A DNA stretch of 63,582 nucleotides, counting the filler, from Octopus bimaculoides (lineage: Eukaryota), in NCBI RefSeq assembly GCF_001194135.2. It is 6 parts of 6 records of this genome, joined end to end, with 100 filler letters (N's around TTAATTAATTAA, not from the genome) between each part and the next. Parts side by side here need not be neighbours in the genome. Positions count along the whole stretch, not along the records: positions 46,305 to 56,638 come from NC_068985.1; 5 more parts are not named here. One strand, written 5' to 3'. The notes under the pieces are model-generated. The model worked only from the letters and a program-made list of their open reading frames with translations, was not told the DNA's origin and did no database searches. The translations under genes and the position numbers were made by a program. Of the stretch, positions 1-63,582 are shown one piece after another (positions within the stretch are counted from its first letter, which is position 1; every line of letters begins with the position of its first letter).

Positions 1-318
1 AACATTAATTACGATAAATGTGAACAAACAAAGCTTGCTTTTAGAAGAGCTGAGATGTATTGAAAGATACAGATAAAGAAATAAGTTGTTTCCATTTATC
101 GTAACTTGAATTTATCATACACTGTCTTATAAAGTTAGATTTATAAGTCCAAAGATTGCGAGTTAATTATGGTAAATAACTTGACCGGTAATCACAGCGA
201 TGTGAGTTCGAGTCTCATGGTTGGCGCTGACAAATTTTTTCGCAAAATATGGCTATTTTATCCTGTTCCTGCTGTTCTCTGAGCATTATTCTGCGTTTGA
301 GAATAAATTATTTTCTTA

Positions 319-349
<31 letters not shown>

Positions 350-1115
350 ATTAAAACATTTGCATACGCGCATACATGCGAACACATATACATACACACG
401 CACAAAAACTTTATATATGACGAGTATTAAATAACCATTCAGTTTTCTTTCTAACCTCCGGTACGAAACCGAGTGATAAAATCGATTGAAATGGCTTTAT
501 AATACTGTAATTTTGTTTCGTTTGCTTTCATATTTCCTCAGTGACCCTATTCAGGTATTATAGTTTTAAGCTTTTAATTTTAGATTCACTGCTGTCTTCT
601 TAATTATTTATTTCATTTGATTGTAAATTATTTTTTGTGTTCTTACTCTCTAGCTATGAATATATGCAACTTCCTTTAACTCTGACCTATATAACCGATT
701 CTTTGTACCAAGAATATAAATGAATCCTTTACGCCCCATCAAACAAACTATTCTTTCCACACCTATATCGTACAGTATGCAGATGTATTCGAAATTCATT
801 ACAGAGACACACATGTTTTGTAGGTTTCAAACTTGCTTATTGTAGCAAAATATATTTTATGTTATTTGATGTACAGAACACTGAAAAACCAGTTGGATAC
901 TACAAGAATCAATTAGTGTTTTACCAAAAATATTTAACCCTAAATTAAGAACTGTACCGATTCAATGAATTGCATAGCTTCAAATTACATACATTAATTA
1001 ACGGTTTAATCTTTAATTAATTATATTTTAAGACTCACATATGCGCCCAATTAATACTTGGTAAACTAATAGAAGCATGTTATAACCTATTTACGTCTAT
1101 TATTTAATGTTCCTG

Positions 1116-1905
1116 TCATGAATAATTAATAATTGTACTAAAAGATTCTTTATACATATACAGGTCATTTATGTAAATTATAAAAGGGGAGCGGGCCCAA
1201 GACAGTCCCCTGAGGGACACCATTGGTGACTTTTTCTGGGCTTGAGTGGACTCCATCGACCACAACTTCTTGTGTTCTATACTCCAGGAAATACTTAATC
1301 CAGTGTAGAAGTTTTCCACGGATTCCAACATTTGCCAATTTTGAGAGTAAGATATTATGGTCAACCCTGTCGAACGCTTTACTGAAGGCTTTAAGTATAT
1401 CTTCAATGTGGTGTAAGAGCTGTGTTAGACAGTCCCTGCCACAGCGAAAGCCATGCTGGTTTGCATTTAGGAGTTTGTGGGTCTCCAAGAAGTCAGCTAT
1501 CCTTGATCTTACCACCCTTTCAAACACTTTAATGATGTGGGAGGTGAGTGAGCTTGGGCGATAGTTGACTGCGAGTGATCTGTTTCCCTGTTTGAAAACC
1601 GGGATGACAGACTGGGATAGGAGCTGTTTCGGTATATACTTGAGTCTAAAGAATTTCTCCAGAGGTTGGTCAGTGGGACTGCAAGTTGGTGTCTATATTC
1701 CTTCAGGAGACTTGCGGGGAATCTATCCGGGCCTACAGCAGAATAGTATTTGACCTCATTTATTGCTGCTATGATGTCTGAAGCAGTGAAGGTTATGTCC
1801 GAGATTTTATGTTGGGAATCAACTTCGTTCGTTTCTCTTACGTCAATATCAAAGGGATCACTAAAGACAGAGCGGTATTGTTTCTGCAGTATTTCTGTCA
1901 TTTCT
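1116..1905 (-). mobile_element. Decayed non-LTR retrotransposon RT fragment (CR1/L2/Jockey group)
   Basis: Minus-strand ORFs carry the motifs NQHGFRxGRxCLTQLL, FSKAFDRVDH, RTQxVVVDG and GVPQGTVLGPL, plus upstream GPDxFP. Frameshifted, with an internal deletion. Confidence 0.9.
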
Positions 1906-1931
1906 TTAGCATCGTGTTGGAGAATGCCGTT

Positions 1932-2052
<121 letters not shown>

Positions 2053-2977
2053 AATTAAACAATAGGGTAAAAAATTGGATATTAATTCATATCAATTTAA
2101 TACCAGAGAACAAGTACATTAAAGGAATCAGGGAGATTCAGAAAAGATATCTGAGATCTCAAAGGATTATTGTATATGTAAATATAAAAATATATATAAA
2201 GGAGGCCACTAGGTGGACTGCTAATGTGCTAGAAGAAGATCACATGTCATGTGTCTACTAAGACCGAATCACATGTCATGTGTCTACTAAGACCGAATAA
2301 TTCTCAAAGGGAATTTTCTGCTTTTGAATCTTACCATAAATATAATTATATATACACATATATATATAATTTCAATCCCATGACCGGAAATATAGCAAAC
2401 ACAGCAATTATAAAACCTGATCTGTCATAATGTTCAATACACATTCTGATTTGTTGTAAATACTATGATGCTTAAGAAAAACTTACCTCACCCATCTGTT
2501 TACTACCTACATTTTGCAGCCTCAGCACTTTATCGTACATCAAACCGAGACAGCTATTTCGAACACGATGTCCTAAAAAAAAAAATTAACAAAAGCTCTA
2601 GTCATTTTCATTACAACTCACTATAGAATAAACATGTTTGAAGTGGGAAAATGTTATTGGCATTTCTAACTGATTACTATCGATTTCTGGCACTCTAAGA
2701 GAATTTCAAGATTTCCCTGGGGCAGAAGATACCGAAGTGGTTTTCCATCCATAGCCTACTAAATCTGATGGAGAACTTGAATTTGGAAAGGTAACCCAAC
2801 AAGAACTCGCTAAATATATAATACTCTAGTTGCTCGTACAAGCACCCCCCACACACATTTATATATATACATGTATATATAAGCCACACAGACACACAAA
2901 CACACACACACACACACTTGTATGTACATATATGCATATATATGTATATGCATCTCATATATGTATATGTACACACA

Positions 2978-3014
<37 letters not shown>

Positions 3015-3016
<2 letters not shown>

Positions 3017-3190
3017 AGGCGCGTGGCCTAGTGGTTAAGTGTATTGCCCTCACGATCGTGAGATCATGGTTTCGATTTCGAAACCGGCTGGATGTAGTAC
3101 TCTTGAGCAAAATACTTTCTTTCAAGTTGCTTCAGTTCACTTAGATGTAAATGGGTAACTCTGCGACGGACTAGTCTTCTGACCAGGGAG
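3015..3190 (+). mobile_element. tRNA-derived SINE fragment with CORE-like body
   Basis: A box TGGCCTAGTGG, B-box-like GGTTTCGATTTC, then CTCTTGAGCAAAATACTT...TGTAAATGGG, which resembles the CORE domain. Confidence 0.6.
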
Positions 3191-3419
3191 AGTATTACCC
3201 TTTCATCCAAAAGCTAAAAGGATATATAAAATCCAATAATCTGGTCGATCACACGATACATACATGCATACATGCATGCATACATACATACATACCTACG
3301 TACGTACCTACGTACGTACGTACGTATGTATGTATATATGTATCGCATGTTTGTATGTTATTGAAGAAGTTATTGCTCCTGCGTTACATTCAAGACATAC
3401 AACATCGCTGGTGAAACTC

Positions 3420-3660
3420 TTGCAATTGTGAAATCTGCAGTTACTCTATCCAGATTACAAGTTCAGGTTTATACCTGTAATCATTGGGGCCCTGGGATAT
3501 GTAACGCACTGCCTAAGTACCAATCTTGAGAAATTAAGCTTCTCAAAACCAGAAAGGAGAAAGCTAATTCAAAGATTACAGATCCAATCCATCACTGAAC
3601 TGTAAAATCTGTAAAATTTACCAGAAGTTTATCATTTAAATATATATGAGCATGTCTAGA
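3420..3660 (+). mobile_element. 3' fragment of an RLE-type non-LTR retrotransposon
   Basis: Manual translation LQLLYPDYKFRFIPVIIGALGYVTHCL...LIQRLQIQSIT matches the IPVxIGALG C-terminus of RLE elements. Flanked on both sides by (TACA)-type microsatellite. Confidence 0.7.
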
Positions 3661-3762
3661 TATGCAACTATACGCATGAGAATACATACATAAAGCAAAA
3701 CATACAAATCTGCACACACACATACATACATATATACACACACACATACATACATACATACA

Positions 3763-3796
<34 letters not shown>

Positions 3797-3914
3797 CGTA
3801 CGTACATACAAAAATATCCTGTTGTTGATGTTGAAATTCCAATGAAGCCTTCAATCTAAGTTAGATACCAGCTCTTTCTCTATTGGCAAGAAATTTTGAA
3901 ATAAAACTGGACAA

Positions 3915-3991
<77 letters not shown>

Positions 3992-4524
3992 CACACATGC
4001 GGCACGATGGCGGTAACTTAACTGAGTCGGTAGAGCGCTGGTCAACATTTTTTGTGGCATTTAATTACGGCTAATTACATTCTGAGTTCAAATCCTATCG
4101 ATATTGATTTTACGTTTCATCCCTACAGAGGAGATAAAATAAAGCACCAATCAAAGACTGGATACAATCGACTGTGCCCATCCCACGACACTCCCGTTAT
4201 GTATGTGGTTTTGCACTTATATGAGAAAACAATATTTAGGTGAGAGAAAGGGTAGTGGATTAGCAGACTTGGGATGTCCTCGGACAAAAAGTTTTACGGT
4301 CTCTTTACATTTTGAATTTAGCTTCCAGGAAGGTTTTGTCTTTGTTTTACAACATTCTGCGGATGGAAAGGGGACGATAAATTAATGTATCTAATGTAGT
4401 GGTGCCGATTAAGTGAAGTTTAGTCTTCTCTCAAATTGTACGACTCTGTCTCAATGGAAGACAGGATTATTTACCGTTCACAGTAAATAATTATCCCCGT
4501 TTTCAACATTTTAGTTTACTTTAA

Positions 4525-4735
4525 GATGGTGAGGTAGCAAAACCGTTAGCGCGCTGGGCGAAATGCTTAGCAGCATTTCGTCCGTCATTATGTTTTGAGT
4601 TCAAATTCCACCGAAGCCAACTTTTTCTTTCATCCCTTCGAGGTCGATAAAATGAGTACCAGTTAAACACTGGGGTTGATGCAATCAACTTATCCACTCT
4701 CCCGAAATTGCCTTAATTTGATACCAATATTTTAG
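4525..4735 (+). mobile_element. SINE family A copy (tRNA-derived, ~200 bp)
   Basis: Head GTAGCAAAACCGTTAGC...GAGTTCAAATTCC (A/B boxes). Body CTTTCATCCCTTCGAGGTCGATAAAATGAGTACCAG recurs at many places in the window. Confidence 0.8.
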
Positions 4736-5876
4736 TTTACTTAACAGCTAATGCAATTGTAAAATATTGACGTCACAACTTATTAGATCATTATCAATTT
4801 TCTTAAATATTTCGCTTCATGCTTTCCTAATAGAAAACAAACATCACTAAAACCGAAAGGCACTTACCAGTAACAAAGTTGGTGCACCATATGAATGAAT
4901 AAGTAAAATTTCGAACAAAGTGGCATACTGTTAATGCTGTCGCTAGAATGAGTCCTGTGGTTAAAGTTTGGTCAGGTGTCTCTAGATATTGAACGAAGAG
5001 TCTTATAAGGAAGCTCTACAAATAAAACGTGAAAAAATAAGATGTTTTTAAAGAAATTTGAAACTTTTCAAAGTATTAATGAATTTTGTGTTTTGTTTGT
5101 GCTTTTTATTTTTCTTTACTAGTTTCAGTTCAAGACCTACGTCCATGCTGGGGCACCGCCGTTAGCTTTGCTACACTTTTACTACTTGAAATCTCTTCTG
5201 ATATGTGGCATTTGGTGAATGAGAGAGTTTGATGTTGCTGCGTTTCTTGCTGCGAAGTAGGTTCATCCGGAACTCTTGATAGGAGGAGACCCAGTTTTAT
5301 TTTGAACATAAATACAGCCGACCTATATTGATCTCTCAGGCTTTTTGGAAGGATATTGAAGAGCTGTGGGTCCTCTTGGAACCCAGGCTGTTGCAGTATC
5401 TGGTCCTAAAATGACAAGGTGATCCTGGTAGAATGAATTTAGTCAATAATTTTGCTCGTTCAGTTATTTGATCTGATTTAAGATATAAGTAACAACAACA
5501 ACTACAACTACAACAGCAGCAGTGGTAGCAGTAACAGCGGCAGCAACAGCAGCAACAGCAGCAGCGGCAACAACAAGAGTAACAACAAGAGCAGCAACAA
5601 AACATCGATTGTTAAAATGTTTCACTTACGGCTGCGAGAAACGATATAATTGCATTGAAGCAAATGAATATTATTGACATAATGATTCGGGTTCGGGCAA
5701 AACGCATGACTGCTTTGCTAAACGAAGCATTTTCTGGTCCCTTTTTCGAAACTTCTTGAAACCAGATTTGTTTCAGCCTAAAAGAAAAAAGGAAACAAAA
5801 AGTAAAGTAGAAAGAAATAAAAAGATAAATTTGTTTCTAGTGCTTCAGTAAAACGTACGACAAAAGAGGGAAGAGA

Positions 5877-5877
<1 letters not shown>

Positions 5878-5970
<93 letters not shown>
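5878..5970. repeat. (GA)n microsatellite
   Basis: Directly visible. Confidence 0.95.
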
Positions 5971-5974
<4 letters not shown>

Positions 5975-7088
5975 ATCAGATGAGAGACGGAAAGAGAGCT
6001 CAGATTTCCCCTTCTCTTATCCTATCATACGTTAGAGTATGAACTCTCTGAATATCGACTTATTTATGAAGAATTGACTGGACTCTCCTCTTTCTTATCT
6101 GTGATATTAGAGTACTAGAGTAGCCTAGTACTAGAATCTTCAATAATGACGGAGTTATTGTTGAAAAAGTTGAAATATTTATCACTCCCAAAATACAAGT
6201 ATGATTCAAGGAGCAACTAACACATCTTGGCCTTCTGTATTTTCAGTCTGTAATTTCAAAGTATTCCTAACCCTGATCCTAACACAGATCAGGTCATTTC
6301 ACAGCGTGGACTACAAATACTGCGGTAGATTTCACGCTAAAGGAGTATGACTGTTGCGATGGCAGGCGAATCAACTAAATTTACGAACATTAAAGCATTA
6401 TGAGACAATTAAGGTTGCAGAGTGAACTTGCAAATGCAAAAAATAAACAAAATTCCAGCAAGTGGAGACCTTGTCTGAACATTCGGAGAGAAAGTTTTTT
6501 TTATTGGTCTTAGTGGAAAAGAAATCAAATCAAATTTTAGTGTCATTATTCTATAGTATAGCAACGACATACCACAAAAGAACTGTTCAGGCTACAATAA
6601 TGATGAAGAAATCCTTATAAATATTCAGTCTTCAGAAAGCAGAAAGAGCTTTCAGATAAAAGAACATAACAAACAGAACAACTAAGTAGAGATGCTGCTG
6701 CTGTAAGAACGTAGAAAAACTGTTGGTTAATTTAGAAGACTTCAAACTGTTTCATTAAACATTATGAGGCAACTACAAAAAATAAACAGAATGACTCTAG
6801 CTCTTGTCGAATGGTTTAGAAAGTATATCTTATAAAGAGGAACAAATTCAACAGCTTCAAACGCTGAAGTGTTACTAAAAAATAAGTATATACACAAAGA
6901 CACAGGGCGTATTATATATTTCGAAGAACTTGCCTGATGTCTATCTATATATACAGAACTACTATGAACTTCTATCATCCTGTTTTTTTTCCTGTTTTTC
7001 TTAATTATAATTATAATTATACTTCTGTATAACCAATTTATAAATGATTGTTGCCATTAACAAGTACTTGCCCATCTTTTAATATATA

Positions 7089-7407
7089 GGCGTAGGAGTG
7101 GCTGTGTGGTAAGTAACTTGCTTACCAACCACATGGTCCCGGGTTCAGTCCCACTGCGTGGCATCTTGGGCAAGTGTCTTCTACTATAGCTTCGGGCCGA
7201 CCAAAGCCTTGTGAGTGGATTTGGTAGACGGAAACTGAAAGAAGCCCGTCGTATATATGTATATGTATATATATATGTATGTGTGTATGTGTTTGTATGT
7301 CTGTGTTTGTCCCCCCCAACATCGCTTGACAACCGATGCTGGTGTGTTTATGTCCCCGTAACTTAGCGGTTCGGCAAAAGAGACCGATAGAATAAGTACT
7401 AGGCTTC
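7089..7407 (+). mobile_element. SINE family B (tRNA-derived, CORE-like, internal TA/TG microsatellite), truncated by gap
   Basis: Head GGCGTAGGAGTGGCTGTGTGG...GGGTTCAGTCCC, then CTTGGGCAAGTGTC. Near-identical inverted copy at 59185-59594. Confidence 0.85.
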
Positions 7408-7881
7408 NNNNNNNNNNNNNNNNNNNNNNNNNNNNNNNNNNNNNNNNNNNNNNNNNNNNNNNNNNNNNNNNNNNNNNNNNNNNNNNNNNNNNNNNNNNNN
7501 NNNNNNNNNNNNNNNNNNNNNNNNNNNNNNNNNNNNNNNNNNNNNNNNNNNNNNNNNNNNNNNNNNNNNNNNNNNNNNNNNNNNNNNNNNNNNNNNNNNN
7601 NNNNNNNNNNNNNNNNNNNNNNNNNNNNNNNNNNNNNNNNNNNNNNNNNNNNNNNNNNNNNNNNNNNNNNNNNNNNNNNNNNNNNNNNNNNNNNNNNNNN
7701 NNNNNNNNNNNNNNNNNNNNNNNNNNNNNNNNNNNNNNNNNNNNNNNNNNNNNNNNNNNNNNNNNNNNNNNNNNNNNNNNNNNNNNNNNNNNNNNNNNNN
7801 NNNNNNNNNNNNNNNNNNNNNNNNNNNNNNNNNNNNNNNNNNNNNNNNNNNNNNNNNNNNNNNNNNNNNNNNNNNNNNNNN

Positions 7882-7927
<46 letters not shown>

Positions 7928-8489
7928 GCGTATATACAACCATCCTAAGCTCTACTGCATAATGAATTTCAACATTTGATACCTTGGAATTGTTTTTTCA
8001 CAGCTATCTTCTTTACCGCACATCAATATACTGGCCATTTCTCCTTTCTTTTGCATGCGAAAGAATTCGAAAAGCTTCCTTGTAAACCATGTGATATAGG
8101 CAAATGAAAACAATCCTACTTTATGTGTTGGTATGATACCCTCGCTGAAAAAGAAATCAATGAAGTACAGTTACTGTCAAACATTAGAGATGTCAAGTCT
8201 GGGCCAACTAATCACAACCAATTAGGGAACCGTTTTGTGGTCGCTCGACCTTCAAATCTTACTAAAGTTTACAAACCTCTGTTTTAGGAAAAGGAAGGCT
8301 ACGCTAGATAATGCGATCTTAACACTGCACCTGACAAAGAAAAGTGATGAGATTGTTTTTGAAGAAAAAGTAAACTTGATGAAAATTGACCCGAGATTAA
8401 TTAGCAAAAACAGCAGCATTAGTGATAATTTTAGGTTCTGCTGATTCAGTTTTATGTTGGATACCTTTAGTACAGCCTACTCTCTTGCA

Positions 8490-8880
8490 GTGGTGGCGCA
8501 ATGGCCCAGTGGTTAGGGCAGCAGACTCGCGGTCATAGGATCGCGGTTTCGATTCCCAGACCGGGCATTGTGAGTGTTTATTGAGCAAAAACACCTAAAG
8601 CTCCACGAGACTCCGACAGGGGATGGTGGCGAACCCTGCTGTACTCTTTCACCACAACTTTCTCTCACTCTTACTTCCTGTTTCTGTTGTGCCTGTAATT
8701 CAAAGGGTCAGCCTTGTCACACTGTGTCACGCTGAATATCCCTGAGAACTACGTTAAGAGTACACGTGTCTGTGGAATGCTCAGCCAATTGCACGTTAAT
8801 TTCACGAGCAGGCTGTTCCGTTGATCAGATCAACTGGAACCCTCGACTTCGTAAGCGACGGAGTGCCAACAACAACAACA
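8490..8880 (+). mobile_element. Full-length SINE family C with (CAA)n tail and 11-bp TSD
   Basis: tRNA-like head GGCGCAATGGCCCAGTGG...GGTTTCGATTCCC and a CAACAACAACA tail. Flanking direct repeat ACTCTCTTGCA at 8479-8489 and 8881-8891. Further copies at 60116-60477 and 56855-57038. Confidence 0.9.
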
Positions 8881-9639
8881 ACTCTCTTGCAAGTATACGT
8901 TTCAAATAGCTGAATAATTTTCTTCTGTGCCTCCGCAGTTCCCAGAAGCTCTGGAATGATCCCTTGACTAAATCAAGTAAAATAAATCAAATTTAAATTT
9001 CTTCGACTTATTTCTTTTCATTTTTTATCAAGTATCGATTTCGTTTTTGAATTTTTTTTTGAAATTGAAATGTTTAGTTTATACTTATTTTGCACTATTG
9101 TTATAAAAAATGTCCACCTTATGGAAAAGTAATCGAATGTAATAATTCCTGCTTATGCATTTTAACTTTTGTTATACTTCTGTCAACTTGCATTAATCAT
9201 ATTGACAGTCGCGTCACATATTCAATTAATTATAGCATATGTGTGGTACTCTTCTGTTATGTGTTTGAACCTAAATCTAATGTGATTACTAATACTTACG
9301 GTCTGCAAGCTCTTCTCCATCTCGAATTTCATCCAATTCTTTTGGTTTCTTGCCAAAAAAATTTATTATTTTCAGCAATCATATTCCTTAACGTAAGCAA
9401 CACTTCTGCAGCGAAAGGTCTCCCATTTTGTGCCACTTCGCTTGCAGCTCGAGAAGACTCCTCAAATATTCCTTTCTGCATCCTGCCAGTCTCACTAACA
9501 CATTCACATACTTGTGAAGTGCGAAAGTATATCCCGGTTGTTTCAAAACCAATGAAATCTTTGCCTCATTGCCTCAGCTTTACTTCCTTTGTGTGTTGCA
9601 GTTAGCCCCTTAATCTAGACAAATACTTTAATCTCTATT

Positions 9640-10590
9640 TTCTACAGGAATTTATCCTAATCTTCGGTATATACCACACAGGTGTGTCCGTTCTACAAAG
9701 TAACCTTTCTGAACGTGCCAATTATCGACATGTCTCTCCATCACTTATAAAACACCGTAAGTAATTGAAACAGTCAATAACAATCACCGTTTCCAACATC
9801 TTGAATTTCTATTTCTCTTCCTCACTCCGCACTCCTCCTCCTCCTCCTCNNNNNNNNNNNNNNNNNNNNNNNNNNNNNNNNNNNNNNNNNNNNNNNNNNN
9901 NNNNNNNNNNNNNNNNNNNNNNNNNNNNNNNNNNNNNNNNNNNNNNNNNNNNNNNNNNNNNNNNNNNNNNNNNNNNNNNNNNNNNNNNNNNNNNNNNNNN
10001 NNNNNNNNNNNNNNNNNNNNNNNNNNNNNNNNNNNNNNNNNNNNNNNNNNNNNNNNNNNNNNNNNNNNNNNNNNNNNNNNNNCTCCTCCTCCTCCCCTCC
10101 CCTCCTCCCCCTCTATTTCTGCTGCTCCTCCTCCTCCTCCTCTATTTCTGCTCCTCCTCCTCTATTTCTGCTCCTCCTCCTCTATTTCTGCTCCTCCTCC
10201 TCTATTTCTGCTCCTCCTTTTTCCTTCCCTTCCCTTTTCCTCCTGCCCGCCTTTTTCTCCATCACACTAAAAAACCATCGCTACGATTTTCAGTTAAATC
10301 TTCTGGAGAGCTGACCGCCTATGCAATTCATCAGGAGTCGCACATGCTTGATAAATTCGACGAAAGAATTTCTTCATTTGGTATCTGCAAAGCATTTGAC
10401 AGTATCTTCTCAGAAACTCTCAACAAATATAAGATTCATCTGTCTTCATACAATATCTTGCCCTGAAAGTTAGCTGTTAAATTTAGACTCACACTCTTAT
10501 CACAAATGGTGTCGTTACATGCAAGGGTCAATCTTGTCTCCAACGTTCTTCGTCCTGTGTATCAACGAGCTAATCATTGTAATTTCTAAC
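9640..10590 (+). mobile_element. Highly decayed CR1/Jockey-group RT fragment split by a CCT-rich microsatellite and a gap
   Basis: Left part reads GIYP...ANYRHVS...HLE. Right part reads ...LDK...GICKAFDS..., then an INEL-like stretch. The motif order is colinear with LINE RT. Confidence 0.5.
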
Positions 10591-11224
10591 AGTGCTTTCT
10601 CAAAGGGTGACTGGAACCTAACCTTGAGCTAAACAACAACAACAACACCAATAATGACAACAATAACAACATTGGTGACAAAAATTTATAAGGAACCTGA
10701 ACTTACACTTTTCCCGTCAAACGTATGGGAAGCATCATTTTCACAGCGCTTTTATACTTGGTAATTGAATCAACATGTCTGCTAGTTGGTGTTAAACTAT
10801 AGTTACCAGGAATAGGAGCCGCGTGGATGTTAAATCTGCAAATTTAATGATAACGAACAAGATTAAAACTTTGATTCAGATTCCAGGATACACGTGCATA
10901 AACGCAACACAGACTACAAGCATACAAACACGTACACACTCGCGTACATTCATGCACTCACGTGCACTCATGCTCTCACGCATGCATTCTGACGCGCACC
11001 TACGTATATTTACATGTATGCTGTGTTAGTAGATTAGCATGTCGATTGCGTGATGGATTGATAGTCGAAGTGTTTTACTCATAGTACATCAGCGCCAGAT
11101 CTTTTCTGACAAAAGTATTGCTTGACACAGGAAGAGCGAAAGGCAAAGTCAATCCCAGTGTGATTTCAAATCAGAACTTAAAAGGTCTTAACTAGAAACC
11201 ATTTCTGATTCTCTGCAACATTAA

Positions 11225-11254
11225 TGATGATGGTGATGATGATGGTGATGATGG

Positions 11255-11306
<52 letters not shown>

Positions 11307-11325
11307 AATGATGATAATGATGATA
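11225..11325. repeat. (ATG)n/(ATA)n microsatellite
   Basis: Directly visible. Confidence 0.9.
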
Positions 11326-12479
11326 ATTTCTTTAATTATCCTAACTCAGAATATTGAAGACAATATCAAAGGACGAAATACAACACATAAAAAGTAGGGG
11401 TGGGGTGGGGTTACATCGACTAAAAGAGAATCAATAACAATAAGCATACGGTATAAAAATAGAATTCAGAAAAATAAATAAATAAATAAATAAAATTCCA
11501 AATTGCGGGGCAGTCCGCCTAGTGTAATTGAAGGGAGACCCCACTCATTACTACCGTCTCCAAGGTATCGAAATACCCTTTCCCAGTTTCTTCTTACTTA
11601 GCAAAGCATACTCAGACTCACCAGTTGTGTCACTTTCATCTGCATTTCGCTAAACTCACTAGAAAGCAGCATGTCCTTCTCTACCCTCACCTTTTTCTTC
11701 AAGTTGCACTTGAAGAAAGTGATGACAGCTTTACCAGATACTAAGTGCATGTCTTCAAACCTTTCAAACGAGCCTAACGCAACCGCTTTCGCCACTGCCA
11801 CCGAGTAGGGAAAGATTTATCTTCCTTCCCAGCTGGTGCATCGGTCTTCATTACAAATTTGGCTGACAGCTGAATTCGTTCCACACATGACACCCCACAA
11901 GTCGCTCGTGTACATGCATAGGCATTGAATGATGGCGTGCATGGTGGTTTCTTTCTGCTGCATGCATCTCGTACAGGTTCTTCTGTTGACGCTGACAAGT
12001 CTGAAGCAAGTTTTGAATCAATGTAGCACTGCCGTGCCAAGGACTTTTGGCAATTTTCCATAGTCCCCCACCTGAAAGTCCTCCAGCAAAAACTATTCAG
12101 ACTGTTCTCATTGATGCTCAGGCCATTATTTCTCATATGATGAAGTAACCCACTGTAAAAACTTCGTATTGTTTTCTTGATAGCAGCTTTGCAAAAGGCT
12201 GGCAACAATCTAAATGCCAAACAACCAATTTTCCTTTATGCTTGATTTATGATAGCAGCTCGGTCAAGGAGACAAGCTGCGGAAAGATTTGTTGCGCGAA
12301 ACATGCTAACCTCTGTTCATCCTCGTTTTTGTCGTCGTTGTCGATACCATTGCAGTATTCCTGTTGATATTTCTACAGTCACGTCAGCCCCAGCGCAGCC
12401 TCAACTTCAGTGCACCATGAAGGACAGCACCTTGAGATCACCACGAAGTGGATGCTGACAGTAGACGGATATCCTGACC

Positions 12480-13573
12480 AGCGGTACGTGACTATTCCAT
12501 AAGAAACGGGAAAGGAAGCGCTCCAATCTGGTCTGTAAACCAAATGGAGGGAACCTGATCAGAGGCATCAACGCGTGGGTTGTAGCTATGATACTTTACT
12601 GCGCAGGAGTTGTGGAATAGACAGAGAAGAACTTGTCAACATGGATAGAAAAACTAGGAAAGTAATGGCTATGCATGAGTGTCTTCATACTAGAAGTAAC
12701 GTAGCAAGGCTGTACTTACCTAAGAAGAAAAGTGGAAGAGGACTGGTTGAGATGGAAGATAGTGTTCTGAAAGAGCTTAAGTTCTTGCATGACTATGTGA
12801 GGAATAGTGATGAAAGAATGCTGTAGACTGCACTGAGTGAAAAGGTGATCAATGACAATGATGAGACCCCAGGAGTGCAAAATTAGGACTAACAGAGAAA
12901 GGATAATGAACTGGAAAGAGAACGTCCCACACGGAGAGTTTACCCAACAATAAGCGGATGAAGCTGATGAAGAATCCTGGAGATGGTTAAAACATGTTTG
13001 TTTTTTTTAAAGAAGGAGGCAATGGATCATTCCATTGGAAGTTTTGTGGAAATTATCACCTAGAAAGATCAAAGACGTGGTATAGCCAAATTCCAGGAGT
13101 TACCGAGAAGCAGGAATTGCAAAAGCCTGTGAGATGCAAAGATTCAGTGTGACCGTCAGGTTAAACCCGAAAACCTGACATGGTTGTAGTGAACAGAAAA
13201 TTAAAAAAAAAACATGCCTGATAATTGACATAGCATGTCCAGGTGACAGCAAGACTGAAGAGAAATAAGATGAAAAAGTGAACGACTATGATGAATTGAA
13301 GTGGGAAATACGAATGTTGTGGGCAGCAGAAAATGGACGTAATGCCAATAGTTATTGGTGCACTTGGAAATATCAGTACTCAACCACCAACATGTTTCAA
13401 AAAGATTCGAACGGATGTAAAGAAAGAACACCTACAAAAGTCATCATTGACTGGAACTGCAAGAGTTCTCCCCAGGTATCTTGAATAAACAAGTGTCACC
13501 TTAGTATGCTGGCTGTGGGTAGCGGACACTTTTCATCAAACCCAGCAAAATAAATTGAGATTTTTCATGACAT

Positions 13574-13575
<2 letters not shown>
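12480..13575 (+). mobile_element. R4/Dong-like RLE LINE, 3' fragment with internal deletion
   Basis: MDRKTRK...LHxRSNVARLYLP..GRGL, then RLE region KPENL...CLIIDIACP..D.. and VxPIVIGALG-like C-terminus. Ends next to (AAC)n. Confidence 0.8.
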
Positions 13576-13617
<42 letters not shown>

Positions 13618-13698
13618 GTAGTCATGATAGGTAAATTGGGTTTCGTATATTTTGTCCAAGTGTCACTTTGATGGCCATCACTGCTCTCTAACTCACTC

Positions 13699-13767
<69 letters not shown>

Positions 13768-13769
13768 TT

Positions 13770-13980
13770 CTGCTATAGCCACAAGACCTGAAATGTGGTG
13801 GGAGAGGACTGCTCGATTGCGTCGACCCTAGTACTCAACCAACTGGTACTTAATTTATCGACCCCGAAAGGATGAAAGGCAAAGTCGACCTCGGCGGAAT
13901 TTGGACTCAGATTGTAGTGACGGGTGAAATGCCGCTAAGAATTTTGTCCGGTGCGCTAACGATTCTACCAGCTCACCGCC
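13770..13980 (-). mobile_element. SINE family A copy between two (AAT)n arrays
   Basis: Reverse complement gives GGCGGTGAGCTGGTAGAATCGTTAGC...GAGTCCAAATTCCGCCGAGGTCGAC; the tail abuts (ATT)n. Confidence 0.85.
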
Positions 13981-13982
13981 AA

Positions 13983-14038
<56 letters not shown>

Positions 14039-14049
14039 GAATAAGAATA

Positions 14050-15090
14050 ATGGAAAAGAAATGGAGAACTTCAGAATGAATGGAAATTCGAAAAATTTAG
14101 GAAGAAGTATGGTGTAGATACATAAGGCGTCAATGTTGTAATTGAAGAACTGAAACAGCACATACATGCCAAAAAAGCAATGCTAACTAGGTTTGAACAA
14201 CGCATTAAGCAATACCAGCAAAAGAAATTGCTTAAAGAGACCAAAGGCGATTTTACCAAGAGATTAATGACAGTAAAAAACGTGAAAGATTAGTCCCTGA
14301 TACTGATAAAAGTCGATTTTTCTGGGGTAAGATATGGAGTAAGCAAGAACAACATAATACTACAGCTGAATGGCTCTGCAGCCTGAAGCAAACAGCTTCA
14401 TATCCCCAGCAAGAGACTATTCACTTCACAGAAGACAGTATCAGAAATATGAGTTAAAAGAATAAGCAATTGGAAAGCAGCAGGACCTGATGGTGTACAG
14501 GGATTTTGAATGAAAAAAAGTTCAGCAATTGCCATAAATTGATCGCAGAGAAATTCAATGCATTGATCAACGGAGAAGAAGAGATCCCGGGCTGGTTGAC
14601 AAAAGTACGAACGGTGTTGTGCCTGAAGGATGCATTAAAGGGAAATGCTGACAATTACAGACCAATTTCCTGCCTCTCGTTAATGTGGAAGTTACTGTCA
14701 GGAGGAATTGCAGAAGAACAGTATAAATTTCTTAATGAGAACGATATATTACCACCAGAACAAAAAGGCTGTAGAAGGAGATGTAGAGGTACCAAAGATC
14801 AAATATTGATAGACAAAATGGTAATGCAAGATTGTGAACGAAGAACAGATCTGGGAATGGCCTGGATTGACTATCGCCAAGGTTATGATATGGCTCCACA
14901 TTCGTGGATCATTGAGTGCTTAGATCTTTTTGAAATTGTTTCCTGAAGAGAAGTATGGTAGGATGCAAAACTGAACTGACATCTTATGGAAAAAGCTTGG
15001 GCACCCTGGGTATCAGAAGAGGGATTTTCCAGGGTGACAGCCCATCTCCGTTGATTTTCGTTCTCTGCATGATACCCCTATCCTTGGTAC
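14050..15090 (+). mobile_element. R4/Dong-like LINE internal RT fragment
   Basis: [56 protein letters not shown], RGIFQGDSxSPLxF. Confidence 0.85.
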
Positions 15091-18000
15091 TTGGTTGGCA
15101 GTCTGTCTAGGAGAAGAAACACTCTGATTTAAAACTGGAGTAGATAGGACTCCTTGGTAACAATGGTAACAACCTGTCAGTGTCCAACGACTCCATGAGG
15201 ACGAATGAACCGCGAATCAGGACTTAATTCTCGAGCAATATTTGGATGAAGATACGAGACCAACTGACGCTCACCTGTCTCCTAGTGAGAATCATGATCA
15301 TGAAACCCAACACACAAATGCAAAGGGAACAGGCCCAACTTATGGGTTGTAAGAACTCTGCAGTCTTGGTTGACAATCTTACTAGAGATACTGTCTCGAT
15401 AAAAACACCGGTTGGTGGCTAACCGTAAAACACAAAACTCATTGTTGAGTGAAAATGTCTAATACAAATGTATCAAATAACGATGTTAATGAGGCTGGAA
15501 CTAAAGGTGAAAGCCTTTCGTCCGGCAGGTGCCCTGTGGTTGAGCAGCATAGGCCCGGTCATCATCAAGAGACTGCTTGTACACAAAGCCAGAGGCAGAG
15601 AAGAAGGTGGGATAAGGAGGCAAACCGAACGGTAATTGAATGCTGGATCAGGGGTAAAAGCAGGAGAAGGGGATTCCGACTAAGAATGAAAGCAAGATAG
15701 AAGGAAATAGGACTCTTCGAAATAAGTGAGCAACAGTAAACCGATCAGACAAGAGCAATAAGAACAAAAGGGTGGTTAATAGACATGGAAATTGAAGCGA
15801 TAAAAAGGAAAGTAGAAAATAGAAATAATACTTTACCAACAGATATTTTGTCCAGTGAGAACAGAAAAATGAATGGTGGCAGTGAAGACGTAGAGCAAAG
15901 TGTAAATGTAAATGTATTCTCAGCAAATTAAGCAGAAATAAGAGGAAGAGTTATAGCACAAGAATACGATGATGACCAACAAGGTATAGTGGCGATGCTG
16001 AGCCGACATATGAGAGAAAACCAGGATCAAGCCCCCACCCCTGATCTGAGGTACATTGATCGACGCAAGCTGAAAGTTGAAACCGAAAAGATAGATTCGG
16101 TCCTTGGGCTATTCCAGACGAGAAATATAACCGAAACTAACAAGGTTATTTGGGCTGCAGCTATGGTTGCTGCAGATAGAGTTGGATACGAAAGAAGTGA
16201 ACAAACAGAACGTAAAGAGCCATTCTGGCGTAGACGAATTTGTGAGAAACAAAGTTAAAAAGACATTTAGATTGAGTAGAGGAAAATTGCAGAACGAAAG
16301 CATAAGAATAATGTTGGAAAGAACATAAGAATAAGAGATAAAGGGTACGATGTGATACTTGAAGAATTGAAACAGAGTAGTAGTAATCAAAGCAAAACTG
16401 GAAAGATGTGACAACAGAACAAACAAAACAATTCAGGCAAAACAGATTGTTTGAAGCCAATAAGAAGAAACTGTTTCAGGAACTATATGGACAATTACAC
16501 GGAATAATGATACCAGATGCAGAGGAAAGCTAGGCATTCTGAAGAGGGATATCGGACCAACCTATAGAGCATAATGAAGAAGCGGAGTGGCTGCATGAAA
16601 TCCAAGATAGGTTAAGAAATATAGAAGGTCAAGAAGGCAAAGATAACTACAGGAATGATAAAAAAGCAGTTAAAAAATTCCCAAATTGGAAGAGCCCAGG
16701 ACTAGATGGCGTCCAAGGTCATTGGATGAAGAAGCTGAGAGGGCTCCATGAAAGGATAGCGTAACAACTAGATGAGTGTTTGCAGAAAGGCGCAGTACCC
16801 AGCTGGATGACAAAGGGAAAGACAGAGTTGTGTGCCAAGGCTCCTGAAAAGGGAAATGCTGCATCCAACTTTAGACCAATAATATGCCTTCCGCTAAGGT
16901 GGAAACTAACGTCAGGTACGATGGCCGGTGAACTGTATAGATATCTGGAAAACAGTGGGCTGCTACCTATTGAAAAGAAAGTATGCTGAAAGAGAAGTCG
17001 GGGAACGAAGGATCAGCTCTTAATTGATAATCTAATAATCAAGAACTGCAAGAGAAGACACATAAACCTTAGCATGGCATGGGTTGACTATCGTAAAGCA
17101 TACGATATGATACCACACTCCTGGATAATAAAAGCAATGGTAATGTATGGAGTAGCAGAAAATATGAGAAGCCTTATATGGAACAGCATGAAATGGTGGA
17201 GAACGGAATTGACAGCAGGGAATCAGGTATTAGGAGAGATGAAAATCAAGAGAGGTATCTTTCAGTGGGGAGTGTGCCCCCACTGATATTCGTGCTGGGA
17301 ATGATCTTGTGTGAAATACTACAGAAAATAAAGTTGGGGTATGATCTGGGAAGAGGTAAGGGAAAACTGAACCACTTGCTATTCATGGATGACCTGAAGC
17401 TATTCACAAAAACTGAAGCAGAACTGGACAGCCTAGTCCAGTCAGTGTGGATTTTCTCCAATGATATTAAGATGGAGTTTGACTATCAAAATATGCTTCT
17501 GTGGTGAGCCGAGGAAAGCTTCTCAAAACAGATGGCATATGGTTGCCAAGTGGTGAAATGATGAAGGCAATTCAACTTCAATCCAGCTATAAATACCTGG
17601 GAATACTTTAGGCAGATGGAGTCAAACACAATGGCATGAAGGAAAAGACAAAATGAGAGTAACTGCGGCGAGTGAGAAAAATATTGACTTCAAAGCTAAA
17701 TGCCAGTGACATAATTTCGGTAATAAACTCGCGCGCAATCGCAGTAGTTCGGTATGGCGCTGGAATCCTGAAGTAGACAGAAGAGGGACTAAAGGAGATG
17801 GACAGGAAGTCAAGAAAGCTTCTAACGATGGTGCCCATCATCCACATGCTGACACTAATTGCCTATATACGAAGAGAGCAAATGGAGGAAGAGGACTGAT
17901 AAGTGTGGAAGACTGCGTGCGTATCGAGTTCGAGAGTTTAATGAGATACCTCGTCCAAAGTAAGGAAACCTTCCTAGTAACAGTTAGGAACGAGGGAGTA

Positions 18001-18912
18001 TTGAAAGCAAAGAAAAAAAGGAAAAACAAAGGAAGAATTGCAAAAAGGATATGAAGAAGAATTACGCAAGAAGGGAATATACAATCAATTCAATGCAACC
18101 ACAACAGAAGTTGCTGGAAAAAATAGGTGGGATTGGCTGATGAAAGGTACACTAAAGAAAGAGACCGAGAGCACTATACTGGCAGCACAAGATCAAACTT
18201 TGGCTACGAACTGGAGGGTCAATCTTAGGAATGAGCAAGTGTCTCCATTGTGCCGCATCTGCAATAGAGTAGATGAAACCATTGCCCATATCATGAACGA
18301 ATACCCTAGACTTGCCCCAAACCACTACAAATTGTGGTGACAAGATCAGGTAGCGGAAGTGCTATACCGGAAACTGTGCGAAAAGTGGGGGCAAGAGAGA
18401 GGCAAGACGTGGCATGAGCACAAACCGCAGACAGTGGCAGAGTTGGAGACAAGCAAAATCCTCTGAGATTTCCCAATCCAAACAGATCAGGTGCTAGAGC
18501 ATAACAGACCGGACCCAGTGGTGGTGGAGAAGGTGCACCACATATGCTGTATAGCTGAAGTTGCTTTCCCTTTTGACCCACGAATAGTCAAGAAGGAAGG
18601 CGAAAAGATAAATCCTCTTAAGTACGAAATAGCCCGGTTATGGAAAATGAAGAAGGCGAAGATAATTCTAATTATTGTTGGGTCCTTGGGAACAGTATCA
18701 GAAGGCATCAAGAGGAATATAGAGAAAATTGGAATAGAGTGCCCAGTAAGACTGTTACAAGAGGTTTGGTTCTTTGGCACGACCAGAATAATCAGGAAAG
18801 TATTAGACAGCTGAACAGAACGAATAGCATGGTACCGTAGACTGCAGGTAGTAAGCCCGCTACGCACGTAAGACTCCAGGAGCTCCAACATGATCTGTGA
18901 TAAAGAGAAATA
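15090..18912 (+). mobile_element. Near-full-length R4/Dong-like non-LTR retrotransposon (single ORF: N-terminal region, RT, CCHC, RLE), pseudogenised
   Basis: ATG at 15455; RRRWDKEANRTVIECW (R4-type N-terminus); KEPFWRRR; [16 protein letters not shown]; HLLFMDDLKL; GGRGL; LKKETESTILAAQDQ; CRICNRVDETIAHI; HNRPD...AEVAFPFD (PD-(D/E) nuclease). Stop at 18814, then a 3' UTR running into AAT repeats. Many stops and frameshifts. Confidence 0.92.
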
Positions 18913-19981
18913 ATAATGATATTAATAATCCTTTCTACTGTAGGCACAAGGCTTGAATATTTGGGGGAGGGGACTTGTGCACATATGGTTGCGATGCATG
19001 TGCCTCGTGTACCCTTATCAGAAGGGTAGTCATGATGGGTATATAAGGCTTCGTATATTTTACCCCAATGTCACTTTGATGACATGCACTGCTCTCTCAC
19101 TCAGTAATGATAATAAAACTTGACATACCTGCCGATATCCAAGCCCGAATCAATAGTTTTCATTCCATTTGTTTCTGCTGAAGCAGCTGATCGTTGAATA
19201 TAATTTTTCGTTGTTGCCATCGTTGGTATTTATTTCCGAAAGCTTTCTTGTTATTACTGCAATTCTTTTTTTTATTGGCTATAAAATGAAATAGAGACAA
19301 AAAACTGAATCTCATTACTTATTCCTAATATTGCTTCACATTTTAATACAAGTACAGTAATTTCGGGAGGTGGAGTAAGTCGATTACATCGACCCCAATC
19401 ATCAACTGGTACTTATTTTATCGACCCCGAAAGAATAAAAGGCAAAGTCGACCTTGACGGAATTTCACTGATTCCTGATTTTACTACTGAATATTGACTT
19501 CAAAGATGGTCTGATGTGATTTGCTGGCTGCTACTTCTAGCATAAGATCTGAGCCTGTAAATACACTCACACTAAATCCACTTTCCCTGAAGTTATTTGT
19601 TAATGTGTCAAAGCTGCTTGAACAACAAGAAAAATTTTCTATGTTCTATAATTTTAGTTTTTTATTCTCGTATAAAATGTACTGTTTCAACATGTTATAT
19701 ACTATTCCAAAAAGCAAGTAAAATGTTACAACATATTGACATAAATTTCACCCAATCTCCGGTTATTTTGAATAATTAAGTAAAAAAATATTAGCCGTCG
19801 TTTATAAAGCATTTAACAAGTTAGTTTAACGAAGTTGCATAAATATTTATCGAAAAATATTTTATAGAAACTTTATTACTTATTATTTTATTAGAAAGAA
19901 TTTTGGTAAGTATTGAGAGTAAGAAAACCCCTCCAAGCCTTCAACAATTTAGAATTTGATTCCGAAATATGTCTTTTAGAA

Positions 19982-20240
19982 CAGTGGTTCCCAAACTTTT
20001 AGGCTTGGTTCTAAGGTCACATTCCTCGTGCACCCCTTCACCATTACAGACATAGATCATTTTCTGCAGCAAATTCAAAACAGTATTTCACAAATAAAAC
20101 TTAATCTAATTAACCTTTTATTTTTTTTTCACATCTATTACCCCGTTTTGGTCACCCCATTATCATCCCATTTTTCTTCACCACCCCCAGATCTTTCCAC
20201 CGCTCCATGGGGGCAGTACTGCCCACTTTGGGAACCACTG
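19982..20240. mobile_element. hAT (Charlie-type) MITE, 259 bp
   Basis: TIRs CAGTGGTTCCCAAA / TTTGGGAACCACTG. 8-bp flanks TTTTAGAA and CTTTAGAT match at 6/8, consistent with a decayed hAT TSD. Confidence 0.85.
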
Positions 20241-20579
20241 CTTTAGATGTTAAATGTCTTAAAAGTTCTCTCATATACTATGAAAAGGATCTCTTCAAGG
20301 ATCCCTTGAATTATCCGTTAAAAAAAAGATATTGGGGACTGCGTTGATGCATCTAATATAGCGTCTTTGCAGTTAAATGCTGTTAAATGCCGTGTGCTAG
20401 AATATGTTACAGACAATAGGCAATAAGAATTTAGATATTGTCATAGGTTTATTGCTTATTTCAACGATAGAAGATACCAACGGAACCATTTTACACATAA
20501 AATTTGTAACATACCAGTGTACCCGTTGGATTGCATCAATCAAAATTTCAGTGGATATATTCCCATTAAATGCTCCTAT

Positions 20580-22260
20580 CTATATGTTGTTACACAATGA
20601 ATAGGGCTTACCTCTCTTGCGGCTGTTTTTCAAAGTACAGCGTGCAGATACTCCAATGTTAATTTTCTTGAAGTTAGAAGTAGAGGGTAATAGTTCTCTT
20701 ATATTTTTATTCCGTCTGAAGGCTACAATAGGTGGATGAGGAAATATTTGTTTGAAACGAGAATATTTTCCTGCAACATGCTGGTAACTTTCATGCAACA
20801 CTTTTGAAATGCCAGCGAAATTTCGGTGCCAGTTAATCACTAAAAGAATTCTGTCACATATTGTATTATGTTTGCTAAAATTATGTGTGAAGGTTTGACT
20901 CTTTGCTATTTGCTATTTCCTTTAATCGTGATTCACTGTAACCGCGTTTGACATAATGGTATACAAAAGTATTTGCATGTTTCCAGTAAGCCCTTATGTT
21001 AGTACAAATCCATTTTATCTTAAAAAATTGGGATTTGACCGAATTATATGATGTGGATGATCGGAGCGGCGGTGAAGGTAAATGTGGTATGGTGTGGGTT
21101 TGCAAAATAACTCTATCACTATTCTACCTCCAGAAAACTTAACTTTTGTGCCCAAAAATTCAACGCTAGTCTTTGAAAAACTAGACGTAAATTTTATGTT
21201 AGACTTAAAGCCATAGTTTTTAGTATAACAGCCATAAAAATGCAACAAGTCAATTATACTATCCTGTGATCCTTTCCAGACAAATAAGACGTCATCAATG
21301 AACCGTAACCAGAGTATTGGTTCATGACCATGTAGGGATTTGAATGTCTTCAGTAACTTTGTCTTAAATTTCTTCATGAAAACATTAGCAAAATTAACTG
21401 CTATTCGGGTACCCGTGGCGCAACCTCTCGACTGGTGGTAAAGTTTTTGTCCTAAATTCACTGTTACTTTGTAACACAAACTTCAATAATCTACAGAGAA
21501 AATTTGGTGCAATACTTTTGTTTGACCGTCTTTCGAAGGCATTCACGCAGGATTCTACCTCTTCATCGTGACAAGTATTGGGATATAAGGAAGAAACATC
21601 CGCGGTTACCNNNNNNNNNNNNNNNNNNNNNNNNNNNNNNNNNNNNNNNNNNNNNNNNNNNNNNNNNNNNNNNNNNNNNNNNNNNNNNNNNNNNAAACAG
21701 TTTTCTACATGGCTTCTGTGCTTAAAAAAGTTGTTAATTTTAGATTCAAAATCAAAAGTATCTCGAATAGGAACTTGATCTTTGTGCGACAGGGAGTAGA
21801 AAACCATCCAGCCCCTCCGAAATTTTGGCTGTACAGCATTCATATCCGCTGCAAATTGGGCGCATTGGAGCTAATCTTTCCAGCTTTGTGTATTTTAGGG
21901 AGACCATAAAATACAGGTGTTTTTCTTTTTGGCCGTAAAATCCTGGATTCGGCCTTATTAATGAAATTGTTTGTCTCAATTGCCAGAATTATTTTGTCAA
22001 GTTCCTCTCTGTAATTGGGGTTTGGATCGACAGGTAATTCTTCACGTGAAGTTTTGTCACTTAAAACTTCTTCACAAACCGAAATACACCCACTTTTATC
22101 CATAATTACAATAGCACTTCCCTTATCCGCCATTTTAATAACAATAGAATCGTTATTGGCTAGACGTCGGAGTGTGTAACGATGGAAATTTGTGAGGTTA
22201 TTCCAGAACTTCTTTCCACTTCTTTTAAAGCTTTCTCTAATGCCTGTCTGACAGGGCAAA
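20580..22260 (-). mobile_element. Penelope-like element (Neptune-like) RT/thumb/linker, decayed; no GIY-YIG visible
   Basis: MADKGSAIVIMD, FYGLPKIHK, MRPICSG, VTADVSSLYPN, GCATGTRIAVNFANVFM, WLRFIDD, KPT..HIYLHRRSDHP, PPIVAFRRNKNIRELL. Confidence 0.88.
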
Positions 22261-23519
22261 CTTTAAAACAAGTGAAAAGAAGTCCTGGAACGGTCAAAAG
22301 AACTGTATCTCGGAATTTAGTTGGTAAAATGTTGATTAAGATTGATAAAAGTTAAAATAGGTATTTTTGTTTTGGACTAATTACAGACAGGTTGATGTTT
22401 TCTGACAAAAAGAAAATGGAGTATTCCTGACGTCCACGTCCTTTCAAAGGGTAATAGTTCAAATTGAAGTTAATTAATCTCACTGGAGAATCGAAACCGA
22501 GTCGTTATCGCAAATATGACCTCTACTCCGAGCTAGCCACCTCTACTCATTTGCCCTGACTCACTAGTTTCTCTGCTTCTCATCGTCCTAGTTGTGTCTA
22601 ACACCCTCACACTCTGCACCAACTACTGCGCGTAATCTTTCCTTCCCAGAACCTCAACTCTGCAAATTCCATCTGCACGTGCTTTTCCTGATTTGATTAA
22701 TATTCTACTTTTCCAAGTAGAGTATTAACGATATCAATCTCAGTGGTCTTGGAGAGAATATGAAGGCCATAGATTATTGCCTTTTTCTTCAGATTTAACT
22801 GATTAAAAATATTTATCCCTTACTCAGCAGTGTTTGTTAAATAGAATATGTTGTTTCTTTCAAGGAGCAGAATGACACTGTAAGAATGGAAATGGCTGAG
22901 TGAAAGGTAGGCAGTTCGCATTCTACCATCCATCAGAATTGCTTTGAATACGCTGCTTATATACAGACCATTTCATGTTGCTGCAAATAGACATCACAAC
23001 ATAAGAACAACTCACCGCTATAAGTAGCGGCGACACTGCGAAATCGATTCATTTTTTCTTAGTTTACATTATTGAATTCAGCTATGATACGTGTATCTGT
23101 GTGTGTGTGTCTGTGTGTGTCTGTGTGTGTATGTGTGTGTGTGTGTGTGTGTGTGGGTGTGGGTGCATGTAGCCTACAGAGAGTGTCTCACTCAGTAACA
23201 TCAATAATTCAATTTCTGTGTGTGTACAACCTCTTGAGAGATGAACTTTGCCGCACTAATTTTCCTCAGATACGGTACACAATGTGAAGACGAAATCATC
23301 AATGATTGTCCAACAACAAAGTAGATTACAGAACTCACCATATTTTAATATATTTTAAACGAGCTTAAAATGGAAGATAGTGATGCCATAAATCCCGGGT
23401 AAAAATGAGCCTATACTCGNNNNNNNNNNNNNNNNNNNNNNNNNNNNNNNNNNNNNNNNNNNNTTAATTAATTAANNNNNNNNNNNNNNNNNNNNNNNNN
23501 NNNNNNNNNNNNNNNNNNN

Positions 23520-23581
<62 letters not shown>

Positions 23582-24066
23582 TGTATGTACATACACAAGG
23601 TGTGTATGGCTTTGTGTTTTCGGTGTTGCAGTTACGATCATGGTTTCAATTTCTGGATCGGGTAGTGCATTGTGGTATTCAGCTAAAAACTTCGTGCTCT
23701 GCGATCACATCGACACCTGAGGAGTGGTACACTGAGTACCAGTTCAAGCAACGTCGATTTGGTGGAGGATTAAACTAATGTGCTGCACGAACATTTGATC
23801 ATTATAAACAAATCATTTGTCCAGATTGTTTGGCAAAGCATGGCAGAACCGTTTCTCTTGGACTACGAGAGACTACTACCATTATCATATATACACACAC
23901 ACATACATACATATATACACATGTATGCACACATGCTGTCAAGGGATGTAACCGCCCCATAACCGACTCGAGGATCTCCGTACTAGATCTAGTTTCGCCT
24001 GTACTCTAGGCATCGTCAGTGAGGACTACTCGAACGGTGCATGATCGGCTAATTCCCTCTGCCAGT

Positions 24067-24112
<46 letters not shown>

Positions 24113-24115
<3 letters not shown>

Positions 24116-24890
24116 GTAAAAGTCGAATATTTTAGAACATTTTTTAATGTCAAATTTATGGGGTCGACTATTACATGGATATTACTTTTGAGGGGCTGAA
24201 ATTCAAGCTAGAATACGAAGCATCGTATCAGCAGCAGAAAACCAACTGATTTGTAAGCGAATAAAAACAAAAACAATGTATTACAGTAGTATTACCAATT
24301 CTATGCATCGAAACTCACATCCTAGTAAAATATAAAGGTCGCGTGGGAGCCACTGATCTAGCGATTAATTGAATGTTTTTAGGCTTGCCAAAAGTCATGC
24401 CTTTGTACGAATTCAGACAACTGCGTTTGCCAGTGTTCGCCAATAGTGCTGTCTCACCATGGAAATAACGAGTCTCATCATGTTTCTCACCATGTAAACA
24501 ATGAGTGTATGACACATGTGTTTATTGTGCTTGAAGAAGTATACAGGCTTGCAGCATTTCCTGTGCATACATTTTAGTAATGGTGATGTAGCACCCATCA
24601 GCAGATGTGTAGTGCTCGCTATTAAATGGTGTTTTACTATAGGCACCGAGCATTCCATTATAAGGGCCAAGCATCCACCTATATAGTAGGCTACAATAAG
24701 GTAGCCACACAATTTTCTAACAGTGTTATTTCTACGTACAGGATAATACGGTACCTTGACCCACAAATATTGTCCTGTTTTTCGTGAAATACCAGGGTCG
24801 ACTTTTATATGGGTCTATGGAAAATTCCCAATTTTTTGGCTAAAAATAAGTGTGGTCGTCTTTTACATGAGATCGACTGTCCTCGTATAC
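24113..24890. mobile_element. Possible pogo/Tigger-type non-autonomous DNA transposon
   Basis: Termini ACCGTAAAAGTCGAATAT...GGGGTCGACTATTACATGG and GGGTCGACTTTTATATGG...GATCGACTGTCCTCGTATAC resemble pogo-type ends. The interior is not recognised. Confidence 0.35.
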
Positions 24891-24930
24891 ACATATATAT
24901 TCATACATTAAAGATTTATTCATGAGTGAT

Positions 24931-24992
<62 letters not shown>

Positions 24993-25264
24993 ACCCCTCC
25001 TTTCATTCTCCAATTATCGGACACACCTACGGAGAGAGCCTGTCTAGACAAGGTCGCTCGACCAGTTAGAAATAATAATCAGATTCTTTCATATCACATT
25101 CCACTGTCTTAAAAATTAGGATGGAAACATTGGACAATGTAGTCCTAGATATAAATCTACAAAAACATGGGATGGTCATAGTTGGAATACGTTTGACTAT
25201 TGGCCCTCTCACTCTGAGAAAACATATGACTAAACAGCAAGAACAACAGCATATGCATCAGTAA

Positions 25265-25480
25265 TTACTTTCAGATTTTGGCACAAGGCCAGCAAGTTCG
25301 AGGTAAGGGGTAAGTCGATTACATCAACCTCAGTGCTCAACTAGTACTTATTTTATCGGCCTCGAAAGGGATGAAAGGCAAAGTCAACCTCGGCGGAATT
25401 TGAACTCAGAACATAAAGACGGACAAGATGATGCTAAGCATTTTGCCCAGCGTGTTAACGATTTTGCCAGCGATTCTGCT
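25265..25480 (-). mobile_element. SINE family A copy
   Basis: Contains GATGAAAGGCAAAGTCAACCTCGGCGGAATTTGAACTCAGAAC and the GGCACAAGGCC tail. Confidence 0.85.
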
Positions 25481-26194
25481 TTATATACATCAGTAATTAT
25501 ATTTCATTTGCTGCTTACAAGTTATAAATCTACTGTCATTCATATTCCAGCTTCTTAAAACTTATGGGTGTTGCTATAGTTATTAAAAAATGTTTGTCTT
25601 TTTTTGTTTTTCGTCTAATTGAACTTAACCAACCCTAAAACGAAGTCACTTGTCACAGAGGAAGCTTTGTAGGTAGGTATTTTACTTGCGAGAAAATAGC
25701 AACCAAACCAAATCTTTGTCTATCTGACTGACTTGCTGTCTCTGTACTCTCCCCCCTCTCTCTCTCTCTTTCTCTCTCAAATGACACATTCTAGTTTCAA
25801 GAAAAAAAAAAGTGGGAGAAAGACGTATTGAATAATGATTGTAATCTGCGATAAACAACTTTGTAAGAAGTGAAAAAAAAAAATGTCGGGATGGGCTCGA
25901 ATAAAATGCCTTTGTTGAAATGCGATCGATCGGGGTTAACTTGTGCGTGAACAACATTGACGACAGTGGTGACGATGACACACACGCACACACACACACA
26001 TATATATTTTAATTTCCTTTTAGTCAGGAAGGAAGGCAGAGCCCGCGACAATTTACAGAGCTTCTGAGACTGATGGTAAGTAGAGAGGAAAGGGTCCTCA
26101 AACCGGAAACCCGGTGGAATGGATTTCACTAAAGGTGCCCCAGGTGGTGGTCTTCATCCAGGCGACGGGTTGGGTCTACCAGCCAAAAGGGCCG

Positions 26195-26410
26195 TGGCTG
26201 TTTTCAAATTTCGGCACATGGCCAGCAATTTAGGGTTGGAGACAAGTCGATTACATCGAGCTCACTGTTCAACTTATTTTATCGACCCTGAAAGGATGAA
26301 AGGCAAAATCGACCTCGGTAGAATTTGAACTCAGAACGTAAAGGCGGACGAAATGCCGCTAAGCATTTTATCCGGCGTGCTGAACGGTTCTGCTAGCGCA
26401 CCGCCTTATT
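26195..26410 (-). mobile_element. SINE family A copy (opposite-strand partial copy at ~26455-26555)
   Basis: Same body motif as the other family A copies. Confidence 0.8.
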
Positions 26411-27050
26411 CGTTAAATTTATATAAAACTATTTAAAAAGCGTCCAGCTGGAAGTGTCGTTTGTACATCTTCATGTTGTGAGTTCAAATTCCGCCGAGGT
26501 AGACTTACTCGCTTTCCCGAAATAACTGGTCATGTGCCAAAATTTGAAACCAATATATTGATATGTAGATAAAGCTTTATATGTTACTGTGCTCTTTTCT
26601 TAATGAAAGTGGGGTGGTGGAAAACTTCACGATCAAGTAGTCCTTATTATTTGCATCCCTAATTTTTATGTTGATTGACGCAGGCATTGTAGTGTGGTTA
26701 AGAAGTTCGTTTCAGAACCTCGCGGTTAGGGTTTCGGTCCCATGCTGTAGGCCGACCAGTACCTTTTGAGTGCAAATGGTGGGCACAAGAAGCCTGTCAT
26801 GTATGTATGTATGTATGTATGTATGTGTGCGTGTGTGTGTGTGTTCGTGTTTCCCGTTTTTCACGCATGTCTGCTGTTTCTGTAAACGAGGGCATCACTG
26901 CTTATACAGGTGCTTGCAGTCCACCGCGAACGCATGTCTGGGCTTCTCGATATACAGCCCTATCTTTGTAAACAAAAGGTGCATTCGAACGGTGTCGTTT
27001 GTTTCCAGTTCTCCAGTGCTCTACGTAATTATGTCCCTTCTGTTTGTTGC

Positions 27051-27671
27051 TTGAAAGACTCGGGGATAATTACCTTGCTTGGCGCAAAGAAAGGTATCCG
27101 GCTGTAGAAAACTCCGCCGCAACGTAGTCTTGAGTGACCATCCAAGCATGGAATAGTTGATGTGAAAATGATGATGGTGATACTGATGAAAAAAACTGTG
27201 TATTATAATATGGCATTTTACGATGTAACAACATATTTCTAGTCTATTTTTATAACTATACCACTCAAAACTTCTTTTGGGAAGCTATGTAAACCCACAA
27301 GGCGGCTGCAAATGGAAATATCTTAAAAAGAGGTACATTCTGGAAGGGCTAACATGAGAAAATACGGATAATAAATTACGGCGCAAAATTAGCTTCTGTT
27401 TGGTTGAAATAACTCACTGTGTTTTTTGTTTGTTTTGATAAATCATAGGGTTAGGGTTAGGGTTAGGGTTAGGGTTAGACTAGAAATATGTTGTTACATC
27501 GTAAAATGCCATATTATAATACACAGTTTTTTTCATCAGTATCACCATCATCATTTTCACATCAACTATTCCATGCTTGGATGGTCACTCAAGACTACGT
27601 TGCGGCGGAGTTTTCTACAGCCGGATACCTTTCTTTGCGCCAAGCAAGGTAATTATCCCCGAGTCTTTCAA
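27051..27671. repeat. Perfect 196-bp inverted duplication (27051-27246 / 27476-27671) with 229-bp spacer
   Basis: Base-by-base reverse complement matches. Each arm holds a SINE 3' tail plus unique flanking sequence. Confidence 0.9.
27446..27478 (+). repeat. Interstitial telomeric repeat TAGGG(TTAGGG)4TTAG
   Basis: Directly visible; overlaps the start of the right inverted arm by TAG. Confidence 0.9.
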
Positions 27672-29706
27672 ATACCATTATGTGAAAGAGGGAGCTGAAA
27701 AGTTCCTGGCGTTAAGGAATCTAGTGTTCTTAGCTTAGTTTTTCCTCGGGGGCTGGCCAGATTGGAGCAATCTCGAGTATAACCAGCCGAAATTGCAAAG
27801 ATTATCTGGAACCCGACTGAGGAAANNNNNNNNNNNNNNNNNNNNNNNNNNNNNNNNNNNNNNNNNNNNNNNNNNNNNNNNNNNNNNNNNNNNNNNNNNN
27901 NNNNNNNNNNNNNNNNNNNNNNNNNNNNNNNNNNNNNNNNNNNNNNNNNNNNNNNNNNNNNNNNNNNNNNNNNNNNNNNNNNNNNNNNNNNNNNNNNNNN
28001 NNNNNNNNNNNNNNNNNNNNNNNNNNNNNNNNNNNNNNNNNNNNNNNNNNNNNNNNNNNNNNNNNNNNNNNNNNNNNNNNNNNNNNNNNNNNNNNNNNNN
28101 NNNNNNNNNNNNNNNNNNNNNNNNNNNNNNNNNNNNNNNNNNNNNNNNNNNNNNNNNNNNNNNNNNNNNNNNNNNNNNNNNNNNNNNNNNNNNNNNNNNN
28201 NNNNNNNNNNNNNNNNNNNTTGTTGAAACGTCTTTGAACATTTAAAAAACTCAGCAGCACAGCCAGGGCTATCTGGGGATAAACATCACCATAACAGCCA
28301 CTGCCACTATTCTTCTCCTTCACCTTCTGCAAGGAATTTAGTGTGACTCGTTACGAACCTCTGCTACCCACTGCCCAAGAAATAATTATAAGATATAGTT
28401 AGAAAGAGAAGTGACTCTCTCCAGTCACTGCTATCACCAGAAAATAAACTAAGAAGACGTAAACGACTTTCCGGAACCTTATAGAGGACATATTAGAATT
28501 TGAGGGGATTTCTGTTTCCGTTTCCGATATCTCTGACCGAGATTTGATCACCGCTAAGGAAGAGAACGGAATTTCCTGTCAATTTAGTTTTATGAAAGTT
28601 CGTAGAAAAATAATAATAGTGAGTTGATTTGACCAGAGGGTTAGATGACGTTTCGGACATTTGTACTTCGGCAACCAATACCCGTTTGTTTCCGGTTCTT
28701 AATTTTATGGCTTTAACTGGACGACAAAGAGGAGACCCATGTCTTTTTTTAACAAGGAAGGAGGTGGAGGAGGCAGCGAAATCCAACATATTGAGTAATC
28801 TTCAGGAAGTAAGATACCTGAACCAAATACTTTCAACAGTACGGATGTAAACTCGGCTAAAGGGTCAGGTAAGGATGGTAGTGGTGACTCTGCCAATTCG
28901 TCCTCGGTTTAAGGGGACGAATTGGCAGAGTCATTAGAGTATCGGATAAGATACCTTGCAGTATTTATATTGGTTTCTTGCATTTTAAGTTCAAATTTCG
29001 CCGAAGTTAACTTTTCTTTTCATCCTTTTGGGGGTCGACAAATAAAGTACTAGTCCAGGGCATTTAACTGGCAAAATTGTTTGAGCGTCGGATGACAGGC
29101 GCCTTGTGGTGTTTGTTTCTGTTCTTTGCACTCTGAATTCAAATAACTCTGTGGCATATTTGGATGCTAGACTTTGTCCGTCGCTCGGTTTAATACCACT
29201 ACCTGATTTTAGGATGTCTTTAGCAGGGTCGACATTATTGCAAGCATTCGGGCCAGGACTCTTATTTGAGTTTCTCTCTCCCTCATCTCACTTCTGACTA
29301 AGGGATAACAAAATTAAAACTATCATTCACGAAAAATTGTTCTTGGTAAAGTATTCGTCGAAGTTCACACAGTGGAATAAATTTTTCATGCCGTGAGCAA
29401 GAAAGGAAGACAGTCATTCTGGCGAATGAGTTGTGTATTATAATCTATTATAAACTATTAAATTCAACTACAATGCATGTCGCCAACCAGGCGGGGTAAG
29501 ACAGTATGTGTACGTAAAAGAAAGTTTATAAAAGTAATTAAAAAAGTAAATGAAATCAACAACATACTAAACTAGTATTTATTAAAACAGGGTATTCCGC
29601 TGCCTACAGTGAATGAGAGAAATGTGAAGCCTTCCAAAAGGGAAGTGACAAGATAACATAGAAATAAATTAGAGCTTGTAGGTTTTTAATCTTCACGAAA
29701 GAATGC

Positions 29707-29778
<72 letters not shown>

Positions 29779-30799
29779 AAATACAAATAATAAATGAGTA
29801 TATGCATATATACGTACATGTATATACATACTTACATCTACCTGTATATATAGATGCATATCTGGGTACAAGACGTTGCAAACAAAACGTAGACAAAATG
29901 ATAAACAAGTACAGAAAACACACAGGCCACATAGAGAATATTTCCTTCATCAGCTGCCACCATTCAACACTGGCGTTTCGAAGAGTTAGGGTGAAAGGAT
30001 GAACGGTAAAGTCGACAGCGGCAGTGTTTTTGAACTCAGCGTGAGTACCACATTACGTAACAATGATGATTCTAATTAATTGTTTTTGTCATAGAAAAAA
30101 GATTCGACATTTGGGAAGTGGGTAAAGTCGATTATTCGACCCCAGTATTTGACTGTTACTTTATTTTATCGACTTGTTGGAAAAATGAAAGGTAAAATTG
30201 CCTTCAGGGGTTTCTGACCATATTTTGTGACTTCTAGTTTAGGCATAAGGCTAGCAATTTCGCGTTGAGTCTGGAGTTAGTTGATATTATCAACTTAAGT
30301 TCTTGGCTCATACTTTGTTTTATCAACCTTAGAAAGAGGAAAGACAAATTTAACTTCGGCAGGATTTAAAATCAGAACGTAAACGACCGGAAGAAATGCT
30401 GCAAAGTAGATTGTCCGTCGCTCTAACGATTCCGTCAACTATGTGTCTCAAAATTATAACGACGACGAAGTTCTGTTTGAATACGAAATCTAGAAATAGT
30501 GCGAATGCTGGGGAGGTGAGACCGTGTAACAAAAGTTTAAGAGGGCGAAACCAACTAAAACAAGAGATAGTAATAAAACGATAAAATAATAATAATAATA
30601 ATTACAGTAACTACCTAAAATAGAATGGAACTTCTAGGATAGTTTCTTAAATAGACATGAATATGTCTTGGGGTAATGTTGTGTAATAGTTTTAAATGAG
30701 AAAAGTTTCGGAGATATTTTGGTATTTGAAACGGATTTATGGAGAAATATTAGACATAGTCATAACATTTGAGCAATAACACAAAGCAGACTAAAAGAC

Positions 30800-30812
30800 A
30801 TCTTTCTTTATT

Positions 30813-30848
<36 letters not shown>

Positions 30849-30856
30849 TTTTATTT

Positions 30857-30932
<76 letters not shown>

Positions 30933-30933
30933 T
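30800..30933. repeat. (CTTT)n microsatellite
   Basis: Directly visible. Confidence 0.95.
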
Positions 30934-31106
30934 NNNNNNNNNNNNNNNNNNNNNNNNNNNNNNNNNNNNNNNNNNNNTTAATTAATTAANNNNNNNNNNN
31001 NNNNNNNNNNNNNNNNNNNNNNNNNNNNNNNNNTATATATATATATATTTAGTGCAAGTTTTGAAGACTGCAGTTCGATTTTAATAGTTATTTTTTCAAA
31101 GCTTTA

Positions 31107-31595
31107 ATGGAAATGATGAAGGAGCATATTCGGCATATTTTGCTTTTTGAGTTCAATAAAGGGAACAACGCAACGGAAAGTGCGAGGAATATTAATGCAG
31201 TATATGGGGATCGGGCAATAAGCGTAAGCCAGTGTCAACGGTGGTCCGAGAAATTCCGAACCAGAAACTACAGCCTCGAAGACGTGTCTCGTCCTTGAAG
31301 ATCTGTAGAGCTCGACCGGAAGTCCTGCAAACCCTGTTGGAACAAGACCCCATCGTAACTGTTGAGGAACTAGCAGAGAAGGGCTTGGATTTGATCACTT
31401 AACGCGTTATCGGAAACGTCAGTAAAATGGGTCAATAAGTTCCTCACAAATTTTCCGAGTCTAATAGCACGAAAACAGTGAACGCATGCTCTTCTTTGCT
31501 GTCACGTCTCACGAATGAACCGTTTTTGGACCGAATAGTGACTGGTGACGAGAAATAGGGTCTATATAAAAATGTCAAGCACCGAAGACAGTGGA
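31107..31595 (+). mobile_element. Mariner transposase relic (N-terminal HTH through first catalytic Asp)
   Basis: KEHIRHILLFEFNKGNNATESARNINAVYG...QCQRWSEKFR...SLED and FLDRIVTGDEK. Frameshifts and deletions. Confidence 0.88.
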
Positions 31596-31893
31596 TAGTG
31601 AAATCTGTTAGGGGTAGCAGATAAATATACAAAACTCAAAAGCTAAAGTAGTGCGTGTGAAATATGTACAGTGATATGTATGTGATCATGAATTAAAATA
31701 TATACTGAGACCAAAGTTGGTTATGCGTTGATATTTAGGCATACTCTGTAGTTTCCGACAAATAAATTTTCTTTAAACGTTCGTGGACAGAAATTGTTTC
31801 TTCTTTGCTCTGGTAGATGGGGAATACTCAAAAGAATCTGTCTGTACTTTGGGAAACGGATTTGTTCCTTATGTAGTGTGGTTCTCCGTCTAA

Positions 31894-32261
31894 GTGAGTT
31901 TCTTCTCTGTCCTATATAATTATGTCCACATCATAGATTTTGCAATACCTTATGTTAAGAAAATGAATATCAAAGACACTAACAAAATAGAGAAATATCA
32001 GGACTTGTTTACAAAGATTAAGAGATTGTGGAAGACAAAGATGACCATTCTTCCTGTTATAATTGGTGCAATTGGAACAGTGCCCAGACTACTTACTTCA
32101 GTGGCCGAAGGATACAGAAACTGAGACATACATTGTTAAACTGCAGAAAAGTGCCATTATGTATTCTGCGACAATCTTAAATAAATTTCTTGAGATTTGT
32201 GGCGATTTGTTGTCACCAAACATTCCTTCTTATTAAATTAGCATGTTATGGCTTTTGCTTT

Positions 32262-32265
<4 letters not shown>
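31894..32265 (+). mobile_element. RLE LINE 3' fragment ending in (AAT)n
   Basis: IIDFAIP...KIEKYQDL..IKRLWK...ILPVIIGAIGTV; the 3' UTR runs into (AAT)~22. Confidence 0.85.
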
Positions 32266-32333
<68 letters not shown>

Positions 32334-32339
32334 TTAATT

Positions 32340-32730
32340 GAAAAAGAAAACAAACTATGCTGGATCATAGACATAGCATGTCCCAGCNNNNNNNNNNTGT
32401 CCCAGCTGCAACAAGGTATGCGATAAGGAAGAAATAAAAGTCGATAGATATGACAGGTTAGCTTGGGAGGTTAAGCAGTTGCGGTCGATGAAAAAGGTGG
32501 TAGTAGTACCAATAACTGTTGGAGCCCTGGAAACTGAGTAAAAAATCTTGAGAAGTACATGGAACAAATAGGGGCAGCAATAAATGTGGAGCACTTGCAG
32601 AAAACAGCACTGCTTGGAACCGCTCGAATACTCCGGATGGTGCTAGAAAAATAAGGTGTTACCTTAGTTCACTGGTAGTGAACAACTGGCACTGTAGTAC
32701 ATCTTCAGCGTTAGAAACTGTGCAAAGACA
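32340..32730 (+). mobile_element. Second RLE LINE 3' fragment directly downstream of the (AAT)n array
   Basis: CWIIDIACP...KVDRYDRLAWEVKQL...VVVPITVGALE...LQKTALLGTARILRMVLEK*; ends in AATAATAAT/(GAT)n. Confidence 0.85.
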
Positions 32731-33586
32731 AATAATAATGATGATGGTGATGATGATGATGAGGATGATGATGATAAGAGTAACGACGATGACGATGATG
32801 ATTTCGTATAAATACATACCGTAAGTTTGCAACTTAAAATAATTAGTACCAATGTGTACAAACCTCATTAGGCACTCATTAGTGTTAGCGCATTTCTTTG
32901 TGCCATAGCATGACATGTACCACTCCTCTTTAATGAGTAGATTCGCTGTACACAACGGCTTAATATGAGGGAGCGTGGAGCAACACCATTGAAAGGTCTC
33001 CCCCTAAATGGTCCTCAAATATGATTTGCTGGATAGAAATGACTGGCGATTTCATTAGATTATCAAAGACCGTATTTCTTTGATAATGGAATGCCTGTAG
33101 CAATGCAACTACTAAATCTGGTTTTAGAAACGCGTGAAAATCCGTTAAATATTGACGATAATAAAATATTTGGTGTGACATATTTAATCTAATGAAAAAT
33201 ATAAATTTCAGGTGAATTCCTGAGGGTATTCACGATAATCCAAAAAAGAATTTAACATCGTTATCATCATTGAAACATGTGGATGTTTCATCCGGCAAGA
33301 TAAAAAAATACTTTATACCATGGATATTAATGCTTTATTGTGACTTTCTACCAATAATATAATCGACATATATTCCTCAAACATTCTAGTGAGAACGCAA
33401 GCACGTCTATAAAACCTAAAAAATATTGTACGTGGGCGATTATGAAGTGAAAGTCAAGTATTGAGCACTCAGTACACTGTACATTACGTTGAAGGACCAC
33501 AAGCAAGTTTTAACAGAAACTTTAACTATAAGTTGCTCACCAATAAAGCGTACTTTATCTCCAATCTTTCTCATATTCATTCAATA

Positions 33587-33625
33587 CAGTAGTGCCTCGG
33601 TTTACAAACGCCTCTGATCAAGAAT
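33587..33625 (+). mobile_element. Possible solo Tigger-type TIR
   Basis: TA followed by CAGTAGTGCCTCGGTTTAC; no partner end found. Confidence 0.3.
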
Positions 33626-33633
33626 AAATCGTG

Positions 33634-33678
<45 letters not shown>

Positions 33679-34205
33679 AGTTTCAAACTGTTTAGAAAAA
33701 AATTAATTAAAAAAATATGTGAGCCAAACTGAATAGATACTATATATATAATACCCAACGTGTGTTTGTGTATATACTTTTGTGAGTAACATTTAAGCAT
33801 TTGAAACTGTTGAATATGTTCTACTTTACATGATTTACGTTCTAAATCATTCGACACGAGCTCTTATACATTTGACATCTGTTTGAGTCGTTATGTTTAT
33901 ATATTGTATTCAAAAGTTAATTCTGTTTCCCTTTTTGCTTCATAACGTTTCATTAACGGTTTTACGTTCTTGATAATCAAACTAATTCTCTCCTTTTTCT
34001 CGTTGGTAAATCTAATCAATATATGTGTATATAATACGCAGTGCTGTGTCGTCAATATATATATATATATATATATTTGTATTTACATTTATTCCATTAT
34101 TAATTATTTTACTTCATATGTTTCCCTATATTCCATTATTTTTATATTTAACTTGCTGGGAGGTATCATATATTCAACTTTAGACAATTTCCGTATTACA
34201 CTACA

Positions 34206-34249
<44 letters not shown>

Positions 34250-34365
34250 NNNNNNNNNNNNNNNNNNNNNNNNNNNNNNNNNNNNNNNNNNNNNNNNNNN
34301 NNNNNNNNNNNNNNNNNNNNNNNNNNNNNNNNNNNNNNNNNNNNNNNNNNNNNNNNNNNNNNNNN

Positions 34366-34403
<38 letters not shown>

Positions 34404-35725
34404 TTAAGCAGAACAAAAGCAAAAATAATTTGAAATTATTACAGATTGGAAATTCAGAAGTCAAGATGTACTGGTATCTCCACGTGTCATTACAAGCAAC
34501 ATTGTTCATAAGGAATTTTTACAGTGAATGTCAATTATAATGCTTATTATGTACATTCTGGAGCTTTTGCACGAAATGTGACGAATATGTTGTACACGTG
34601 CAACTTTTACGAAATTAAACCTTTGAAAATCTTAAGACAATATATATTACCTATCTGTAAGATCACATGCCCGTATGTAAATATGAATATATTTTGATAA
34701 TTTACATGTGCAAGATTTGTGAAATTTGGTAGACCATTTATTAAAGAAAATAACATAATGGCGAATAACAAGTGACTCATTGAATAGAACTTTCGTTTTG
34801 TACACACTAAAAGCAATCAAGCCTGTATAAATATACGAGGATTAATAAATATAATTTTCTTATTTCTCTTGTAATTTTGGTATTTTTCTTTACATATACT
34901 CCCAATAGCAACTTTCAACATGCACGTTTTCCAGCAATAACTCCAATTAGAAAAATCGAATATTGATACATACAAACCAAAATGTTCTAATTATCGCTAA
35001 GTCAAGTAAAACACCTGTTATCATTATTGTCGGTTCTGGTTCTCCAGGGACTTAATAAAATTACTCCAGATACAATGTTTATATACATGTTTACGTACAA
35101 TAGCAAAAATCAAGCTTAATATTATTAGTTTCTCCGCTACTACAGATAACTTTAACCTTCATAATCCCAATGTGAAGTTGTGAATTATACATAAAGGTTA
35201 GACGCACACATGCAGCGTCTGGTGAAACTTGGTTTCCACTATTATTAGGTAGATATCTGTTTTGTCTCCAGATTAGACCAGATTTGTAAGTGCGTCCCAG
35301 TACAACAATAAAGCACTGAACTTTGCCGAGAAGATAAAATACTTGCTGAAGTTTAATGATCCTTTCTACTATAAACACAAGACCTGAAATTTGTGGGGAG
35401 GGGTATAGTTGATCACATCGACGCCACTAATTGACTGTTACTTAATTTATTGACCCCAGTAAACAGTAAACGGTAAACGTAAGTTTATATTATTAGTTCT
35501 ACATATGTTTCGCCATTACAGTTGCTTGGGACACTGCCTTGGCTACCGAATACCTTTAATGTCCCTCGTACCTTAATGCAATAAGGTGTTCCCTGGCGAT
35601 TCATTCTATTTGAAAATCCAAATGCTCTTGGAACATTCAGTGCCAGGTACCAACAACCATGATGGTGAATCGTACGTAGAGACAAACGATATAAACTTAT
35701 GTTTATAGTAATTTCTTATATATAT

Positions 35726-36505
35726 ATCAAAATAAGCAACAGGATATCAAGTAATGATACAGTACGACCGTTTCCGACGGCTTCATTTAATTGAACAATG
35801 CAACCATTACATAAATTTAAATGCAGTACCATCTTCAGCCGCACAAATACATAAATAGAATTTTAACCAGTCGGATACATTAATATAATTTTTCTCATCT
35901 ACTTTAACAGAGCAAGAACATGGAAAAAATCCATGTTGTCTCTATTGTAGCTAAGAATAGACAACACTTCCAAGAATCACATGAAACCCATTAGGGTCAT
36001 AGCTTGTAAAGGATTGTAATTAATTTTCTAAATCCTTTATCTCTTTATCAACTACTAGATTTCCTCCCCGAGGAAAAGGGACACATATGATAATATTCAT
36101 GACCATGCCTATCCATGAGCTGTCAACTCACTCTTGCCCTTTATGCAAAACACACAGTCTGCTAGTCTTAGATTTAGTAGTTGATAAAGAGATAAATGAT
36201 TTAGAAATGAGTAACAATCCTTTACAAGCTATGACTCCAATACGCTTCATACGATTCTTGGAAGTGTAGTCTATTCCTAGCTACAATAGTGACAACATGA
36301 ATTTCTTCCATCTTCTTGCCCTGTTAAAGTAGTTGAGAAAAATTATAATAATGTGTCCGACTGGTTAAAATTCTATGTATTTATTTGAGCAGGGGAAGAT
36401 AGCACTGCATTTAAATTGATATAATGGTTGCATTGTTCAATTAAATGGTGCCGCTTGAAACGGTCGTACTGCATCACGATTTAATATCTATTTGCTTATT
36501 TCGAT
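35726..36505. mobile_element. Foldback/MITE-like element with ~335-bp imperfect inverted arms and ~110-bp spacer
   Basis: 35726-36061 aligns to the reverse complement of 36170-36505, e.g. CAGTACGACCGTTTC, CATTTAATTGAACAATGCAACCATTA, CACTTCCAAGAATC, TTTATCTCTTTATCAACTACTA. Confidence 0.8.
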
Positions 36506-36758
36506 TTTATTCACCTTACTTCGACCTGTGCGGATAATACCGGATTGACATGGTGCTTCAACTTAAGTACCTAATGGATCACAATTATTTTTTATCTTGC
36601 TCGACTAAAGGCAGTGTTCCAACATGGCCGCAGTCAATTAACTGAAACAAGTAAAAGAATAAAAGAATATAGGTGTGTGTGTATGTGTGTGTGTATGTGT
36701 GTGTGTGTACATAGGAGCAGGAGTGGCTGTGTGGTACGAGTCTTGCTTCCCAATCACG

Positions 36759-36798
<40 letters not shown>

Positions 36799-36847
36799 GT
36801 CTACATCTGTTTATCTATCAGGCTCTCTCTCTCTCTCTCTCTCTTGA

Positions 36848-36920
<73 letters not shown>

Positions 36921-37959
36921 CCATGCACAATAGGCCTCTGCTCAGTTTGTTTCTGCATTTGCCCGAGGAGCTCTACAAGGAGTGCGAACCCGACATCGCG
37001 TGGTTGCAGAACGAGGCTTTTCACCACACAGCCATGCCAGCATAAGTTGAGACCGAGGACGAGAAACTTCTGATACAAGCCGTATCAAATGAAAGAGATC
37101 CAACACAAAAGAAAGAGATCCAACACAAAAGAAAGGAAACAATAGATTGAAATGGACTATGGACTAAAATGAATTTATAATAGAGACCATCAAAAGACCG
37201 TATAAAGATATGTGTTTCTATTTAAAACCTAAATTAACCAAATGATAGCAAAATTAGAAATAATTCAAACAAAATACACAAATGTATTATTGTGTATAAC
37301 TAAATATGTATGTTAATTGTGTAAATTTAATTGTTGGAAAACAAATATATTAACAGATGAAATCCTTTTCCATTTGAAATTGTATACACTTCCATTTGAT
37401 ATAATTAAATGTTTTTAATTGAAAATGCGAATAATTGCTAAACATTTTATCACAGAAAAGATATTTTATATTGTTCTAAGATTCGAAGATTTTTAAAATT
37501 AAAATTTTTGAAAAATAGTATTTTTCCCGGTGGAAATAAGTAATCGAACTGTTTTAATGTTGAAATAATTATCTTTTGTTTGTTTCAACTTTAAGCTGCT
37601 TCCATTTTCAATAGTTTGGAAAAATGGTTAAATCATTTATTTATTTAAATTTACAAACGTTTTTTTCTAAATGTAATATAATCGTAGTATAATAGTGTAA
37701 AAATATGTATTTTAAACATTCAAGTAATAAAGCAATCTTTCCAAATACAACATTCCACATAGAATTTCTGGTTCTGTAAAGTCGTTTTGGGGTATACAAA
37801 AACTCCACTTGCATACTGGAAGAAACGGTTCACCGAGGACGCCAAAAACCCTCCCACGCTTTACAGGCGAAGTGCTCCAAGAGCAAACGTAAAATGTATA
37901 CAGGCCAAAATTTTGAAGTAATTAAATAAACGGTAAAACATTTACTTCATGAATACATT

Positions 37960-38310
37960 ATTGGTTTCAAATTTTCGCATAAGGCCAGGAACTTTATGGA
38001 ATTGTGTAGTACTCAACTCGAACTTATTTTTGACGTCGGCGGAATTTGAACTCAGAAGGTAATGCAGACAGACGAAATGCGCTAAGTATTTTCCCCGGCG
38101 TATTTTCTATTTTAGGCACAAGGCCCGAAATTTCGGGGGAGGGGCTAAGTCGATTAGATCGACCCCAGTACGGCAACTGGTACTTAATTTATCGACCCCG
38201 AAAAGATGAAAGGCAAACTCGACCTCGGTGGAATTTGAACTCAGAACGTAAAGACAGACGAAACACCGCTAAGCATATCGCCCGGCGTGCTAACGTTTCT
38301 GCCAGCTGGC
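37960..38310 (-). mobile_element. Head-to-tail SINE family A pair
   Basis: Two consecutive GAATTTGAACTCAGAA...GCTAAG(C/T)AT blocks with different tails. Confidence 0.8.
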
Positions 38311-38819
38311 CGCGTTTGATGAATACATGATTACTATCTGTCTGACTTCTCCAGTTTTACAATAACGATCATATAAAACATGGGACGTTTATCTACTGCA
38401 CCATGTATTACAGCAATTCGTTTTACTTCCTATATGGCTTAACGACGCTATTCAAAAGTTTACTAAAGTTACAGGAGAAAATATAATTTTGGTGAATAAA
38501 ATACGGTCAGCTGAAATTGAACCGTGTTCTTAAACAAAAGTAAGTTGAATCTGTTAACGACCAGGCCATGCACCGCCACAAAATATATAAAAGATGTTCA
38601 GAATACCTAGATTTCTTCAAAGTACTTAAATTTTCCCTAGTAAGCACTAACTAGATTCGGTGATCGGAAGGGATCTGATGGTTTATAATGTGATAAGGCT
38701 GTGAACACAATTTTTGGTACAGAAACGTAATTGCTAGTTAATATACGAAATACTTGAGAAGAATGCTATATATATGTATATGCTAGGGAACGGTAGGAAC
38801 TATGAAATCGATTCTAATA

Positions 38820-39120
38820 TTTGACCGGTACTTTATTTCATAGAGACCAGAAATAATCCTTTCTGGTAAAGGCACAAGGCCTGAAATTTTGTTGGAGGGG
38901 ACTAATCGATAACATCGACTCCAGTGCGTAACTGGTACTTAATTTATCGACCCCCGAAAAGATGAAAGGCTAAGTCGACTTCAGCGGGATTTGAACTCAG
39001 AACGTAAAGACGGACTAAAATGTCGCTAAACATTTTGCCCGATGTGCTAACGATTCCGCCAGCTTACCGTCTTGGAACCTAGAAATAATGACAAGCAAAG
39101 TTATACTCGGCGGGATTTGA
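38820..39120 (-). mobile_element. SINE family A copy or copies
   Basis: GGCACAAGGCCTGAAATTTT...GATGAAAGGCTAAGTCGAC...TTTGAACTCAGAACG. Confidence 0.8.
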
Positions 39121-39479
39121 ACTCTTGCATAAAGAGAGTATGTTAATTACCTAAGTCATTATCGTCAGCACTATATAATTCTGCATAATGAGAAACGGCT
39201 GGATCGTTTAGGTTCCATGCCTTTCTACCCTCCCCGGTGATGGATAACGGGCCATTTTTGCTGCCGATGAATCAGTGGACCAATACAATGGATTTTTCAG
39301 ACATACTATTGAAATAACTCTTGTTATACCCTCGATTATGTTAATTACCTAAGTTATTATCGTCAACGCTATATAATTCTGTTAATCAATAGAGCATTAA
39401 TTATTTATTGAATACTTAACAGAAAGAATTAATTAGAATATAGCAACCACTAATCACTTATATCTTGTATTCTTTTTGT

Positions 39480-40263
39480 CATGTATTTCGTATTCTCTTC
39501 ATTTAGTTCGCTACAAACTGTTGATATTTCCACCATACAGTATTGACTATAATTACCAAAACAGCCGAAATCTCCGAACTAGTTGTTTCAACAGCATTGT
39601 GTTTGGACTTGTATCGTTCCTTGACCTTCTCAATTCTTTGGTTTCTATGATCAGGAATTTCGTTTATCAAAGCTTGAGGCATAAACAGGCTAAAGATTTC
39701 CAAATTAGTTTTTGTATTCTTTGTAACACCAATCAGACTCGGTTTCTTCCTAATACTATGTTCTTGAATCCACGCCGCGCATTGACACGAATAGATGTTT
39801 GCGTCCATTCAACTAGCGACTTTACACGCAGGACGTCTTCTCCAGCATCACTTTCACTATTCTCATCAGAACTTGATAACTCTTGCTTTGACTCGGAGTC
39901 AAGGTCATCTTCCTCAATCAATTCTTCTTCTGATTCAGAATCACTGAACTCATTCCCAAAAATCAGAAAGGTCTGAATCGCTTTCCAGCAATTCTAGCAC
40001 ACGTTTTGATGCCATTTTTGAACCTGAGAAGGTAATAGGTAAAAGTAAAATAATCTAACATTCAGAGTCTAAATGGGTCAAAATGACAGATATATAAATC
40101 CTAGCTCATTGGAGAACAACTGCCAGAAAAAAACATTTCCAATTTACCACATGAGAGGCAGCTAGAGGAAAAGATAGGCAATTTCAACAAACAGCGGAAA
40201 AATTATGGCAAAAAATGTACCTTCATGGGAAAAAATGGCCCATTTCAACTCGGTAAAGGCTAA
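39480..40263 (-). mobile_element. piggyBac transposon 5' fragment (acidic N-terminus and start of transposase)
   Basis: ATG at 40015; D/E/S-rich N-terminus; LEIFSLFMPQALINEI..HRN..I...TTSSEISAVL. Left end reads TTAGCCTTTACCG (decayed TTAA-CCC), with a subterminal GGGTCAAAATGAC. Confidence 0.7.
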
Positions 40264-41249
40264 AAAGATAACACACTCCAAACGACATCTGCACACTCCA
40301 AGATACTGGTGTATCAGCTTAATTTCACCTCCTCAGTGACAGACACCGTATCGGTTCCTTGAAGATGGCTGGAAACTTCTGTTCTTATATAGAAATCTAT
40401 GAGCAAAACATTTGCTGATGTGTGCTAAGTTGTTCATCGAGGTAAAATTCCAAAGCGAATGCCATGTCTGCGTTTGAATTCGTAGTATGGTATTATAAAT
40501 TGAGGTACACACTATAATTTTGATACGCGCTGTTTCGTGTACATATACAGATTAAATAAATAAATGATTAAAGCATCGAATGACCAAGTAAAGACTGACC
40601 CATTCTTATTAGAGTAGAAGAAATATGAATCAGACAAACTTTGGCGTCAATTCAATTTAAACGACATTACGCTAACAATAAAACCGTTGACCCATGAGCA
40701 AGCGAAAGTTTAAAATCAATAATTTTAGGTTCACAGTAGAAGCAATAAAGCCTGAATTTGTCGAATGATCTGCAAAATATCACGTACGTTATGTTATACA
40801 TTCTAACGATTTATTAGCAGAGAGAATTTGCAGAATTAAATACTAGGTTTTGTTACGTTTAGCCACTGTAATTTATCAACAACAGAAGATCAAAAAATTA
40901 TATTTATATAAAGTGAGTGAAATATATTAAGCAGATATAATAAATAATACAGGACACGTCGTAATCTTATTATTTCTGATGTGAGTAAATTCAGATGCAA
41001 TAAATAATAATAAAAGTAAATAAGGGATATATTGGAAACTTGCAAGTATATTAGGAAATACATACACACATACATACATACATACATACATACATACATA
41101 CTTACATACAATGTGCATATGTAAGTTTAATAATAACTAACACCTTACATAAAAAACATTAAATACTCTGGGAATCGAATATGTATAAAACGAAACGGAC
41201 ACATTCACACACTTACACACGCATATACACACGCACACACACACGCACA

Positions 41250-41308
<59 letters not shown>

Positions 41309-42879
41309 NNNNNNNNNNNNNNNNNNNNNNNNNNNNNNNNNNNNNNNNNNNNNNNNNNNNNNNNNNNNNNNNNNNNNNNNNNNNNNNNNNNNNNNNNNNN
41401 NNNNNNNNNNNNNNNNNNNNNNNNNNNNNNNNNNNNNNNNNNNNNNNNNNNNNNNNNNNNNNNNNNNNNNNNNNNNNNNNNNNNNNNNNNNNNNNNNNNN
41501 NNNNNNNNNNNNNNNNNNNNNNNNNNNNNNNNNNNNNNNNNNNNNNNNNNNNNNNNNNNNNNNNNNNNNNNNNNNNNNNNNNNNNNNNNNNNNNNNNNNN
41601 NNNNNNNNNNNNNNNNNNNNNNNNNNNNNNNNNNNNNNNNNNNNNNNNNNNNNNNNNNNNNNNNNNNNNNNNNNNNNNNNNNNNNNNNNNNNNNNNNNNN
41701 NNNNNNNNNNNNNNNNNNNNNNNNNNNNNNNNNNNNNNNNNNNNNNNNNNNNNNNNNNNNNNNNNNNNNNNNNNNNNNNTATATATAGGTATGTATGATG
41801 CCACTGAAGCGAAATCACTACAAATATATATATATATAGATATTAATGATCCCACTGTAGCGAAATTACGTCAACGAAATGTAGTAGTAGTAGTAGTAGT
41901 AGTAGTAATTCCAGTATCACTTTGATGAAATGCATTGCTCTCTCAATAATAATAATAATAAATAAAAATGGTTTCAAATTTTCGCACAAGGCCAGCAGCT
42001 TCAGTCGAGGGGTTAAGCGGATTACATCGAGCCTAGTGTTCAACTGGTCTTTATTGTATTGACCCTCAAAATCAACATCGGTGGAAATGATCTCAAAACA
42101 TAAAGACAGACCAAATACCGCTAAATATCTTGTTTCGTGGGCCAATGATTCTGTGAGGTCGTCGCCTGAGATTAATAACAGTATTAACAATCATGATTTC
42201 TCTTATTTGCTTGAGGGTTATTAATTTGAAGACATATTACAAGGGTCAGTTTACAATTTGTGTGAAAGGGTTTGCATAAAAACTTGAAGGGAAGAAGGGG
42301 AGGAGAACCAGGACCGAGGTTTATAACAAACAATATAAATACAATTTATAGTCACATCGTCAACGTTTTAGGAAACATTACAAGAAAATTTACGAAAACG
42401 GCCGGAGCTTGCATAAGATCACGTTTGAGAAATCAAGCATGAATAAACATAATCTAATTAAGAATAGTGATTTCAAATTTTTGCACAAAGCCAGTGATAA
42501 TCTAAGTAAGAAAGATGAAATGAAACGTCTATATATATGTAGGTTACCACCTCGAAGCCATTAAAAAGACCCGCCACAAATGGTGTTTGAGAATCTGTCA
42601 GATTGAATTAGCAGCTATATCTGAATAGTAATTATTCTATATTTGAACAGAAAGAAAGAAAATAGAAAATTTAAATTAAATTAAATAAGTATAATATATT
42701 TTCATTTTGTATTTGATTTGCTAGATTCTTTATGTGAATCCGTGCTTTAAAACAGATTTGTTGTGTCTCAGGAGGTCGTGATGCTAATAAAAAAACACAC
42801 GCACCGGTTTGATTTCACTTTTATTATTATTATCAATGAAAGGGACGAAGTGGCTGTATCGTTAACGCTCTGGCAAAGT

Positions 42880-43430
42880 TGTCTAGCAACTTTTCGTCTG
42901 TCTTTGCTTTCTGAGATCAAATTCCACCGAGGTTAACTTCGCCTTCCATTGATCACTGGAGTGAAGGTAATCGACTTTACCATCTCTCGACATTGCTGCC
43001 TTTGTGTCAAAATACGAAATGATTATTATTAAACAGTTTATGAAGCGATCTGGCAGAATCGCTATCGCATCGGACAAGATGTTTAGCAAGATTTCAATTT
43101 TCGCCGAGGTCAACTTCGCTTTTAATCCATTCAAAGCCGATTAAATAAGTACTAGTTGAGCACTAGGGTCGATGTAATCGACAAACCTTCTCCCCGCAAA
43201 ATTTCAGGCCTCGTGCCTATATTGTAGAATGGATTATTATTAATTAATTAAGGCATGGAGCTGGCAGAATCGTTAGCATGCTGAAGAAAAAACTTAGCAA
43301 CATTTCGTCCGTCTTTACGCTCAAAGTTTGATTTTTCTCACAGTCGACTTTGTTTTCATCCTTTGTTGGGGTCGATGAGATACTGAGACCGATGTAATTG
43401 ATAGCTCATTCCCACAAAATTCTTCCCTTG
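42880..43430 (+). mobile_element. Cluster of SINE family A copies
   Basis: Repeated TGGCAGAATCG(T/C)TA(G/T)C heads and AGGTCAACTTCGC / GGGGTCGATG bodies. Confidence 0.7.
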
Positions 43431-44310
43431 TCCTGACAGTAGAAAGGTTGTTTATTAGCTAATTAGTTTACCATTTTAACTAATTAACTAATGGATTGTT
43501 TAATTGATCATCCAGGCAATCGATCAATTACCTAGGTTTGTCAAAGTCCTTTCGTCGCTATTCGTGCCCCCACAAAGACATGACTTCTTTACACCAGGTC
43601 TGTTTCAAGTCATATTATTCTTTCTACTTAACTAAATTACAAACACCGACGAAACACTAGCAACAAGATTTCCTCTCTTACTTTGGAAGTGGAACGAAGA
43701 ATCACTCGGCATAAATGAGAGCATGGTGCTTGCTGGAGACATCGCTAATTAAACCAAGTCACTGTTATTTCAGTTGAAAATGCTAGGTTCATTTTATTAA
43801 ATAAAAATATTGACACCTCACCTCATTTAATTGCATTTATAGGTAAGATTTTAGTCTGTTGGTGATGGTTAGCAGGTTGTTATTGCTGCGGTTGTTATTG
43901 TCAAGTGAAAGTGCACCCTCTCGGCTGTGTACTACGAACCCACGGGCACACATTGCAAAGAAGCCCCCTTCAGTAGAGACGTATTCGCGCAACTCTAACA
44001 CCTCTTTCAGGGTAACACCTCAACCTTCGCTCTCATATTCCTCTTCAAGTACATACGTTAAGTATGTGTAGTCGATAATGTTTATTATACTAGAGCTGCC
44101 TCCTCCCTTGTATTGTGAGTACTTGTTAAAATGATTTTTATGTCAGGTGCACAACTAAAAGAGCCTCTTAGGTTGTGTCTCTTAAATAATTGCCTGTATC
44201 TGTGGGTGTGAAATGTTTGTCTATTAATCTAAGAAACATTCTTCCCACACAAGTCTTGACGTTGAGCGAGAAGGGTTTCTGCGGCGCTTCTTTTTCCTTT
44301 CCTTTTCTGT

Positions 44311-44945
44311 GGCGGTCCTATAAAGGACGATTTTACTGTTGTTTAAGCCCCAGGAAAATATCTTTTCCAGCTGGTTATCGACTCACAGTCTGTAACAAGT
44401 AAAGCTGGAGATGAGAGCGATGACCACTCTTGCAAACACTATACGAACACAGACTGTGTGTCGATAGCCATCTGGAAAAGACGTTTTCCTGGGACTTAAA
44501 CAAGAGTAACATCGTCCTTTATAAGACCAGCACATTCTATTGTGGCTAATAAACGTTACTATTCGGTACTGTTACTGTATATCTCTCGCTGAGAGATTTA
44601 AAACAAGTTGTTTTTCTCTATACGAGATCAGCGTTTGTGTGTCGCTTATAGAAAATATAGTGTTTGCGAGTGGAGAAAGCTTTCATCAACAGCCAGTGAT
44701 TGCCTCACACTGAGGAGGGGTAACCACCCAGAAATCATAGTCTGTGAGTATCACATAAAGCTGGAGATGGGAGCGATGACCTCCCTTACAAACACCATAC
44801 AGACACAGACTGTGTCGATAGCCAGCTAGAATAGATGTTTTCTTGGGTCTTAAACAATAGTAACATCATCCTTTATAGGCCTGCCACATTCTGTTGGCAA
44901 GTAAATTTTACTATTCGGTACAGTTAGAGAAACAAGTTGTTTCTC
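44311..44945. repeat. Compound repeat: ~83-bp hairpin plus ~200-bp direct duplication of the same unit
   Basis: 44311-44393 is the inverse of 44449-44531, and 44400-44620 resembles 44757-44945. Confidence 0.75.
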
Positions 44946-44963
44946 TCTCTCTCTCTCTCTTTC

Positions 44964-44995
<32 letters not shown>

Positions 44996-45005
44996 NNNNN
45001 NNNNN

Positions 45006-45062
<57 letters not shown>

Positions 45063-45253
45063 AATTATATAAATGGTGGCAGTCAAAACTGTGTAGTCAT
45101 TGTCACCATTCTTCTAAAAGTTAACTAAACATACACTCTACTACAATTCTTTAAAATTCTTGAATTTAATGTTAAATCGTTTGTTATAACTTGACCTAAA
45201 ACAAAGATGATTATACTTCTATATGTATGTATATATGTACGCACGCACACACA

Positions 45254-45307
<54 letters not shown>

Positions 45308-45357
45308 ATACATATATAAATGTTTATGTGTGTTGTGTGTGTTCAATATATAAATAC

Positions 45358-45482
<125 letters not shown>

Positions 45483-46068
45483 AAGGCATAACTATACAAG
45501 AATGCCTCACGTTAACTTCCGTAATCAACACATTTTTCTTCTATGTGCTGTCCAGAATACATGAGTTGTTCGTTTGGTATGTTGATTTTTTTTTGTTTAT
45601 TTCTGTGTCTGGACTATACTATACTGACGATTGAAGATTATATATGTATATATATATATGTATGTATATATATATATTTTATATAATAATCGCCTTCATA
45701 CATCCATACTTATATGTGCGTGTGTGTGTATGTGTGCGTGCGTGTGTGAGTGCATGTGTGCGTGTGTGCGTGTGTGCGTGTGTGAACGATTATTATCACA
45801 CCTAACTTTTTCGATCCGTGAGTCACAGACGTTTTAGCCTGTGAATTCGGTAAGTAGGCCGTTGTTATGATGTTCACAATAGTCCTGCTTCTCTCTTATA
45901 CATCTTTTCGTGTTGACAACAGTTGAAGCTGATATTATGGACTTGCTTTCATCTAGGTTGCATAATTAGCTTAGTTAACGTTCGTCAGAGCCATTCACTC
46001 ATTTGGTAATGGAGCCTATGGGTATAGAAGTGACCGGATTCAGTTTGTTCAACAGAGATCCATATACA

Positions 46069-46163
<95 letters not shown>

Positions 46164-46384
46164 GTATCTATATATATGTCTATATATGTCTATATATATG
46201 TATANNNNNNNNNNNNNNNNNNNNNNNNNNNNNNNNNNNNNNNNNNNNTTAATTAATTAANNNNNNNNNNNNNNNNNNNNNNNNNNNNNNNNNNNNNNNN
46301 NNNNTATATATATATATGTACGTGTGTGTGTATATATATATATATGTACGTGTGTGTGTATATATATATATGTGTGTGTGTGTG

Positions 46385-46423
<39 letters not shown>

Positions 46424-46619
46424 GTGTGTGTGTGTGTATGTATATATGTGTGTGTGTATATATGTGTGTGTGTATATATATATATATAATAACATCCACC
46501 ACACAACTACCAACAACACCACCCATGACAATAGCAACCATATGCACAACACAAGCACTACCACCAACAACAACAACCACAATGATAATAACACTTTACA
46601 CTCTGTCTTCTACAGCCCT

Positions 46620-48881
46620 AACAACAAAACTTATGACATGACAAGGATCTCCCTCACAAACTCACCCTTTAACAAAAGGGTATGTATCCCACCCCAAATC
46701 GACAGTGAAACAGAAGCAAAGATCTCCTCAGCTAGAAATAGACTCCAACATATCTTAGACCGATACAACAAATCCACTAAAAAAAAAAAAGTGAGGAGGG
46801 GACCCACCAAATCAGCTCATCTGTTGACAGAGGCCTACATAAACTGAGACAGCGAATTAGGAACAGAGAATTAGTGTGCCTCCCTACGGACAAGTCTGGC
46901 AGACTGTCAATAGACAGCTGTCAGAACTATGTCCAAACCATGCAACAACACATCAGTAACATGAGAGAAGTTACACCACAAGAATGTGAAAACGCACACA
47001 TGGGAATGTGGTGCAACATACTCCAACCTACAAAAAGGACAGCACACAATTTCCAAGCTACCAACAACGACATTCCTTCACTATACGGGTTACGCAAAGA
47101 CCACAAACCTTACATAAACCCCCTGCCATGGGGCTTCCAACCAGACCAGTTTGTGGAGCAAATATCTCCAGCCACTATAGACTGTCCTACTTCCTCTCAC
47201 AGGTATTACGACCTCTCATAGAAATGTCTCCAGATGTTTATGTGAGTACGGAAGATCTCCTCAGTAAAATGAGTACTTGCAACCACTCCATCGACCTCAC
47301 AGGTTGTGTAGTGGGTAGTATGGATGTGATTTCACTCTACCCATCTATAGACATAGATTTTCCTGTGGAGATATGCATTCAGGTGATCTGTGAGAGTGAA
47401 GTGGAGTTCCACAAGGTCAACACGAGGGAACTGAGCCTCCTCCTCAGACTAAGCTATGACAGTAACTATTTAGATGACCATGACCTCAGTAGATTCTGCC
47501 CCACCAGGCCACAGAGGGGAAGACCACCCACCATCACTTCAGCAGTGAAAAAAAGCACCACTGAACGCTGGAGTGGTTGGACTGCACCCACCCAAAACCC
47601 TGAGAACAACAATCAGGTAAAGGAAATGATTGCTCACGCAATAGGGGCCAGCATAAAAACCACCTTGAAGAACCGCATAGTAAAGTTCAACAAAAAATTA
47701 TACATGCAGGGTTCAAGGTGCAGACATCGGCGTTGGTGTAGCTGGAGATGTGGCCGGCCTCTTCACGACCTGGTGGGACAAAACTCAAACATATGTTAGC
47801 AGAACAATCCACAACTCTTCTACTTTACAGCAGATATGTGGATGACATTAATATCATAGTTAGGACCAACTCTAGTGACGGTCATGTAGAAACAGAAAGG
47901 GACGTAATGGAGAGCATCCAGCAAATAGCTAACTCCGTCCACCAAAGTATCAAGGTAGCTATAGATTACCCGACTAAACACCCCAACAATAGGCTCCCGG
48001 TACTTGATANNNNNNNNNNTAACTCCGTCCACCAAAGTATCAAGGTAGCTATAGATTACCCGACTAAACACCCCAACAATAGGCTCCCGGTACTTGATAC
48101 TGAACTTTGGTTAGAGACTGTGAACAATAGAGTGCAGCTCCTCCACTCATTATATGAAACCCATAGCTTCAAAACATGTTGTTCACAAGAACTCAGCTTT
48201 GTCACACAGCATGAAAATTAGCAGACCTAGTTAGGATAATGAACAACATCTCCCCACTATGCGAACCCTATGAAATGAAAAAAACATATAATAGAACTTC
48301 ATGCACCACATGCAGTTCTCTGGATATGATCAGAAAGGTAGGGTTCGAGTGTACAGGGGAGCTAGAAAGAGGTTAGATAAGATTATAAGTAATGATACCA
48401 GTGGTACCTGCCCTAGATATAGAAACAAAGAATGGAATAGGATACAAAGAATTTGTGACAAAGCCAACAAGGTGAACACGTGGTATAAAACCGACAGATA
48501 TCAAGGAGTGATGTATGTAGAGGCCACAGCCCATGGAGAACTAGCGTGTAAGTTTAGAAAAGCTCTGAAGAGTCCAAACTCAACATTAAGATTGTTGAAA
48601 AGCCAGGGAACTCCATCAGATCACAACTATGTAGGACGTACCCCTTTGAGAACACCATATGTACCAATGATAACTGCATGGTATGTAGGATTAGCCCTGG
48701 CATTAACTGCAGAAATAGAAATGTAGTTTACAGCATAAAATGCGTGGAAGGTGTTTGTAAAGACCTGAATATGACATATATAGGTGAAACATCTAGGAGC
48801 ATTGCGGAACGGCTAAACGAACATATGAGACAATATGACGACAAAAAACAGTCCTCCATACTCTACCAGCATGGAGGCAAC
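46620..48881 (+). mobile_element. Penelope-like element with Naiad-type signatures (RT + C-terminal GIY-YIG), frameshifted and cut by a gap
   Basis: PTDKSGRL, YGLRKDHK, PTRPVCGA, SMDVISLYPSID, RGRPPTITS, RYVDD, IDYPTKHPNNRLPVLD, SGYD, WYKT. Then CxxxxCxxC-x7-C-x4-VVY-x3-CxxxxC-x6-YIGETSRS..ERLNEH. Confidence 0.88.
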
Positions 48882-49534
48882 NNNNNNNNNNNNNNNNNNN
48901 NNNNNNNNNNNNNNNNNNNNNNNNNNNNNNNNNNNNNNNNNNNNNNNNNNNNNNNNNNNNNNNNNNNNNNNNNNNNNNNNNNNNNNNNNNNNNNNNNNNN
49001 NNNNNNNNNNNNNNNNNNNNNNNNNNNNNNNNNNNNNNNNNNNNNNNNNNNNNNNNNNNNNNNNNNNNNNNNNNNNNNNNNNNNNNNNNNNNNNNNNNNN
49101 NNNNNNNNNNNNNNNNNNNNNNNNNNNNNNNNNNNNNNNNNNNNNNNNNNNNNNNNNNNNNNNNNNNNNNNNNNNNNNNNNNNNNNNNNNNNNNNNNNNN
49201 NNNNNNNNNNNNNNNNNNNNNNNNNNNNNNNNNNNNNNNNNNNNNNNNNNNNNNNNNNNNNNNNNNNNNNNNNNNNNNNNNNNNNNNNNNNNNNNNNNNN
49301 NNNNNNNNNNNNNNNNNNNNNNNNNNNNNNNNNNNNNNNNNNNNNNNNAACACACACACGCACACACAAGGAGACAGAGGTACATACATACATATACACA
49401 TACATACATAAAAATAAAAAAAACACAAATGCAGAATACATACATACATACATGCAAACACACATATATACATACACATACATACATATATACATATGCA
49501 CAGACATACATACACACATAGATGCATGCACAAG

Positions 49535-49755
49535 GTGGCGAGCTGGCAGAAACGTTAGCACGCTGGGCGAAATGCTTAGCGGTATTTCGTCTGCCGCTAC
49601 GTTCTGAGTTCAAATTCCGCCAAGGTCAACTTTGCCTTTCATCCTTTCGAGGTCGATTGAATAAGTACCAGTTATGCACTGGGGTTGATATAATCGACTT
49701 AATCTGTTTGACTTGTCCCCTGTGTGTAGCCCCTTGTGGGTAGTAAAGAAATAAC
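49535..49755 (+). mobile_element. SINE family A with alternative 3' tail
   Basis: Canonical head and body followed by TTAATCTGTTTG...CCCCTTGTGGGTAGTAAAGAAATAA. Confidence 0.85.
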
Positions 49756-50365
49756 ACATGCACAAAAACAAACAAAAGCAAAAACAACACAGCGTAAATA
49801 ATGGACAGTCAAGACTATTGAAAAGGTTGCAATACGCAACGAAAATTTTAGGAAAATAAAAATAAAAACATGTGGAAATTTTAACGGTGAGTGTGTTAAA
49901 TTTTAAGGCACAATAAGAAAATGACTCTCCCCAGACACAACAGTATATATATATATATATATATGTTCATCATACCATTTCTGTCATAGTTTTGTACATT
50001 TCTTATCGTTTTCTGTTGTACTGCACTATATATTCTATACATTTTGTAGAATGATAGATTAAGGATCTTTTTTTGTGAGTACTACCAGATTACTTGAATC
50101 CATATAGTGTGACTTAAATATCTCTATGTATGTATGTATGTATGTATGTATATCTTTAATTATATATATCATCATTTAACATCCATTTTCCATGCTGGCA
50201 TGGGTTGGATGGTTTGAAAGGAGCTGCCCAGATGAAGGTTAAGATTTGACATGTTAACATATACTTACTAAATAACAGTGAAATTAAATTCACATTGGTT
50301 TTGTGTGTGATTGTTTCTATTTAATCTGCTTCAAATTTAAAACGTGTTTTTGATGTTTTTTATAG

Positions 50366-50447
50366 ATCCGCATGGTCAATGATGTTAAAAGTGTTAAAAT
50401 GCGTGGATATGCTTTCATTGAATATGAACATGAGAGGGACATGCACT
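50366..50447 (+). CDS. SNRNP70: U1-70K coding exon (RRM, RNP1), equivalent to vertebrate exon 7; 82 nt
   Basis: TTTTTATAG|ATC...CACT|GTAAGT; encodes IRMVNDVKSVKMRGYAFIEYEHERDMH(S). Confidence 0.95.
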
Positions 50448-52142
50448 GTAAGTAGTCATTGCCTTCTCTTCACTTTGTCTCTTAGGTGTAGCATTTAGCT
50501 TTTTTGCTTTACTTGTTAGGCTGGATCTGTTTATTCTCTTTATTCAATAAACTTATGCATTTTTAAGTATACAAAGGGTTAATTGAATGCAATTTTAAAG
50601 GGAAATTACATAAATTGTTGGTGTTATTTCTGGCAAGTATATGTTCCTCCTCATATTTTGTTACCCCAATCCAATTTATATTTATTTTAAATGTTAGTAC
50701 TGTCGTTTTCTTCCAACTACTTGTCATTTCTGGTGCTAAACCTTTTTTGTTCTGTAAGGTCCGTAGACTTCACTTTCTAGTGAAAAAAAAAGACATACAA
50801 GTGAAGTATTTTGTAATGTATTGAAGGTAAATTGAATCCACTCATTAGCAAAACAAAAACAAAAACAAAAAAGTGACAAGTGATTTGTGAGGTAAGGTGC
50901 AAATTTTCCTGCAAGGTGACAGGACATTTGTGAGGTAAGATCCAAATCTTTCCACAGTGACTCAAGTGTTTAAATGCATATATGGTGAATCTGAGTTTGC
51001 AGGTAATTTATTTTTTGAAATATTTGTATTTTTTCACATGCAAAATATTTCAACATTTCACTCCTTTATCTGGTACTGTGTTAGGTTGTAGCTTTCTACA
51101 GTTAAATCATTTCTGTGAAATGTCCAGGTTAACAAGCACTATTTATTAATTTTGGAAATGACTTTTCTCCCATTATTTTTGCTTGTATTATCAGGAAAAA
51201 AAAACTGCCTCTTCTCATTCTAAACTTTGACACTGGAATGCTTGCAGTTTTGTAGAGAACTTAACATTGATTGTGCAATGAATTTGATCCTTTTCAGGTA
51301 TCTCTCTACTACATTTGTTATTGCTTGCATTTCAAATGCTTTGAACAAGTCTGAAATGAATTGGATGTGCATTTTTAAGATATGGAGAGTGGATTAGTAT
51401 GGGGTAGGACAAATTATATACCTATATGCATTAAAACAATAATCCAAAACTATTGGCATATGTGGCTTAAGTGTTAAATATAAATTGGTTGTAGATGAAG
51501 TTAATTAACTCCCAAACAGTCCATGCATTCTTTTTAGATTCAGTTACTCTAAAGAATATGCCATTTTTTGATTTGGTGAAGAGAGCTGATTGTAGTTGTT
51601 GTTGCAAAGATTACTTTGGAGTTGCTCAAAATTCATTTAGCACAAAGCCATGGGAGTCAGTGATACATTTTGGTCTATTTTGTTGCCTATGAAATTTCTA
51701 ATAGAAAAAGTGTCTTTTAACCCAATTAGTCTTTCTTTTCTCTTAGTTAAATTTAAGTTACATAACTATTTGTTAATTCTGATGGGTTTCAAATTGTTAG
51801 ATTTTTTTTCCTTTTAGATTATTGGAATTCTTTTGAAAGAAACCTTTCAATATATTTTTAGGTAGACTGTTTTCTACATTGCTATAATCAATCCAGTGTC
51901 AAATATTCTTTTGGGATATTAAGTCATATGCCTTTAAGCTATTGCTGTTAGCTTTCAAAAATTGAGCTTTGTGAGCACTGAGACTTTCACAATGTCAGTT
52001 TGGTTCAGGTAAGTTTTTATTTTGTACCTGAATTGACTGATACTTCTAGCTTCCAATAAGATTAGAGTCCGAGTAACATGGTTTGGTGCAGAGCGATTTG
52101 TTTCCCGCCTGCTAACCTGTTTCTCTATTATTTTTCCTACAG

Positions 52143-52242
52143 AGTGGTGAACGTTGTGGGCCCATGCGCACTATGTTGCCCTAACAAATCCAAAGTTGCT
52201 TGATCAAAAATATGGTGTCCAGTTAATAGGTTTGTATATTGG
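52143..52242 (+). other. Candidate alternative poison exon (7a-like) of snrnp70
   Basis: Branch point TGCTAAC, pyrimidine tract and CCTACAG| acceptor; donor TGG|GTAAGC. Splicing to the upstream exon creates T+AG = TAG. No transcript evidence available. Confidence 0.55.
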
Positions 52243-54108
52243 GTAAGCTCTTGGGTTAAAAAAATACATTAAAAAAAAGTGTTAAGACAAAAAAAATTGC
52301 TTAGAAATAGGTTTTATATCTGAATACATAGAATTTTGATAATTTAATGAGTTAAAGTAATTGTACTTCACACCTTATATAGATTTTCTACTTGAGATTT
52401 TGTAGAGCTTGTTATTATGCTTTGCATATTCTGTATTCAAAAGGATTTCAAATTTCTGTAATTTCTAACACTAGGGTAATTTAGAGATTAAAATTTTTGT
52501 TTTGATTTTTTTTTTCCTTTAATTTTTTTTGATATGATTTTTTTTTTTTGTGATTGTTGTAAGACAATCCGCTCAAGATTAAAGACTTCAACTGAAACTT
52601 TTTATTAGACTTTACAGAATCTGAAAGCAAGTACATAATATAGAAAATACATAGTAACTGAAATCTTAGATGCTTTTAAAAAGCTAATTTCATGATATTT
52701 TGTAGCTAGTTTTAATTTAAAAAAACTGTACTGATTAATCTGAAGCACCATAAAAAGGGTAACATCTGAAACATGTTCTTCAAGGTCTGTATGATTGTGG
52801 AGATTTGGCTGTCTCAAATAATTTATTTTGTTAAAGTAATTTTTTCTTTTATAAAGTATTTGTGTGGGTTTGATTAATAAGCTAGTTGGAGCCAACTTAT
52901 ATAGGTTGTTATACCAAAACTAGGTTTGTGTGTTGTGAATATATGTAGATGTTCATTTTTATGGTAGCTTCCAGGTAAGTCAGGTAAGTTCTCAAACTAT
53001 GGATAATGGAAGTAGACTGCAGAAATGGCCATTTATGCATGATGAGTCACCATTGCCAATCTCTCAAAATCCATTTAGGGAAGGGACCCTCTTCTATCAC
53101 ATTTTTTAGTGCCGTAAGTGAAAAACTTTTTATAATTACTGTTTTCTTCATGTAAATCAGTGCATGTAGTTTATTGATTCATTACGTTAAAAATAAAATA
53201 TGCATACAGAAGGTAAGTAATTGGGGCTTCTGAAGCTGTATGCATTCTTTCTTTGAGATTTTAAATTGTTCTTAAGTTGGGCATTATTTGTTTTATCACT
53301 GATAGTTTTCATATATTTATCTTTATTTCTTTACTCGGAAACAATATTTGATGTTTTCATCAGTCGTCCTAACAGTTGATAGGTTTGTTTGTAGTTTTGA
53401 CTGTTTTAATGAATTTCATGGATTAAGCTTCATTGTTTGAGTTTAATGTTATAAAGGGTAATCATTTGGTTTTTATGCTTGGTTATTTGAGAAATTTTCT
53501 AGTTTCGTTTTAAATCTTTGCTCTGTCATTTCTTTGAGTACTAGTATTTAGTTATTTCTCCTCTACCTCAGGAAGCAATTATACTTTTCATTATATGAGA
53601 TTTTATGTTTTGTGTTAGAAATTGTATGCATTGGTAAGTATATTTTCTTAGAATACATAAATTTTACAGCTTCTAAGATGTAGTGTTTTTTGATCTTTAT
53701 GGCAGTGTTAGGTTTTAACTTTTTGGTTTAAATATATCTGAGAGGTTTTCAGTTTTTCTATCTGATCTATACATGTTAACAACTCTTGATCTTATATATC
53801 TACTATTAATAATTTTGCTTTGGTTTCCTTAAAAGCTCTGTTAATATTTCATGAAGCTACATTTGTGAAAATTTTAGCAAGCTTAACCAACAGTTCTACC
53901 AGATTTTCTACTTCTTGTATTCTGCTGTATTCTATTGTATTACATTGATCTGGTTTGGCTATTTACTGTGACCATTAATGGATGCAGACTATCACAGAAG
54001 CTGTAAATATATACCTCCATTTCATTTTGCATGAATCCTTACGCACCTAGCTATGCTAGGACTTTGTTGTTTTCAATAATAGTATTATTAATTTATTCAT
54101 TTCACCAG

Positions 54109-54210
54109 CTGCTTACAAACATGCTGATGGTAGAAAGATTGATGGGCGCAGAGTACTTGTTGATGTTGAAAGGGGACGTACAGTTAAGGGATGGCGGCCA
54201 CGTCGACTAG
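54109..54210 (+). CDS. SNRNP70: U1-70K coding exon, equivalent to vertebrate exon 8; 102 nt
   Basis: CACCAG|CT...CTAG|GTTCGT; encodes (S)[33 protein letters not shown](G). Confidence 0.97.
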
Positions 54211-54298
54211 GTTCGTATAATTTTATTTAGAGAGCAAATCACTGTTTTATATCGATTCATGAAATTAATTTTCCCTTTTCGTTTTCAATATACTGTAG

Positions 54299-54386
54299 GT
54301 GGTGGTCTAGGCGGTACCAGAAAAGGTGGGCCAGAAGAAAATACAAGGTTTTCTGGTAGAGATGAGTTTAATCCTGGTCGAGATGG
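54299..54386 (+). CDS. SNRNP70: U1-70K coding exon, equivalent to vertebrate exon 9; 88 nt
   Basis: CTGTAG|GT...GATGG|GTGAGT; encodes (G)GGLGGTRKGGPEENTRFSGRDEFNPGRD(G). Confidence 0.95.
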
Positions 54387-54689
54387 GTGAGTTCTATTTG
54401 TTCATAATTTGTTTCCTTGTCACTCCCTGTTGAATTTTCTGGTGTCATAGTTACAAAGTTATGTCCTAAATTTTGTTAGCTGTATAATTACCATGTAAAA
54501 TAACTTTTTATCACTTAAAATTACATCAATTTGAACTGGTACTTAATAATACATTTTCATACGATTTTATGGTAAAATTATTCTACTTTACAAAACTTTG
54601 GCTTTTGATAAAATTTATTTGTTTTTTGTTTTTGTTTTTTCTTTTGCATGAGTCTGAAAATTTATTTCATTTCTCTTTCATGTGCATAG

Positions 54690-54919
54690 TTACCGAGATG
54701 AACGCACTGGTCGAGAAAGATCTCGCAGTCGAGAAAGAGATCGTGCTGGAGGTGCTGGTGGTGGTGCTGGTATTGGTGGCAGTGGTGGTGGGGCTGGTAG
54801 ACGGAGGAGCAGGAGTAGAGAGAGGAGGAGGAGTAGGAGCAGAGAAAGAGGAGGCCGTCTTCGAAGCCGCAGCCGTGATCGTAGAAGGAGTAGAGATAGA
54901 GAAGAAAAAGTATCTGAAG
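54690..54919 (+). CDS. SNRNP70: U1-70K RS/RD/RE- and Gly-rich exon; 230 nt
   Basis: GCATAG|T TAC CGA...GAA G|GTATGT; the frame is continuous with both flanking exons. Confidence 0.9.
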
Positions 54920-55214
54920 GTATGTGTATGTATGTGCATGCTATGCATAAAATTAGGTCAATGGTATGTTGGAAGCCTGTCAGATAGACTGTACATGTTA
55001 TTAAAAAATCCAACCTCGTGCTGATTCTGCCTGAGAATTACATTAAGGGTACAAGTGTCTATTCTGTATTAAATATTGCACAGATGAGGAGATGACAAGG
55101 GACCCAAACTTCTGGTGGCTTGCTGTGCTTGAGAAGACGCGACAAGCTAAGTGGTTGTTCTAGCATGCAGGCATGTCCCCTGCATCCCTCTTCAGCTGAG
55201 TGATCCTAATCTTG

Positions 55215-55460
55215 AGGGCTCGTGGGTGCTGTAAACCCATAAAAAGCACATGTGCTGGTGCCATATCAAAGCATGCATGCTGATGCTGCGTAAAAACACC
55301 CAGTTCCTTCTGTAAAGTGGTTGGCATTAGGAAGAGCATCCAGCCATAGAAACTATGCCAAAACAGACATGGAGCCCTTGCAGCTCTTAAGCTGGCCAGT
55401 TCCTGTCAAACCGTCCTACCTATGCCTTCATGAAAAATGGACATTAAATGATGGTGACTT
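55215..55460 (+). mobile_element. Decayed SINE/RTE-tail fragment inside the last snrnp70 intron
   Basis: TTGGCATTAGGAAGAGCATCCAGCCATAGAAAC...GTCAAACCGTCC...GGACATTAAATGATGG; related tails at 50170-50230 (-) and 27080-27185. Confidence 0.65.
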
Positions 55461-55607
55461 TGTCTGTAATTGAATCAGAAGGTAGTCCAGTTGATTAAAC
55501 TGGAAAGTTTGTCAAAACCAATGACAAATTCATATTGCTGCTTCTTTCTTTTTTTATGTATGCAAAAAATATTGCTTGAACTTTTTTTCTTTTAATGCTT
55601 ACTCTAG

Positions 55608-56035
55608 GAGAAGAAGATATTCGCATAAAAGAACGTAAGCGAAGACGTAGTCGGTCACGAGACCGGCGGCGGAGCAGATCCAGGGAGCGCAAGAGTAGAG
55701 GGAGTCGGAGAAGCCGGAGTCGAGAGCGTCGCAGGTCCAGAGAAAGGGGAAGAGCTGGAGAAAAGCTTGAACCTAATGCTGAATCAGTACCACCACCACC
55801 AGTTCCTGCATATGATGATGAAGCAATGATACATAGAGAAATCAAGCAAGAACCTATTGATCCTGGATATGATATTCACCCAAATTACTCACAAATGGGT
55901 ATAGCTGGAGTACCAAGTGAACAAAATGCTCACTATATGTCAAATGGCGGCCAAGGACCATCACCATCTAATACTCAGTCTTTACCTCCAGATCATCCTT
56001 TGGAGGATAGGTATGAAGATTACAATGAAGACTAG
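55608..56035 (+). CDS. SNRNP70: U1-70K terminal coding exon (second RS block and acidic/Pro-rich tail)
   Basis: ACTCTAG|GA GAA GAA...; phase matches the upstream exon; ends YEDYNED*. Confidence 0.9.
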
Positions 56036-56525
56036 CTGTATTATTAATTTACCTTAATTGAAATGAGTTGTAATGTTGATTCCGTATATTTGTATAACTT
56101 GCTTCAGCTGAACATTTCAGACTGGGCTGTTCATCTGATACCTTCATTCTCTGAATTTTAAATGTCCCTTTATATTTTTCCTGTATCATTTGCCTAATCA
56201 TTCCTTCATGCCTTAACATTAGAAGGTTTCTAATATAAATAACATGATATTGTTTGACAATATCTTTATATCTGAGTGGTAAATATTATTGTTACAGTTT
56301 GTCTTTCATGTAGATTACATTTTAATGCTATTGTTTCTGAGTAAGATGATTAGATAATCTTATACATCTAGAACAGTATTTCTGTCATAAAGCTGGATGT
56401 TAATCTTTTATATATAGTAGAAAGTTGATTTGTACAGCTTTTTTATTAGAAACAAAGAAATATATTAAGCTTTAACTGTTGCGAAGCTAAAGAGTAGGTA
56501 TTTTAAAAGCTGCATGTATAGTTGC

Positions 56526-56556
<31 letters not shown>

Positions 56557-56585
56557 CATACACACACACACACATATATATATAT

Positions 56586-56638
<53 letters not shown>

Positions 56639-56760
56639 NNNNNNNNNNNNNNNNNNNNNNNNNNNNNNNNNNNNNNNNNNNNTTAATTAATTAANNNNNN
56701 NNNNNNNNNNNNNNNNNNNNNNNNNNNNNNNNNNNNNNAAGAAGTCATACAATCTCACGT

Positions 56761-56797
<37 letters not shown>

Positions 56798-56854
56798 AGC
56801 ATTCACGTAAATATTGGCCTATAAACACGTACGCTCTCTTTCACATACATGGAC

Positions 56855-57038
56855 AACGGTTGTTGGCACTCCGTCGCTTACGACGTCGAGGGGTTCCAGT
56901 CGATCCAATCAACGGAACAGCCTGCTCGTGAAATTAATGTGCAAGTGGCTGAGCACTCCACAGACACGTGTACCCTTAACGTAGTTCTCGGGGATATTCA
57001 GCGTGATACACAGAGTGTGACAAGGCTGACCCTTTGAA
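56855..57038 (-). mobile_element. 5'-truncated SINE family C copy
   Basis: Reverse complement of the 3' half of 8490-8880, including the GGAGTGCCAACAAC tail. Confidence 0.85.
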
Positions 57039-57519
57039 ACCGTGCTTTTGTTTTTTATTTTTTTATCATTTATATTTATACTGTTCAGATGACCACTTTA
57101 ACAACCGGTGATGAATTGTTTCCGTCCCTATAACTTAGCGGTTCGACAACAGAGGACTAATAAAATAAGCTTAAAAACTAAATACTAGGGATCCATTAGC
57201 TCCTTCAAGGCAGGGCCCAGCATGGCCGCTTTCCAATCACTAAAAGATGAGAAGCATCTAGAGTACAGAATAGTTTCTTCTGCATGTTCACTACAGCATG
57301 AAAATCGGTTGATAACTTCCATTTCTAGAATGCTACGGGAGATATTAAATACAAACAGTTTTTTTGTTGCTTATATCGGCTAATTCGTCAATTTGTAAAG
57401 CAAAATTCGATTTCTTCACTTCTATCTCTTTTCTTCAATAAAAAAGAAAGAACATGTTTCTAAAAGCTAGAAGAGTTCAATTCTTTTTCTTCAGGCTGTA
57501 ATATTGATTTATAAGTAGT

Positions 57520-58410
57520 ACCAGATTAAATGCCGCTAAGCTTTTTGCTCGGCATTCTAACGATTTTGCCAGCTCGCCGCATTTTCTTCAGACTGTAATA
57601 TTGGTTTCAAATTTTGGCACAACGCTACCAGTCTCGAGGGAGCGGGTAAGTCAATTACATCGACCCCAGTATTTTACTGATACTTATTTTATCAATTCCT
57701 AACATAGTAGAACAGTATTCTTTTCTACGCTAGGCACAAGACTCGAAATTTTGGGGGAGGGGGCCAGTAGATTATATCGATCCCATTACGCAAAGCGTAC
57801 TTAATTTATCGACCCCGAAAGGATGAAAGGCAAAGTCGACCTCGGCGGAATGTAAACTCAGAACGTAAAGACAGACGAAATACCACAAAGCATTTCGCCC
57901 AGCGTGCTAACGTTTCTTATTTCTTCACTGCCCACAAGGGGCTAAGCACAGAGGGGACAAACAAGGACAGACAAACAGATTAAGTCGATTACATCGACCC
58001 CAGTGCGTAAGTGGTACTTAATTTATCGTTCCCGAAAGGATGAAAAGCAAAGTCGACCTCGGCGGAATTTGAACTCAGGACGTAGCGGCAGACGAAATAC
58101 NNNNNNNNNNNNNNNNNNNNNNNNNNNNNNNNNNNNNNNNNNNNNNNNNNNNNNNNNNNNNNNNNNNNNNNNNNNNNNNNNNNNNNNNNNNNNNTTTCGC
58201 CCGGCGTGCTAACGTTTCTGCCAGCTCGCCGCCTCAGTAGAACACAATATTCTTTTCTATTCTAGGCACAAGGCCCGAAATTTTGGGGAAGGGGCCAGTC
58301 GATTACATCGACCCCAGTACGCAACTGGTACTTAATTTATGAACTCCAAAAGGATGAAAGGCAAAGTCGACCTAGGTGGAATTTGAACTCAGAACGTAAC
58401 GGCAGACGAA
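57520..58410 (-). mobile_element. Tandem array of SINE family A copies with mixed tails
   Basis: At least four successive head/body units, interrupted by one gap. Confidence 0.85.
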
Positions 58411-58509
58411 ATAATTTCGAAGAGAAGAGAAGTTTATCATAGTTGGAAAACCTTGATCTCAGTTTTATTCATTAAACAACAGCTGCAGTAAAACAACTGT
58501 AAAACAAAC

Positions 58510-59030
58510 GCTACAACACCACAACCACCTACACCAACTCTAGCAGCAGCAACAACAGCGACAGCGGCATCAATGACAACAGTACCATCACCACCACTAA
58601 TACTACCACCACTGCCACTACCATTACCGCCACCACCACCACCAATACTACCACTACCTCCTCAACCACCACCACCACCACCACCACAATAAATACCACT
58701 ACCAATACCATCTCCACTACCTCCTCAACCACCACTACCACCACCATCACCACAATAAATACCACTACCAATACCATCTCCACTACCACAACCTATAGCT
58801 CCAACACCAACACCAATACTACCACTACCTCCTCAACCACCACCACCACCACAATAAATACCACTGCCAATACCATGTCCACTACCTCCTCAACCACCAT
58901 TACCACCACCATCACCACAATAAATACCACTACCAATACCATTTCCACTACCTCCTCAACCACCACCACCACTACCACCACCACAACTACCACCATAACA
59001 CTACCACACAAAATTATAAAAATACATTGC
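58510..59030. repeat. Complex (ACC/ACT/AAT)-based higher-order repeat
   Basis: Recurrent unit CCACTACCTCCTCAACCACC...ACAATAAATACCACTACCAATACCAT. Confidence 0.85.
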
Positions 59031-59184
59031 GGTACACTTATCGACACCAATAAGACAGTAAATTACACGTGTTAGTCAAGCAACACCTACTTTTCGTCAT
59101 TTCAGTTCAATGAATCTAAAACTGAAATTGTATTCCATAACGATAAATGTCGATTTAAGCAACAACCACGAGAACTATAATAAT

Positions 59185-59594
59185 TCTTTCTTTTCTTTTA
59201 TTTATTTCAGTCATTCGATTGCGGCCATGCTGGAGCACAGCCTTTAGCCGAGCAAATCGACCCGAGGACTTACTCTTTTTAAGCCTAGTACTTATTTTAT
59301 CGGTCTTTTGCCGAACCACTAAGTTACGGGGACGTAAAAACACCAGCATCGGTTGTCAAGCGATGTTGGGGAGACAAACACAGACACACAAACATATACA
59401 CGCACATACATATATATATATATACATATATACGACGGGCTTCTTTCAGTTTCCATCTACCAAATCCACTCACAAGGCTTTGGTCGGCCCGAGGCTATAG
59501 TGGAAGACACTTGCCCAAGGTGCCACGCAGTGGGACTGAATCCGGACCTATGTGGCTGGTAAACAAGCTACTTACCACATAGCCACTCCTGCGC
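59185..59594 (-). mobile_element. Full-length SINE family B
   Basis: Inverse of 7089-7407, extended by the tail GCTCCAGCATGGCCGCAATCGAATGACTGAAATAAATAAAAG. Confidence 0.88.
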
Positions 59595-60115
59595 TAAAAT
59601 AATATTCAAAATGGTATATATGATCGGAAATATAATTTCGAAGTGCTCATGGTGTCATATTGAGGATCTGATCAAAGACTTTGCAATTAAAAGAAGTAGG
59701 AGAAAACTTTTCGACTATAAAGTGGAAAAAATCAATACGAAAATGAACATTATTTTCCATCTGACTGTTGTTAGTTTTGTTCCATTTTGAACAGTAAAAA
59801 TATATTTTATGGTTTATTATTATTTATATATTTTATTACATATATATGGGGCACCAAAATCTTTTAAGTGCTTCGGACCTTTATGAATCTTAATTCGGCC
59901 CTGCACTCACCTTTCAACAAGTTTACTGGCGATGTGGGAGTGGGGAAGGACATCACTGTCATCTTTCTTTTCAAATGGAATTTTAGAAAAAGTCGATGAC
60001 GCCTTGGTCGAAGAGGGAATTGTATGCGATCAGCCCTTATTTTTATGAAATCCTTTGTGTTTATTGTTTAATATCGCGATGCGTTGATGTATCTTGTGCA
60101 GTATTATCATTAAAA

Positions 60116-60477
60116 GTGGAGGCGCAATGGCCCAATGGCCCAATGGTTAGGGCAGCGGACTCGCGGTCATAGGATCGCGGTTTCGATTCCCAGACCGGGC
60201 GTTGTGAGTGTTTATTGAGCGAAAACACCTAAAGCTCCACGAGGCTCCGACAGGGGATGATGGCAAACCCTGCTGTACTCTTCCACCACAACTTTCTCTC
60301 ACTCTTACTTCCTGTTTCTGTTGTGCCTGTAATTCAAAGGGTCAGCCTTGTCACACTGTGTCACGCTGAATGTCTCCGAGAACTACGTTAAGGGTACACG
60401 TGTCTGTGGAGTGCTCAGCCACTTGCACGTTAATTTCACGAGCAGGCTGTTCCGTTGATCGGATCAACTGGAACCCT
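60116..60477 (+). mobile_element. SINE family C copy, cut by a gap
   Basis: Highly similar to 8490-8850; small AATGGCCC duplication in the head. Confidence 0.9.
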
Positions 60478-60801
60478 NNNNNNNNNNNNNNNNNNNNNNN
60501 NNNNNNNNNNNNNNNNNNNNNTTAATTAATTAANNNNNNNNNNNNNNNNNNNNNNNNNNNNNNNNNNNNNNNNNNNNATTTTTTTATTTTTGGTTGGTCT
60601 GTGACAGTCTGTCATGGTTCACTGGTTTTTGGGACTGGTTTTGTGCACATCTCTATGTGTGTGTGTATATATGTGTGTTTGTGTCCGTGTGTGTGGGTGT
60701 GTGGGTGTGTGTGTGTGTGTGTGTGTGTGTGCCGTTTTTATTGGTCCCAGAGTTTATTGTGGAATGTGTATATGAGTGTGTGTTTGAGTGTTTTTTGTGT
60801 C

Positions 60802-60984
60802 GGTGGGGATGTTAGGTGTGTGTACGTGAGACTGTACGCACACATACGTACACACCCTCACACATACATACGGTTGCTCTCTCATACACACACACACACC
60901 ACAAGTACGATCAAAACAACACATACACACTCAGACAAAGAGATATACGCACAGTCTCACGTACACACACCTAACATCCCCACC
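60802..60984. repeat. Perfect 34-bp inverted repeat with 115-bp spacer
   Basis: GGTGGGGATGTTAGGTGTGTGTACGTGAGACTGT (60802-60835) and its reverse complement (60951-60984). Confidence 0.85.
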
Positions 60985-61693
60985 TTAATATCAGAGAATG
61001 TGTGATAATCAGTATGTAACACTACAAAGTTCATACAAAGCTTTATACTTTAAATATATTTTATCATCAAAGAATGTATATATGCATTTTAATACTCAAA
61101 CTGTTNNNNNNNNNNNNNNNNNNNNNNNNNNNNNNNNNNNNNNNNNNNNNNNNNNNNNNNNNNNNNNNNNNNNNNNNNNNNNNNNNNNNNNNNNNNNNNN
61201 NNNNNNNNNNNNNNNNNNNNNNNNNNNNNNNNNNNNNNNNNNNNNNNNNNNNNNNNNNNNNNNNNNNNNNNNNNNNNNNNNNNNNNNNNNNNNNNNNNNN
61301 NNNNNNNNNNNNNNNNNNNNNNNNNNNNNNNNNNNNNNNNNNNNNNNNNNNNNNNNNNNNNNNNNNNNNNNNNNNNNNNNNNNNNNNNNNNNNNNNNNNN
61401 NNNNNNNNNNNNNNNNNNNNNNNNNNNNNNNNNNNNNNNNNNNNNNNNNNNNNNNNNNNNNNNNNNNNNNNNNNNNNNNNNNNNNNNNNNNNNNNNNNNN
61501 NNNNNNNNNNNNNNNNNNNNNNNNNNNNNNNNNNNNNNNNNNNNNNNNNNNNNNNNNNNNNNNNNNNNNNNNNNNNNNNNNNNNNNNNNNNNNNNNNNNN
61601 NNNNNNNNNNNNNNNNNNNNNNNNNNNNNNNNNNNNNNNNNNNNNNNNNNNNNNNNNNNNNNNNNNNNNNNNNCTAACCAATTCTGATGTTTA

Positions 61694-61752
61694 ACAGTAG
61701 ACGCGTTTCTGGATCATGATTGATAATAATCAATTTCCTTCATCAATACTGT
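61694..61752 (-). ncRNA. Type I hammerhead ribozyme motif of the Penelope-associated minimal class, probably mutated
   Basis: Minus strand: ACAGUA UUGAUGA AGGA AAUUGAU-UAUU-AUCAAU CAUGA UCC A GAAA CGCG UC UACUGU. 6-bp stem I and palindromic ACGCGU stem III; C3>U in the core. Confidence 0.7.
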
Positions 61753-62089
61753 ATTCCAGTAGTAAATTTGACTATGCTAGCAAACTGTGTAAGCATGGAC
61801 TAGTAATATTCCACACCGACACAGGTCTGAAAGCATAACCGAATCCACCTCGGTCAGCCAGTCTAACTGTCCTTCCCTCAAGAAATTACCATGTGCGCGA
61901 CAAGTGATATCGCAGAGAATCTGCGTATACTAACTGGGAGTGAATAATTATTACAAATTAAAAGGGTAAAGGATCATCAATTTATTAATTAATAAATCAA
62001 TTAACAATTAACAATTTTTACCAATTTTTACCAACTTTTTTAGCTGCTATAACGTACATAATTTCTCATCTCTTAAATATAGAACTGTA

Positions 62090-62360
62090 TTATATGGGTG
62101 TTGTCTACTCCTTATGCAGAGTCTCACCACCTCCTGTATTTACACATTAGATCTATCATGGCATCTGATGTGACTTTTTAAACCAGACAATGTTTTGAAA
62201 AGACAACCACATAGATTGCATATCTGATTTGAACCAGCAAGAACTGCAGTTAAGTTCTGATCTTTGTGGATCTTAAAATGTCTTTTGAAGCCTCTGTTAG
62301 ATTTGCAGACCTTCTGGCATACAATGCATTGAAAGGTGTGCACAAATATTTTATTTCTAA
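62090..62360 (-). mobile_element. Probable RTE-clade LINE 3' end with two C2H2 fingers
   Basis: CIVCQKVCKSNRGFKRHFKIH and CNLCGCLFKTLSGLKSHIRCH, then a stop and a short 3' UTR. The S/T-x-x-G-L/F-x-S/R-H pattern is typical of RTE C-termini; there is no TGEKP linker. Confidence 0.55.
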
Positions 62361-63547
62361 ACTAAATCTAGATGTGTGCAGCCACTTTTGCTGTGATTGC
62401 AATTTGAACCACCATCTACAGAATACATGCGCACATGTGTTTGAGTGTATATGTTGGTACGTGTGTGTGTATGTGTGTGTGAACCTGTGTGCGCACGTGT
62501 GCGTGCGTCTGAGTGCATGTGTATGTTAGTGGCATGTGTGTGTGTGTGTGTGTGTGAATGCGTGTGCGTATGTGTGCGAGGTATGTGTGTGCACTCTTGT
62601 ACGTGTGTGAATCCGTTTGCATATGTGTGCGTGCGAGTAAGGGTGTCATTTGTACGTGTGTGTATGTGTGTGAATGAGTGTGCATACATGTGTGTGCGTG
62701 TATATGTTTGTACGCGTGCGTGTGAATCCATGTGCGTACGTGTGCGTGCGTGTGAATGCGTGCGCGTACGTGCGTGTGTATTTATCTACCGGTGGTTTCC
62801 GATTTGCGTTCGTTCGAGTTACCATTCTTCGTTATTACGATATAACCCCAGTAGCGATGGTAAGATTGCTTTCATCTCATACAGTACAGTACAGCACGAC
62901 ACTTAGGACTGGCAGAGGGACGCTGCCAGCTCTGTATCTGTTCTCGCTCCTATTTCTTGACATGGCGTCGTGTCATAGATTTCCATTTTGCTATACACAT
63001 GTGATAACTGTGTATGTATACATATGAATGTACATATATAAGTAAGCATGTGTGTGTGTGTGTGTGTATGTGTGTGCATTAATATGTATTTTAATGTAAA
63101 GTGATATATAAAGGCAATATTAAACTGAAAGATTACATTTTCGTAGAGTACATATTTCTAAATTTTTTACAAGACAAAGGTTGACAAGGCTTTCGGAGAG
63201 TCGGCTTCTTCGGAAGCAAGTTGAAGCTGTGAAGTCATAATCAAACGTTTATGTATGTATGTATGTATGTATGTATGTGTGTGTGTTTTTGTGCGTGTGT
63301 GTGTATGTGTGAATGTATGTATGTGTGTGTGTATGTATGTATGTATGTATGTGTGTATCTGTGCGTGTGTGTGTGTATGTGTCTATGTATGTATGTATGT
63401 GTGTATGTATGTATGTATGTATGTATCTATGTATGTATGTATGTATGTATGCATGTATGCATGGTTTTATATGCATGTGTAATTATATATAAGTTTATAT
63501 ACATACACAGAGAAACAAGCTAAAACCGTATAGGCAAAATTAATTTT

Positions 63548-63582
<35 letters not shown>

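What the first reader, a model, noticed from the sequence alone, without database searches (positions are those of the whole stretch)
50820..53640. Cluster of consensus 5' splice sites (U1 binding sites) inside the U1-70K intron
Seen: three exact CAG|GTAAGT (52006-52014, and a tandem pair at 52972-52980 and 52981-52989), AAG|GTAAGT (53210), TTG|GTAAGT (53631), GAG|GTAAGG (50889) and GAG|GTAAGA (50932), the last two within a duplicated 14-mer ATTTGTGAGGTAAG, plus CAG|GTAATT (51000) and AAG|GTAAAT (50824). Three perfect 9-mers in 3.7 kb should be far above chance. Known: vertebrate exon 7a activation depends on downstream cryptic 5' splice sites bound by U1 snRNP. Inference: these are decoy sites that sense U1 snRNP level and promote poison-exon use or intron retention.
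Basis: partly seen in the sequence, partly recalled or inferred. Interest (0 to 1): 0.75.

Follow-up and report, generated by a model that had tools for sequence, protein, structure and literature searches.

The report
Conserved decoy splice sites in U1-70K intron
One intron of the octopus gene for the U1-70K splicing protein carries an array of perfect but unused splice-donor motifs, kept since octopuses and cuttlefish diverged, around an ancient "poison exon" that humans share; it most likely lets the U1 splicing particle limit its own production.

Summary
Every listed motif is at its stated coordinate, on the sense strand of the 3,661-nt intron 50448-54108 of Octopus bimaculoides U1-70K. 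Three exact CAGGTAAGT are found against 0.014 expected. GGTAAG occurs 8 times against 0.6 expected, and never on the antisense strand. Strong donor motifs are about nine times denser than in the other 33 kb of the same gene.

The motifs are under selection. They recur in the same order in Argonauta and in Sepia, sometimes as islands in otherwise unalignable sequence.

They flank a roughly 270-nt block that is 90% identical between Octopus and Sepia. This block holds a poison exon: an alternative 3' splice site at 52142/52143 that creates an immediate TAG. The core of that cluster aligns with the human, pufferfish, oyster and annelid sequences, so it is the true orthologue of the vertebrate exon 7a sites.

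Cuttlefish RNA-seq contigs join exon 7 to this 3' splice site and then run unspliced through the downstream consensus motifs.

U1 binding, U1 sensing and feedback are inferred, not shown. The verdict is a lophotrochozoan elaboration of a known vertebrate mechanism.

The parts
50366..50447 (+). U1-70K exon encoding [27 protein letters not shown] (taken as the counterpart of human exon 7). It ends in phase 1 (CAC T), with donor ACT|GTAAGT.
   Evidence: Translation. PDB match to human U1-70K residues 132-215, E=3e-40.
50448..54108 (+). The regulatory intron, 3,661 nt and 30% GC. An intron is at the same codon position in octopods, Sepia, oyster, Owenia, Glandiceps and Takifugu.
50824..50832 (+). 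AAGGTAAAT, an upstream pseudo-donor. It is conserved in Octopus species and Argonauta.
50870..50950 (+). Old 43-nt tandem duplication. Each copy carries TGTGAG|GTAAG (GAGGTAAGG at 50889-50897, GAGGTAAGA at 50932-50940). Both donor cores are kept in Argonauta, and Sepia has AAGGTAAGG and AAGGTAATT.
51000..51008 (+). CAGGTAATT pseudo-donor, present in all four cephalopods.
51993..52042 (+). Predicted hairpin whose 5' arm contains the consensus CAGGTAAGT (52006-52014). The 3' arm, UACCUGAAUUGACUGA, pairs with UCAGUU..GUUCAGGUA. The site lies 137 nt upstream of the poison 3' splice site.
   Evidence: Predicted energy -18.8 kcal/mol, z=-3.65. The same fold is predicted in Sepia (z=-3.4) and Argonauta (z=-2.3). 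The sequence is almost invariant, so there is no covariation proof.
51996..52256 (+). Core conserved block, 90% identical between Octopus and Sepia and nearly invariant among Octopus, Argonauta and Sepia.
   Evidence: blastn hit 51984-52277, E=2e-92. Alignment A1. No Rfam family matches it.
52112..52142 (+). Branch-point-like CTAAC (52112-52116), a pyrimidine tract and CAG: the alternative (poison) 3' splice site.
   Evidence: Invariant in the cephalopods. The orthologous Sepia site is the acceptor in RNA contigs L009, L014, L016 and L018.
52143..52242 (+). Poison or decoy exon: 100 nt to the GTAAGC donor, or 87 nt to the GTTTGT donor. Joining it to exon 7 reads CAC T|AG, an immediate stop after His157.
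   Evidence: Direct reading of the sequence. Sepia contigs read CAC TAA at the junction, and 157-aa products end in ...ERDMH.
52227..52248 (+). Donor cluster of the poison exon, TAG|GTTT|GTATATTGG|GTAAGC. It is the orthologue of vertebrate cryptic sites A/B/C.
   Evidence: The core A-GGTT-GTAT is invariant in Octopus, Sepia, oyster, Owenia, Takifugu and the human sequence targeted by the decoy-exon morpholino of PMC7373989.
52934..53160 (+). Second conserved block, 73% identical to Sepia. It holds the head-to-tail CAGGTAAGT CAGGTAAGT (52972-52989) and the invariant GCCGTAAGT (53111-53119).
   Evidence: Across alignment A3, which also covers the 53210 site, motif columns are 35/36 identical between Octopus and Sepia, against 165/305 for the other columns. 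The sites are left unspliced in Sepia RNA contig L009.
53210..53218 (+). AAGGTAAGT, kept as [AG]AGGTAAGT in all four cephalopods while its flanks are unalignable with Sepia. In Octopus it sits in the loop of a 10-bp hairpin (about 53200-53245).
   Evidence: (inverted repeat I5).
53631..53639 (+). TTGGTAAGT, present in Octopus species and Sepia. It was not found in Argonauta.
54109..54210 (+). Next constitutive exon, encoding (S)[34 protein letters not shown] (taken as the counterpart of human exon 8).

Best explanation
The motifs are conserved pseudo-5' splice sites, that is, landing sites for the 5' end of U1 snRNA. They belong to an unproductive-splicing switch in the U1-70K gene.

The core of the switch is ancient and shared with vertebrates. 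It is an alternative 3' splice site (52142/52143) that brings a stop codon directly after His157, followed within 87-100 nt by a cluster of one weak and one strong donor (52227-52248).

In cephalopods this core is surrounded by extra, near-perfect U1 sites. Oyster and an annelid show a similar excess of strong sites, though at non-alignable positions.

Most likely mechanism:
1. U1 snRNP bound at the poison exon's donor cluster defines that exon and activates its 3' splice site, as in human cells.
2. The isoform made this way keeps the rest of the intron.
3. The perfect donors in that retained part (52972/52981, 53111, 53210, 53631) hold U1 without completing splicing. This keeps the RNA unspliced, and probably nuclear and unstable.
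4. Productive U1-70K mRNA therefore falls when functional U1 snRNP is plentiful and rises when it is scarce.

The upstream sites (50824-51008, and the hairpin-embedded 52006) are removed together with the first half of the intron. They probably tune how exon 7's donor is paired.

Shown here: the sequence features, their conservation, use of the 3' splice site in cuttlefish, and non-use of the downstream donors in cuttlefish. Inferred: U1 occupancy, nuclear retention or decay, and feedback.
For: - Enrichment on the sense strand only, against shuffles and against 33 kb of the same gene.
- The sites have the same order and identity in O. sinensis, O. vulgaris, Argonauta and Sepia.
- Over alignments A1 and A3, motif columns are 53/54 identical between Octopus and Sepia, against 422/628 for the other columns.
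- Site 53210 is an island in unalignable sequence.
- The poison exon block is 90% identical between Octopus and Sepia.
- The core of its donor cluster is invariant in the oyster, annelid, pufferfish and human morpholino-target sequences.
- Four RNA-seq contigs from four runs join exon 7 to the alternative 3' splice site. Contig L009 then runs more than 2 kb colinear with the genome, through TGGGTAAGC, the tandem CAGGTAAGT pair and GAGGTAAGT.
- A separate product (P0134) reads from the 3' end of the intron into spliced downstream exons.
- Published mechanism in vertebrates: the alternative 3' splice site needs the adjacent 5' splice sites and intact U1 snRNP, and the rest of intron 7 stays unspliced (PMC3798272). 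Blocking the decoy donors lowers intron retention (PMC7373989).
- According to the titles and abstract openings returned by the literature search, intact consensus 5' splice-site motifs in unspliced RNA cause nuclear retention that depends on U1-70K (PMC4380460, PMC9074902).
Against: - There is no Octopus RNA evidence. The transcript evidence comes from a cuttlefish about 96% identical to S. pharaonis, whose species I could not verify.
- There is no binding or perturbation data in any invertebrate.
- The extra consensus sites are not enriched in pufferfish or in a hemichordate, so the vertebrate experiments say nothing directly about them.
- Half of the listed sites lie upstream of the poison exon, where the exon-definition logic does not apply.
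- The RNA contigs could partly reflect nuclear intermediates rather than a stable isoform.
Confidence: 0.6

Rival explanations
1. The motifs are genuine, regularly used donors of several unannotated cassette exons. Each would give an NMD-targeted mRNA, so the sites act by being spliced and not as decoys.
For: They have perfect donor sequence. Human sites A and B are used at low level when NMD is blocked. Any exon included here carries a stop: reading into the intron gives CAC TGT AAG TAG.
Against: Cuttlefish contigs run straight through four of the sites. Apart from the poison exon, no conserved 3' splice site with a pyrimidine tract precedes the sites. Conservation upstream of 52006 and 52972 is only 12-40 nt. 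Two donors 9 nt apart are not needed for a cassette exon.
Confidence: 0.15
2. The sites protect the transcript. U1 bound along an AT-rich intron suppresses premature cleavage and polyadenylation (telescripting), with no role in feedback.
For: Enrichment is on the sense strand only. An AATAAA (53192) lies 18 nt upstream of AAGGTAAGT in Octopus and Argonauta.
Against: The other 33 kb of introns in the same gene, with similar composition, lack the enrichment. Poly(A) hexamers are already depleted on the sense strand: 6 against 16 antisense. The sites cluster around the poison exon. The AATAAA is absent in Sepia.
Confidence: 0.1
3. The sites are recursive splice sites (AG|GTAAGT ratchet points) that remove the intron stepwise.
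For: Several sites read YAG|GTAAGT: TTCAG|GTAAGT at 52006, TCCAG|GTAAGT at 52972 and TTGCAG|GTAATT at 51000.
Against: The AG is not what is conserved. Argonauta has CTG|GTAAGT and CGG|GTAAGT at two of these sites. Other conserved sites are TTG|, TGG| and GCC|GTAAG. The intron is only 3.7 kb. The sites persist unspliced in RNA contigs.
Confidence: 0.03
4. The cluster is chance, a compositional effect, or a by-product of local duplication or a repeat element.
For: Two of the site pairs arose by tandem duplication.
Against: No shuffle out of 2,000 reaches the observed counts. The antisense strand has none. The duplications predate the octopod-cuttlefish split and both copies kept the donor core. 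No repeat family covers the sites within the intron.
Confidence: 0.02

Closest known systems
Vertebrate SNRNP70 (U1-70K) intron 7 switch: exon 7a alternative 3' splice site plus regulatory cryptic 5' splice sites A, B, C (Rosel-Hillgartner et al. 2013, PMC3798272)
   Same: - Same gene, with the intron at the same codon position as in the pufferfish orthologue.
[quoted passage not shown]
- A cluster of one weak and one strong donor lies directly downstream, with a shared sequence core.
[quoted passage not shown]
   Different: - Octopus has in addition about eight near-perfect donor motifs spread over 2.8 kb on both sides of the poison exon. They include an exact head-to-tail pair and one in a predicted hairpin.
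- Pufferfish shows no such excess.
- The published work describes conservation among vertebrates only.
- U1 and U1C dependence is untested here.
Decoy exons that promote intron retention (Parra et al. 2018; PMC7373989, includes SNRNP70 intron 7)
   Same: - A highly conserved non-coding exon deep in a large intron.
- Retention mainly of the downstream part of the intron.
- The donor region of the decoy is the functional target, and the human morpholino target aligns with Octopus 52218-52242.
   Different: - Decoy activity has not been assayed in any invertebrate.
- The additional consensus donors outside the decoy exon are not part of the published model.
USSE, the U11 snRNP-binding splicing enhancer in the U11-48K and U11/U12-65K genes (cited in PMC5473595)
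   Same: - A snRNP component gene carries a conserved copy of its own snRNP's 5' splice-site motif.
- That motif is bound but not spliced, and it drives unproductive isoforms as negative feedback (abstract opening seen).
- From my own knowledge, not checked here: the USSE copies are in tandem, which would parallel the tandem CAGGTAAGT pair.
   Different: - The USSE uses U12-type donors and U11. Here the motif is the U2-type consensus for U1.
- This is an analogy, not homology.
Intact 5' splice-site motif as a nuclear retention and decay signal (PMC4380460; PMC9074902)
   Same: - A consensus donor motif sits in an RNA that is not spliced at that motif.
- The published titles and abstract openings state that retention depends on U1-70K itself. 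That would make the retained half-intron self-referential.
   Different: - The published work used human reporter and intronic-polyadenylated mRNAs.
- Localisation and stability of the cephalopod isoform are unknown.
Ultraconserved pseudo-5' splice sites (Ding et al. 2026, PMC13100119)
   Same: Intronic donor-like motifs that are never spliced, are conserved across animals, and regulate a neighbouring alternative exon through the U1 core.
   Different: - In that paper a single site acts as a silencer of an essential exon in ENOX1.
- SNRNP70 does not occur in the paper's main text.
- Here there is an array of sites in the U1-70K gene itself.

Membership tests
SNRNP70 intron-7 unproductive-splicing switch (exon 7a plus regulatory 5' splice sites) | The host gene is U1-70K and the intron is at the homologous position in the RRM. 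| tested here: met
   The protein matches human U1-70K residues 132-215, E=3e-40. The intron splits ...ERDMH|SAYKHADG in phase 1 in Octopus, Sepia, oyster, Owenia, Glandiceps and Takifugu. The human intron 7 decoy sequence aligns inside it. The human exon 7/8 junction itself was not checked.
SNRNP70 intron-7 unproductive-splicing switch (exon 7a plus regulatory 5' splice sites) | An alternative 3' splice site inside the intron introduces a premature stop. | tested here: met
   CTAAC, a pyrimidine tract and CAG at 52112-52142 give CAC T|AG. The orthologous site is the acceptor in four cuttlefish RNA contigs, which read CAC TAA. Octopus RNA itself was not examined.
SNRNP70 intron-7 unproductive-splicing switch (exon 7a plus regulatory 5' splice sites) | [quoted passage not shown] | tested here: met
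   TAG|GTTT|GTATATTGG|GTAAGC at 52227-52248, 87-100 nt downstream. Its core is invariant across six taxa including the human morpholino target.
SNRNP70 intron-7 unproductive-splicing switch (exon 7a plus regulatory 5' splice sites) | [quoted passage not shown] | tested here: met
   Contig L009 is colinear with the Sepia genome for 2,064 nt after the junction. L014, L016 and L018 behave likewise. P0134 reads from the intron's 3' end into exon 8. This was seen in cuttlefish only.
SNRNP70 intron-7 unproductive-splicing switch (exon 7a plus regulatory 5' splice sites) | [quoted passage not shown] | not testable with these tools
   This needs pull-down, CLIP, antisense blocking or knock-down.
SNRNP70 intron-7 unproductive-splicing switch (exon 7a plus regulatory 5' splice sites) | The isoform is degraded or not translated, and U1-70K protein level responds (feedback). 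| not testable with these tools
   This needs NMD inhibition and protein measurement.
Decoy-exon-mediated intron retention | A conserved non-coding exon inside a retained intron, whose splice sites are needed for retention. | tested here: inconclusive
   Conservation and downstream retention are met. The requirement for the splice sites was not tested.
Recursive splice sites | A 3' splice-site AG juxtaposed to GTAAGT and conserved as such, in a long intron, and used in stepwise splicing. | tested here: not met
   The AG is lost in Argonauta at two sites (CTG|, CGG|). Other conserved sites lack AG (TTG|, TGG|, GCC|). The intron is 3.7 kb. The sites persist in RNA contigs.
USSE (U11-binding enhancer) | Tandem U12-type 5' splice-site motifs (defining feature stated from my own knowledge). 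| tested here: not met
   The motifs are the U2-type consensus CAGGTAAGT. The resemblance is functional only.
5' splice-site-motif nuclear retention element | An intact consensus donor motif is present in a processed RNA that is not spliced at that motif. | tested here: met
   The tandem CAGGTAAGT pair and GAGGTAAGT lie within contig L009, in which all upstream introns are removed.
5' splice-site-motif nuclear retention element | The RNA is retained in the nucleus or degraded in a U1-70K/ZFC3H1-dependent way. | not testable with these tools
   This needs fractionation or imaging after perturbation.

The most novel reading that the evidence does not exclude
The U1-70K pre-mRNA of cephalopods, and more broadly of lophotrochozoans, is a multi-site gauge of free U1 snRNP. 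It combines:
- a bilaterian-old poison exon, whose donor-cluster core is unchanged from octopus to human, which would make it one of the oldest intronic regulatory elements known;
- a lineage-specific array of perfect U1 sites, including one gated by a hairpin that mimics the U1 5' end and one exact head-to-tail pair.

Graded occupancy of the array would decide between productive splicing and a half-spliced RNA that is held in the nucleus. The holding pathway itself would need U1-70K.
Probability: 0.3. Interest if true: 0.75.

Novelty: new variant of a known kind. Interest (0 to 1): 0.55.

Why it matters
Self-regulation of the U1 snRNP through SNRNP70 intron 7 has been described in vertebrates only, at least in the literature I could search. 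Two consequences would follow if the reading here is right.

First, the poison exon and its donor cluster would date back to the bilaterian ancestor. That gives a very small, precisely aligned set of nucleotides (A-GGTT-GTAT followed by GGTAAG) to test in any animal.

Second, cephalopods, an oyster and an annelid have independently kept many additional perfect donors that are not spliced. This offers a natural experiment on how a consensus 5' splice site is kept silent, and on whether unspliced U1 sites act as retention signals in vivo.

The result is also a practical caution for gene prediction in molluscs. These perfect donors are not exon ends.

Tried and rejected
- **Scallop and abalone loci.** Look-ups for Pecten maximus and Haliotis asinina returned no DNA because the annotated gene range exceeds 100 kb.
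- **Human fragment search.** Searching with the 84-aa human fragment returned only short products without usable genomic contigs. I then used a carp protein to reach fish genomes and took Takifugu.
- **Human intron.** It could not be fetched. The only human nucleotides used are the morpholino target printed in PMC7373989.
- **Octopus poison-isoform product.** There is therefore no Octopus transcript evidence.
- **Cross-phylum blastn.** It finds only the 24-nt donor-cluster core. The consensus sites of oyster, Owenia and Glandiceps cannot be aligned to the Octopus ones, so I treat them as analogous rather than orthologous.
- **Rfam.** At permissive thresholds it gave only low-complexity microRNA-like hits outside the conserved blocks. 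An intronic snoRNA or other known RNA is rejected.
- **RNAalifold on the core block.** It found no compensatory changes because the sequences are nearly invariant. The hairpin therefore remains a prediction.
- **Bacterial promoter/terminator scan.** It is uninformative here.
- **Annotated isoforms.** The X1/X2 difference (439 against 426 aa) lies at the N-terminus and is unrelated to this intron.
- **Repeated TAG|GTTTGT.** The word recurs at 52921 and 53380 (families D10 and D12). The 52921 copy is not conserved in Argonauta or Sepia; the 53380 copy was not checked. I did not count either.
Full report
**What is in the piece.** The usable piece (46305-56638) is identical to Octopus bimaculoides chromosome CM046605.1, with 0 mismatches in 7,267 compared bases. 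It holds the 3' half of the U1-70K (SNRNP70) gene on the + strand. The exons are 50366-50447, 54109-54210, 54299-54386, 54690-54919 and 55608-56033, all with canonical splice sites. The product matches human U1-70K residues 132-215 at E=3e-40. The finding lies in the 3,661-nt intron 50448-54108 (30% GC). This intron interrupts the RRM between ...EYEHERDMH and SAYKHADG... in phase 1.

In 2,000 dinucleotide-preserving shuffles of the intron:
- exact CAGGTAAGT: 3 observed, 0.014 expected, no shuffle reaching 3;
- at least 8 of 9 matches: 5 observed, 0.32 expected;
- GGTAAG: 8 observed, 0.62 expected;
- antisense strand: none of these.

The tool's own test agrees. Shuffles are a weak null, so I also used the rest of the same gene as a control. 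In O. vulgaris, donor-like sites of at least 10 bits occur at 1.37 per kb in this intron and at no more than 0.15 per kb in the other 33.6 kb. The contrast is similar in Argonauta (1.56 against 0.22) and Sepia (0.62 against 0.06). Two pairs of sites come from duplications: the 9-nt head-to-tail pair, and a 43-nt tandem repeat. That leaves about seven independent sites.

**The motifs are conserved as motifs.** I retrieved the orthologous intron from O. sinensis, O. vulgaris, Argonauta hians and Sepia pharaonis. The same series appears in the same order in all of them:
- a proximal group (AAGGTAAAT, two [AG]AGGTAAG[AG], CAGGTAATT);
- a consensus site (CAGGTAAGT, or CTGGTAAGT in Argonauta);
- TGGGTAAGC;
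- the head-to-tail pair (exact in Sepia, CAGGTAAGTCGGGTAAGT in Argonauta);
- GCCGTAAGT;
- [AG]AGGTAAGT;
- TTGGTAAGT in Octopus and Sepia only.

Over alignments A1 and A3 together, motif columns are 53/54 identical between Octopus and Sepia, against 422/628 for the other columns. The site at 53210 is an island in sequence that otherwise cannot be aligned with Sepia. Chance, repeats and recent duplication are therefore excluded.

**What the motifs surround.** blastn between the Octopus and Sepia introns finds one outstanding block, 51984-52277, at 90% identity (E=2e-92), and a second, 52934-53143, at 73%. The first block is nearly invariant among the three cephalopod genera. It reads as a complete splicing unit. 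It starts with the consensus donor at 52006. It then has a CTAAC branch-point-like motif, a long pyrimidine tract and CAG at 52142. Next come about 100 nt of sequence. It ends with TAG|GTTT|GTATATTGG|GTAAGC at 52227-52248. Joining exon 7 (CAC T) to 52143 (AG...) gives an immediate TAG. No Rfam family matches the block.

**Transcript evidence from a cuttlefish.** The protein database holds 157-aa products that end exactly at ...ERDMH. Their contigs are assemblies of public RNA-seq runs, about 96% identical to S. pharaonis. In four contigs from four runs, all upstream introns are removed. Exon 7 is joined to the predicted alternative 3' splice site (L004 position 32218 to 37425), which reads CAC TAA. 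The RNA then stays colinear with the genome, for 2,064 nt in L009. That stretch includes TGGGTAAGC, both copies of the tandem CAGGTAAGT and GAGGTAAGT, none of them spliced. Another product (P0134) reads from the last 70 nt of the intron into correctly spliced downstream exons. Other contigs stop exactly at the end of exon 7, as expected at an assembly-graph branch. The poison 3' splice site is therefore used in a cephalopod. The downstream half of the intron is then retained, and the perfect donors in it behave as pseudo-sites. I could not obtain the equivalent Octopus contigs.

**Relation to the vertebrate system.** Rosel-Hillgartner et al. (PMC3798272) showed the following in human cells:
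- An alternative 3' splice site in SNRNP70 intron 7 introduces a stop.
- Its use needs the adjacent cryptic 5' splice sites A, B and C and intact U1 snRNP with U1C.
- The remainder of the intron stays largely unspliced.
- The result is feedback on U1-70K.

Conservation was shown in mouse and zebrafish. Parra et al. treat the same element as a decoy exon "conserved from fish to mammals" and print a morpholino against its donors (PMC7373989). The reverse complement of that morpholino is GTTGGTATAAGG|GTTT|GTATCATGG.

The Takifugu intron, at the same codon position, reads TATAATGG|GTTTGTATGATGG|GTAAGA downstream of a 3' splice site that gives a stop. Oyster reads GATAG|GTTTGTATGGGAGTG|GTAAGA. The annelid Owenia reads GATAG|GTTGGTATATAG|GTGGGTTG|GTAAGA. 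Octopus reads TTAATAG|GTTTGTATATTGG|GTAAGC. The core A-GGTT-GTAT is invariant in all six taxa. In the papers I could search, conservation beyond vertebrates is not described.

**What is particular to Octopus and its relatives.** The perfect 9-mers are additional to that shared core. An excess of strong sense-strand donor motifs over shuffles is significant in five taxa and absent in two.

| Taxon | Sense sites | Antisense sites | Excess over shuffles |
|---|---|---|---|
| Octopus | 9 | 0 | significant |
| Argonauta | 10 | 1 | significant |
| Sepia | 13 | 6 | significant |
| Oyster | 5 | 1 | significant |
| Owenia | 7 | 0 | significant |
| Takifugu | 4 | 2 | p=0.52 |
| Glandiceps (hemichordate) | 8 | 4 | p=0.74 |

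The oyster has three CAGGTAAGA copies about 33 nt apart. The array thus looks like a lophotrochozoan elaboration, with positional conservation demonstrable only within cephalopods.

Two details may matter mechanistically.
- The site at 52006 lies in the 5' arm of a predicted 17-bp hairpin. Its 3' arm (UACCUGAAUUGACUGA) pairs with the donor much as U1 would. The predicted energy is -18.8 kcal/mol (z=-3.65), and the fold recurs in Sepia and Argonauta. Without sequence variation it cannot be verified by covariation.
- A strong donor-like motif lies 40-142 nt upstream of the poison 3' splice site in Octopus, Owenia, oyster and Takifugu.

**Mechanism.** I commit to the following, and mark which steps are inferred.
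1. U1 snRNP binds the poison exon's donor cluster and defines the exon. This activates the 3' splice site at 52142. The step is inferred from sequence homology with the tested human element.
2. The resulting RNA keeps the downstream half-intron. This is shown in cuttlefish.
3. The perfect donors there bind U1 but do not complete splicing. This keeps the half-intron in place and marks the RNA for nuclear retention and decay. The step is inferred. By their titles and abstract openings, PMC4380460 and PMC9074902 report that intact consensus 5' splice-site motifs do this in human cells in a U1-70K-dependent way.
4. The output is less productive U1-70K mRNA when functional U1 is abundant.

The role of the upstream sites is the least clear. 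I give the overall picture a confidence of 0.6. I am much more confident (about 0.9) that the motifs are selected U1-type sites belonging to this regulatory intron.

**Rivals.**
- *Regularly used donors of hidden cassette exons.* This is disfavoured by the read-through contigs and by the lack of conserved acceptors.
- *Telescripting.* This is disfavoured because the other introns of the gene lack the excess, and because poly(A) hexamers are already rare on the sense strand (6 against 16 antisense).
- *Recursive splicing.* This fails its defining test, because the AG is not the conserved part.
- *Chance.* This is excluded.

**Verdict.** This is a real, conserved array of pseudo-donors in the U1-70K autoregulatory intron. 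No functional test exists for any invertebrate. I rate it a new variant of a known kind, with interest 0.55.

Noticed in passing
window 51993-52042: The consensus donor CAGGTAAGT (52006) is predicted to be paired in a 17-bp hairpin with UACCUGAAUUGACUGA. That arm resembles the U1 5' end. The fold recurs in Sepia and Argonauta, but there is no covariation to prove it.
   Followed up: partly
window 53191-53254: An inverted repeat (TGCATACAG / CTGTATGCA) places AAGGTAAGT (53210) in a hairpin loop. An AATAAA at 53192 lies 18 nt upstream. Both features are shared with Argonauta and absent in Sepia.
   Followed up: partly
L007 3272, L008 27959, L019 40531, window 52006: In pufferfish, oyster, annelid and Octopus, a strong donor-like motif lies 40-142 nt upstream of the poison exon's 3' splice site. 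Its meaning is unknown.
   Followed up: no
L008 28512-28587; L020 10221-10241: The oyster has three CAGGTAAGA copies spaced 35 and 32 nt apart, downstream of its poison exon. The hemichordate Glandiceps has CGGGTAAGT twice, 12 nt apart. Tandem donor motifs therefore recur in this intron in distant animals.
   Followed up: partly
window 46600-48885: The upstream intron holds a decayed retroelement. It has frame-shifted ORFs with an RT-like YVDD motif and a GIY-YIG endonuclease domain (Pfam E=9e-5). That combination suggests a Penelope-like element. It is interrupted by assembly gaps.
   Followed up: partly
window 47938-48101: The same ~77-nt sequence (TAACTCCGTCCACCAAAG...GGTACTTGATA) stands on both sides of a 10-N gap. 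This looks like an assembly artefact rather than a biological repeat.
   Followed up: no
window 49535-49745 and 55090-55440: Two GC-richer stretches within AT-rich introns look like interspersed repeats (SINE-like). ARAGORN finds no tRNA gene, and the two stretches are not related to each other.
   Followed up: partly
window 50448-54108: Poly(A) signal hexamers (AATAAA or ATTAAA) are rarer on the sense strand (6) than on the antisense strand (16) of this 70% A+T intron.
   Followed up: no
window 46305-46490, 49350-49530, 56520-56638: Long TA/TG/CA microsatellites bound the piece and the assembly gap. They produce spurious sub-threshold microRNA hits in Rfam.
   Followed up: yes
L010-L013, L015, L017: Several RNA-seq contigs end exactly at the last base of exon 7. 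This is what an assembly graph does at a branch between two junctions (7-8 and 7-7a).
   Followed up: partly
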